Source of the DNA: Auanema rhodensis
Lineage: Eukaryota > Animalia > Nematoda
DNA length: 64,000 bases
Reading direction: 5' to 3'
NCBI GenBank assembly: GCA_964057225.1
Contig: OZ059895.1
Coordinates: 17,608,001 to 17,672,000, forward strand
Numbering within the stretch: position 1 is the first letter of the stretch; every line of letters begins with the position of its first letter. The notes under the pieces were generated by a model. That model had not been told where the DNA came from and ran no database searches. It saw only the letters and a list, made by a program, of their open reading frames with translations. A program made the translations under genes and the position numbers. This document shows positions 1-64,000 of this stretch, piece by piece.

Positions 1-2877
1 GCAATTGTATACTCTATAATACCCATGTATCAGTAATGTTTCATAATATTTTCAAACCTATCGCTCTAATTTTTTTCAAAGTTTTAGAATTCAAATTCTA
101 CTCCCGCGAATAATCGAATAGACTTATCTGATTAGCATAATTCTCCAAAAGACTGTGAAGATGAAGCTGTTAGTTCGTGAGATCATTGTCACTTCGTGTT
201 CCCATAGTACAAGGTACCTCAGTTAGTTTACAATTTTAATTTTTTTAATTTATGTTTTATTATTATTATTATTATTATTCTACTATTTCTTTTTTTCTTA
301 TTTCTTTATGTTTGAAATCTTATATATATATAATATTTAGTTTGAAAAATCTATAATTTCTTTCATCTTCTGATCTTTAACTTTACCGATTATAAACAAA
401 TTTGAGCATGTGTATATGTGCTCACGAACACTTTTATCATCTTGTAACTGTTTTGGTCTTTTCTCACTCTCAGTTTCTCAGTTTACCTTACTATTTCTTC
501 TGCACATTCCCTTCAATTTGATCGCCTTTCTCTCGCTTTCTCCCTTTCTCTCCCTGTGCTCTTGTATTAGCATCGTCTCTTTTGGAGTCAATTTCTTCTT
601 TTCTATTTACATATTATATTGCGATTGATGTTCGAATAGAATGTCCATGGTAAGGTTCTCGTTTGCCAATCTTGTCTCAATGCATTGTCTACCATATGCG
701 CACTGAAAACGAGAAAAGGTTATTGGCCATACAACATCAATCGTGGCTTACAGCTTTGCTGTTCATCTCTCAGCCAAACGTATGGTTTCTAAGTATTTAT
801 GCTAGCACATCAAATCATAACTATGTACAACCTATCTTGCACCTCTCCCTCTCTTCCTATTTCTTTCCTTTTGTCGTTTCTATTATAGTTAACATTCTTA
901 AAGATGTAAGCAATAACCCATTATAAATGTATGATGAACGTGTAACACCTAAAGATCACAACCAAAAGCTACGTGTGTAGTCGAATGTGCTCTTGATCAC
1001 TGTGATTTGCTCATTACATTCCATCAAAAGATAAACCGGAACTATTATAATCAATCTGCAGCATATAGTATATAATCCCTGGACAATGTTGTTTTTTAAA
1101 TTATTTTTTTGGTCTCTGTTTCATGTATACTAACACCAATTAGCATAGCATAGCATAGCTTAATGTTATGTTCTTATATTATTATAGATAATTTCTTAAT
1201 AGACTACATCTGTTTATTACCTCAGTTCCTCGTATATAACAATTTTTATGATCTAGTTATGCTTTTCAATTTTTTTTATTTGCAACTACAGCTAAATACT
1301 CAAGTGTATACTAAAGAAGTAAATATAATTTGATTGCATAGCGTGTCTGAACTATTTTTCTATCATTTCTACCCTCTCTATATCATCAGTTGATATAGTA
1401 TTGTTAACTATGATTATACTATATAGTATATACAGTTTGGTTTAATGCATTTATCATCCTCAATATCTCTCACTCATCAAATGGCTTCAAGATGAAGAAG
1501 AATAAACCAACTCCATCTTCCTCATCTTCCATCTATAATTCATCATGATTTAGGCAAGATCATAGTTTAGCTTTTCTTCATTATTTCGACTCAGCTAACA
1601 GACAAATAGTCATATATGCCATCATCATCGCCTGATGGATGCATAGTGAATCTGTAAAGCAAGCTGACCAACAAAGGTCAATGTATTGCATATCGCATCC
1701 TTCACCTTTTTCACCTTCGCATACCCTTTTTGATATTAATATATAAGGTATATCATATATTATATATACATATATATATATATATGTATATATATATATG
1801 TATGAAATTCAAGTATATATCTCATTTTATATAAATGATCTTATATATTTATCTCAGTTCATTTATATATTAATCATTAGTTTAATAATCAAACATGTCA
1901 TATTTCTCAAACGTTTTCAACCAGAAACTTCGAAACTTTGAGATTAATAGCTGTCTATTGATTTGATACTATTGTTCAAAACTGATTGTTTGTTATTGAC
2001 AGTTTCAACATTATTTTTTTCTCTGGTCTTCACCATATACTCTCATCTTTTCCCTTTGATCTCTCTATCTCTTTCTTTCTAAACCCTTCCTTCTTCTTAT
2101 CTATTTCCTATCATTCATATACTAAAAGAGAAAAGGAAAATATTTCAAATGCTAACAACACATTCAATAAATCTCGAAATTATAACAAATAGTTAATGAA
2201 CTTGATATCAGTCTGAGCAACGCCACAAATATTAGCAATAGCAATGTATAGTACTTATTACTGCAACTATAACTCTATTTATTATTAGGAATATTCTTTT
2301 TATCATTCATTATTGTTCCCTCACCTCTTTATCAGCTTTATTTGAAGAGAAAATGAACTTTATTTTGGTTTATATTCTTTTGGTTGGTCATAATAGCCGA
2401 AATGATTTTTGCTCTTTTGATTAGTTTTCATAGCATTTCATTTCATCTCAATCCTTCATACTTTCGCACTTTTTATATAAAGATAGATTAATCCATTTTC
2501 TCTGCTTCAGTATTAATATGTGCTGCAATGCCTGAGGCAATAGGAACAATATAATGAAAAGAATAACAAGGAAGTTGCTCTCATATCATTGATAAACGGA
2601 TATGGCTAGGTCTACTTAGTTCAGCATAACTATTTATATATATCTATTTCTCTCTTTCTTTCTCTTTTTCTCCATCCTGACTGTCTTATCTGAAACATAT
2701 TGTGTCTGTTCGTCTTCTGATCTCATTCTGCAAATGAGTCTGTTTTGATTGTCCATTTGCGTAGAGACAACACCTAGCCGTACGTCTGTTATCCAGTATG
2801 TTCTTATAGTACGTGTTGTTCGAAGACCGTGATCGTTCAATTCACCTATCCCCATCTCTATCACCAGCGAACTGTTT

Positions 2878-2884
<7 letters not shown>

Positions 2885-2916
<32 letters not shown>
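2885..2916. repeat. (CT)n microsatellite
   Basis: Uninterrupted CT dinucleotide run; one of many in the non-coding left part of the window. Confidence 0.9.
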
Positions 2917-2922
<6 letters not shown>

Positions 2923-5900
2923 GTAATAGATATATACATATATTCCTTTTCATCTTCTCTATGCTACTCAACTAGTGTCACAAATTTCATTTGACTTTTT
3001 CAATCGGTCCTCGCTGCTATCTGAACCTCGTCAATCTACCTCTTTCCCTTTTGCCTAATCTGCAATAGGTCATCAGCTGACAACACTGATTTTCATATAA
3101 ATGTGTGTGTGTGTGTGTATGTGTGAAATCCGGACGGACCGCTTCCGCTTATTCGCCTTGAGAAACAGAACATTATTCATCATCTATGCAGATTAGAAAC
3201 GGAAGTTTAGTCTCAATCTCCGGTAATCCATACATACGACTATAACGACACTGCCATACATTATCCTCTTAATGTTCCTAAATACTCACGTTCCAGATCG
3301 CCTAGTTTTCAACCACAAAAAATTATTTTCTCTATTTTTTTTTCTACTATACATACAAAAAACCTGATACACCTGACATTGAAATATTACTTAAATGGCT
3401 TTTCTGTTTTTCCTATTTCATGTACTTTTCTTCTTTTATTTTACTTTCCTTACTGCATCATACATCAGCATAACTTCATTTTTAATTTTTTCACTCACAA
3501 TCAATCCTTGCTCTCCAATATTTTCTTCTTCCATTTCAAAATCATCAAATATTTCTATGATCTTCATATTATATGAACACTTATCAATTCATCGACATAA
3601 TACTCCTATTTACGAGCTTTTATCAGCCTAACTTAACAGCTTCACTAGGTGTAAATGCTGAAGAATCTAATGTGATATTCCGATCTCTAGATATCAAGAT
3701 TCTTTTCTCTTTAATCACTTCACAGTACACAATCACAGTTTTCGCTCTACATACGAGTGTTACTTATGTGTTCCGCATCGCTAAAAATCCGTAAACAGTA
3801 AAGTTTTCTATTCAATTGTCGTGTATCATCATAGTCATTGCTTGAACTTGAAGCGTCATCTGAAGGTTCACGTGTCCCAGATCATCTGCTCAACAAACAG
3901 TTGTGGCTTCGTCGTCCTTTTCGTGTAAAAGGGATATGCATTATCACTGTTTTCTTCTCCGTAAACCGAAGCATTAGTTAGGCCTATCGGTTTGTTTTCT
4001 TCTGTTGATTGCGCAAGTTAGGATTTGTATCTCATTATAGCTCTAGTATTTCAGTTTCTCTCTCAATCTTTATCCTCTTCCCTCTCTTTACTCCCATATC
4101 TTTCTTTCTCTTCATCTTCTCTTTGTATTTCTCTTTAAAAATGGCTAAACAACGGATTTAGAACAACAGATATTGCTAGTAATTTATATAAACTATGATC
4201 TACTTTTTCTTTCATTTATTCGTCTTACCTTTCCATTTTATTGTATATTCTCGTTCATATATCAAGAGTCTGAAAGCACTATTTTTGTTTTTTTTGTTCT
4301 TTGCGGCTCCTTTCTTTCATCTATGCTTTCCTCTCATATGTTGTCATACTTTATTGCTTCTTTTCCGAAATCCCCTGGTGTGATGATGATGCTATTGGGT
4401 GGTATGATCTGTTTACTTACTAGCTTTAACTCTTTTATATTTGAATCCTGAACAGTTATTAGCCTGGCTCTTCATTTCTCTTTCCCTTCTTTCTCTCTTA
4501 CGGATGTTTTCTATTCATTATTTTGCTTTCATTCGTTTGCAAATTAATTGGACTTTTCTGAGGGTGAAAGAGAAACTATGCCTGTTGAAGATACAAGATT
4601 GCCGGTCCTTTTGTTATGAATCGTCCTCTTCCTTCCTTCCTCATTCAGATGAATCCAGCTATTTCCATCCCATTCCTTTCATGCAATACTAATCGTCCTT
4701 CTTCAGCATGTAAATGGTATTTCTGTTCAGCTATCTTTCGATTTAATATTCACGCACCTGTTGTTCTCTGGCTCACTCTGCAACACGTTGAACATTTTCA
4801 TGTTCATATGATTCTCTTCACGTTATTTTGCTCTTTTTTATTATACTTTACTTGTATACCTAACTTATATTAACCATATATACATATACTTATATTGATG
4901 TGAAGCAGGATATTTGAAAAAATATCTATTTATTCAAGAGATTTCAGCACGTTATATACTGAAGTTTGATCATCTGTTTTCGGGTACTGTTAGGCTTTCT
5001 GAGCTCCCTCGTTCACAATAATTTTCTCTCATTCTCTCTCTATTCATATAATTTCGATATTTTATCTATTACCGTTGAACATATACTCAAATTCTGTTTT
5101 GAATGTTTTTGTTATCCGAAACGAATAGTAAAACAGAAATTATGGGAGTGCGCTCATCTGGTCATCAACATCCTGCTAAAAACCACTAGCTGACGTCGCC
5201 AATAAGTAATGTCAGATGTAATATTATTCACAGAGTATATTTGATTTGTGAGCGATTTTGGGCTATTTTTTTCACAATAATCTAGACAGTCATGTAGAAT
5301 TACACATGACAAGCATAGTAGAAGACAGAAAAGTTCAATTTGATGTCGAGACTATTTGCAGGATGATAATAGTTGTTGTGCAGATGCAGTAAGTTAGATG
5401 AATATGATGAAGGTATGTGTCGAATACAGCAAGTTTCAACAGTTAGTCGATCTACGGCTACTCCATTTTGACGTTCGTTCACCAGTTGGCGATGTACGTA
5501 ATGTAGACAGTCAATCAGAATGATTGTACACGAACGTTTACTGCCATATATGACAATCATAATCATCATGTCATGCTAATATATAAAAATAGTTATTTTT
5601 CATTAACAATGTGTGGCGAACAGCTGAGGATAAAGATCATGAGGATGCAGTTGTCTGATGTTTTGGTTGTGAAAGATAAACAGAGGAAAAGGTAAAGGCG
5701 TAAGCTATATAGATAGAGAGAGGGGGAGGATACAAGCCGTTGCTGTACAGAGTAAAAGCAGATTTAGACTGATAAGAAAACAAGCAGTAGTACACGAACT
5801 GTAAGAAATGATCAGAAAAATAGAACCGGAAATTCTAAGTCTGAGTCTGGTACATTGACCGTAAATTATATTCGTTAAATTCTTTTCTGGTACTCAATTT

Positions 5901-7068
5901 TTACTTATATTCTTTATTTTTTTCTCTCTCTCTCTCTCTCTCTTTCTTTTTCTCTCTTTCTTACTTTCTTTCTATCTCCATTTATCTATCTCTCCTATTT
6001 TCTACAATATATCATTTCTTTTTCAATCCAACTAATTCAGCCTTGTTCTTTGTTCTGTTTCCAGCTATGACTCTACTCAACCCATGTGTACCACCTGCTA
6101 GCACATGATCATATATTCTATTCGTGCTTGCAACAATGCTTCTTTCCGTACTTTTCATAAATACGTCATTTGTGTTCATCCTTCTCTTCTAGTCTTCAAT
6201 ATCCTAACCTACCAAGTTAATAGCTGCTATGTAATTTCTTTATCCTATATCATTCGGATTTTCTTTTTTCCCTGCCAAAGCTTGAAGGCTTCATAATCCA
6301 CAAAGTTCCACTGAACCTTTATGCAGGATTCTTCCTTTTTTTTTCGCTTAATTAAGCTTTCACCATTCTTGAATCTAAATCGAATCCGGATCTAATCAGC
6401 CTTTTATCATGTTTGAATATTTCGATTTAACATGGACTACATGGCAGAAATGATTAAAAGATGAAATCACAACTATACATATGGATATCTATATATCCAG
6501 TACTTGCCTTCGAGTTTGTTGTTATATTTCATTTTCATCTTTGCATGATGCTACACGTTCAACAGCGCGCTATTCGGCTATTTTGCTTGGTTCAATTCAC
6601 TATTTTATCAGCATTTTTACTATTTTTAAAACATAAAAAGTAAAATTAACGCGTTTTGATTCAGACGCACGCACAGTCACTCTTTCACATCAAATCCTTC
6701 GCCGTCTCTCCCTTGCTCTCTTATTTTTTTGTGTCTCTTCTGACCATTCTTCTTAACACATATAGTATTGAGAAAGGAAAAAAAACTTTTCTTAACTCTC
6801 ACTTTTTTGTCTTACTGAATAGTTAACATTTTTTATTTCATACTCTGTCTTGTGCATCATCAAAGCAACTTTGTGGGTGTATGTACTTTAGATTAATTAA
6901 CTTTAACTTTTTGAAATGCTGGCCAATCTCATCTACTTTTATTTTGTTGTTTTGTTAAAAAAAATTGGGTGATGACTAGAATTGGGTAGTGGGGGTTGGT
7001 AAGAGAAATTAAAGAACAGCCCTATGATAAATAGATGAAACATATTTAAAAAATGAGAAAAAGAGACG

Positions 7069-7100
<32 letters not shown>

Positions 7101-10100
7101 AAAAAATTGGTGAGCTGAGCTGACGGAAACATTCATTTCTCAAAGTTCATACAACGAAGCAAGCAAAGATTGAGAAGAAATGTAATCGGTCTTGCCTTAT
7201 TATACTTCTTCTTAGAGAGTTTATTGTGAATCATATTATTAATTGTCTTAAGTATAGATAAAAGCACATAAATCTTGAATTTATTGACTGATGGTGTTGA
7301 AGATGAAATAGTTTATCAAGTCATTTCAGCGCATATAAGCTGGTTATCTCTATCACTATTCGTTGTCTGACTGCATTTCATATCTCATACAACTAACTAA
7401 TTATGCTAACTATAAATTAGGATCATAGTCTAGCATGCAGATTTAGACGTCTTCTATTTCATTTTCTGCATATATTTTCATTCTAATGACTTAAAGAACC
7501 TGTCATTCAATTATCTCGCACCTCGATTCTATTAAGAAAACTTAAGTATGTGCCATCGTCATGTTTGATCGGATCCATTGATCACTCAAGCGGAAAAGTT
7601 GACTGAGTTTCATGGCCTACGGGAATAATTGATGGAAGAAGTAATTATCTACCACGTAAGTAAGAAGTAGTACTTATCTATGCTATAACTTTACGTTATA
7701 GTTATGCTATTTATCTTAAAGTTATAGAAATTGAATAACAAGAATGTATTTTTCTCACCACTTTTTTTAATTTCCCAAATGCAATTTTTCTCTCAGTTAG
7801 TTTTATTAATATAACTCAATATTTGACACATTTCTATGTCTTCCTTTATTACTATCATTGATATTACCTCATATTTTGGCTATTCTTTCGTATTAAACTC
7901 ATTTCCATAGGTGAAATAAGTTGCTCATTCTATAAAAGACAGGAGAAGGGAAGGGGGAGAGAGTTAGAGAGAGAAAAGAAGAGAGAGAGAGAAGAGAAGA
8001 TTGATAGATAGAGAGAATAGAAGAGAAACAGGCTGAGTACCATAAAAGGAAGAGATAGGGGATGAGGACCTATGTGATGTTGGTGATTCTGAATAGTTCC
8101 GGTTAATAAGTGTTCGACGCACGCATATGTTGTTCCATTCTGTACGTCGCTTTGTAGACTTGTCATTCGTTTAACCTCGTTCCAACTTACCTCACCTATG
8201 GAAATGAGTTCACCTCACTGGTCAGTCAAGTTAGTCAGTCAGATGACGAGACATTGACAACAATACAAGACAAAAACAAGCCGCAAGTAATATTCCAAAT
8301 AAATAATCATATACGTATTGAAAAGAAAGAAAATTTACTTGAGTAATACTTCTACATTACTTCTACTATATTCATTTTTACTATATATAATACGTATATT
8401 TTGAATAGTTAGTATTATCTTTATTACTTTTAGTTATGACAATCTTTTTTGTGTATCTCTTAATCATGTATATATGTATATATAGTGTTCATCTTACTGC
8501 TGCCTCGTCTATACGTATAGTTCTATTTCTCCAGACGTCCATTATCTGATTAACTTCAATCTCATACTTCCAATGCATGATCTTTTAACTTATTATTTAC
8601 TATTCAGCATCTTATCATTAGCTATTCTAGCTCTTAGTAGCATATTTTTTAAGCATATAAGATTTCAATTATAGTTTATATTTTAATTCAAACAAATCAA
8701 ATATATGCATATAGTTAAATGTTATCATCATATTGCCAATAATATAATACATATGGCTAGATGATGCAGCTGTTTTGATTGGCTTTTCTAAATTTTTTTG
8801 TATGAGAAAAACCGCTATTCATGTTCAGATGATTGAATAGCATCATTGAATGAGGTTGTAACGATATAATGTATCAGCATTACTAGCTATTTGTATATAA
8901 GTATATAGGTAATAACATTTTATCTATTTGGAACCAGTCTATCTAATATCTCACTATCTTCGGTTGTTCATTTCAAATTTTCGTTTCTAATTGCATTCTC
9001 GCTAGCGTTCCTTTATTATTCTTATTCGATTATAAAAAAAGTTTTTTCTTTTTTTCCCCTTTAAAACCTTAACTTGGTTACTTACTATTATATGAATTAT
9101 ATGTACTGCATAGCTTTTGACTTCTTCTGAATTATTCAAAAAATGCTCCAAATTGTTGTGCATATGCTCAGCTTACCTTTTAGCTTACCTACTTCCTATG
9201 ATTTCTTCTACGTTCTCTTCAATATATGTTTTTTGAATGTTCATATTCATATTAATTCATTCAAAACCTTCTGATGACCAGCAGATAAGAGTATCACTTT
9301 TATTCTTATGTTTATCAAAAATTAATATTACCTTCTGCTTAACAACATGTTACTGCTAATCCTCTGTGATGCAGTACTGATTGATCATATTATTTTTATT
9401 TTCTTCTGATAAGTTTCTTCAATGTTTCTTCGTTATCATAATTCATAAAAACCATATCCGTACCATCCATCTATAGTGATTGCCACGCAAGATGTATACC
9501 TTGAGGCTAATAACGTAACCTGGCTAACAATACCATATTGTCTTATATGAATCTATATAGAATCTATAAATTGATGGCAGCTTATTGTTGATTATCTTCA
9601 AATTTAACAAAGTGATGATAGTAAGCTGATCATGTTTTACGCTTACGCTTGTTGATGTTGATGCTATTTTTATTACATCTTTCACACCATTAGCATGTTT
9701 TAGAATTTATAGTATTTGGAAAAGAAATTGCTGCAGTTATGATCAAGCAAATACTAATAAGAGAGCGAAAAGCAAAAAAGCATGGTGCGATGGATAAGAA
9801 TTAAAATAATGAATATAGAGGAGCATGTGAAAGATGAGAGAAAGAATTCCAGAAAGCTAGTAAACATTGGAAGAGAGAGAGAGAGAAAGAGAGAAGGATG
9901 GAAAGAACTATAGAAGATGAATTGTGAAGGACATCTTTCAAGTGTCTCTATTTAACCGAGTATGTGTTGAGTTAGTTTGTTAGTAGAATATGTGCATATA
10001 GTTGAACGGACGGGAAAAATATGTTTCGCAACTGAGCTTCTACTATCAGCTGCTATCGTGTTTGCATCACTTGTTTCAATGCATGTGTGTGCATGCATGT

Positions 10101-13100
10101 GCATATACCAGGTATATGCATATTAGAAAACATGGACTGTTGATGACCTTCTATTTCTTTGCACTGATTCGTGAGCTAGAACCTGAACTGCTGTTCTATA
10201 GGTTGGTTGGTCCAGCTGCTTACTCAAATTATGCTATATCATATAGTATACATATATATATATTTATATGTATGTTAGTAGTTTGAAGCATTAATTCTTT
10301 TGTATTGCATCGAACAATAACCTTCTACATTTTTTTATTTTATTCCTTTTTTTTTATTTTTCTATGATCATAATAGTACTTTTTTCGTTTAGTCGAAAAC
10401 GTATTCGATTATTGCCGAATTGGCTATATCGCAATATCTTATTTTGTTTTATTTGGTTTCTAATTTAAAAAATGGAAACGGTCACCTTGTTCACTGTCAT
10501 CTCTATATCTTCGAATCGGATTGACATATCTTCTTGTTAAACAAACTCAATTAACTACAATCATAAGCTTTCATTACACATAAGTTTTCCAATACATTGA
10601 GATTAAAGATCGTATAGTACATAAACTATATCTATACTATATATAGAATAGATATAGTTTGTGAGTATACTGACAAGCTCAAACTAACATGTTTTTTTTT
10701 TCATTTTTGTCGTAATTTTAACAAAATTTAGAACAATTATTTATTTATATGGTATAGTAAGATGCATATATTTTAAATTAATATATATATATATATATCT
10801 TGCTATCTATCTATACATATATTTCACGTACAAAGTTATGCATAGTTCTAAGCTCATCCAGAGCGTATTTCAGCTTGAATCGGTTCTATTAGTTCCGCAT
10901 GCCTGCAGCCATTTCCGTCAACGTCTTTTCATACGTAAGAGCCGATGTAGTACGTGTACTCATGTTAACCTATTATAACTTGTTTCATATTTATTATATG
11001 CGTATAGTATATGCACTTCATACACATAGTTATATACATGTAGTAGAAGATACATTAGCTCAATGCACATGTACATATGTATATAATATATAATATATGT
11101 ATTTATATTTATATTTATATATAGTGTTTATGAGCAATTGCTTGTATGTGTGTATACAATATCTATAGATGATATATCAATGCGGTATGAGTTAGATAGA
11201 GCTGATATATAGTTGTTACCTATACGTATTTGTAATTCATGTGAATACGACAGAACGAGACAAAACATTTGTTTTTTTTTTATCTATTTCTCTAGTCCCT
11301 TTAGCTTTCCGCTTCTCAGTACTTCTCACAACACGTGTGTGTGTATGTAATGCTGTGAATGTATATGGGCAAAAAAGACAACGTTCTTTGAACTTCTTGA
11401 CATGTAGTGTGAACTATGGTGCTATAGATTTAGTATCTTTGATTTAAGTTATATTCAACAGCTTTATATATAGTTATCTATAGTTATAAATATATTCATT
11501 CTTTACTATAACTTTTCTCTGCACCTGTCTACTCTCAATTCTCTATAGGTATTTCGTTTACTTTTACTCTCTTTATCCCTTTATTCCTTTTCTGGTTTAC
11601 GATTCAATCACATTGAAAAGTTGTAGTTCATTTTAACACATGATGTGACCAATACATGCCGTTTCGACATCCTGTTTGTCCCGCTTGTCCCTCTCTTCTC
11701 TCTTTGCTTTCAATCTTTTCTTCCAATTTGCTTTTTCTGTGCCCATTGGACTAACTTTGACCAACTACATGCTACTGCTACATAACGACAACCAATTGAC
11801 CGTTGACCTGATGAGAGACTGTCACAGCCTGTCTGATCGACTTGTGTGATTTTCACTACTTTCTCCAGCCATTACTTGTTCTGGTAGAAACGAAACACTC
11901 ATGTTCTTTCTAATATTTATGTCATTTCATGCCAGGGTTCGACAAAATTTGTGCTTCCACATGCAGTTTTTTCAGTTTCAGTTAGCCAGTAGTGAACATG
12001 TTTTATCCGGTTACATCTGCCCTTAGCTTCCTTTCCAATATCCTCAATTACAACATAGATATCGTTAACAAGCTGATTTTTCGTTTTGTTTTCTTCTTTC
12101 TTTCTTTTATCCTCGTTCTTATCCTCATTTCACATCTCCATTTTCTCAAGTTCGTCTGCCATAACGCACTTGGAATCTTCTGTTCTTTTCTACCTCTTGT
12201 ACCTTTTCACCTTCGCGAAAAACTGGCTTTCGTTCTCTTGGATAATATCGTGCCCTCGCTATTTTCTGCATTTTTCAAAAAAAAAAGAAAAGAAGAAGAT
12301 GATGATGATGATGAAGAAAGTAAGTGTTTTCTTCTCTCCCTCTCATCCCTTTCTCTCATCTTCACGCTCTTTTTACTTTTTAATGTTTTATTGCCTGTCC
12401 CTGGCATCTACCAAAGTAATAGCCTTCCTGTCAGCATAATCTATTCCTTTATGTGTGCATATTACATGTATCGCTTACATATAGTCAAGCATACTTACTC
12501 ATACTTGCGTACAACTTAAACAATTACTGATGAAGCTTGAGCTACATCTATATGCACATCTCGATAAGTCACTTTCTACAGCCGTATGTCAAAAGCATTA
12601 CTAGTTACAACATGGTATATTCATGCATAACATTAGCATATGATTGAGATGTTCATCTTATTCTTCATCATTTTTTCTGCTTTTTTTTGTTCTTTTCTCA
12701 TTCTTGTCAGCACTGCATACTTCATTCTGGGTGCGTACTGCTTAAACAATGTTGTCGATCTAATATCTTATTAACAAGCTTTAAAATGATTAGTTTTGTC
12801 ATGCTCACGCTGAATGACCAAGAAAAAAAAGATAATCAGAAACACTCCCAAAATCACTCTCTCAGTCATTTGTTTGCAGTTTTGTTTTCCCTCTTCCATA
12901 CCCTCTCTCTCCTCTCGAAATAGCTCTTTTCTTGAAATTTTGTGCTTTTGAATGTGTGACTCTTAAGTGCAAGAAAGCATTGTTTTGCTCCGAAATTCAC
13001 GTAAAACCTTAAACATATGCCCTTCAATCTTTTTTTCATGTCTATGCTTCTTCTTTCCAAATTTCTTGTTCACGTTGGGCTATTTTATTTTCTCTGTCTT

Positions 13101-13903
13101 CACGAAAAGAACAAAAGACATGAAACCAAAAATCTAATTTCTGCACATGTTGCATGCTCTGCAACTAGTGTATGTTATTCTTCATAGTATTGCCTGTGTT
13201 GAACTCTGATATCTCTCTGATACATCAGGTACAACTTGCACATACTCAATCTGTCCCCTGCCTGCTACTGTACATGCAATCGATGATATCTGATTGATGT
13301 GATATATGAAGCTTAGCATATTGCAATCAGCATTTCTGCGTTTCAGCTCATCATGCCTAGCATTTCATATACTTTCACTCTTTGCTTGTGTCTTTATCAC
13401 ACTGTCTCATATATCTCTCCTCACGTATCGCTTCTTATTCACATTTGTCTATCGCTTGTCGTAACTATATCATATTGTTAATTATTTTTACTAAATTATA
13501 TTAACATCTTTCAGGTTATGTTATAACTTCAATCATCATTACCCTATTCTATATTGTCATATTTTGCTCAATTGTTTTCTCCTGCAGCAGTTTACTTGCA
13601 ATTTTTGCGAAGAATGTGATTGTCTCAGACTTTGATACTCAATCTATCTTTTCGTTATACGCATCAGTCTACTTCACATCATTTTAGCTCTAAGATCTAT
13701 TCGTTAGTGCGCTCGTTTGTTTATGCTGTTTGTTAACCATTTCCAGATTTTGCTCAATCAGAATATAAGACTGTTGTAACTGAACTCGTCCCACCTGTTG
13801 TCATTTAATCAATTTTTCTTGAAAGATGAGTAGTAATTTATGGATTGCAACCCTAATCAGTTAATTCGTGTAATACACTTTCATCTCTTTGCCCACTTTC
13901 TCC

Positions 13904-13907
<4 letters not shown>

Positions 13908-13954
<47 letters not shown>
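13908..13954. repeat. (CT)n microsatellite
   Basis: Perfect CT run of about 23 units. Confidence 0.9.
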
Positions 13955-13958
<4 letters not shown>

Positions 13959-14560
13959 CCTTTTATCTGTCTCCTTCTTTCTCTTTCAATAAACTCATAG
14001 CTTTTATTCATTGTATTCATCCACTTTTTTTCTTCAGAATGTCATCCGACATTCACCAGCTTTAGACATATAGCTAAATGCCTGCTCAATTGCATAACTA
14101 ATTTTGGAATTTTCATGTTTCTTATTCGGTTTCATCATACTCTTTGTGCAACACGTTCAGTCTTCTACCAAACGCCTCTTCTTTCCATTGCTCTCCATTG
14201 CTGTCTGACCTAGCCTTTCGATCCATTTCACGATTTCCTTATTGTTCTTCAACTATCTTAATTTTTTGTTTCAAGTTTCTCCAGCAAAATCAAGTTTTAA
14301 ATGCTCGTTGCTCTCTCTTTTTTTCATGTTCACATGCTATCTAATCAGTTAGCCTTCGAGTGACAGCTCCTTTGTTCCTCTACTCAAAACATCTGGCTAA
14401 TTTATATAAACGGTATATATGTATATAGTTAAAGGATTTTTGATCGCAACATATAGCTGAATACTAATGCTATTGACTTGTCAGCCAGATGTCCGATTGA
14501 AAAATTGAAAAATTGCTCAGAGCTTTTCTTCTATTCTGTCTGCTACTTTGTTCCGTATCC

Positions 14561-14597
<37 letters not shown>

Positions 14598-17523
14598 CCA
14601 CTCTTTTTTACTTTCTTCTACTTAGACTTATGCTTTTCCTAAATTTTTAGTTGTTATCAGGTACTTCTACTTCCACTTCCTTCTTCTCAAATCTTTCCCT
14701 GTTTATTCATGCTTTTCTACCGATGCATGCTATGAAACATTTTTTTGATTGAAAGACGTTAGCTGAAAGTTCAACCAATTTCTTTCTTTCGTTCTTTTTC
14801 ACTTATAAGCTCAGGTTACGACAGATGAATGTCCATTACTACTACCCTGTTACATGTCATGATGAGAAAATCCTAGACAGGAAGAATGAAAGAGGGGAAA
14901 AAAACATTCTAAACTCGAACTTTACGGATAATCTATTTGAATGTGAAACAGTGCTAAATGCTTAAGATCTTTTCCATCAGTAATATCGAAAAATTGTAAA
15001 GGCCAGCTTATTAGCTCAAAGAGTTCCTTGAGCAACTTATGCTTTTGCTAGCTGAATAACTTCCGCTACGACTGCTCGACGGGTCTGCAGGCGTGGTACT
15101 TGCACAGGCAGACACATTCTGCGAGCCACCCACACCGAGACATACACACATACACAAGCATTTTAGGCTTCATCCGAAGGTCATCTGTGGATATTCTCAC
15201 TTTGCTTTCCAGCATGCAATGCATTTGATCTCTTTGTATTCGTTTATGAGTTATTGGTCAGCTGGCTATTCCTACACGTTATTTGTGCCTCTAAGATGCA
15301 AAATCTCAACAAGGATGTCAATTCCTTTTCTCTTTCCCTTCTTTTCCTTTCTCTCGTTCTCTCTCTTTCACACATACTCTCTATCTACCTCTCTTCATCT
15401 TTATATCTGTGCTTCTGCACTCTCGCTCTCTCTTTCATTCTCTTCTGCCTATCGGCTGTTCTCTTACCATATATTGCTCTGAAGCTCTTCTTGAAACTCC
15501 AGCTGATCCCATTCATTTGTATTCAACAATAACTGCCCTCAGCTCAGCAGAATGTGAACGTTCCAATTCTTGTCGTTTTCTCTTCGCTTATTGACGATGT
15601 GCCCGCTTTTCTACCAGGCCTGCCCTGTCTTTCCTTCTATTTTTCTTACTCGTCTTCGTCTTCGTTCGTTCATCTTTCTCAACCCTCCTTCATAGTCCTT
15701 ACTTGCCAAGCCGTTGTGGTTTGCCTGTCACTTGTCTGTCCGCCATGTTCTCTACTTTTGCTTCTATTCATTCATTTCAATTCTCCTTTCCGTTCCCAAC
15801 TGGAATGAACCTCAACTGTAATGATATTCATTGATCGCTATGCAAATGAGACATTAAAAGCTGTAAATCTGAATGTAATGTGTTTAGATACTAGCTAACC
15901 CCGAGGTGCTACGTTATCTCTTTTATAACTGCTGTCAGAAGGCTTGTCGTCAACTAATCGCTTAATCTAACTTCCAACCCTTGTTCGTTTCCTCACCCCC
16001 ATCTTACTCTTTCCGAAATTTGTGGGATTTCACCCCTTCCCCGCTCTTTCCTACCACATACGCTCTCTTTTCCCTCTCTCGCTCTCTATTCCCTCTGTAT
16101 TATGCGTCTTCATACCAATTCTAATTTCTTCGATAAATCATCATGGCAATGTCATTAGATTACTTACATTCTGAATACAGAATTGAAAATAGAATTCATG
16201 AAATAAGAAAACAGTTAATCATGTACTATCTGTATAACGGTCTCTTTCACGTGTCTCACTCCCTTTCCAAAATTCTATCTTATAGCCTTTCAATCCTGCA
16301 AGTCTTCTAAAATCATTATTTTGTTTATCGTTTTTTCCTCTTGGACGATAACCGAAGAATAAGCTTAGAAACCGTTTACAACTTTCAAAGACTAGACAAG
16401 AGAACACGTCTTGCTACACCGAAGCTTCTTCATGTCAGGGAACAAGCCAGTATTCATTCGCTTTATTCATTCATTTTGTCTTTCTCTCTCTCTCTCTTTC
16501 ACTATTTATTTCATTCTCTCCTTTCTTTTACCCCTTAACTATCCACCAGATTGCAGCTTATGATGACAACCGCAGACTGGGTTAACCAACTGGATATGTA
16601 CTTGTCCGGCTGTCATTCCCTATTTTGGTTCATAGCTAAACCCCTCTCTTCTCTCTACCAGGCATCCTCGTCATCTGGATGTTCACCTCATCTCAGTTCG
16701 TTCATCCTCTCTTGTCTTCTGGTCTCGTGAAGAATACATATACATAGTTTTTAGCCGAAATAATCTGATCTACAAAAGCCCAAGTATTCTTGTACTTCAT
16801 CAGTTTCAGCGTCCGTTCGTTGATTCGCACTTACATTTTTCTTTTTCCATAATACGCTATTTGGATACCAGCTCGTCCTCATTTTGTATATACATATTCT
16901 CATTACTAAGTACAACCTGCTGAGGTGACCTCGCCTGTTTCAACTTGTCTGTTCATAAATTCCATCAGAATGTCATCCGTCTGCTTCTTCTGTTACACGT
17001 CTTTAGTGCTCCTTGAACTCCACTAGTTCTTACTCTTCTCAGTTTGTCTGCCATTCCCTTCCACCTCTCTCACACTTTTCGTTCCTCTTCATTTCCAGTC
17101 TCAAATAAAACTATTCAACGTAATAGATAGAATTGCGTAATGTACTGTTAATTCCCTAAAAAACGACGGTTTTCGGTGAGCAAAATGAAGCTGAAATCTT
17201 CGACTTTGTTGATCAACAGCAGCGATTTCTCCGAATTCACAGTTATTTATTCTTTCCTTTTATGACGTCGTGCGGTGAGTGCTTTTAAGACTTTAGTAAT
17301 ATTGTTCACCGTATTTTTTATTCGTAATACTTTTCTCTTCAAGTTTGTTGCATCATAATAGAACTGAGAAATAGCTGGATTTGATCTGTGAACATACCAG
17401 AAAAAAATTAAGAAAAATTTAAAAAAAGCAAGAAAGAACAGCAGTTATTATGATAATTTTCACATAAATCCTAATTCCGAGATCTGTTATGGTAATTATA
17501 TCTTATATAATTATAATTATATT

Positions 17524-17525
<2 letters not shown>

Positions 17526-17582
<57 letters not shown>
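17526..17582. repeat. (AT)n microsatellite
   Basis: Perfect AT run of about 28 units. Confidence 0.92.
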
Positions 17583-17587
<5 letters not shown>

Positions 17588-20500
17588 CATATATATTACT
17601 TAACTAGTGCTATTGCTTAAAAATAGCTCTTTCATGCTCATTCACATAAAATCCTGCTTTGCGTTCAGCTTTCTTCGTTCAACCAGCTGCAACTGGTATA
17701 TTCTCATATATACGCTTTGTTCACGTGCATGCTTTGCCGACATAAGCTTGAAAGAACAGGAGGGAAGTGCATGAACTTCCTCCCGTTTTCACTAATTATG
17801 TGCACGTCATACCACTTTTGTATACAGCTTGCCATTATGCGGGCAAGCACCTAATGAGGTCATCCTGCTTTCTTGCTGGTCAGCAGCCCCATTACCAGAC
17901 ACAATCAATCAACCACAGTTATTCTCTTTCGTTCTATCTCTCAATCCTATGGCTCAATTTTCTCTTGTAATCTTTCATGCTCTCTCTCTTCTTTCTTTCT
18001 CTACCTCTCTATCTCTCTTCTTACTTACTTACTTTCTTTCTCTCTTTCTTTTTTTCTTTCTCTCTCTCTTTCTCTCTCCCAATCTTCTTCTTTTTCTCCT
18101 TCACTGTCATCAGTGCCTTCTACAGATGAACGTCTGCTTGTTCCATTGCTTGTTTGTTCTTCTAATTGATACATATGCGAGGATTGAACACTCAAAAAGA
18201 AAAAGAGAGAAGAAAGACAATAAAACCTCATCCATCATCCATCGCCGTTCAGAAAAAATTCTTTTAAAAAACGTATTGTAGCCGGAAGACCAGCCGTATG
18301 GCCATCTACCATCCTTTTCATTATAGTATGGCATATCAATTTGAATTATACTAAATTCTCTTTGTGCCTTTGAACATGTAAATGTTTGCATCGAATTGCA
18401 CCTGCAAATCATGTCTCATCATGATTCTACTGCATGCAGTATCCTTTGTTCAGGCTAGGCTATTTGGCAGCGAAAAATGGTTTCGTATCTTGCAAATCTT
18501 AATTGGCTGTTTATTTCATCTCATAAAGATGGTGACTCTTGTCTCTGCTAACCTATTACGAAAAATATAGTCTATATGCTTATAGTTTAATGATACATTC
18601 ACTGACGACATAACATTCATAGATAGATGAACAGAGACATACATATAACCATTTCACGTTCGCTTCTATTCGCTCATTTCTTCATGTGCTCTCTACTTAT
18701 ATCGTCATCTGGAAGGACTCATTTCAATATCTGTCAGCTATTGTTATACTATATACATATAATCTAACCACCATATATTAATTATTTTGGACAATAGCTG
18801 CATACACACATTTGCCATATACTATCTGTGCCAATGTCTTGTTGATGTGTTGTTCCTGAAGCATTGTCTATGTGTTTTTTCCTCGTATTTCGTCTTATTC
18901 TTCTTCTACATGATGTACATGGATTGATTCCTCATTCAATCGTTCATGCTGTGAGATAGAGTGCTGAAAAATACAGATGGATATGGTGCGGGAGGGATGG
19001 TGGGGGGGAGGCATACTGGCTGTATTCAACCCACACTGTCTATACATATAGTTAGGAGGGAAAATTAGCCAGACTCAACGAGAAAAGACCCAAATTAACG
19101 ATAATGAACATAACAAATACTGAATACATATAGTATAAAGAGTATCAGACATGAATATAAATTATCCATCTGCTTCTTTTGGTCGACTAATCTCTTGTCC
19201 TTCTATTCATCTCATTCAGCAGTTCCGTTCAACTGTTGGTCGATGATTGAAGCTTCCGTATCTAACTTTAACGAATGACTTCCATCAAGCCATCACATCT
19301 ACTGTTCATCAGGTTTTTTTTCAGTTAAAGTTCTCTGTACTACCTAAAGTACTTCGTGCCCTGCTCCCTCTTCTCATCCTCCTCACGTCATTGTCGTCCT
19401 CGTCGCATGGACTATAGTGTTTCCTGGCCTCTTCTCCGCGCATTTTTTCGGTCCTCCATCCGTTTATATTTATATCCGAAGACATAATGTAGTCAGATGT
19501 AGTTCGCTCATAACATTTTAGTTTTTTTTTTCATCCAAACTACTCATCAGAATACCTCACATCGTGTATTGCTTGCTTTGCTTGTTTTCTATCTGATGTT
19601 TTCTTTGATTTCCGCTAGAATTTAGATTGACACATCATGTTTATGTTGTATTTATATAGACAGCCGGCTTCTATCTACTCTAAACTTATATATTTTGATT
19701 GAAAATGCTCAAAGGCAATCGGAATATGCTAAAGAGAGTTAGATGAATACGGAAAGAAGAAGCGTTCAATACTTATCTGTTAATTTCCTTCAGATTCCAT
19801 AATTAAGTGTTTGAACTAGGCCATCTAAACCAACTTTTCATTTATTCTCTTACTATCTCATCCCTTCTTCGTCTCTCTCTCTATCTCTAATCCTTACTTC
19901 CTCTCTATCTTTTTCTCTCGTTAAGTTTCATTTAATACTCCTCCCCTTTTCCTCACTTTGTTTCTATTTTCTTAGCCGATGAACTAGTGGGTTGAATCCC
20001 CCCTCCATAGAAATACTGTGCAGTAACAATTTTTATTTTCTCTCTCTCTCTTTCTCTCTCTCTCCGTCTCTCTTTTTATCTTTTCTTCGTTTCATCACTT
20101 GGTAAAAAACCTGATGTCCTTACTGAATAACTAAAATATTATTTCTCTTCTTAGCAGACCTAAAATCATCCAGTCATCTTCAACACAACCTATAGACTTA
20201 AAATTGAAGAGTTATCCTACACATAGTTCTTTAGAAGTTTCAATTTATTACTGTTGTTATATATTATAAAATTATTATAACTATTACTAATTCTAATTAT
20301 TTTCAACTTTCTACTCTATATTTATCATATGATTTGCTTATTCATTTGTTTCTTCGTGTTTTTTTTTGTTTTCCTCTTGAATTCATCGAAGCAGCCGCGG
20401 CTGCAAATATGGATGCCAATGATATATAGGAAAACAACTGTACTTAATAAGTACTTTATGAGCAAATATGCGTATGTATCAATTGAATTATTCTGCTTCT

Positions 20501-21117
20501 TTTGTTCTTTTTTCGTCTTAATGCTTCATCATTTCCTTTTTTTTCATCATTTTGGCAGACTATGATCACGATCATCATTATCAACATACTCGTCATCGAT
20601 ATGTTAGCTTAGGAAAAGAAAAAAAAAGAGTATTTTTCTGTTATGGAATTCTGCATATGATTATTAGAAATGGAGCATGTTGTATACATATAGAATGTGC
20701 GTACTATATGTATATACTAGGGTGGTGACATAAGTTCTTTACCCTTTTACTCTCACTATCTCTGTTCTGATCGTTTAACAAAAAAGTTGAAAAGTATTGC
20801 ATTTTTCTGTTTTGTTATATCTATATAGTATATAGAATAATGAATTGAAACTATTAAGATCATTCCATCTTAATGCTTTAAAGTTTATCATCGGTTTGCA
20901 TCTTTGCATCATTGACCCTCAAGATAATGCTTCGCTCAGCTGTGAAGCTTGGATGTTCCAATGAGATGTCGACGTCTGTTCAGCGTTCCTATTCTTGCGC
21001 ATATAACCTCGGTTCTTATTCCCTAAATTCGGCGCTATTATGCCCTAAGGGCATGTGGTGTACATGCAAATGTGTTTAATGGAGATGAACCCTAGAAAGT
21101 GAATGAAGAAGCAAAGC

Positions 21118-21153
21118 AGAGAAAAGAAAGAGAAAAGAGAGAGAGAGGGAGAA

Positions 21154-21210
<57 letters not shown>
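21118..21210. repeat. Imperfect (GA)n microsatellite / polypurine tract
   Basis: About 90 bp of A/G only; it explains the spurious ERERER and LSLSLS ORFs. Confidence 0.88.
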
Positions 21211-21213
<3 letters not shown>

Positions 21214-22290
21214 CCAAGAGACCTATCCATACCAAGAGAAAAGGCGGGAAGACGAGGGGTTAAAGATAGTAAGCTTAGAAAGAAGTAGTTAGCCCAAGAT
21301 GTCATCTGTGATGGCGGTCACTAATAAGATCGCTTTGCCATCTAACTGCAGACGGCAACAGATTGCGGAATGTTGAATACTCTCTCACTATCTCTCTCCT
21401 TTTATCTCTATGTTTTGATCTATACAGCTACTTCAAAATACAAGAATGAAATTCAGTTATTTTTCATGTTTATATATCATTCATGTTCCGTACATTCGTA
21501 CTTTGCATGACACGTATGTGATTGGAAGCACGTGATGAACACCATCGGTACTTGTACTCACCTCTTTCTCAGATTAATTTGTTTACAAAAAAAAGGGTGG
21601 GAGGAGGGGTAGAAAAAGAGAATTGTTCTGGTTACATGTTCATGGGAATATCGTGGCTTATTCTAATATAGAATATGTGCAGCATTTTTATTTTTTTAAA
21701 ATATTTCTCTTAATTTTGTTCTTCTTTCTTAATTTCTCTAAATTTTAATGTTTCAATTTCTATCATATTTACAAGCAAATGTGCTTGTCAATCTTAATCT
21801 TTATATATGAGCAGCTCTCGTCTTGCTCCTTCTGGCTACTGCAATAGCTGATGTTGCTGCTTCTTCTGATACATTGTCATCTTCAAGCTGGATCCAATTG
21901 CTGATGTTTCTGCTGTCTTGCCATTCGTGTCGTACTCTCTCTCTCTCTCTCTTAGATTCAAAATCATGTGTATAGATCATGCTATGCAATTCTCTCATAC
22001 ACTCTATCTACCATGACTTCTGTTTCTGATTTTCAAATATCTTCGTCATTCTTCTGTTCTTAATTGTATTGTTCTTCAATTTTGCATTTGGTGCCGACCA
22101 CGACACTTACTTTTCTTTGGCTTCATCTTGTTATTATTCATTGAAATTTGAGACATTTTCTTTCAGCCTTTTTCTGTCGTTAGTTCATTTAAAATGTTTT
22201 TTCTTTTCTTTAATCTTTCTTCTCAACGGTTTTTTTTCCATTTTGCTGATTGTTTTCTGCATACTTTAGTTTGATTTTTCAGAATTTTGG

Positions 22291-25021
22291 ATGATGAGCC
22301 TGATCGAGCCTGCACTTGTTTTGGCTCGCTGTCCAGAGGCAGCTTCATCCACATCTGTCTTATCTCAGCCTCGAACGTATTCGAGCAATCAAACATCATC
22401 GGAAACTGTCGATGATTCACAGTCAACGTCATCTGTAGACAGTGGACATGTGTCATCCGGATCTTACAATCACGTAGGCTTTTTTTAAATTTTTCATGTG
22501 AGAAAATGTAAGATAAAGAAGGAGAGAGAAATGAGGATGCAAAAGCTGGAAGAAAAACGTTTAGTTAAGTGTGAGGTAGTGAGAGACCGACATGGAAATG
22601 AAGTGATATGAGATGCTAGATTGTTCCTGATCTGCAAGAAAATAATAGTTTTTCTATTCGCAAAGATCAAAAAAATATAGTTTTGAAGCTTGAAATAAAT
22701 GGTTCTATCAATCAAATGAATTTTTCAATTGATTTTTTAGCATATGTCTGTTGAAAATGAGCCATTAATTGAGAATGAAGAATCTTTAACATTATGGAAA
22801 ACGAATAATTTGACTCAGATGGATCGTACATTGAGCAAAGGTACTGTTGCACTTTAAACTATGTACATACAGTTTAGTATAAAGCAAATTTTTTAAAATT
22901 TAATATGTGAATAATAAATATTTTCCATTTTTTAGTTTCACTAGCATCGACCTCATCTGCTTCATTATGTAGAATATGTCATACGGAATTCATCTCTAAT
23001 CGGGATCCATTTGTATCTCCATGTCGTTGCTCAGGCAGCTTATTATACGTTCATCGTAGTTGTTTGGTTGTAAGCTTTATCATATATATTAGCATATCTA
23101 TATAATATTTGTTACAGCATTGGCTTGAACTGTCAACGAGAAAATTCATCCCTTCACCGCGTTGTGAGCTTTGCTGTTATGACTACAAGCGTGGAGCTTG
23201 CTTAAATGTATGTTTCATAAGCTTTATATAATATGTTCCTAGGTTTTCGTAAATAGCGATGCCATTTTTTGGTTACATTTAAATATATTTGGTGATAATT
23301 CAATTATTGTACATAGTAATTTTATGTCATATCATATTGAACTTTGAGCTTTATCGAGCTCATGTTCGTTGCTTTTTCTCAAATTAGTGTCAGAGTAAGC
23401 AACTAAACGATCAAACGACGATTCAGACCAAAACAAAGTGATGAAATGTTCGGTGTAAGCCAAACATAAACCATTTCAATCCACAACAACACCGCTCAAT
23501 GTATTTTATTTCAGCTTCGTTCTCTGCATTTTCCAACTCTTGGATATCGGGACCGTCTTCTGAATATTTTATTTCTCATCTCAACGATTCTTATGTTCAT
23601 CAGTGCTGCTATGGCTTTTCACTTCCTTCTCATGGCTGACAAATATCATGCAGCATTCAGGTGAGAGCTATTCTTCTTCTTCATTATTTAAAATTTTTTT
23701 GATGAAAATACACAAAACAGTTTCTCATCCATCATGATATTCTCAGCTCATCTGCATGTTTTCACATTTTTGTCATTTTATTTATTTTCTGAAATGTTTT
23801 AAAGATCTATACTTTGTTCTTTGCCCCCAACCCCTACACTCTTGTTTGAAAACGAGCGTAGGTTGAAAATGGAACTTCCTCTTCATACTTATATTTTTTT
23901 AAATATTTCTAAAATGTTTTATTTCTATGATGCCTGAACAGATAATGTAACAACAGCCTATGATCCATATATCTATCTGGATATGTGCATTGACCATGTG
24001 CCAAGAGGTACTAAGCTGTAAGTAAGTAATTCAATCATTCTCTTGCGATCTTTCTCGCTCGTCCCTCTCTCTCTTACTTCTATCTCTCTTTGTCTTTAAG
24101 AATCTTTGTCTCTGTTTCTTTTTCTCTTACTTTATCGTTCTCTCTTATATCTTTCTGGAATGGTGGTGATGATGAAGATGATTGCATTTCCACAGATGCT
24201 GTCGTCGTACAACATCCATGTCCAAGCATGCTGACCACTACATCTACCACCATCTAATTATATTTGTCATGCTTCACTTAGGTTTTAAATAAAATTTAAA
24301 TCTAAGTCTAAATAGAACATAGAGCTTGACTAATTTCCAAATTGTGAATTACGTTTTGGCATTTAACTTGCTCCGCTAATTTCCAACTGAATTATAGTTG
24401 TCGTCTTTCCATCTCTTACCATTCTATTTCCTCTTAATATCCCAGTTATAGCTCAGAGTCTATCCCGAATATTCTATCCCGTATACTATAATCTAGGGAT
24501 AAATCTTGTAAATATGAAAGATCCAACATATACTTGAACTTAAGCATCATGAAAACATAACAGTTTTTCATTCTTTCAGAGGTTTCCGGGCCGTTTCAGC
24601 TACCTTGACATACGATGATATTTCAATTATAATATGCGCAGCTCTATTCTTCATTAGTTTTTTTACTGCAGTTTTCACTCAATATAGGTAATTATTGAAA
24701 TTATTAATGAAATAACCTTATTTTCTTATTTGATTTCAGAGCTGAAGCCTCTATATTCAGACTTATTTTCCGTTTTTTTGTTATTAATAGCAATTGGACG
24801 ATTCGAAATTATGATATAAGGTATACAAAATAATGAAAAACGTTTATTCATTTTTATGAACATTCAGAGATGATCCAGAAATGCTTGCAATTCGACAAGC
24901 ACGTGCTGAAGGCCGTATAGCTCCAACACTGACAACTATGAAATCAAAAGACGGTTCTAACTCCGTTCCTCCCGGACAACCTGTTCCGTTTCCTCTACTA
25001 TTTAGTGGAGCGATCGTCTAA
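22291..25021 (+). CDS. MARCH-family membrane-associated RING-CH E3 ubiquitin ligase (multi-exon)
   Basis: Phase-consistent GT-AG exons 22291-22473, 22741-22840, 22936-23069, 23118-23207, 23515-23660, 24580-24687, 24740-24820, 24868-25021. They give the RING-CH motif CRICH...PCRCSGSLLYVHRSCLVHWL...CELC followed by two hydrophobic TM segments (LLNILFLISTILMFISAAMAF; ISIIICAALFFISFFTAVF). An acceptor at 22282 implies upstream exon(s) or trans-splicing. The start and last exon are uncertain. Confidence 0.85.
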
Positions 25022-27537
25022 AAATAATTTTATTATTATCTTAACGTTCAGTATTCCGGTTGAGGATTGAAGATATGCTTTGAGATTTGTCGTCTCATGT
25101 TCTATCTTTCATATGAACCCTCCTTTTCTCCATCTCTCTCTCCCCCCTCTCTCTCTCCCTCTCTCTCTCTTTTCTGTTTTGTCCTCCTTTATATATATTT
25201 GTACATACTATATCGTATAATCAACATTTCACCTTCGTGTCAATAGTTATTGTATTTTTTTCATCAAATCATCAAATGATTAAAGAAAGGTAGTTTTCTC
25301 TGTTTGCTTCATTTTGATGATTATTCTGTAACCTCAGTCCTTTTCATCTATTTTATCACGTTTTCTTTATTTGGAAAGTCTTGTAAGCAAGATTTTCGAT
25401 TTTAGTCTCTCTTTGCTGTTTGAAGCCTTGTTTTCATTTTTTTCTCAAAGAAAAATAGAAAAAATCCAGAACATTCTATCTATCATCTATCACTCATGAA
25501 GCATCCACCCTCACCACGTGTCGATACTTTCCTTCTTCCCGTACTTCTGCCTCTCTTCCACACACATGCTCCCATCTTTCTCTGTTGATTTTTTTTTTGA
25601 GAATTTTATTTCTATGCAATGCTATTCTTAATTATTTCTACTTCATTTTTGCTTTTTAAAAGTTCTAGTAGCTGGATTGACAGCTGTTGTGTTCATGCAT
25701 TCTGCTTCCCTTCGGTGTTTGTGTGTGTGTACACCGCCCCAGCCAGCACTCTGTTGCTGCTCTCGTTCGAACCTACCGCGACAATTATCTTATCAGCAGT
25801 CATCACAAACGTTCTACGGGTAGTAAATTCAAACGATGTTTTGCTTTTGTTCTCGTTTTTTGGAACATTTTTGACCTCAACATGCATCATAACCTTACAA
25901 ATTCTCTTCACCTCAACCAGATAATTCTATATTTACCTCAAATCTTTAAGATATTTTCATACTTCTTGCAAGTCATTGTACATACTCATCTTGTTATCTG
26001 ACCTTTATTTTTCCGATATCGCATGAAGTATTGGCTCTGCTCAGATTACAATAACGTTTCTGTTCCTTGAGCTTATATCTTTCATCGTGTCTATACTGTC
26101 TCTCATTATCTCTTCACCTGCTTGAATGTGTAGCTTCTTCTGCAATAGCCGTAGAAGTATCACAACATCAGCACAACAACCCAACAACCCAACTCAAGTC
26201 CTACCCGAGTCCTATGTGTGTGTCTCCTCATCTTCTTATCACTTTGAGAAACCAAATATCTTCAGAAATGAGAGTGAAAGCTAAAGAAACAACTTAAAAA
26301 AACGTGTTTCCAAACTAGAATTGAGAAACGTGGTATAATTTGATTAACAATACTTGACGGATTATATGTTTTGTTATGTTTTTATTAGTAATATTAATGA
26401 TTGTCGTGGAGTTATCAGTCTATATCATCCTCAGGTTCTTCAACTATGTTTTTTTGTGAACATTATTTTGTCTGTTTGTATGTTTTGTGTACTTTTCCTC
26501 ATTTTTTTCCCAATTTCTTGTCACTTTTCCCATGCCTAGTGCCTTTCAATATTCTTGCCAATAAAAATATTTTTAAATCAATTAGTTTTATCTATTTATA
26601 ATGCTTTTTCCAACAAACATTTATATTGAATATAGAGTGATATTATTCACTTAGTTTGTAATCAATTAAACAACAATTAACTCTTATAATCTCTCTCTCT
26701 CTCTCTCTATCTATCTTTAGTTGCCTGAGCTTTTTTCATTTCAAAATGGTTTCAGAAAATTTTGCTCAATTAAGATAAGAAATACTGCTACTACTAGAAA
26801 AGAATGCTGATTAGTCTTATTTATCAATAATATTGAAGAACAAAGTTTTTTTCTTTAAACTCTTGATTATTATTTTTTTTAGAAAAATTACCTTTTAGTA
26901 TAATGGCTAATATTATATAGCAACATTTATTTATATTCTTATATAACTATCACTTCATTATATCATCATTTCTTATTGTAGAACTAGAAAAAACTTGTAA
27001 AATGGAACTTAGCTATGCATTCTATATCATTTGATAATGAAAGAAACCAGAAAAGAAACAAGATTTTTGATTATTTCATCTTTAACTGTGTTGTGTATTC
27101 TAATAGGATAAAAATAATTTAATGTTTATCTATTTCAAGCATTCTATTCAACTTTTTAACAACTTAAATTTTTATTTTCCCTTTTATTTCTTCAAATTCA
27201 CACAATTGATTAGTTCAAAACGAAACAATGTGATTTCATTCACTTTATGAATATCTCCTGATTTTCTTTTTCTTACAATTGTGATATATATTGGTCAAAA
27301 ACAATGCTAGAAAACATTTCAAGCTTTGAATTGTCTTGGCTACACAGCTGTCTCGATGAGGTTCTATAACCTTCGGTTCTTCTCTCCGTTCAAAATCGAT
27401 TGCAGAGAAATCTAAGTTTTCTAGCTCTTTGGCATTCACAAAAAAATTGCATTTTTCTTACTTTAATTACATCGTATTCATGAATTTATATAAACAGATT
27501 GTTTCATTGTAGCTATTACGTTACGCAATTGTTCAGA

Positions 27538-29249
27538 ATGCTTTCTCGTGTTCTACCAAGCTGGAGCCGTACTGTCAGCTCGACGGCATCCTGTTCGGCA
27601 GTAGCAGCTTCAGCTATTCGAACTCATAAAATTCCTGGAAAACGAGTGAGTGAGCAATTTTCATATCATAAAACAAAAAAATTTCACGACTTCATCCAAT
27701 TTACAAGTTTATTTAAATACTCAGGAGCCCCAGGCTAAGTATGGCGGTCGGCATACTGTAACATTGCTACCTGGAGATGGAATTGGCCCAGAAATGCTTA
27801 TTCACATCAGAAAAATTTTCGGTTTTTGTAACGTGAGTTTGACAAAAGAAATTTTTACAATTATTCTTTTCGGTTTAGGCTCCAATTGATTTTGAAGAAG
27901 TAACACTTAGTTCCAGCTTGGAGCATGGTGATATGGATGCGGCTCTGATGGCAATTGAAAGAAATGGGGTTGCTTTGAAGGTATGCATTGAATTATCAAC
28001 TTTTTCGCTGTGCACTGTGAGAATAGTATCTTTAACGCTTAGGGTAATATCGAAACAAAACATGACAATCCAGTCTTCAAATCACGCAATGTGGAGTTAC
28101 GTTCTCGCTTGGATTTATATGCCAATGTTCTTCACTGTGTCACTATTCCAACAATTCCAAGTAGACATAAGGTTGGTAATATCAAGTTGTATTTTTCAAA
28201 TTAACTACTTATGAACAATAACATAATTTTTAGAATATTGATGTAGTTTTGATCCGTGAAAACACCGAAGGCGAGTATTCAGGTTTGGAACATGAGAGTA
28301 TTCCAGGAGTTGTAGAAAGCATCAAGGTTTGTTACTCCAATACCATGATTTTCAAAGTTTTAATTCATTTTTAGATTGTTACTAAAGATAAAATTGAAAG
28401 AATTGCTAGAATGGCTTTCGAATACGCTGTGATTAATAATCGCAAAAAGGTTACTGCTGTACATAAGGCTAACATCCAAAAATTAGGTGATGGCCTTTTC
28501 CTACAGGTAAGCTCAAGTTTATAAAAAATTTTTCTTATAGTTGGAAATGTAAGAAACATTTTTTAGGTTGTACGTGATATGGCTAAGAATGATTATCCAA
28601 CCATTGAGTTTGAGTCCATGATTGTGGATAATGCATCAATGCAACTCGTGAGTTCGTCGTTTACCAAACAGATATATTAATTAAATATTCTTTTCAGGTA
28701 TCTAAGCCACAACAGTTTGATGTTATGGTTATGCCTAATCTTTACGGAAATATTATTTCAAATATCGCTTGCGGGCTTGTAGGCGGACCTGGTTTGGTAT
28801 CTGGCATGAATCTCGGAAGAAATTATGCTGTATTTGAGACGGTATATGGGAGAACTGCTCTTATATATTCATTTTTTTTAATTCTATAGGGTACCAGAAA
28901 TACTGGAACATCATTAGTTGGTAAAGATTTGGCTAATCCAACAGCCTTTATCAGAGCCGGTGTTGATATGTTGAGGTTCAACTTGATCTCAGTTACAGCG
29001 TAATGCTTATAATTTAGATACCTTGGTTGTAACTATCACGCAAACCTCATTTCTGATGCTTTATGGAAAGCATTGGTTAGCGAACAAGTTCATACAAGCG
29101 ATGTTGGAGGAACAGCAAAGGTAATAAGATAATGAGTCCTTGAATTCAGAAACTGAAACATCTTTCAGACTAGTGAACTAGTTGATGCAACTCTTCGAAA
29201 TATTGAAATTCTCATGCAAGATCCCACTCGTAAACAACTTGAGAAGTAA
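27538..29249 (+). CDS. idhg-2: NAD-dependent isocitrate dehydrogenase 3 gamma subunit, mitochondrial (388 aa, 11 exons)
   Basis: Exons 27538-27645, 27725-27832, 27879-27980, 28043-28171, 28234-28326, 28375-28506, 28567-28647, 28698-28841, 28890-28975, 29018-29120, 29169-29249 splice in frame. Motifs: [60 protein letters not shown]. The N-terminus is an R/S/A-rich presequence. The idhg-2 versus idhg-1 call is from recalled sequence similarity. Confidence 0.93.
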
Positions 29250-30076
29250 AACAAACGCAAAATATTTGTAACTAGCTTTAATTATATCTAATATCTTCAT
29301 ACGTTTCTATGTTTTGAAATAAATTGTATGTTTTTTATTCGATATTGGAGAATTATTCATTTGCTTTGAAAACACAAAGTAAGCTATAAGTTGGTGAAAG
29401 AATAGATTTGTTGAAAAGAAAACATGGTAAAGAGACATAGATTCATATCTAATTTCAATGAAAAGTTCAAGTTAAAAAGAAAATTACATAGTTTTTCGTG
29501 GGACTATGAAAAGGAGGTTGAGGCTATGAATTGGATAACAATCGCATCTTCTTACATACAAATATATAATAATATTTGAATAATTATTTAGATTCATATA
29601 AATAAGTAAATAAAATTAAAATAAAGTATTTTTAATTTAATTTTAAATAAGATAAATGAATACAATTGAATCAAAGTCATGATGATTATCAGTGGAGCGC
29701 GACTTATTAAGTATTGTTTTCTGTTATAATTTCACTAAAAAGTATAATTAACTGAAATAAACTAAGTATTACAAAACTTGAAAATATGAAATCGACCCTG
29801 TAGAACTAGAAAAAGTGACTGAAATTTGAAAATATCATCATATCAACGAGATATGACACCTTGAACATAGCCCCCTTAGTGAACATGTATTGCCTTCTGG
29901 TTTATATGATATAACGACTTTTTACTTTATCATATAGTTACCTTTTATATATAAATGTGGTCAATAGCCGAAAGGATAAGATGACAGACTGGCACTCAAA
30001 CAGTCCAAGATCGAGTCCCACAGGTTGCTGATCAGAACATAAGGTAAGACAGAACTTATAGAAGCAGAACACAGGT

Positions 30077-31020
30077 ACCAGGACCCCCGAGGACCAGGAG
30101 CAGAAGGACCAGGAGCAGGAGGACCAGGACCAGGACCCCCGAGGACCAGGAGCAGGAGGACCAGGACCAGGACCCCCGACGACCAGGAGCAGGAGGACCA
30201 GGACCAGGACCCCCGAGGACCAGGAGCAGGAGGACCAGGACCAGGACCCCCGAGGACCAGGAGCAGGAGGACCAGGACCAGGAACAGAAGGACCAGGACC
30301 AGGACCCCCGAGGACCAGGACCCCCGAGGACCAGGAGCAGGAGGACCAGGAGCAGGAGGACCAGGACCAGGACCCCCGAGGACCAGGACCCCCGAGGACC
30401 AGGAGCAGGAGGACCAGGACCACCGAGGACCAGGACCAGGACCACCGAGGACCAGGACCAGGACCACCGAGGACCAGGACCAGGACCACCGAGGACCAGG
30501 ACCAGGACCCCCGAGGACCAGGAGCAGGAGGACCAGGAGCAGGAGGACCAGGAGCAGGAGGACCAGGACCAGGACCACCGAGGACCAGGACCAGGAACCC
30601 CGAGGACCAGGAGCAGGAGGACCAGGAGCAGGAGGACCAGGAGCAGGAGGACCAGGACCAGGACCACCGAGGACCAGGACCAGGAACCCCGAGGACCAGG
30701 ACCAGGACCACCGAGGACCAGGACCAGGAACCCCGAGGACCAGGACCAGGACCACCGAGGACCAGGACCAGGAACCCCGAGGACCAGGACCAGGAACCCC
30801 GAGGACCAGTACCAGGAACCCCGAGGACCAGGACCAGGAACCCCGAGGACCAGGACCAGGAACCCCGAGGACCAGGACCCCCGAGGACCAGGACCCCCGA
30901 GGACCAGGACCCCCGAGGACCAGGACCCCCGAGCACCAGGACCCCCGAGCACCAGGACCCCCGAGCACCAGGACCAGGAGGACCAGGACCAGGAGGACCA
31001 GGACCAGGAGGACCAGGACC
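30077..31020. repeat. Composite minisatellite of GGACCA / GGAGCA / GGA / GGACCCCCGA-type units
   Basis: 944 bp with a single T on the + strand (30810). Hexamer units are mixed with 10-nt units (GGACCCCCGA, GGAACCCCGA, GGACCACCGA) that shift the reading frame. Confidence 0.92.
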
Positions 31021-31492
31021 TCAGTACTTTTCAATGTTCAAATAAATTTTTTGATGAGGAGAACCTCTGAGGACCAGGGGGACCTTCCATCCCATGACCC
31101 CTGGAGCAGTTGGAGGTGGCGGACCTCGAATCCAAGAGTTCAACTAATTTTTTTTATTTGTGAACTGGCTAGTTGAGGTGAAACGGGATGGAAATAAATA
31201 AATTAGGAAATTCTTGATGAACCTACTCATACTTGCTGAGAAGACTTTGTTTTATTTTTTTTAAAATTGAAAGTAACTGAAAAAAGAATAAAATTATTAA
31301 AAATAATGTTCAAAATGAAGAAATGCAACCGTGGATAAGAGTTCGAAAAATAACAAATTGACGTGAGTAGAAAGTACACGAGAATTATGCTGATCAGTCA
31401 ACATACAGTTCACGCGTCAAGTTTGCACACGTGTTTCAAAGAATAAGAAAATCAGACTTAAAGCTTTATCGGGGTGGAAAGCAAAAGAATTC

Positions 31493-31564
31493 TGGAGATA
31501 TGGGGAATTGAACCCCAGCCCTCTCCCATGCTAAGGGAGCGCTCTACCACTGAGCTATATCCCC
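31493..31564 (-). tRNA. tRNA-Ala(AGC), intact
   Basis: GGGGATATAGCTCAGTGGTAGAGCGCTCCCTTAGCATGGGAGAGGGCTGGGGTTCAATTCCCCATATCTCCA; 72-nt cloverleaf with A and B boxes and anticodon AGC. Confidence 0.96.
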
Positions 31565-31935
31565 ACATTTCAATTAATTTCTCTTTTCCCGGAGAAAACT
31601 GATTTCTTCAAATTTCTTATTATCATTTCCTATCTTGTAAGGTCCGTTTGTTTTTGAACCACTTAATAACCCAGAAAAGTTTTTATTCGATTAAAGGAAG
31701 TTGCTGCCTCAGCTATGATAAGCTGACAGGAGTTGCGGTCCCGCAGTATCGCTAGCTCTAACTCACATGGAATCATCTCTGTTCCTCATCATTGACAGCT
31801 TTGCAAATCAGAATTATCCTGACTGAAGACAATGATTTAACATCTTTTCAGTTTAGATATTTTATTTGAAACGTACCTTGTATGAGTTTAACTAAAAAAA
31901 TGAAAAACATCAAATAGTCAAAAGTTAAAAAGTTC

Positions 31936-32006
31936 TGGAGATATGGGGAATTGAACCCCAGCCCTCTTCCATGCTAAGGGAGCGCTCTACCACTGAGCTA
32001 TATCCC
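31936..32006 (-). pseudogene. Degenerate tRNA-Ala(AGC) copy
   Basis: Lacks one 5' G (71 nt) and has a G>A change that breaks an anticodon-stem pair (GGGAG>GGAAG). The conserved upstream module is absent. Confidence 0.7.
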
Positions 32007-32497
32007 ACATTTTCCCTAGGATGTTGAACGAAAAAAAAAAGTTTACTTTTTTTTGCTCTACTAACAGTTTTTTATTGATTATTTTAAGATTTTTAAAAAT
32101 AGGTCTATGGTTTTACAAAAAGTTCACATCTTTCAAGATATTTCAACTGATATTGTAATTCTATACTTCACTATGCTCTGATTCGAAAAAAGGAATGAAA
32201 CTCATACAAAATACGTTTTTCTTCCAATATGAACAAGAAATAAAAGTTTAGAGTTTGTCTTCAGTCAGGATAATTCTGATTTGCAAAGCTGTCAATGATG
32301 AGGAACAGAGATGATTCCATGTGAGTTAGAGCTAGCGATACTGCGGGACCGCAACTTCCTTTAATTGAATAAGAACTTTTCTGGGTTATTAAGTGTTTCC
32401 AAAATAAACGGACCTTTCAAGATAGGTTATAATAAAAAGAAATTTGAAGAAATCAGTATTCTTAGGGGCAAGAGAATCTGAAAATCTGTTATCATGT

Positions 32498-32569
32498 GGG
32501 GATATAGCTCAGTGGTAGAGCGCTCCCTTAGCATGGGAGAGGGCTGGGGTTCAATTCCCCATATCTCCA
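32498..32569 (+). tRNA. tRNA-Ala(AGC), intact
   Basis: Identical 72-nt cloverleaf, followed by a T7 Pol III terminator. Confidence 0.96.
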
Positions 32570-32705
32570 GAATTTTTTTACTTTTGACGATATGATGTAT
32601 TTCATTTTTCAAGTTAAACCCATACAAGGTACGTTTCAAAGAAAATATGTAAACTGAAAAGATGTTAAATCATTGTCTTCAGTCAGGATAATTCTGATTT
32701 GCAAA

Positions 32706-32802
32706 GCTGTCAATGATGAGGAACAGAGATGATTCCATGTGAGTTAGAGCTAGCGATACTGCGGGACCGCAACTCCTGTCAGCATATCATAGCTGAGGCA
32801 GC
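32706..32802 (+). ncRNA. Candidate box C/D-like RNA in the tRNA upstream module (second full copy at 31703-31799, minus strand)
   Basis: GCTGTC-A-ATGATGA (box C) ... CTGA (box D)-GGCAGC with a 6-bp terminal stem including one G-U pair; 97 nt. No guide target identified, and the boxes are lost in two other copies. Confidence 0.3.
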
Positions 32803-32950
32803 AACTTCCTTTAATCGAATAAAAACTTTTCTGGGTTATTAAGTGTTTCAAAAACAAACGGACCTTACAAGATAGGAAATGATAATAAGAAATTTGAAGA
32901 AATCAGTATTCTCCGGAAGGAGAAATCTAAAGAGAATTCAATTGACATGC

Positions 32951-33022
32951 GGGGATATAGCTCAGTGGTAGAGCGCTCCCTTAGCATGGGAGAGGGCTGG
33001 GGTTCAATTCATCATATCTCCA
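32951..33022 (+). tRNA. tRNA-Ala(AGC) variant with damaged T-stem (possible pseudogene)
   Basis: The 3' T-stem strand is CATCA instead of CCCCA, giving one G-U pair and one G.A mismatch. Confidence 0.7.
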
Positions 33023-33281
33023 AAAATTCTTTTGGCACTTATCGGTCTTATGCCTCCTCTCCCATTTCTTTTAATTTGGGGAGCTTGTGTCAATTTTAAA
33101 TAAATTTTAAAAGTTTTTTACGTAAACAGTTCTTCGAATGTTTGTAACATAACTTTTGAAAAACTTTACAATTATCTTCTTATATTGAAAATAGATTTAT
33201 TTTTCTAATGTAAATATTTTTTTAACTATTAAAGACAAATCATTAAAGTTTTATCTGTACACTTATCTAAAGATTCTAGTT

Positions 33282-33605
33282 GATGGGCTCGACATAAACC
33301 GAATTTCCAGAAAATGCAAAAGTCGCATCCAAATTACACTCGGAAAATCAGATTCTACACATCTCATTACCCAACCTCAGATTATAATTATTTAATAATA
33401 AATGTTGATCTTTGAGAAAAATGAACAATCACCGGATACACAGTGACTACAGCCTGTACATTTTTGTGAACAAATCTTGTGGATGGGTTCGAAACAAACC
33501 GATTTTCCGGAAAAGGCAAAAGTTCCATCCAAATTTCACTCGGAAATTCAGATTCTACACCTCTGATGATGGGCTCGACATAAACCGATTTTCCGGAAAA
33601 AGTCG
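33282..33605. repeat. Three copies of a ~79-bp repeat (33282-33360, 33482-33560, partial 33568-33605)
   Basis: GATGGGCTCGACATAAACCGA(A/T)TTTCC(A/G)GAAAA...CAGATTCTACAC repeated; the first two copies are exactly 200 bp apart. Confidence 0.85.
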
Positions 33606-34900
33606 AAAAGCCGAGGTAGAATCAGGAAGAGCCAAGGAAGAGCCGAAGAGTCGAAGAATAACCAGGAAGAGCCGAGGAAGAATCAGGAGGAGCCAAGCAG
33701 GAGCCGAAGAGTCGAAGAAGAATCAGGAAGAGCCGAGGAAGAATCAGGAGGAGCCGAGAAAGAACCAGGAGAAGCCGAAAAGTCGAAGAAGAATCAGGAG
33801 GAGCCGAGGAAGAACCAGGAGGAGCCAAGCAGGAGCCGAAGAATCGAGGAGGTGTCGAGGAGGAACCGAGGAAGAGCCAAGGAGAAGCCGAGTAGGAGTC
33901 GAGGAGAAGCCGAGGAAGAACGAGGAAAAGCCGAAAAGTCGAAGAAGAATCAGGAGGAGCCGAGGAAGAACCAGGAGGAGCCAAGCAGGAGCCGAAGAGT
34001 CGAAGAAGAATCAGGAAGAGCCGAGGAAGAATCAGGAGGAGCCGAGAAAGAACCAGGAGAAGCCGAAAAGTTGAAGAAGAATCAGGAGGAGCCGAGGAAC
34101 AATCAGGAGAAGCCGAGGAAGAACCAGGAGGAGCCGAGGAAGAACCAGGAGGAGTCGAGGAGGTGTCGAGGAGAAACCGAGGAAGAGCCAAGGAGAAGCC
34201 GAAAAGTCGAAGAAGAATCAGGAGGAGCCGAGGAAGAACCAGGAGGAGCCAAGCAGGAGCCGAAGAGTCGAAGAAGAATCAGGAAGAGCCGAGGACGAAC
34301 CAGGAGGTATCGAGGAGGTGTTGAGGAGGAACCGAGGAAGAACGAGGAGGATCGAAGAGTAGAGGAAAAACCAGAAAGAGCCGAGGAGAAGCCAGAAGAA
34401 GCCAAGGAGGAGCCGAAGAGTCGAAGAAGAATCAGGAAGAGCCGAGGACGAACCAGGAGTCGAGGAGGTATCGAGGAGGTGTCGAGGAGGAGCCGAGGAG
34501 AAGCCGAAAAGGAGCCGAGAAAGAACAAGGAGGATCGAAGAGTAGAGGAAAAGCCAAGGAGAAGGGAAGTAGGAGTCGAGGAAGAGCCAAGGAGAAGCCG
34601 AGGAAGAGCTGAAGAGTCAAGGAAGAACCAGGAGGAGCCGAAGAAGAATCAGGAGGAGCCGAGGAGAAGCCGAGGAAAAGCTGAAAAGTCGAGGTAGAAC
34701 CAGTAGGAGCCGAGGAAGAGCTGAAGAGTCGAGGAAGAACCAGGAGGAGCCGAGGTGGAGCCGAAGAAGAATCAGGAGGAGCCGAGGAGAAGCCGAGGAA
34801 AAGCTGAAAAGTCGAGGTAGAACCAGTAGGAACCGAGGAAGAGCTGAAGAGTCGAGGAAGAACCAGGAGGAGTCGAGGAGGTTTCGAGGAGGAGCCGAAA
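33600..34900 (+). repeat. Purine-rich minisatellite (~21-bp GAAGAA(C/T)CAGGAGGAGCCGAG units plus ~10-bp CCGAAAAGTC-type units); left arm of a large inverted repeat
   Basis: Visible tandem units. The overlapping EEPRKNQ / RRSRGR / GAEEE ORFs arise from T-poverty. Confidence 0.9.
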
Positions 34901-35345
34901 AGTGTAGCCTGTCGTCTTGAAAATGCATCGTACTGGATATAAGCAATTTAGAGTTCTGTAAATTTCAAGATTACAATCTTGTTAGAATTTTAATTTCATA
35001 CCATGTAGTCAGAATATCAAAATTCAGAGTCTGAAGAGCCCAGTAACTGTCGACCTCTTCGGATGGCGACAGTCGAAGTAATGACTGTTAACTATCATAA
35101 CAGAGGAGTAGTCGAAGAGTCGAGGAACCGAAGAGTCGAAGAGCAGCCGAGAAGTGTAGCCTGTTGTCTTGAAAATGCATCGTACTGGATATAAGTAATT
35201 TAGAGTTCTGTAAATTTCAAGATTACAATCTTGTTAGAATTTTAATTTCATACCATGTAGTCAGAATATCAAAATTCAGAGTCTGAAGAGCCCAGTAACT
35301 GTCGACCTCTTCGGATGGCGACAGTCGAAGTAATGATTGTCAACT
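34900..35345 (+). repeat. Direct duplication of a 194-bp module (34900-35093 and 35152-35345)
   Basis: The copies are offset by 252 bp and differ at 4 positions seen; a short satellite stretch separates them. Confidence 0.92.
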
Positions 35346-36773
35346 GAAAAAAATTTGCTTATATACCCCTATGACGGACAGACCACGTCAACCACGTTTA
35401 CGTAAAATTTCAAAAATTCAAAAAACAAAAAGCGGCTGTATACGATTTGAAAATTACAGGAAATGAATGAAAATAGTGTAAAAGAAATGTTTTAATTTAT
35501 ATTTTAATGTAATTAATATTATATTTTTAATATTATTATTAATATTTTATATTGTTTATAATTATAAAATATTTTTATATAATAAATATTACTAACTAAA
35601 TGTTTGTTTTTTTAATTTAATTTAAGTTGGTTATTAGTAATAAACATTTAAATAATTTGAAACATGAATATTATGATAATTAATTATAATTTCTTGATAC
35701 AATCAATATAGACAAAAATTTATTCTTATTTCACTAGAGTTTGACATTATTTAAATTTGCACAGGAAATCAAATAAGGAAGAACCAAAAAAGAATAAAGA
35801 TAATAATTATTAACAAATGACTAAAACAGTTCAAATTCTCGCGGGAGGCCAAGTATTTATTGATACACCTATTATACTAATTTTATTATATATTATATAT
35901 GTATATTGTTTTTTTTTCTTGCTTTAATATTATTCAAATAAATAAAAATATATTTCTAAACTTTTCTGCTTTACAACAAGGAAAACAAAATATTTCGTTG
36001 GAAATATTATATGATGTACATCATATCACATCTTGACTGTATAGGTAATTATAATAAAAATATAGAATACTTTTTTGGAGGAATAGGTTTTGTTTTTGTT
36101 TTAGTCATTTGTTAATAATTATTATCTTTATTCTTTTTTGGTTCTTCCTTATTTGATTTCCTGTGCAAATTTAAATAATGTCAAACTCTAGTGAAATAAG
36201 AATAAATTTTTGTCTATATTGATTGTATCAAGAAATTATAATTAATTATCATAATATTCATGTTTCAAATTATTTAAATGTTTATTACTAATAACCAACT
36301 TAAATTAAATTAAAAAAACAAACATTTAGTTAGTAATATTTATTATATAAAAATATTTTATAATTATAAACAATATAAAATATTAATAATAATATTAAAA
36401 ATATAATATTAATTACATTAAAATATAAATTAAAACATTTCTTTTACACTATTTTCATTCATTTCCTGTAATTTTCAAATCGTATACAGCCGCTTTTTGT
36501 TTTTTGAATTTTTGAAATTTTACGTAAACGTGGTTGACGTGGTCTGTCCGTCATAGGGGTATATAAGCAAATTTTTTTCAGTTGACAATCATTACTTCGA
36601 CTGTCGCCATCCGAAGAGGTCGACAGTTACTGGGCTCTTCAGACTCTGAATTTTGATATTCTGACTACATGGTATGAAATTAAAATTCTAACAAGATTGT
36701 AATCTTGAAATTTACAGAACTCTAAATTACTTATATCCAGTACGATGCATTTTCAAGACGACAGGCTACACTT
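35152..36773. repeat. Long inverted repeat: 677-bp arms (35152-35828 / 36097-36773) with a 268-bp spacer; foldback-like
   Basis: Symmetric positions sum to 71925 at both ends (no net indel). Only one mismatch was seen in the stretches compared (35165/36760). Confidence 0.92.
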
Positions 36774-37970
36774 TTCGGCTCCTCCTCGACACCTCCTCGA
36801 CTCCTCCTGGTTCTTCCTCGACTCTTCAGCTCTTCCTCGGCTCCTACTGGTTCTTCCTCGACTTTTCAGCTTTTCCTCGGCTTCTCCTGGTTCTTTCTCG
36901 ACTCTTCGGCTTCTCCTCGGCTCCTCCTGATTCTTCTTCGGCTCCACCTCGGCTCCTCCTGGTTCTTCCTCGACTCTTCAGCTCTTACTCGACTCTTCAG
37001 CTCTTCCTCGGCTCCTACTGGTTCTTCCTCGACTTTTCGGCTTCTCCTCGGCTCCTCCTGGTTCTGCTTCGGCTCTTCCTCGGCTCCTACTGGTTCTTCC
37101 TCGACTTTTCGGCTCTTCCTCGGCTCCTCCTCGACACCTCCTCGATACCTCCTCGACTCCTCCTGGTTCGTCCTCGGCTCTTCCGCTCCTCCTCGGCTCC
37201 ATCTGGCTTTTCTTCTACTCTTCGATCCTCCTCGTTCTTCCTCGGCTTCTCCTCGACTCCTACTCGTCTTCTCCTTGGCTCTTTCTCGGCTCCTCCTCGA
37301 CTCCTCCAGGTTCTTCCTTGGCTCCTCCTGATCCTCCTCGGCTCTTCCTCGGCTTCTCCTCGACTCCTACTCGTCTTCTCCTTGGCTCTTTCTCGGCTCC
37401 TCCTCGACTCCTCCAGGTTCTTCCTCGGCTCCTCCTGATTCTTCTTCGACTCTTCGGATCCTCCTCGGCTCTTCCTCGGCTTCTCCTCAACTCCTACTCG
37501 TCCTCTCCTTGGCTCTTTCTCGGCTCCTCCTCGACTCCTCCAGGTTCTTCCTCGGCTCTTCCTGATTCTTCCTCGACTCTTCGGCTCCTCCTGATTCTTT
37601 CTCGACTTTTCGGCTCCTCCTGGTTCTTCTTCTTTAGCTCTTCCTCGGCTCCTACTGGTTCTTCTTCGGCTCCTACTAGTTCTTCCTGGTTCTTCCTCGG
37701 CTTCTCCTCGGCTCCTCCTGGTTCTGCTTCGGCTCCTACTAGTTCTTCCTGGTTCTTCCTCGGCTTTTCCTCGGCTCCTCCTTGGCTCCTCCTGATTCTT
37801 CATCGACTTTTCGGCTCCTCCTCGGCTCTTTCTCGACTCTTCGGCTACTCCTCGGCTCCTCCTTGGCTCCTACTGGTTCTTTCTCGGCTTCTACTGGTTC
37901 TTCCTCGGCTCCTCCTGGTTCTTTCTCGACTCTTCGGTTCCTCCTCGGCTGCTCCTGGTTCTTCCTCGAC
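36774..37970 (-). repeat. Same purine-rich minisatellite in reverse orientation; right arm of the inverted repeat
   Basis: Reverse complement of the 33600-34900 units, collinear near the centre and reshuffled further out; degenerates up to about 38105. Confidence 0.9.
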
Positions 37971-38405
37971 CCTTAAGTTTTTTTAAACTCTTCATTGGTT
38001 CCTCTTCGATTCGTCGGTCCCTTCATGACTCGACGGTTTTTTTTTGGCTCTGCGGTTCTTTCTTGGTTCTTCCTCGGCTTTTGGTTCTCCCTCGATTCTT
38101 CCTCTGTTCTAATTAAAATTTTATCTTATTTTTCCTCGGTTTTCAGTGTCTTCAGTAAAAATAATTATGATTTGCAATGCTGACGAGGAACAGAGATGAT
38201 TCCATGTGAGTTAGAGCTAGCGATACTGCGGGACCGCAACTATCATAGTTGAGGTAGCAAGCAACTACTTTAAGTAAAAAGTATTTTGGGTTATTAAGGG
38301 TTTTCAAAACAAACGGACCATTCAAGATAAGAGGTGATAATAAGATAACTGAAGGAATCAGTATTCTCCGGAAGGAGAAATCTGAAGAGAAATTAATTGA
38401 CATGT

Positions 38406-38477
38406 GGGGATATAGCTCAGTGGTAGAGCGCTCCCTTAGCATGGGAGAGGGCTGGGGTTCAATTCCCCATATCTCCA
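38406..38477 (+). tRNA. tRNA-Ala(AGC), intact
   Basis: Identical 72-nt cloverleaf followed by a T7 terminator. Confidence 0.96.
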
Positions 38478-39208
38478 GAAATTTTTTTCTTTTCTTTATA
38501 TATTCTTGTTTTGGTTTTTTTGCGTTGAAATTAAAGTGGAAAGAACTTGATATTTTCTATTTATAACAAGTTTTTACATTATGGATATGTAGAGAGTAGT
38601 TGTTTTTAATATTTTACTGATTAAGTGAATAATAACATGAAACAATAAATCTGAGAGAGAATAAAGAAAATTGATGCAACAAATATAAAGAGAAATGAAA
38701 TATTAAAGTAGAATAACCACATAGAACCACAGATGGACAGGGATAAACAGGGAGAAGTGACTGAGAATAAATAAATTCACACGTAAGTATTTTCCTTCTT
38801 CTAATTGAACAATGAAAAAAAAATAAATATAACATGTAATGAATTAAGGAGATGTTTTGTTTTGGAAAAAAAATAATACTTGTAATCGAATGACTTTCAG
38901 ATGCTGAAAACGGAACTGATCATCGTTGCTGATAACAATCGTTGAATGAAAATGACAATATGATGATGATAATGAGAAAGTAGTTTAGGTTTTTACATAT
39001 AAAGCAATTATTCTTTGTAAGACTAAGTAGATGCTGGAAGTAATGTGGACGAACAATTCTCGTACAACTATACAGCCGAAATCATTTTGATTAGCATATT
39101 GAGGAATGCTCATTCTAAGCATGCTTCATTCAATAATCTGAGTAATTTAGAACATAATGAATAGCTGGGTAATTGATTAATAAGTTTCTTGATTCATAGG
39201 AGAGAACT

Positions 39209-41895
39209 TTAGCATGTATTGTACTGAGATAATGAGTTCAAAACGGATGAGCCGACGGGTGTGAAGGCGGATGATGTAGCATTTCCTGTAGTGGAGGTTG
39301 GAAGCTGGAGGCCGCTGGATGCCATGGAAGACAACAGACAATTCAATGTTGCCAGGTATGAGCTGTTGCGGTCTAAAGCTAGCAAGGCACTGGTCAGATC
39401 GAATGGTGATGAAGGAGTAGTTGATGACACCTGAGATGAGGTATCTGGTGTAACCGGTGTAAGAAGCGGCTGCATGAGAGGAGTAGTATTGAGTCCTAAT
39501 GATAAAGGTGTGATCATGTTGCGTTCTACAGATGGCATGAACTGCTGTGGATATGGAGTATGCAGACGCATATGAACTTCAATTTCCATCTTCTTTTTTG
39601 AATAATAGGGACAGAAAGCACATTTATATGAAAGAAGAGCTCGTGGAACTTGATGGCCTTCCTTGTGTCGGCGCATCATCTCTTCATTGCTAGTTTGGTA
39701 TGGGCATTTCACGCAGGTTCTCTCGAAATCATCCTGCAAAACCAATAGGTAACTAATATTCTGAATTTTCGAAAAATCTTACCTCAATATCAAGGTGACG
39801 TTCAGTATCAGGTGAGCTATCAGAACGGGATCCAGTGGGCGATAGATCTTCAAATGAGGCAATCGATGATGTAGCCCCTTTTCCACGATTGTAAATTGGT
39901 GTGATATGAACAATGAGATCTCCGGAACTGCAGTTTTCTGTCTTAGAATGGGCTAGAGCAGCGTCAATGTTGACAAACTGGCTTCCACAACGACATTCAT
40001 ATGGCATGACGTTATGGACATTATGCAAGTGGCTGAGCATGACAGATAGTCCATCCTGAAAGAAGAGAGTATAAATCATAATATGTTTTAATCAGTCTCA
40101 AGTTTTAAACAAAAATATAAGAATTGATACAAACCTGCTCGAATAAACAAAGTACGCATCGGTATGAAAGTGGAGATTTGCTGCTGACTGGCTCTGGACG
40201 ATGAATAGATGCAGCTGATGTGTTGCTGGCTGATGTAGATGATGTTGTTGAGCTGCTATCCGATGAAGTTGGACTGTCTTGACGTTGACGTTCTGTCTTT
40301 TCACAGGCAAAAATCTTAGGCTTGTCTTCCTCAGCTCGATTAACAAGAATAGTTGTGGATGGATCAAATGTCTTTGATCGACTATACTTAGATACAACAC
40401 GAATACCATGTGTTTCTGAAATTTGTATACATCAGAAAATTTTCCAACTGTATTATGAACATACTGGCTACGTGACGGATCAGATCAGCCTTCCACTTGC
40501 TGGTTCTGGAGCAATAACGACATTTGAATGGTCGTTCAGAAGTGTGAACCCGCTTGTGTCGTATCATTTCAGAAACCCATTTTCCTTGATAACCGCAGGT
40601 ACTGCAGGTACGTGTTGAAACATCAGGATCTTTTTCCATTCTCTGAAAACAAAATTTTTAAATCTTAGTTTTAAATTTTGAGTATATTCATTGTCTTTTT
40701 CAGAACTATCTATTTGAACTGTGAGAATGAACCACATGAACTCTTGGTTCTGATCAATTTGAAGAATAAAAGGATTTCTAGTTCGTCTTCTATACTATTA
40801 CGATCAAAGTCTAGACGTTTTTTCTAGTTTCTTCTGCACTTTCGCTCCACCCACTTCCCTCACCTTGTTGAAACATGTTGCACTTGAATTACGTTCTAGG
40901 CAAGCTATTCTCATACGCTTTCATTCTCTTCTTGTGTCATGTCGTCTCAAACACTCTTTACATCTCTCAATTTCTCTCGACATCTTTGCCACAGTTTTTG
41001 TACGATGTATGCGATCGTACATACATTGATTCTTCTGATTCCGGGTCAGTTTCCTGATTCACCAGGTTTGTTTACTCAGTTTTTGCAACTGAAGAAGATA
41101 ACTTCCGCGCCTGTGAGGTCGTTCTCTCGTGCCTGGCAGCGCCAAAAGTACGCCCGAGGACGAGCAAGTTTGTGTCAACAGAAGGATGTGTACCGCTCCA
41201 AGAGCCAGCACATCCCTTTCCATGCTTTTGTGCAAGTTCAAGCTCATATCTACTACCTGATTGCGAAACGTTTCGCACCATTGGCATGATTACGCATTTT
41301 CACAACCTCCTGTTGCGTATAATTTCGTTTTTTTTACGAGTTTGCTTGAAATTTGTAACTTGTTACCGTACCTTCATTTCAAGTTCGTCATCTGGTCCTT
41401 CAATAGCTTCCTGTTCCGACAAGTACCGCTTTTGAAATGGCTCACGGCCGTCATCAGCTCTGAAGACATATAGTTAGCATTGGTTGAACATTTCTGAAAC
41501 TTTCACATACCTTCGAGCAACGAGGCCATCAAGAGTATTAGCTGGATTGGCAACTTCACCGCGACGACGTTTACGGATTGCACAATCAGATGACGCAGGC
41601 GACGCCTAAAAAAGCTAATTGAGCAAAATTGCGATAAGGCTCATTTTCGTTATTAAGATAAATTGTTTTTACTATATGCTGATTAAGCTCAGATAAGTTG
41701 CAGTCTACCAGTGTCAAAGCAGAAAACTTTAATTACCTGTGTAGATGATTTTGGAGATCCCGGCTGTAATGCATTCAATCCGGATACATAATCAACATCG
41801 CAGCCAATCTTGAAAGCTCCAGATAAGAAGGAGCTTAAATCAAATGTGGGACTGCTAGTAGCAGATGCAACACACGATTCACCAACTTCGTGCAT
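39209..41895 (-). CDS. ztf-2: C2H2 zinc-finger transcription factor, ztf-2-like (7 coding exons)
   Basis: Exons 41895-41737, 41605-41511, 41459-41372, 40642-40465, 40415-40135, 40055-39783, 39733-39209 splice in frame. Fingers: CSTCGYQGKWVSEMIRHKRVH-TSERPF-KCRYCSRTSKWKADLIRHVAKTH, CVLC..HLHNVH, CVKC..HKEGH, CAFC..HMRLH. NLS-like RKRRR. The name is from recalled similarity; further 5' exons are possible. Confidence 0.85.
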
Positions 41896-44070
41896 TGTTT
41901 CACTGAAAATAAAAATATGAAATAGATTGTTATAACTATAAAAATTATTATATTTATATAGAAATATAAGAAATGTATAAGAATGATGAATGAAATCAGA
42001 TGACAACTTTCAAATATACGTATATCCTGTCATAATTCACATAGTATTGGAAAATTAATTTTTAACGCACAAAAAAGAAACTGGAGAAGATGTAAAAGTT
42101 CAAAAAGGCAATAAGATATTATGAACAGATAGATACATCGAAGTATATCTTGAGAGCTAATGACTATAATTAGGAAATATGAGAACTAAGCTGATATTTT
42201 GTGGTAATTCGAATAAATTCATCCGGAATTAGTATATTACTTCAAAAAAGTTGGAGAGAAGAAAAAAGAAACGAAGGAAGAAAACACAGTAAAGCATAGA
42301 TTAATAGAGATATGTGTCCGGAATGTTTCCCTTTAGAAAATTCAGCAGTAAGTTCATCTGAGTAGAAGTACAGATAATTTTGAAAAAAGTGTTGGAATAA
42401 TAGATATTATTTTGGAATAGGAATTGATATTACATATTAGTTCTAGCCTTGCTTAGGACAATTAGGAAATTACTCAGATTTCTTAGCTGAGCAATTTTTG
42501 CAAAATGAATATCTAGACTATCAGATGCCGTTGCTGGGGAGAAGCGATAAAGACTTGAAGCTTAAGGGAATGAGGAGCTGTGAAGAAGTATGCCGGCTAA
42601 AACTCAACCTTTTGAACTGGGCTCAGCTCAAAGGCGGTTTAAGCTAAAAGGCACTGTGCCGACCGCTCGGTATGGCTCCAGTCTTCTGAACTGCTGTTGC
42701 TGATGGTTGAGATGGTTTTTGGGGTGGAGGCTGTATGTGCATGGTGTGTGTATACGTCTGTCTACACTCTCCGATGAATCCTCAGGGTCGAAGACCTTCT
42801 CTAAACTATCTGTGTGTATTATACTCTCCGCATACAGGCTGTTCTCTAGATTTTCCTCGAAATCGTCAGCAGGTCAGTGCCTGTCGGCTCCAGCCACCCC
42901 ATGTTTACTCTCGTACAGCGTGGCGACGATTGAAGCGACATCGTCGGATAGGTTGGGACATCCGCAGACGTCGTCATCGAATACGCTTATTTCTATATTT
43001 AGATGATTCAGAATCAGAAGTCACAAGCCGTTGCATAAATGACGCTGATCATACCGTAAGTAGTCAGACGATTACGTGAGATTTTCCACAACAGTGAATG
43101 CGTAATCGAACAGGGCCTATTGCATCAAGGTTGACAATCTTGATCTTCAAGTCCAGTGTATGTGCGGCGTCCACAGGGCAAACATCTAGGAAAATACTTC
43201 CGGGCTGAGACATAAGATCGAAAAGCAGAGTCGAGAGCCAACTTGTATACATACCAGCAATGGAAGAAGACGACGAATCAGGATGATGAACACAACAATA
43301 GATGTAGACGAACGGGTCAATGTCAGATAAGCGACAGAGAGTGAAAGAAGCACAGACTGAATTTTGAGAAAGTCTATCGTGAAGATGCTTTTTACTGTTC
43401 AAATTAGGTTTTGTCTTTCTAATGCCATACAGAGGAACAGCACTATATAGATTGACTAGCAGTAAAAAGGTAGAATTCGAAAGAGAATGAAGAGAGAGAG
43501 AGATTGAGAAGAGGACAAAGAGCAATGGAAGAGGTATAGGAAATGGGATCAGCAAAGTTCAAGCGTTCAAACGAATCCGCTGTGATCACAAATCAAGATA
43601 GTTTATGAATTTTCAAAAAAAACCTCAGGAAAAGATTGACGTTATTCATGTTGCAACGATAAAAGGTAAAACATAATAGATGTACAATATGTTTCTGTAT
43701 TCATATAGATGTAGATATAAAAGGCTCTTTGTAAAAAAAATATAAAAAAATGATTAATAAATGATAAAGAAGAAACATAAGATGAAGATATAGTAGTTGC
43801 TTTAAGATACAATATTCCAGAAATATCCTTTAGAGATTATAGAAAGTAGAGAGAGTATCATAGTAATATGTATATATAGAGATAGAGAGATAGAGAGATA
43901 TCAGTATATCAAGGTAGATGGGGGATAGAGGAGAAGAAGAAGAAAAGGAAAAAAAAGAAAAAAAATCTAAACCGGTACTCAACTTATAAATACCCATTCC
44001 GTTTTCCTTTTTTAGGAAAAAACACAAAACACGTAAATTCAACTCTTCTCTCTTTATCTAATTCTCTCTA

Positions 44071-44073
<3 letters not shown>

Positions 44074-44106
<33 letters not shown>
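44074..44106. repeat. (CT)n microsatellite
   Basis: Perfect CT run. Confidence 0.88.
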
Positions 44107-44119
<13 letters not shown>

Positions 44120-47100
44120 TTCTGTTCATTATCTTCTTTAAAAAAAAGTTTTGCTCCAGCTACGGCTTTTTTAATATTACTGAATAATCTTAGAGGTGAT
44201 CGAAAATGATTAGAACCAGGTGGTGACGTTCCGATCACGGTACGGCTGAGCAAGTTTTGTTTTTTTAGTAGCAGAAAACAACAAAAAACGTTCTTTTCAT
44301 CCATATCATATTATTATGATATATTTATAAAATTGATCAGTTAAGTTTAAGTCCAAGTATGCTGATAGGCTCGTTTTGCTGTTTTCAGCATATTAGCATT
44401 ACATGAGAATCAGCCATTAAAGCATATCACAAGTGAATGCGTTTATACCATTATACTTCTGACATTATCATCATCATGTCGTTGTTTTCTTTTCTTTTGT
44501 GCTTTCTGATAAAGCCTGAGGGCATGTCAGACTGTTTGGTGAACAACCTGTTCTTCAATCATTGTAAGCAAGCATACATTGATGTTCCACTATTTTTTTC
44601 AAAACTCATTTATTGCATTTTTTTTTGTTTCATGAAAAGAAAATAAACCTTTGATAAAACACCTTCGAACCTATTTGATTCAGAAAAAAAGCTGATCTGT
44701 CTATGAAAATTTCATTCTGAACATGCTGATATCAGAAAATGAAAAGTCCAGAGACATTGAAGCTCTAGAGAATAGAGAGAATGTCAAAAAAAGAGCTAAA
44801 GGTGAGAGAGATGGACATGGGAAACAAAGCAATTTTATGCTACTTTTTCAGAAGTTTATCATAAAAAAATGTTTATATGGCATGTCGAGCCAGCAACTGA
44901 TAAAAGGGCACCGTAGAAAGTTACAAAGCTTGGAACTAAGTGGCACGGACGCCGGAAAAATACTGATAATAGGTTGACACACGAGCACACGCGTATTCAC
45001 CATCGTTAGTGTGTTGTTTGAACACTCACATAACATTTCAGATCATTTCATTGTTTCAGCTTCCAAACTATTTTTTTCTGATTTTAATCAATATTTCATG
45101 AAAAAGATGAAGGGAAGAAATGACTGGAGTGAGAGAGAGAGATATGAAGGGGGTGAGAGAGTACAAGATGGAGGACGATATGGGATACAGTTCGCTACTG
45201 TTGTTCTCATCGCTGATCGCTGCGGTTTCTCGCTCATTTTGCTGTCTATCGCCCAGGTTTCAGCTTGTGCCAGGTTACATGGCCATCCTTCTGTTGCCAG
45301 CTATTCAGTTCAATGTTTGCTCACGTTTGCATCAAACTATCATTCATGGCTATTGTCCTTTTTTACGGAATGTTGGGTCATCATCACAGCATAGCTTCTG
45401 CTGAAAACATTTACCAAAAAACAAAATCATCAGGGTTTGTAGCTGGGAAATGAAGTCAAGAGGATATATTTTGTCTTTGAGTCTGGCTTACAGTCCAAAG
45501 CTGTAGGTTAAGAAGTAATTTGAACTTTTCTCTTTTCTCAAGTTTTGCAAGTAAGCCAGTTGGTACAGCAAGTCATCGAGAAAACTTCTGTCTTGAACGA
45601 TGAACCATTCGAAAATGGTCGAGAGCGAAAGAGAGAGAGAGACTCATAGAAAACTGAAAATACAAGGAACAGACAATCAGTTTAGAATGTAGACACTGAG
45701 AGGAGGAACAAGAAGATACAGGTTAGTTGGGAGCAGTTTCCAGATGAAAACTTCCTTGTGCTATTTTGCAATGTTTGCACATCTCGCGCCACGTTTTTCA
45801 AACTCGTCCTTCGTCGTCAGACGCCTTGGGTCGAGTGACCAAAACCAAACAGCTGGTGCCGGCCAACACCATTATCATCTCTACCTCACCCTCTCATTCA
45901 TACCTCAGTATAGACGATGTTATCGTCCGGCTATCGGTTGTCGACTGTTCTAAACACTATATTCTACTTGGATAATGCAAGAGTTTCGGAAACCGAACAT
46001 CGAGAAAGGTAAAATAAGCAATGATGCGACACAGACAATTTCAAAGAAGGAGCGAATGATATTCAGAAGATAGAAGGTTGTTGGCGGATTCGAAGAACAA
46101 GACGAAATGATTAGGATGTATAAGAAGAAAGAGAGAGAAGTAGACAAAGAGAGAGGAAGATATGCAAAGAAGCTTTGATTTTTTTTATATTTTCTGTCTG
46201 AAATAGTTAAAAATAAGAATCTATACCTGATTGTCGTGTATCGGTTTATGCTTTGTGGACAGTTAATAGATGTGAGCAGGGGATAGACGAGTGTCTGAGC
46301 CATGCTTCCGGTTGATGTCTTCAATTCGAGTAAGAAACTTCCAGAGAAATTTGATGGTTCTGTTGATATTAGAAAATATTCCAAAACAGGAGACAAAGTC
46401 AATTAGTGATGACGGTAGTATGTGCTTGTCTTCTATCTAAAGCTCTGCAATAAATTGCTCAGATCTTGCCTTGAAACAATTTGAAACACGACAACGGCTT
46501 GAACGACATATCATATCAACGTGATGAAGAAGTATAATGAAAATTGATGAGATACTAGACAATCAGACAGTGAAAGGAGAAAAACGGTGCCGGCCTGTTC
46601 CAGAGCCTGATAATGGAGACACCCTCAAGGGGAGAAGAACTCGAGACGATTCTGATAGCTCCTATCAGGGCAATGATCGTGTGCCGTATGCTGGCTTGTA
46701 CCAACTCGAATCTCAGTTCCTATCACCTTCGAGCACTATGATGGTATTTCTTTACGATAAAAACTGATCAGAACACAAATCAATGAGAGCGAGAATGGGG
46801 AGAAAGAAAAGCAGATCGTTAATGTTCACCTGCTTCGCTCAGATCTCAAATCTTAAGTTCGGCTAATATCTTTAAAAATGAAGTTTTCACTAAAGACAAA
46901 AAATATCTAACTTTACGGTTTCGACAGAAAAATGATGTTAACGTTGTTGAAAATGTTTGAGAAACTATCGTTTGCGAGTTGCGTGGCCGAAATGAGCCTC
47001 AGATGACCATAGCACACATATCTTCATCACTACCACCACCGTATATGGTAAACATGACAGCCCTCTCGTTATTCTTTTATCGGAATTTACACAGTAGTAA

Positions 47101-50100
47101 CTGCTTTATTTCTCTATACATGTAGATCTATTGATGCTGCTGCTTATTCACCATCGTGTTCTCAAATGTGATTTTTACGGTCTTGTGCCCTGACAACGCT
47201 GATGAAAGTTGTCGTCGAAGCAGTGATCAGCGTGATAATAGTGAGTCAGAGTTACGATGAAAACAGTGACGTCGACATAAGCCAAAAGATGTATTCATCA
47301 AGAGAAGCTTTGTCTGTATGCGTTCAGTGTGATGCTGGCCATAACGCTTGCTTAAGCATTATGAAGCTCTTCTAATCACATCTAATTAAAGAATATGTAT
47401 GAATACATTTTTGTGTTCAGGGAAGGCTGAGTGAAGCAATACTTCATCTTTTCTATTTTATTTTTGATTTTGCTATCACAGTAATAGATATTCATAGAAA
47501 TTGAGACATAGAAAGAGAGAGAGGAAGAAGAAAGAAAGAGAGAAATACAGAAAGAATTCTCATCTAAGTGACTGAATAGTAAAGACGTGTCAGAGACTGA
47601 GCGTGTGAGTTTGATCAGAAAGGAACTTAGCCAAGCATAATGTTTTTCTAGCTGTTCGAGGTGTTTGAAACATCTTGCTTTCTTTTTTCGAGTATTTGTT
47701 AGAAATATTTATATTTTACTTATCCAGAATATAAGTGATTGCTTCGTTAAAGAATTAACTAACATATACATAAGTTTGTTCAAGTTTATATGGCATACGG
47801 AAGAACTTATGAAGTATTCGAACATTTTCGGGAACGTTCACATAAAAGTCTTGTTGTGTGCGACAGTTATCGAAAAACATAATAGATCTCTGAATCACAC
47901 TACTTAAACCAATTCAAATATTCTCGGACTCCACGTGATTTGGGATCGTCTCGCTAGCCGGAAGTAACTGTTGGCCAGTTAACTGTTTTCTACTCAACAG
48001 TGCAACCTCGGATTATAAACAGTTTCTCTCCCAAACTGCGTCTCTGAATGTATTTCAATCTCTCTGTCTCATTCTCCTGAACTGTCCGTCTATTACTCCC
48101 ATCATTTTCAACACTATTGCTCTTTCTTTTTTCTCTCATTCTCCAATATCTCTAAATTTCACTCGAAAAATAACCTTCCATCTCTCACTTTGTATTATTT
48201 TTTCATCTTATCGCGCTTTCTCACACTGTCCCTTTCCAATGTTTGTTTCTTCCTCTCTCGGGAACTGGGTCCTCCAAAAAGCCAGCGATCAGTTTAGCAA
48301 GTTACTCATATCTTACGTCCTTTCAGAAGTTTCGTGAAGAAGTAGTGAGAAAGAGGGTTCATAGATTCAATTCGAATCTAAAACATTTACCAAAGTAAAG
48401 AGAAAGAAGATAAGGCTTCAAGAGATAAATATAGAGGAAACATTCTTCAGATGATCCTTGGTTTCTAGCTTTAACTGTTATTTACAAAACCACCAACTTA
48501 TTTTAGCGGGAACTGTAAGCTATCGTGAAAGCAATTCTGAGCATCAAAATTTGAATTCCATTTATTATCTCAGCTTTTTACAAACATTAACCAGCATTTC
48601 AACATTGTTGAAGTTGACCACAGAACATATTTAATTTTTTTTCATTACAAATCACTGGAAACAAAACAGTTTAGAAAAAAGTGTAATTGTTGTGCAGCTT
48701 TATTTACAGCTCTATACACTTTATGAAAACTTAAAGCATACCATAACCTGTACAAATAACTCCATCCATCAGTATTCTCATCAACTACAATACTGTGGTG
48801 CTTGTTATACTCTTACTTCTTCAGGAATATACTAAATTTCTACTTTCTATATAATGTGTACATTGCACAGCTTGTCTTTCAAAAAGCTAAGAAAAGCTTT
48901 GAGAATAAGCTTCTACGGTTTGCATTAGACCTGGAAACTCACTGCCTGGACGCGGAAGTAATCGGACGAAGTTGACGGTTCCAGAAGACAAAAAAAAAGA
49001 CAAAAAGTAATGAAATTGTTGGCAAGCAGAGAAAAAGCAGCGAGGGGTGCAAATAAAAAAATCTATTCGAGCTGGTACGGGTTGCGGCCGCAGAACGTAG
49101 CTGGTGCCATGCTCCGCAATCTGCTGTGCAAATCCAAAGTGCGATCTATCTCTACCGTTTGCAAACTCCAAACTGTCTCGCTTTGCTTGGTATTCTTCGT
49201 ACCATTCAAGCTGTACTATGCTGAACATTCTACGTCTATGAACAGGGGAATGAGATTAAGGTATTGAAGTGTAAATTTCCTTGAAAATGCATCTATAATA
49301 TGGCTACTGAATTGGCAAGCCAACTAAATTAAGAAATGGCGCTCGACTATCAAGCAGTGGTATCTAAGTATCAATCTTTGATCCTCGTATAACTCTGTAA
49401 AGAAACTCACTTATAATCTTACCAGTCCCTCGAAAATTGGAATCATTTCATTGTTTAGCTTGTTTGATTCCAATACCATAAACTGTTTGTAAGCATCTGC
49501 CCAAATAGTTTGTATTTCAACTTTTAGTTATAAACTATAAAGGGCATTGCTGATCTCAATGATCGAACATATTGCAGGCAAAAATGATTTTTCCAACTCA
49601 AACAGTAAAATTTCCGCAGAAACTGAATTTTTTGTTTGTGTTCAGCTTCGTTTTCTACTACTACGAATACTCAAACGAATATTCAATACTGTAATAGCAA
49701 CCCTGGCGAATGAGTAATGTAAAACAATACACATATGAATTATAGGTTGTTGATGAAACACAAATACATATTTTATTTATTCAACAACAGTGAACACAAA
49801 GTTGGACACCAACCGGTACTAGAAAGAAAGCAACTGTGCAAAACGCTAATAAAATATTTTTTGATTCAGAAATGCGAGAAACTAGCGTAGTCATGCAGTA
49901 GAGAAAAGTCATCTTTTGATCTCCCGAAATAGTTTCAAAGCCAATACGAATGTGCACATCACTTATTAAACCCCATTCAATCGAAAATTACCAAGGAAAC
50001 TAATTCCTATGCATATACTAAGCGAACTGGGTAATATATACGGTTGGATGGAACAAAGCTGAAAGTCCCTTCAGACAAGACCTCTTCGTAAAATGGTTTC

Positions 50101-50862
50101 TAATACAACAGAGCTGATTTCCAAGAAGACCATATAGAGAGAAAAACAAGCTGGATGAGCAAAGACAAAGATTAGAAGTATAACGGTTCATGAATTGAGC
50201 TTTGGATTTGAGATAACAGACACAAACCAAGAGGATAAGGAGAAATTTTAAACAAAAACTGTTTCCTAAAATTTGAAGACATTAACAGAAAATCAGAGAT
50301 GTATGATGCTGAAGTAAAAAAAGGTACTTCAGTGCTTACTTCAGCTAATTTTGATTATATCTTAACGGAACACTGTAAAACTTCTGTTTCTTATTGTCCC
50401 AGAACTCTCTTATTCTTCTTTACTTTTGCGGATAAATTAAGAAATATGATGTAAGAATATCAAAAACGAGAAAAAAGATCAGGAGAAACAAATAACAACA
50501 GGCGACAAGTCAAGGGTTTATAAATTAATTTGGTTAAGCTTGTTTTATCATTCCTGATTGATTTGTCTAAAATATTTGCAAAGGGGTCAACTCGAAAAAG
50601 AGTCCTACTGTAAGTAGAAATAACAGGAAGGAGGATCTATAATAATTAAAATTAAACAACTTGAAGAGCATAAGGCGAGAGAAATAAGAAAAAAGAAGGA
50701 ATTGATTGTTGCTGTACCCTTCCATGATATGATTGGTTCGCGATCAGCTTTAAATGGCAAGACACCTTACAAAAGCATAGCAGCAACCTAGTAGCTTTAG
50801 ATGGGTAATAGATTCATATAAAAAATAAAGTGAAAATTTTAAAATATCATCCGAATCAATTC

Positions 50863-51331
50863 TCAAACAGCAACTGCGAAGACGTATACAACAGCGAGCA
50901 TAGTTTTACTTTCCCAACGATATTGATAGGTAACTAAAACATACTTATATTCTTTACAAATAACAATTAACACTACTAACCGTCTGTAGTTTTGTTCCAA
51001 TAAGAAATAGTACTGACATTAAGCCCAGACCCGTTAGCAATTTGAAGTAAAGAAGATGTAACTGAAAAAAATGAAATAGCTTACATATATAACATGTAAA
51101 AAATACCAATATATTTAAAAGGCTTGTCATAGCTTACTAGACGTTGTGTGATTTTCTCAACAACTGTCTGATTCCATGCTGCACTATCATTTGGATTATA
51201 ATTATTAGAGCCAATCACGTCTTCCAAAACCTATAAAACTTCTAGTATTTGAATATCATAAACAAATAAATTACCTGATGGATAAGGTTTTTAACTTCCT
51301 CAACTGGGATGTGCTTTTGATCAGTCGTCAT
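50863..51331 (-). CDS. dylt-1: Dynein light chain, Tctex-1 type (not in the ORF track)
   Basis: Exons 51331-51275, 51230-51107, 51061-50981, 50933-50863 give MTTDQKHIPVEEVKNLIHQVLEDVIGSNNYN...W...KPFKYIVTSSLLQ..GSGLNVSTISYWNKTTD...RWESKTMLAVVYVFAVAV*, the Tctex-1 signature. Confidence 0.9.
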
Positions 51332-51530
51332 AACCTCTCTCAGAACTAAACAATTCGTTGACAGATAATTACAAAGAGCATGGAATGATATTGAATGTTC
51401 ATAACATAAGCTCAAAGAAAATAAGTTGTAAAATAAAACTTTATAAAAGCTATTCTATTTCATTATGAAAAAGTTGGAATGTTATTCATTACAAAAATTA
51501 TTAAAGCCAGAAAAAGAAATGACTAGATTT

Positions 51531-52913
51531 TTAAGCTTCTGGTTCGTATTCTGCATGGGTAAGGAGAGCACTCATTGAAGCTGACAGCTCAACGGTTCCT
51601 GTACAGAGAACTTTTCTGGACATAACATTGAATGGACCACCTTAAAGTCATCAATTTTAAGGTTTAAAAAATTGACTTTTAAAACCTGTGGGGTCAATAA
51701 CAACACCACCAGCTTCCAACACGATTACAGCGGCTGCAGCCACATCCCACGCATGAAGTCCATATTCCACATATCCATCACAGCAGCCTTGGGCAACCAT
51801 TATCATGTTAATTGCAGCAGATCCAAACGAGCGATGCCTGTAAATTCATCCGATGAATAAAATTCATTTGTGAATTCTGAATCAATAGCCGTTAGTACCC
51901 ATGACAATTGCTCTTAATCATCAAAGCTCTGTAAGATTCAATGAACGATCGCTCCATTTCAGGACAGCGAATCGATCCAAGCTGTGTAAGAAGTACACTT
52001 TGTGAAACTTCTGAAACACCGTGGTGAAACAAAAGGAGACCGTGGTGTATCCAGCATTGAACCGATGATTTAGGACATAGGGTAGGAACTACACTAACCC
52101 GCGGATACCAGCATGCACTTGTCTTTCCATGTTTCCTTGAGAAACTTGAAGCCAACTCTTACCAAAAGCGGAGATGTTATGAATTCCAAGAGAAGCGGCC
52201 AATAAAGATTGGTTCAATGCTGGATAAAGGTGCAACATAAGCTACGTTAAAAACAAATACCTGTAGTCTTTGAAGCATGAATAGGCAGCCCGTTCTTGTA
52301 AGCGCCTCTTCCAACCTAAGAAATAAAGGCAACATAATGTGACAAATAAAAATTTTACCTGAGCATGGAAAAGCTCTTTAGTAATTGGGTTATATACAAT
52401 TCCTGCACGAAGTTGCTTCTTGATAGCCAAACCTACACAGATAGCAATCATTGGAATACTACAATGAATATAAATTAAACATGTTTTCGCAACCACCCTA
52501 ACCGATGAACAAAGTTAGTAGTTCCATCGATAGGATCAATAATCCAAGTTGGAGCATCAGTGTATTCAATTTTAGCACCTCCAGCAACAGATTCTTCGCC
52601 AATAAACCTAAAATAGGAAATGATTATTCAAGATTAAAATAAAATAAAAAATACTTGTGATCAGGGAATTTTTCTCGGAGAGTTCCAATTATTAGTTTCT
52701 CGACAGCCTGGTCTGTTTCAGTAACTAAATCAGTAGCGGAAGCTTTAGTTTGAACAACGCTAGCAGGAGTGTCGAAAGCATCACGAACAAGCTAAGAGTA
52801 CAAGAATAAAATACCTAATATTAACGTTAACTTACTCGACCGGCAGCTTTCACAACTTCAAGAGCTGCAACAAAATATTCGTCTTCTTTAGGATCCAGCA
52901 ACATTTGAACCAT
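51531..52913 (-). CDS. ttx-7: myo-Inositol monophosphatase with two mutually exclusive exons
   Basis: Exons 52913-52836, 52791-52655, 52607-52503, 52458-52359, 52315-52261, [A 52219-52099 or B 52010-51899], 51837-51686, 51640-51531. Motifs: [40 protein letters not shown]. Confidence 0.94.
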
Positions 52914-53532
52914 TCTAAATTATACGTTAATATATCAACAATTATGACTAGAATCACATAGATAGACGAGGCAACAAAGGCTTCAGGAGTAAGAGGAGAC
53001 TGCATTAGCGAGTAAAATAGAAAAATCTAATATTGATTCAATGCATTAAGAGCTTTTATACTTCCTAGCAACAAGAGCATATAAAATCAGAAATTGCTTA
53101 ATTGTCCATAAATCAAGTAAATTAACTAGAAAGTAATCGATAAAAAATATAAAAGAAGGATTGGAATCAACGACCATCCATTTGTTTTAACGGACAAGAA
53201 TTTACGTGAAATTGAAAGGTAATTGAAAAAAAAATAAAATTGTATACAATTCTCCAGGAGAATTAGTACAATTGAAATTGAAGATAGAACAAAATTCGAT
53301 CCAACGTAATTTTATCGAAACGCAATATTGTAAACAGAGTGCGTGCAACTCACAACCTGATGACTTCATGTTATCATTGATGGATAAAACATTATTTTCA
53401 ATGTGTAATAACAATTCTATTACTACGCCCTTATGGTCTAATTTCTAGTCGAGCTAAATAATTAGGCAAATCTGGTACTATATCTTAAATGTTCTATTGT
53501 AATAAACAAATTTATATAAGTATAGGTTGATT

Positions 53533-54245
53533 TTACAATTCAACATTGGTTTCAGATGGAAGGGTGGGATAAACAGAGCAATCGGCGACGTCGTCGTCGT
53601 CAAACATATATTCTGAGTGAACAGGACTGCCATCTTCCAACCCCATGTATTCAGATAAAACTTCGTTGTCTACAAGTTCTACATCAATGTTACTTGGAGG
53701 ATATTCATAAATAGAGCCAATTTCATAATTTGGGTGACGATCTGATTCAGTATCTAGAATATCTAAATCAATACTGAGTTATGTTTTATAATGATTTTTT
53801 CATCACCATCAAATGTCACATTCGCCTCACTAGGAGGATAATCATAAACTGAATTTGTTTCATAAGCCGTCTTTAAATCGTCTATTTCAAGATCTAGAAT
53901 TCCTTGTTTTGAATGCTATATGTATATAAAATTGATCACCAGCAAGATCTCCACCCTCATCATCAGTTGCAACCTGCGTAGCATCACTTGAAGACGAGAA
54001 TCTACTTCTTTGCTTCAGCTCATCTAATAATCTTCATGAAAGATAAAACAATTTTTTATGTTACCTATTTCAAAATCGTCAGAAGTAAGATTTCCACTAG
54101 AACAAGTACAGTCAGCCTCTGAGTCCCTGATAGCACTTGTATTCTTTTCGATAACAGCAGTTTCGTTAGCGTCTAGAACACAGCATAAAAATATTTAAAA
54201 AATAGAAAAATATTTACGCAAAATAACGATTTTTTCAACTTCCAT
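53533..54245 (-). CDS. Hypothetical acidic, probably disordered protein (~175 aa, 5 exons; not in the ORF track)
   Basis: Exons 54245-54218, 54172-54065, 54023-53940, 53893-53807, 53753-53533 are joined by four ~45-nt GT-AG phase-1 introns into an open frame that is D/E/S-rich. No family recognised. Confidence 0.7.
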
Positions 54246-54370
54246 GATAATATTCAACCGACTTTCACGGAATTACAGAATCGAATAACATGAATAAACA
54301 ACTCCACGTGAAACGTGAAAATTCGAATACGAAATGGCGGCAACGCAATTTCAAAAAAAAAGCTACCTTT

Positions 54371-55787
54371 CTAACTGAAAATGATATAGTCTTTTCCTTC
54401 TATCCAGCTTTTTGAATCTAACAAATGCTCTAAGTCACCTCCTGTCATATCCAACTTGACACATATAACTACTGGAGCTTCAATTTCACTAAAAACAAAA
54501 TAAAGAAATAAAGAAAGCCTAATATAGGGTGAATACCTCACAGACACAATAGGGATTTGATGTGTGACTTTCCGAATAATTTCATTATATTCTTCGTAAA
54601 AACCTCTTTTTAGTTTTTTGATATCAACATCACAGAAAGCAATCACGTTATTTTTCTCTTCCTCCGAAAGACATCTACAAAAAAAGAGTAAATGATAAGT
54701 AAATTAGATAAAACAACTTGAAAAAGCGTTTTCCCTGCTTTCCAACGCTCCAAATCGTGAATTTTTTCCATGTACATAAAACATTTTTTCTTAAATGTTG
54801 CATTCTCATATCCCAAATAGACTTTTCTAGTACACTGAATGTTGCGCATTCACCATGGTAACGATAGAGGACGAGTTCTTTCTCGATCTAAATAGTGAAA
54901 TTAATTATTAATCTTTTCCTCTACTTAACCATACTTTTCTATAAAATACGTTGAAGATGGAAAAAGATTTGAAAAAGAAATCTAGATCTTCTGGGAAACC
55001 ACATGGAATATCATCCCGGAATCCACCAATCATATCAAAAAGTTTTCTTGATATAAACCAAGTTGGTGCGATAATGGTGGGACCATGTGAGGTATAAATC
55101 TGATAATTATCCCTTTAAAGGCCTTATGATACTAATAAAAACCTGCTTAGTAATCAAGTCTTCCGATAAATTATTAGCCCATCTTGTATATCGAACTGTT
55201 GAATCTTCAGGCATGCGATTGAAACGAGACCCTGGAAGCAAAATCTTTACAAACTGCTAAATTAATTTAAGAAACCAAAAAAGATATTTTTCTCCAGAGG
55301 AAATTTTGATGCTTCTTCAACAAGTGTACTCAATCGATGATTATATGAAACATCATCTGCATCGCAGAAACATACATACTGCCCATTTGAATATCGAACA
55401 GCTTTATTTTTAGCATAACCTACTCCTAGAATAATATAATACTTTCATATATCAAAGACAATTTTATTTCTAACCTCCTGATTTTTCTTCCGAATTCAGA
55501 ATAACTTCAACTTCACGAGCTGTAAAAGCTGGTATATAAGTTTGTATAATACTCTCAGTTCTGTCCGTGCTACCATCATTAAAAATTGAAATCTTGGAGC
55601 GAGTGAAGCAAAAAAAGGTATAAACGTCGTACCTCCCATTTTTCAGAATAGTCTTGCTTTAGAAGAGACTCTAGACAAGCACCTATAAAATTCTCTCCAT
55701 TTTTTACAGGAATAACAACACTCTACAACATATAGTATATAATATCTCATATTTTAACCTATAATATCATACCACTAATAAATCCAT
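54371..55787 (-). CDS. Glycosyltransferase family 2, B3GNTL1-like
   Basis: Spliced translation: MDLLVSVVIPVKNGENF...ISIFNDGSTD...GVGYAKNKAV...FCDADD...RYTRWANNL...SHGPTIIAPTWF...PEDLDFF...LYRYH...FTIWSVGKQGKRFF...AFCDVD...ICVKLDMTGGDLE. This matches the B3GNTL1 pattern (queuosine-tRNA galactosyltransferase family in vertebrates). Confidence 0.87.
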
Positions 55788-56029
55788 AATATAGTATATA
55801 TCCTATAGTTTTCCTACAGTTAACTATATCTTGTCGCTACACAAAACTCATAGCTTTTGGAACAAATTTCGTGCTCTATTGCTACAGACCTTTATTTACT
55901 TGATGACGTCAGTGTCCTCTGTTAGACTGATGTGACTAGTTCTCTCCATTACAGTAGCATTGTTTAGTTCAAATAATTTTTATTCGTCTATATGATATTT
56001 TTTGTTTATTATGTGTTGTTTAGCGTACC

Positions 56030-56667
56030 ATGGCTAAGAATATGCAGAATACGAGCTACCGTCAACTAAACGTTGATGATTTTGATCCTGAAAAATACGA
56101 TGAAAATGAAGATGGTTTACCATCTTGTAAATTGTTTTGTATGTTATTCTTTTAGGTTCTCAAACTCCTGGATTAGGGCCTGATGAGAAAACTATAACAA
56201 GCATGCTTTCTACAAACAGATACAATGATGCTCTGCATGCTGTGCTTATGAATCCTCCTTTAAAAACGGAAAATATGGTACTCTATTAAAGTTGAACTTT
56301 GTTTGACATTGATACTTTAATAATAGGAGCAAAAAGAAAAAGCAGTCAAATTGGTAGCTAAAGTAGTTTCTAATTTCAAAAATAGCGACATTGAAGGAGC
56401 AGTGCAGGTAAATTCTTTACATTAATCTTATATATATATTAATCAATTTTGTAGACTCTTACTATTGAAGAAGCTGATATCTTAATGAAATATGTTTACA
56501 AAGCTATGGAAATCGTTCCAGAAAATGCTCTCTGTCAGACACTTCTCGTTTGGCATGCTCAGGTAAAATATATTTTTTTTAATATTAAACTCAATGCCAT
56601 ACAGATAGTTTCCCGTTTCGGTCTAGGGACAATTATTCGGGTTTTCTCTGACCGTAATCGCTTGTAA
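56030..56667 (+). CDS. arx-7: Arp2/3 complex subunit 5 (ARPC5/p16)
   Basis: Five exons: MAKNMQNTSYRQLNVDDFDPEKYDE...GLGPDE...NPPLKT...DILMKYVYKAME...LLVWHAQ...GLGTIIRVFSDRNRL*. Confidence 0.93.
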
Positions 56668-56867
56668 TAGCCCATTTTTCTTCAAACTGTGATTAACAAT
56701 CTCTCAAATTCCGTCGCTTTATAAATATTCTCTTGTTATATAATTTTGTAATATACATTCACCTTTATAAAATCTTTATTTCTTAATACGAATAAAGCGT
56801 CCTTAATTTTAAGCGCTGCGTAAATTAATAATAAAAATATTATTTATATACATTAATAATTTAACGT

Positions 56868-59800
56868 TTAAAGCATACAGTCCTTTTCTTTTTGTAGAAG
56901 CGATCTTATGGCACTTGCTGAAAGCTTGAAAGTCATCAAAAAACTACAACACATTAGGAGTAATAGTAAAACTATTGATATGCACATGGATACGATATAT
57001 TGGGAAATAGACATTCCAATATCTAACCAACTTCCATCGTCTTTCAACTGATGGAAAAAACACTGAAAATATGAAGCCGTAATTAATTCTGGTCAATACA
57101 ACATACCATAGCCATGAAATCCGTAATTATGAGTACCAAACATGATAATCTTTGAATAAGTTTTTTATCAAAACGAAGTACGGAAGCGAAAACCAGAATG
57201 ATCATCAAAACGGGAATGATCAATTTGATGATTAGAAGAAAAGCCATAGTGAAAGGACTTAATTAATACAATAAATATAAAAAGTAAATTATTCAAACCT
57301 AAAAATAGTAACGAATCTGGTTAGAGATGAAGGATTAAAAGAGTTGAGCGATGCAAAGTTTCCTGTTCCGAATAAAGCTGCTAGAACTAAAGCTACGCAT
57401 ACTACTGCCCTTCTCAACTCATTTGGGTGAACACGACCATAAGCTGAAGTTATCCGTAAAAGAAGAGAGTACAAAAAAAAACGTACTTTTTGAAATTGGA
57501 GGAGAATTACTTGCGCTAATTCGAAGAAATTCGGAATCATTCATGTGTTGGAACTCCAAGCGAAGATAAAGAAGTAGAAGTGGTATAAGGAGCAATGTGA
57601 AAGTTGACTCGTAAGCAATGGAAAGCAGAGAATACGGGATAAACAAAGCGACTAAACAAAACCGTATATTGGAAACAATGAGTAGTTTATCACCTAGATA
57701 ACAAATAATTCTTTGAGTTATTATTAAATCTGAAAGAAGAGGACCTATAAATGCCAATGGTAGGGAAAGCCATGATATTAAACCAAGAAACGCATTCTGT
57801 ATATGGTAATTATAAAACAATTAATGAACTAAATTATACCGTTTTCACAACAAAAGTCGTTAAAAAAATATGTAACGTAGTGGTAAAACAAGCAATAACC
57901 AAACACCAACTCTCGTAATAATTAGAATGAGTGAACTATAATATAACCTATTGCAAATTCAAAAAATATAATGATCTCACCTTCATAGCCTTGAAAATCA
58001 TAAATCCCAAAACAGCTGGAGCTGTTAAGCACAGCATGGGATATTCATATTTACCTACAGTAGCAAAAAACGGAAAAGGCATCAAGGAAACACATGATAA
58101 TCTCCAAATACGTGTCCTAAATATCTGATAAATACTTGACTATTTGGCAAAGACTAACCACTCCTTAACAACATCATTAGCAGCAAAGGTGTTGGGCAAA
58201 AACAACATCATAAAAAACACAAGGCTAAGAAAGCGACGATCCATGAAAATGATTACGAATATAAAAACTATGAAAACTAAAAAATAATAAATATAAGTCT
58301 AAATATTTAAAAAATCAAACTTACTCAATACAATAAAAGTGATAAAAGGTCGGACTAAAAAGTCGAGTGATATTGTTTGATAATTGGTAAACACATGCTT
58401 AGCAAAATCAACAGATTTCGTAGAAAATTTAGTAAGATTTTCAATAATAGAAAGAATAAGTATAGGCATAATCACATAGATATAGTTTGTCACTGGGAAA
58501 CCACAGAGATAGCAGAACCCACATGCAAGCAGGAGTACCGTAGTTATGAACTTATTAGGTAAAAGGATATCTCTTTTTAGAAGTTGGATGTCTTGACTTC
58601 TATAATGGAAATGTTGTATTAATCAAATTGTTGAAGTCACATGCCTTGTGAGAAAACACCAAACAAGGACAATCCATAATAGAAATGAAGCACTAACGGT
58701 AGCACCTAGAAATCCTCGATCGTAACGGTGATAATAGTATATGGCACTTTTCATCAGTGGGGCTTTATCTACAAATAAAGAAGCAGCCATAGCATGACGT
58801 CTAAATATATTAATATCAGAGTTATAAGAACATTTTTAGGTACCCCGTTTGGAATAGCTTAAACATTTCTTTCTCTAGAGCTTGAAGAGAGACATCCCCA
58901 AAATTCGAATAATCTTTGAAGAAGAATCGACTAGCTTTGGAATTTCTCAAAGCTAGAATTTGTTCTTTGAGCTGAAGATATGATTAAATGTTTGAAAAAT
59001 CAAAATTAAAACCTGTAAGAAGTTGGCAAAACTACTTTGCAACAAATATTTTGGAGACACAGAAAGAACGTTTGTAGGTAAGACTCCAATTGAATTTACT
59101 GGTATTGGTACTCCAATTAAACTTGACATCAATGGAGCTAAATCAACTTGATCTATTTTGATACGAGCTCCTCCCTTTTTAACACCTGCTCCCCAAGCTA
59201 CGAATGGTGTTAAAATCTTAAAAAAATGTTTATTAAAGATAAAAAGCATGAACAAAACTTCATCGTCACTTCCAGCTCCATGAGATCCCCAATCAGTCAT
59301 TCCGTGATCCGAAGTAAAAATAAAGGCAGTTCTTTCATCGGGAAATATACGAGAGAATAACTCCGTTATTCTTTTAACTCCATTATCAACAACTAAACAA
59401 ACAAATAATAGTTGAAAAAATAATAGCAAACGTTCCCACCTCCAATATTATGTTTATATCGTTTGGAATGTGGCTTACTTCCATGCCCGTTCGTATCCAA
59501 TCCTAACAAGTGAAGAAAAAAAATTTTCCTAGCATCAGATATTATAGAAGAATTAGCTTCTTTCTCAAGAAAATTCTGAAATAATCATAAAATATTAAAA
59601 ACCAAATAATATAACATACTGTAACTTTGTTGAACACCCACTCATCCAGTTTATAAGCATCAGCTGAACCGAAATCTTCATCGTCCTCAGAATAATAATA
59701 TGAATGAGCATGAGGTTTATCGTCAAAGAGGGACACTATATCAGGGCTTCCAAACAGGAAAGCTTCGCTAGATCTGAACTTTCACAATTTTATACACCAT

Positions 59801-60292
59801 GTTGTCATTAAATGTGCACCTGTTTATAACACTATCGAACGGCACCGGGTTTTTCTTCCATCCCTTTGCTACAGCACTAACATCTTCTGCAAATCCTGCG
59901 AACATTGCAACGTGACCTGGCCTAGACTCTGTTGGGACATGGCTCATAGAAACACCTGACACTCCCTTTAAAATAAGCCTGAGATGTTCAAAAAAAAAAA
60001 GAAAACGCACTTTTCTGTTCTTTATAATAGAATGCAAGAAAGGAGAAAGATCGGAATTACGATTAAAAGAATCTAGACGAAGCCCATCTGACATGTAAGA
60101 GTTTTAATTCATCAAAAACATTACGAATATACCCGCAGAAATTACAACTAATCGCTTAGCTGGGCCATCTCCTTTTGTAATTTCATGATGAAGAATGTTA
60201 CTAATTAACGGAGAAGTATAATATATATCAAAAATTGAATAAACTAGAATTAAATGAATGGTTAAGCCCAATCCAACAAGATGCATAGACAT
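56868..60292 (-). CDS. pign-1: GPI ethanolamine phosphate transferase 1 (PIG-N/MCD4), multi-exon
   Basis: Motifs [85 protein letters not shown] and [13 protein letters not shown], plus many C-terminal TM segments. Not all internal exons were traced. Confidence 0.93.
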
Positions 60293-60676
60293 CTTTCTAT
60301 AACATCATAACAAACGTGATTATAATATAAAAAACACGTACCTTTGTAACCGAAAAGACTAAACACATTGATCAAAACCAGCAAATCATCTGGAATATAG
60401 TACGTGAAACCTGGAGACAAGATGTAAGCCACAGTCTGGTAAGAATCGTGGTCTCAGCTTAAACCAGTTGCCATTAAGATTAAACGGTCAGACTGCGTAC
60501 AAATATTTAAAAGTCGACTAACTTGCGTACGACTTTTGAAATAATGAAATCGATTTATTTAATATTTCCGTATAAGGCAATTAATATATAAATTTTACTC
60601 TACTATTTCTCATTAAGTGTGTCGTAATTTCATATAATTTTTAAAATACAATATTACAGTTCTGTACAATAATTGC

Positions 60677-61609
60677 ATGGTGGTTGTTGATCATGAATTT
60701 GATAAAAAAGACCGTGAAAAAAAGATTAAACCATACAAGAATTCTCGGATACGAGCATCAGTCCCCATTTCCGAGTTTCTAGTCAACAAGGACAACAATT
60801 CTAAAATCTGTCCGACAAAAAAGGAAAAAAATAAGGTCCAGCTAATAAAACGTGGATTTCAAAATTTAAATAAGGAGTCAGCTATCAAAAAGGTAAGTAT
60901 GATAGGAAGTGTTGAAAATATATAATGACTATCTTTAGTTCATCAACTCCTCAGAAAAGCATGATGATGTTACCACTCATATCTGGACAGAAAGAGAAGA
61001 ATATGATGATATCATATTAGAATTTTTGAAAACATTGAAAGCAAAATTCGATACTAAATGGAAACAGAATGAGAACAAGGTATTTATCTTTTTTTTTTTA
61101 AATTAGATTATATTATAAAATTAAGCTGTAAATTCAAATTTGATTTGAAATAATTGTAGGCTCGTTCACGCCGTGTTTTGGTTTGTGGTATACATGAAAC
61201 TCTTAAACATTTGGACAACGGGAATATTATTTCAGTATTCGTTTCTAGAAATTTAGACGATATAGTTCAAAATTGTATGTTTATCAATTCATTTATAACA
61301 TAATTCAACATGAAAAATATTTAAGATACGGGTAGTTCAAACTTTTATCAATTAGTTAGTGCGGCAATAGCTAAAAATATTCCTGTAATTCACACGGGCA
61401 CCAAGAAAACATTGAGCCGTTGTGTTAACAAATATCCTTATATTAATGTGATTGGTCTAATATGTTGTCCAGGTTTTGAGGTAGTTTCGGTTATGTTTTT
61501 GTAAAAATGTTTATTTATTCAGTCGCAGTTGCCTATTATCCTTGATGAATGGAAGCACAGTCGTTCTCATATATTTTATCATATAGACCAGAATTCTCTT
61601 TTTGCTTAA
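60677..61609 (+). CDS. SECIS-binding protein 2-like L7Ae-domain protein (~237 aa, 5 exons)
   Basis: Exons 60677-60892, 60939-61079, 61160-61274, 61326-61480, 61523-61609. KARSRRVLVCGIHETLKHL...NIPVIHTGTKKTLSRCVNK..INVIGL resembles the SBP2 RNA-binding domain as recalled (KAKTKRRLVLGLREVLKHL...NIPFVFALNRKALGRSLNK..VSVVGI). Confidence 0.75.
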
Positions 61610-61778
61610 TACATACATACATATATATATTAAAAATTAAATATATTTTATAATGTTGTTTATATCATCGGTTATCTGTCCAAATCTCGTTTTACTTTCA
61701 ATTTTTATCGCTTTGCTTGCTTCTTCCCTTGTTAGTGCTTGTGTTGTGGCTAGCTTTGTCGTGCTTCTAGTCGTTCAT

Positions 61779-62759
<981 letters not shown>

Positions 62760-63167
62760 CTATTTAGTCGACCAGGATCACGCAAATGTTCTTTACAGTA
62801 GTTTAGTTCATTCTGAATTCCATTTGACATATTCTACATTTGAAATATGATTTACATTAAATTTATATTCGTATTGCTTATAAGAAGTTGTATTTTATCC
62901 GTGTTGCAGAACATTTATAGCTTTACGTTTATTCCAATAAAGTTAGTAATAATTTTTTTATTCTTTAAAAAATTATAAAGCCTATTTTTGCAAAGATAAT
63001 CGTAATCAAACTATTTTTGATACATGATCTAAAAGTATTTGTTTGATGACACGTATGGCACATGCTGATTCGTTTTCTGTTGTATTTGCTTTCCAGCATG
63101 TATTTTACTAATTGTGGATAGTCTTCCTAATTTTTGCATTCTCATTCTAATTCTTCGCATTATTCTC

Positions 63168-64000
63168 ATGGTAAAACAAATTCATTTAAACTTCGAAAAG
63201 TGTCATCATGTCATCATCTTACAGAAGAAAACGTCATCAAATTCAGGATGTGGACGAGCTCTCCGATTCATATTCTTCGGATGTATAGCATTAGTAGTAA
63301 TAAAAACTATTTTGTAGGTATTCCAATGTTCAAGTTATCATAAATTCTTTGTTTGAAATAGTGTGTTGTTCAAAACAAATAGGAATATTAATCATATAAC
63401 CTAAACTTGAAACAGCATTTCAAGATTAGAATTTATATATATGAATATATTTTAATAGTTTTATAGATTTATTAAAGTTCAACAAGAGGGACATGTAAAC
63501 CGGTTTATTATCGATGATATCAGTCCATACACGTTACAACCAGAATTTGATATGAATAATATTACTGGATATCTAATAGACCAAATATCTTTGAATTGTG
63601 ATGGTATGAAACGCAAAGATCCCGGGTTTGATGAGATTCATCTTCAATTGATATATTTTTGTTTCAGTGCTTTATCTAATGCTACAACATATACTTATCC
63701 ATATAAAGCTTTAGAAAGTGAATTGTTCCAAGAAAAAGATCAGTATGTTTCATAGTTGGGAACCAGCTAATGACAAAGGTTCTTGTTTCAGATGTAGTAT
63801 GATCAAAAAGCTATTTCATTTTCGTACACGACCACTTTCCCAAGAAGAAGAAGAGTATCCTCTAGCTTATGGCTTACTTGTACATCGTAGACCTTCCCAG
63901 GTTTCAGATGAGTATACATTATGACCCTTTATATAATTTAAACTACAGGTATTATTCCAAGTTAGTGCATTCTATGAACCTCAAAACAAGTACTGCATAG
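63168..64000 (+). CDS. Core-2/I-branching beta-1,6-GlcNAc transferase (GT14) family, 3' truncated by the window end
   Basis: Type II TM N-terminus (ALRFIFFGCIALVVIKTILFI), then FRTRPLSQEEEEYPLAYGLLVH..SQVLFQVSAFYEPQNKYCI, typical of nematode gly-family GT14 proteins. The start is inferred. Confidence 0.8.

Follow-up and report, generated by a model that had tools for sequence, protein, structure and literature searches.

A conserved intronic element that may mask either acceptor of two mutually exclusive exons in an Auanema ttx-7 orthologue

In hnRNP A1 exon 7B, tau exon 10 and chicken beta-tropomyosin 6B, local stems bury a splice site or loop out the exon, lowering its use. In insect Dscam exon 6, 14-3-3 xi and Mhc, it is a set of mutually exclusive pairings that chooses the exon, at least as these systems (Graveley 2005; Yang et al. 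2011) are presented in PMC4165533 and PMC3923563. The described system closest to the locus reported here is human ATE1: its exons 7a and 7b are separated by an intronic element, R3, which competes for two others, R1 and R4, overlapping both 3' splice sites (PMC7797038). The ATE1 switch was proven by compensatory mutagenesis and antisense oligonucleotides, and the speed of transcription was found to matter (Kalinina et al., Nucleic Acids Res 2021; PMC7797038).

Nematodes have about 29 validated clusters of mutually exclusive exons; the known means of exclusion are a steric block in short introns, NMD and a few protein regulators (PMC4165533). Exons 5a and 5b of C. elegans ttx-7 were validated as mutually exclusive by RT-PCR, their wrong combinations being partially NMD targets; the pair was classed as non-homologous and no mechanism was put forward (Kuroyanagi, Takei & Suzuki, Worm 2014, PMC4165533). 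No paper that our literature search found connects ttx-7, or any other cluster of mutually exclusive exons in a nematode, with RNA structure. The toggle proposed for this gene by an earlier reading of the DNA made without database searches (hereafter the sequence-only reading), whose author knew of no description of it, has no precedent in the nematode literature that we searched.

We analyzed a 64-kb stretch of the Auanema rhodensis genome (contig OZ059895.1), hereafter the window, to which all coordinates refer. A ttx-7 orthologue, coding for an inositol monophosphatase (IMPase), occupies its minus strand from ATG to stop (51530..52913), with 8 exons per mRNA and every intron confirmed by RNA contigs. 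A loose contig end at 52916 matches the SL1 leader in reverse complement, from which it follows that the mRNA is SL1 trans-spliced just 5' of the ATG. Exon 7 matches Pfam PF00459 (Inositol_P), and the encoded proteins are closest to two annotated isoforms of Auanema sp. JU1783 (88-89% identity), their identity to isoform b of C. elegans TTX-7 being 71%. Downstream lies a Tctex-1 (dylt-1-like) gene, the same neighbor as in all orthologous loci examined. IMPase domain, TTX-7 identity, exon pair and neighborhood all support the orthology.

All features described below are on the minus strand. The donor of the constitutive exon e5 (52261..52315) joins one of two alternative exons. The first, exon A (52099..52219; 121 nt, 3n+1), is a nematode-specific variant of the segment and is preceded by an intron of 41 nt (52220..52260) whose 3' end is the weak acceptor UUUAUCCAG; C. 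elegans introns have a minimum of about 40 nt (PMC4165533), a size that this intron approaches. The second, exon B (51899..52010; 112 nt, 3n+1), is the canonical IMPase-like variant. An A-B intron of 88 nt (52011..52098) can be drawn between the two from the sequence, and no RNA contig excises it as such. The donor of A or B is then taken up by the constitutive exon e7 (51684..51837), which bears the Inositol_P match. Both alternative exons have AG/GT borders. Translation of e1-e5 + A + e7-e8 is open over 285 aa, and over 282 aa with B instead; inclusion of both A and B brings a stop at codon 216, skipping of both one at codon 170. These stops bear out the frameshift that had been announced for both or neither exon, and script extraction from the minus strand reproduced to the base the exon coordinates, lengths and strings on which it was founded.

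Our RNA evidence consists of contigs from four runs that hold the exons at 100% identity. These contigs contain the junctions 52261>52219, 52098>51836, 52261>52010 and 51898>51836, the first and third of which are seen in all four runs; the sequence-only reading depended on such alternative A and B junctions, and both are present in RNA. Neither an A>B junction nor a double skip from e5 to e7 appears in the contigs of the 4 runs, from which rare products could escape. A-only and B-only paths thus point to mutually exclusive use at contig resolution. Contig depths in the four runs are 81, 39, 101 and 61 for exon A and 45, 15, 86 and 33 for exon B, and the two roughly add up to the depth of the flanking exons. 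Exon A therefore corresponds to the major isoform, with an A:B ratio of 1.2-2.7 by contig depth.

Gene and protein sequences indicate that the A/B exon pair is old. A 121/112-nt pair occurs in Caenorhabditis, Diploscapter, Pristionchus and Nippostrongylus, and Mesorhabditis has the pair with an exon A of 124 nt. The size of 121 nt is that of exon A in 8 other nematode loci and of C. elegans exon 5a; that of 112 nt is shared by every orthologue examined that has exon B and by C. elegans exon 5b. A-type and B-type proteins are found as far as Steinernema, Panagrellus and Plectus. The C. elegans isoforms that the sequence-only reading had cited thus correspond to a validated exon pair in the orthologous gene, likewise of 121 and 112 nt and 3n+1 each, although the intervening intron has 132 nt there and 88 nt here. 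By the criterion of about 40 nt (PMC4165533), an A-B intron of 88 nt is too long for steric exclusion.

The strongest structural signal at this locus is a helix over the acceptor of exon A, which we call helix A. Its 5' arm (52208..52226) straddles the splice site, with 7 intronic nt that end in the AG and the first 9-12 nt of exon A. Positions 52226-52211 (UAUCCAG/CAUUGAACC, the slash marking the exon border) and 52063-52048 in the A-B intron form a perfect inverted repeat of 16 bp, which confirms the complementarity first described between the exon A 3' splice site and the first 16 nt of the intronic element. A longer form, 19 nt with one mismatch, pairs 52226-52208 with 52066-52048. The duplex energy of helix A is -28.3 kcal/mol. 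When the acceptor A window was run against the intron with RNAduplex, the energy was -30.8 kcal/mol, a value matched by 0/300 dinucleotide shuffles and 0/1664 real-sequence decoys. Perfect inverted repeats of at least 16 nt, at most 300 nt apart and not of low complexity, occur 3 times in the 64-kb window and not once in 30 first-order Markov simulations.

Helix A is present in both the MFE and the centroid folds. The z-score of the whole-region fold is only -1.63, so that the signal comes from a specific helix and not from general structuredness. In silico folding of the growing transcript brings the P(unpaired) of acceptor A from about 0.4 down to 0.02 once the 3' end passes 52045. We judge helix A likely to be a genuine structure that selection maintains in the Auanema lineage. 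An extension of helix A by GCACC/GGUGU was dropped, being not conserved in Auanema sp. JU1783. An RNAalifold consensus also contains a possible inner helix within exon A, 52204-52195 with 52118-52106 (span 52106..52204), in which one pair changes from C-G to G-C at two synonymous third positions and one G-U becomes A-U; with two sequences compared, this is a weak hint of a helix that would close the loop under helix A.

The intronic strand of helix A lies within a block of 22 nt, GGUUCAAUGCUGGAUACACCAC (52042..52063), here termed the selector. Its positions 52063-52048 complement acceptor A and its positions 52054-52044 complement acceptor B, the heptamer CUGGAUA (52054-52048) being common to the two helices. 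A search of Rfam returned no match to the selector at E<=1, hence no known RNA family or intronic snoRNA. The 3' arm of helix B (52011..52025) is composed of ACC, AC and then GGUGUUUCAG, which reaches the AG of the strong acceptor of exon B. Pairing of CUGGAUACACC (52054-52044) with GGUGUUUCAG (52020-52011) gives two 5-bp stems separated by a bulged U, then a 2x2 loop and GGU/ACC, and so folds in the form originally described, 10 bp with one bulge and a GGU/ACC extension. By the nematode acceptor consensus, UUUUCAG/R, exon A has a weak acceptor (UUUAUCCAG/C) and exon B a strong one (GUGUUUCAG/A), which fits the need for B to be held back.

Helix B is far less striking than helix A, which is about 16 kcal/mol more stable. 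Its hairpin energy is -12.0 kcal/mol, and its significance is marginal, with 10% of shuffles and 3.7% of decoys as good. Moreover, CUGGA is the complement of a generic acceptor core, so that half of helix B comes free. The proposal that a shared CUGGAUA makes the two helices incompatible survives in part: CUGGAUA does belong to both, but the inner part of helix B (CACC/GGUG) is compatible with helix A and the truly shared nucleotides number only 5-7. What the two helices really contend for is therefore CUGGA(UA). We regard helix B as probably real, in a judgment for which the two sides weigh about the same. A third pairing, between CUAAAUCAUC beside the selector and GAUGAUUAAG in exon B, was dropped as not conserved by eye in Auanema JU1783.

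The conservation case is a comparison of two species, A. rhodensis and Auanema sp. JU1783, at the orthologous ttx-7 locus. Exons of the two are 62-84% identical and the other introns 36-59%, and synonymous sites have diverged by about 25%. The selector, GGTTCAATGCTGGATACACCAC, is identical at 22 of 22 positions, while the remainder of the A-B intron is unalignable; nowhere else in the 1.4-kb gene, coding sequence included, is there an identical run as long. Both of its putative partners are also among the longest identical runs of the alignment: the acceptor A core ATCCAGCATTGA (12/12) and the acceptor B run GGTGTTTCAGAAGT (14/14).

Pairs were counted by alignment folding and by script. Across both species, 14 consensus pairs of helix A are unchanged and one A-U becomes G-U, by an exon-side A>G that replaces Asn by Ser. 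JU1783 has two extra A-U pairs at the A. rhodensis mismatch, which brings its helix A to 17 bp and -28.9 kcal/mol. The ten core pairs of helix B are invariant, with no covariation, and its 3-bp extension is kept with other letters: GGU/ACC in A. rhodensis, UGG/CCA plus an extra A-U in JU1783. There, helix B attains -15.7 kcal/mol, matched by 3/578 decoys. The compensatory changes anticipated in both helices are thus found to a limited extent, as one G-U-preserving change in helix A and the relettered extension of helix B, and are missing from the core of the latter. Conservation of CACCAC, the 6 nt past helix A, and of GGUG 5' of acceptor B is explained only by helix B. From this one related species, the comparative support is strong for a shared selector that would be able to mask one acceptor at a time.

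The layout of the Auanema element is that of human ATE1, and we therefore class it as a candidate ATE1-type switch, whose mechanism would not be new in kind. Both loci have mutually exclusive exons and a single conserved element in the intervening intron that is complementary to both acceptor regions, and in both only one acceptor would be hindered at a time, as predicted for Auanema from sequence. They differ in several respects. The upstream arm is confined to the polypyrimidine tract in ATE1, whereas here it crosses the AG and continues for 9-12 nt into the exon; the acceptor arms here are not duplicates and share little beyond YCAG; the two helices are very unequal (-28 versus -12 kcal/mol); and the whole element is contained within 220 nt, with no long-range R2-R5 module seen. 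The host is a nematode, and the Auanema switch is predicted from sequence and RNA contigs, whereas ATE1 was proven experimentally. With Dscam, 14-3-3 xi and Mhc, the proposed switch shares the principle of an exon choice set by mutually exclusive RNA pairings that have one element in common. However, in the Dscam type every exon comes with a selector of its own, the common docking site is placed beyond the cluster, and the exon next to the pairing is activated by it; the Auanema element lies between the exons, pairs over the acceptor AGs and is predicted to repress. Unlike the single-site masks of hnRNP A1, tau and beta-tropomyosin, one strand would here serve two acceptors alternately.

Outside Auanema, the sequence of the element is absent from the orthologous loci of C. 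briggsae, C. nigoni, C. bovis, C. angaria, Diploscapter, Mesorhabditis, P. pacificus and N. brasiliensis. We looked for analogous pairings in about 14 tests, comparing duplex energies with those of shuffles and real-sequence decoys. In C. bovis, C. angaria, Diploscapter and N. brasiliensis no pairing rises above background, despite the same exon pair. C. briggsae and C. nigoni have a 13-bp hairpin over acceptor B, CUGGA.CUUUUGCAC with GUGCAAAA.UUCCAG, of -19.2 kcal/mol and matched by 2/428 decoys; its sequence is unrelated to the Auanema element. In Mesorhabditis, acceptor A pairs with the start of the A-B intron at -32 kcal/mol (0/300 shuffles, 5/462 decoys), a helix also found by repeat search, and the duplex energy test gives no acceptor-B helix. 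Given the number of tests, the C. briggsae and Mesorhabditis pairings are suggestive only of analogous masks. Two other candidates were rejected: a purine-rich segment of P. pacificus that pairs with both acceptors (p~0.04 against shuffles, with 11% and 7% of decoys as good), and an acceptor-A pairing in C. briggsae (16% of decoys as good). A search for closer relatives with an exon-7 fragment gave two distant genomic ORFs only, one from a locus without exon B and the other too short, and neither the selector nor the helix core turned up in two pattern scans of metagenomes.

These observations may also be read with helix A as the only functional structure, a mask on the acceptor or a loop-out of exon A that tunes A skipping in favor of B. 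Exclusivity would then come from frameshift, NMD and splice-site strengths, and the pairing with acceptor B would be incidental, since the complement of one YCAG acceptor fits the next YCAG acceptor too. The statistics of the two helices lean this way, helix A being highly significant and helix B not, against shuffles and decoys alike, as do the half of helix B that the generic complement CUGGA provides for free and the strong acceptor-A helix of Mesorhabditis, which has no acceptor-B counterpart. C. elegans ttx-7 is, in addition, partly NMD-dependent (PMC4165533). However, an element made for helix A would not need the conserved block to reach 6 nt (CACCAC) beyond that helix, nor the GGUG 5' of acceptor B to be conserved while the surrounding intron diverged. 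The stronger helix B of JU1783 (-15.7 kcal/mol, 3/578 decoys), with its extension kept in different bases, and the unrelated 13-bp hairpin that C. briggsae carries on acceptor B also speak against an incidental pairing. We consider a role for helix A alone rather unlikely, and still the best of the alternatives.

Conserved intronic blocks adjoining nematode alternative exons are usually protein sites, as in Kuroyanagi-type models, and the 22-nt block may accordingly be hypothesized to be an intronic enhancer or silencer bound by a splicing regulator, its complementarity being irrelevant. The lack of covariation within the block agrees with this. Nevertheless, a protein site gives no reason for a perfect 16-nt complement of the upstream acceptor, for which 0/1664 decoys is a match, nor for an exon-side partner that changes only to a G-U-compatible base. 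The selector also lacks the C. elegans regulator motifs known to us (UGCAUG, GUGUGC, CUAAC and UCUU), and we hold this explanation to be improbable. A functionless element, either a chance or a recent inverted repeat that is tolerated, could account for its absence from most other genera with the same exon pair, but it is the least credible of the three: a neutral repeat would not keep 22 nt identical in an intron otherwise beyond alignment and in a gene with about 25% divergence at synonymous sites, and about 0 such repeats are expected by chance.

Returning to a selector that would mask both acceptors in turn, we computed P(unpaired) for each acceptor by partition-function folding in A. rhodensis and JU1783. 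In the full pre-mRNA of A. rhodensis, acceptor A has a predicted value of 0.03 and acceptor B one of 0.43; that of acceptor B falls to 0.19 when acceptor A is held single-stranded and to 0.20 when e5 and A are already ligated. The corresponding values in JU1783 are 0.14 and 0.39 in the full pre-mRNA, and 0.05 and 0.30 for acceptor B with acceptor A held single-stranded or e5-A ligated, respectively. The direction is that predicted by the sequence-only reading: in the folding model, acceptor B becomes less accessible once acceptor A is occupied or spliced.

We may thus picture a switch with two routes, in which formation of the helices in vivo, inhibition of acceptor use and a kinetic choice between the two are all inferred. 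On one route, the selector would pair with acceptor A (16-19 bp), burying the acceptor and looping out exon A; with acceptor A masked, the UUUCAG of exon B would be open and e5 would join B. On the other, acceptor A, at the end of a 41-nt intron, would usually be committed or spliced before the selector is transcribed some 160 nt later. The freed CUGGAUACACC would then fold onto GGUGUUUCAG and hide acceptor B, leaving the donor of exon A to join e7. Either route would use exactly one exon, and leftover errors would be frameshifted and cleared by NMD.

A competition at equilibrium fails here: with its advantage of about 16 kcal/mol, helix A would win every time and exon A would always be skipped, whereas exon A is in fact the major form. 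The model therefore calls for a kinetic, co-transcriptional choice. The single masking toggle originally put forward consequently has to be amended: its shared-selector anatomy, supported by conservation in JU1783 and by the direction of folding, is retained, whereas its simple equilibrium form is not, and helix B is weak when taken alone. On the comparative and folding evidence, the chances are about even that the conserved intronic selector serves as an acceptor mask, one acceptor at a time. More tentatively, and with the greater weight of our judgment still against it, we propose that this would be the first RNA-structure-driven switch of mutually exclusive exons in nematodes, and that it would work as a kinetic latch: commitment or splicing of the upstream acceptor would free the selector, which would lock the downstream acceptor, and late commitment would let helix A loop out exon A.

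A competing-structure exon switch would plausibly be the first in nematodes. At the ttx-7 exon pair, acceptor masks may have evolved repeatedly with unrelated sequences, as the pairings in C. briggsae/C. nigoni and in Mesorhabditis suggest. The candidate switch is compact (220 nt) and fully defined in sequence, and its host gene encodes an enzyme whose neuronal role in C. elegans is known. Its small size and ease of mutation make it a convenient test of whether splice choice can be controlled kinetically, during transcription; the model predicts double inclusion upon loss of the selector. If true, the switch would bring to nematodes a mechanism of competing structures described in insects and mammals.

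In Mesorhabditis spiculigera, the start of the intron between the alternative exons A and B of the ttx-7 (IMPase) gene is complementary to the acceptor of exon A together with about 30 nt at that exon's 5' end (locus L005, 2043-2061 with 2191-2209; -32 kcal/mol). Such a helix would loop out the entire 124-nt exon A. No pairing at the exon B acceptor was found at this locus. A pairing over acceptor B is observed in Caenorhabditis briggsae (locus L003, ~1980-2052) and Caenorhabditis nigoni (locus L002, ~2000-2073), where intronic CUGGACUUUUGCAC pairs with the acceptor, GUGCAAAAUUCCAG, over 13 bp (-19.2 kcal/mol); the UGGAC of the same intronic element also matches GUCCA near the start of exon A. 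The intron upstream of exon A, 250 nt long in C. briggsae, contains a 23-nt hairpin with 91% complementarity (L003 1648-1714; also present in C. nigoni), flanked by a second pair of 16 nt. We regard this hairpin as a candidate for a further structure of the same exon cluster.

Within exon A of Auanema rhodensis, beneath helix A (the pairing of acceptor A with the intronic selector), a further helix may form between 52204-52195 and 52118-52106 on the minus strand. Comparison with Auanema sp. JU1783 reveals a C-G pair exchanged for G-C, with both substitutions at third codon positions and synonymous, as well as one pair that goes from G-U to A-U; these two sequences are the whole basis for the possible helix. 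When complex, perfect inverted repeats of at least 16 nt with arms within 300 nt were counted over the whole window, only two were found apart from helix A: 7896-7915 with ~8192-8211, and 35805-35820 with ~36105-36120. Most raw inverted-repeat counts come from a long palindromic low-complexity tract of TA type at 17526-17570.

In a further nematode IMPase locus (L010, Logan SRR10903008), exon A is present and exon B was undetected in the 380 nt preceding the constitutive exon 7 (2096-2476); this lineage may have lost the B exon or never possessed it. Five deposited gene models (P0163, P0160, P0161, P0155 and P0173) have lengths of 324-336 aa, an excess of 40-50 aa. Both alternative exons have probably been forced into one transcript through shifted splice sites, in which case the exon pair would have given rise to an annotation artefact.

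RNA contigs show the SL1 spliced leader joined to the acceptor directly 5' of the IMPase ATG (52914-52935, minus strand); a loose contig end at the gene's 5' end, CAAACTTGGGTAATTAAAC, is the SL1 reverse complement. Downstream, a Tctex-1/dylt-1-like dynein light chain gene (~51084-51335, minus strand; Pfam PF03645) starts about 200 nt beyond the IMPase stop. In C. elegans, ttx-7 belongs to operon CEOP1388 (PMC3156134). The order glycosyltransferase - ttx-7 - Tctex-1 is common to every nematode locus that we retrieved, and its retention is consistent with a conserved operon.
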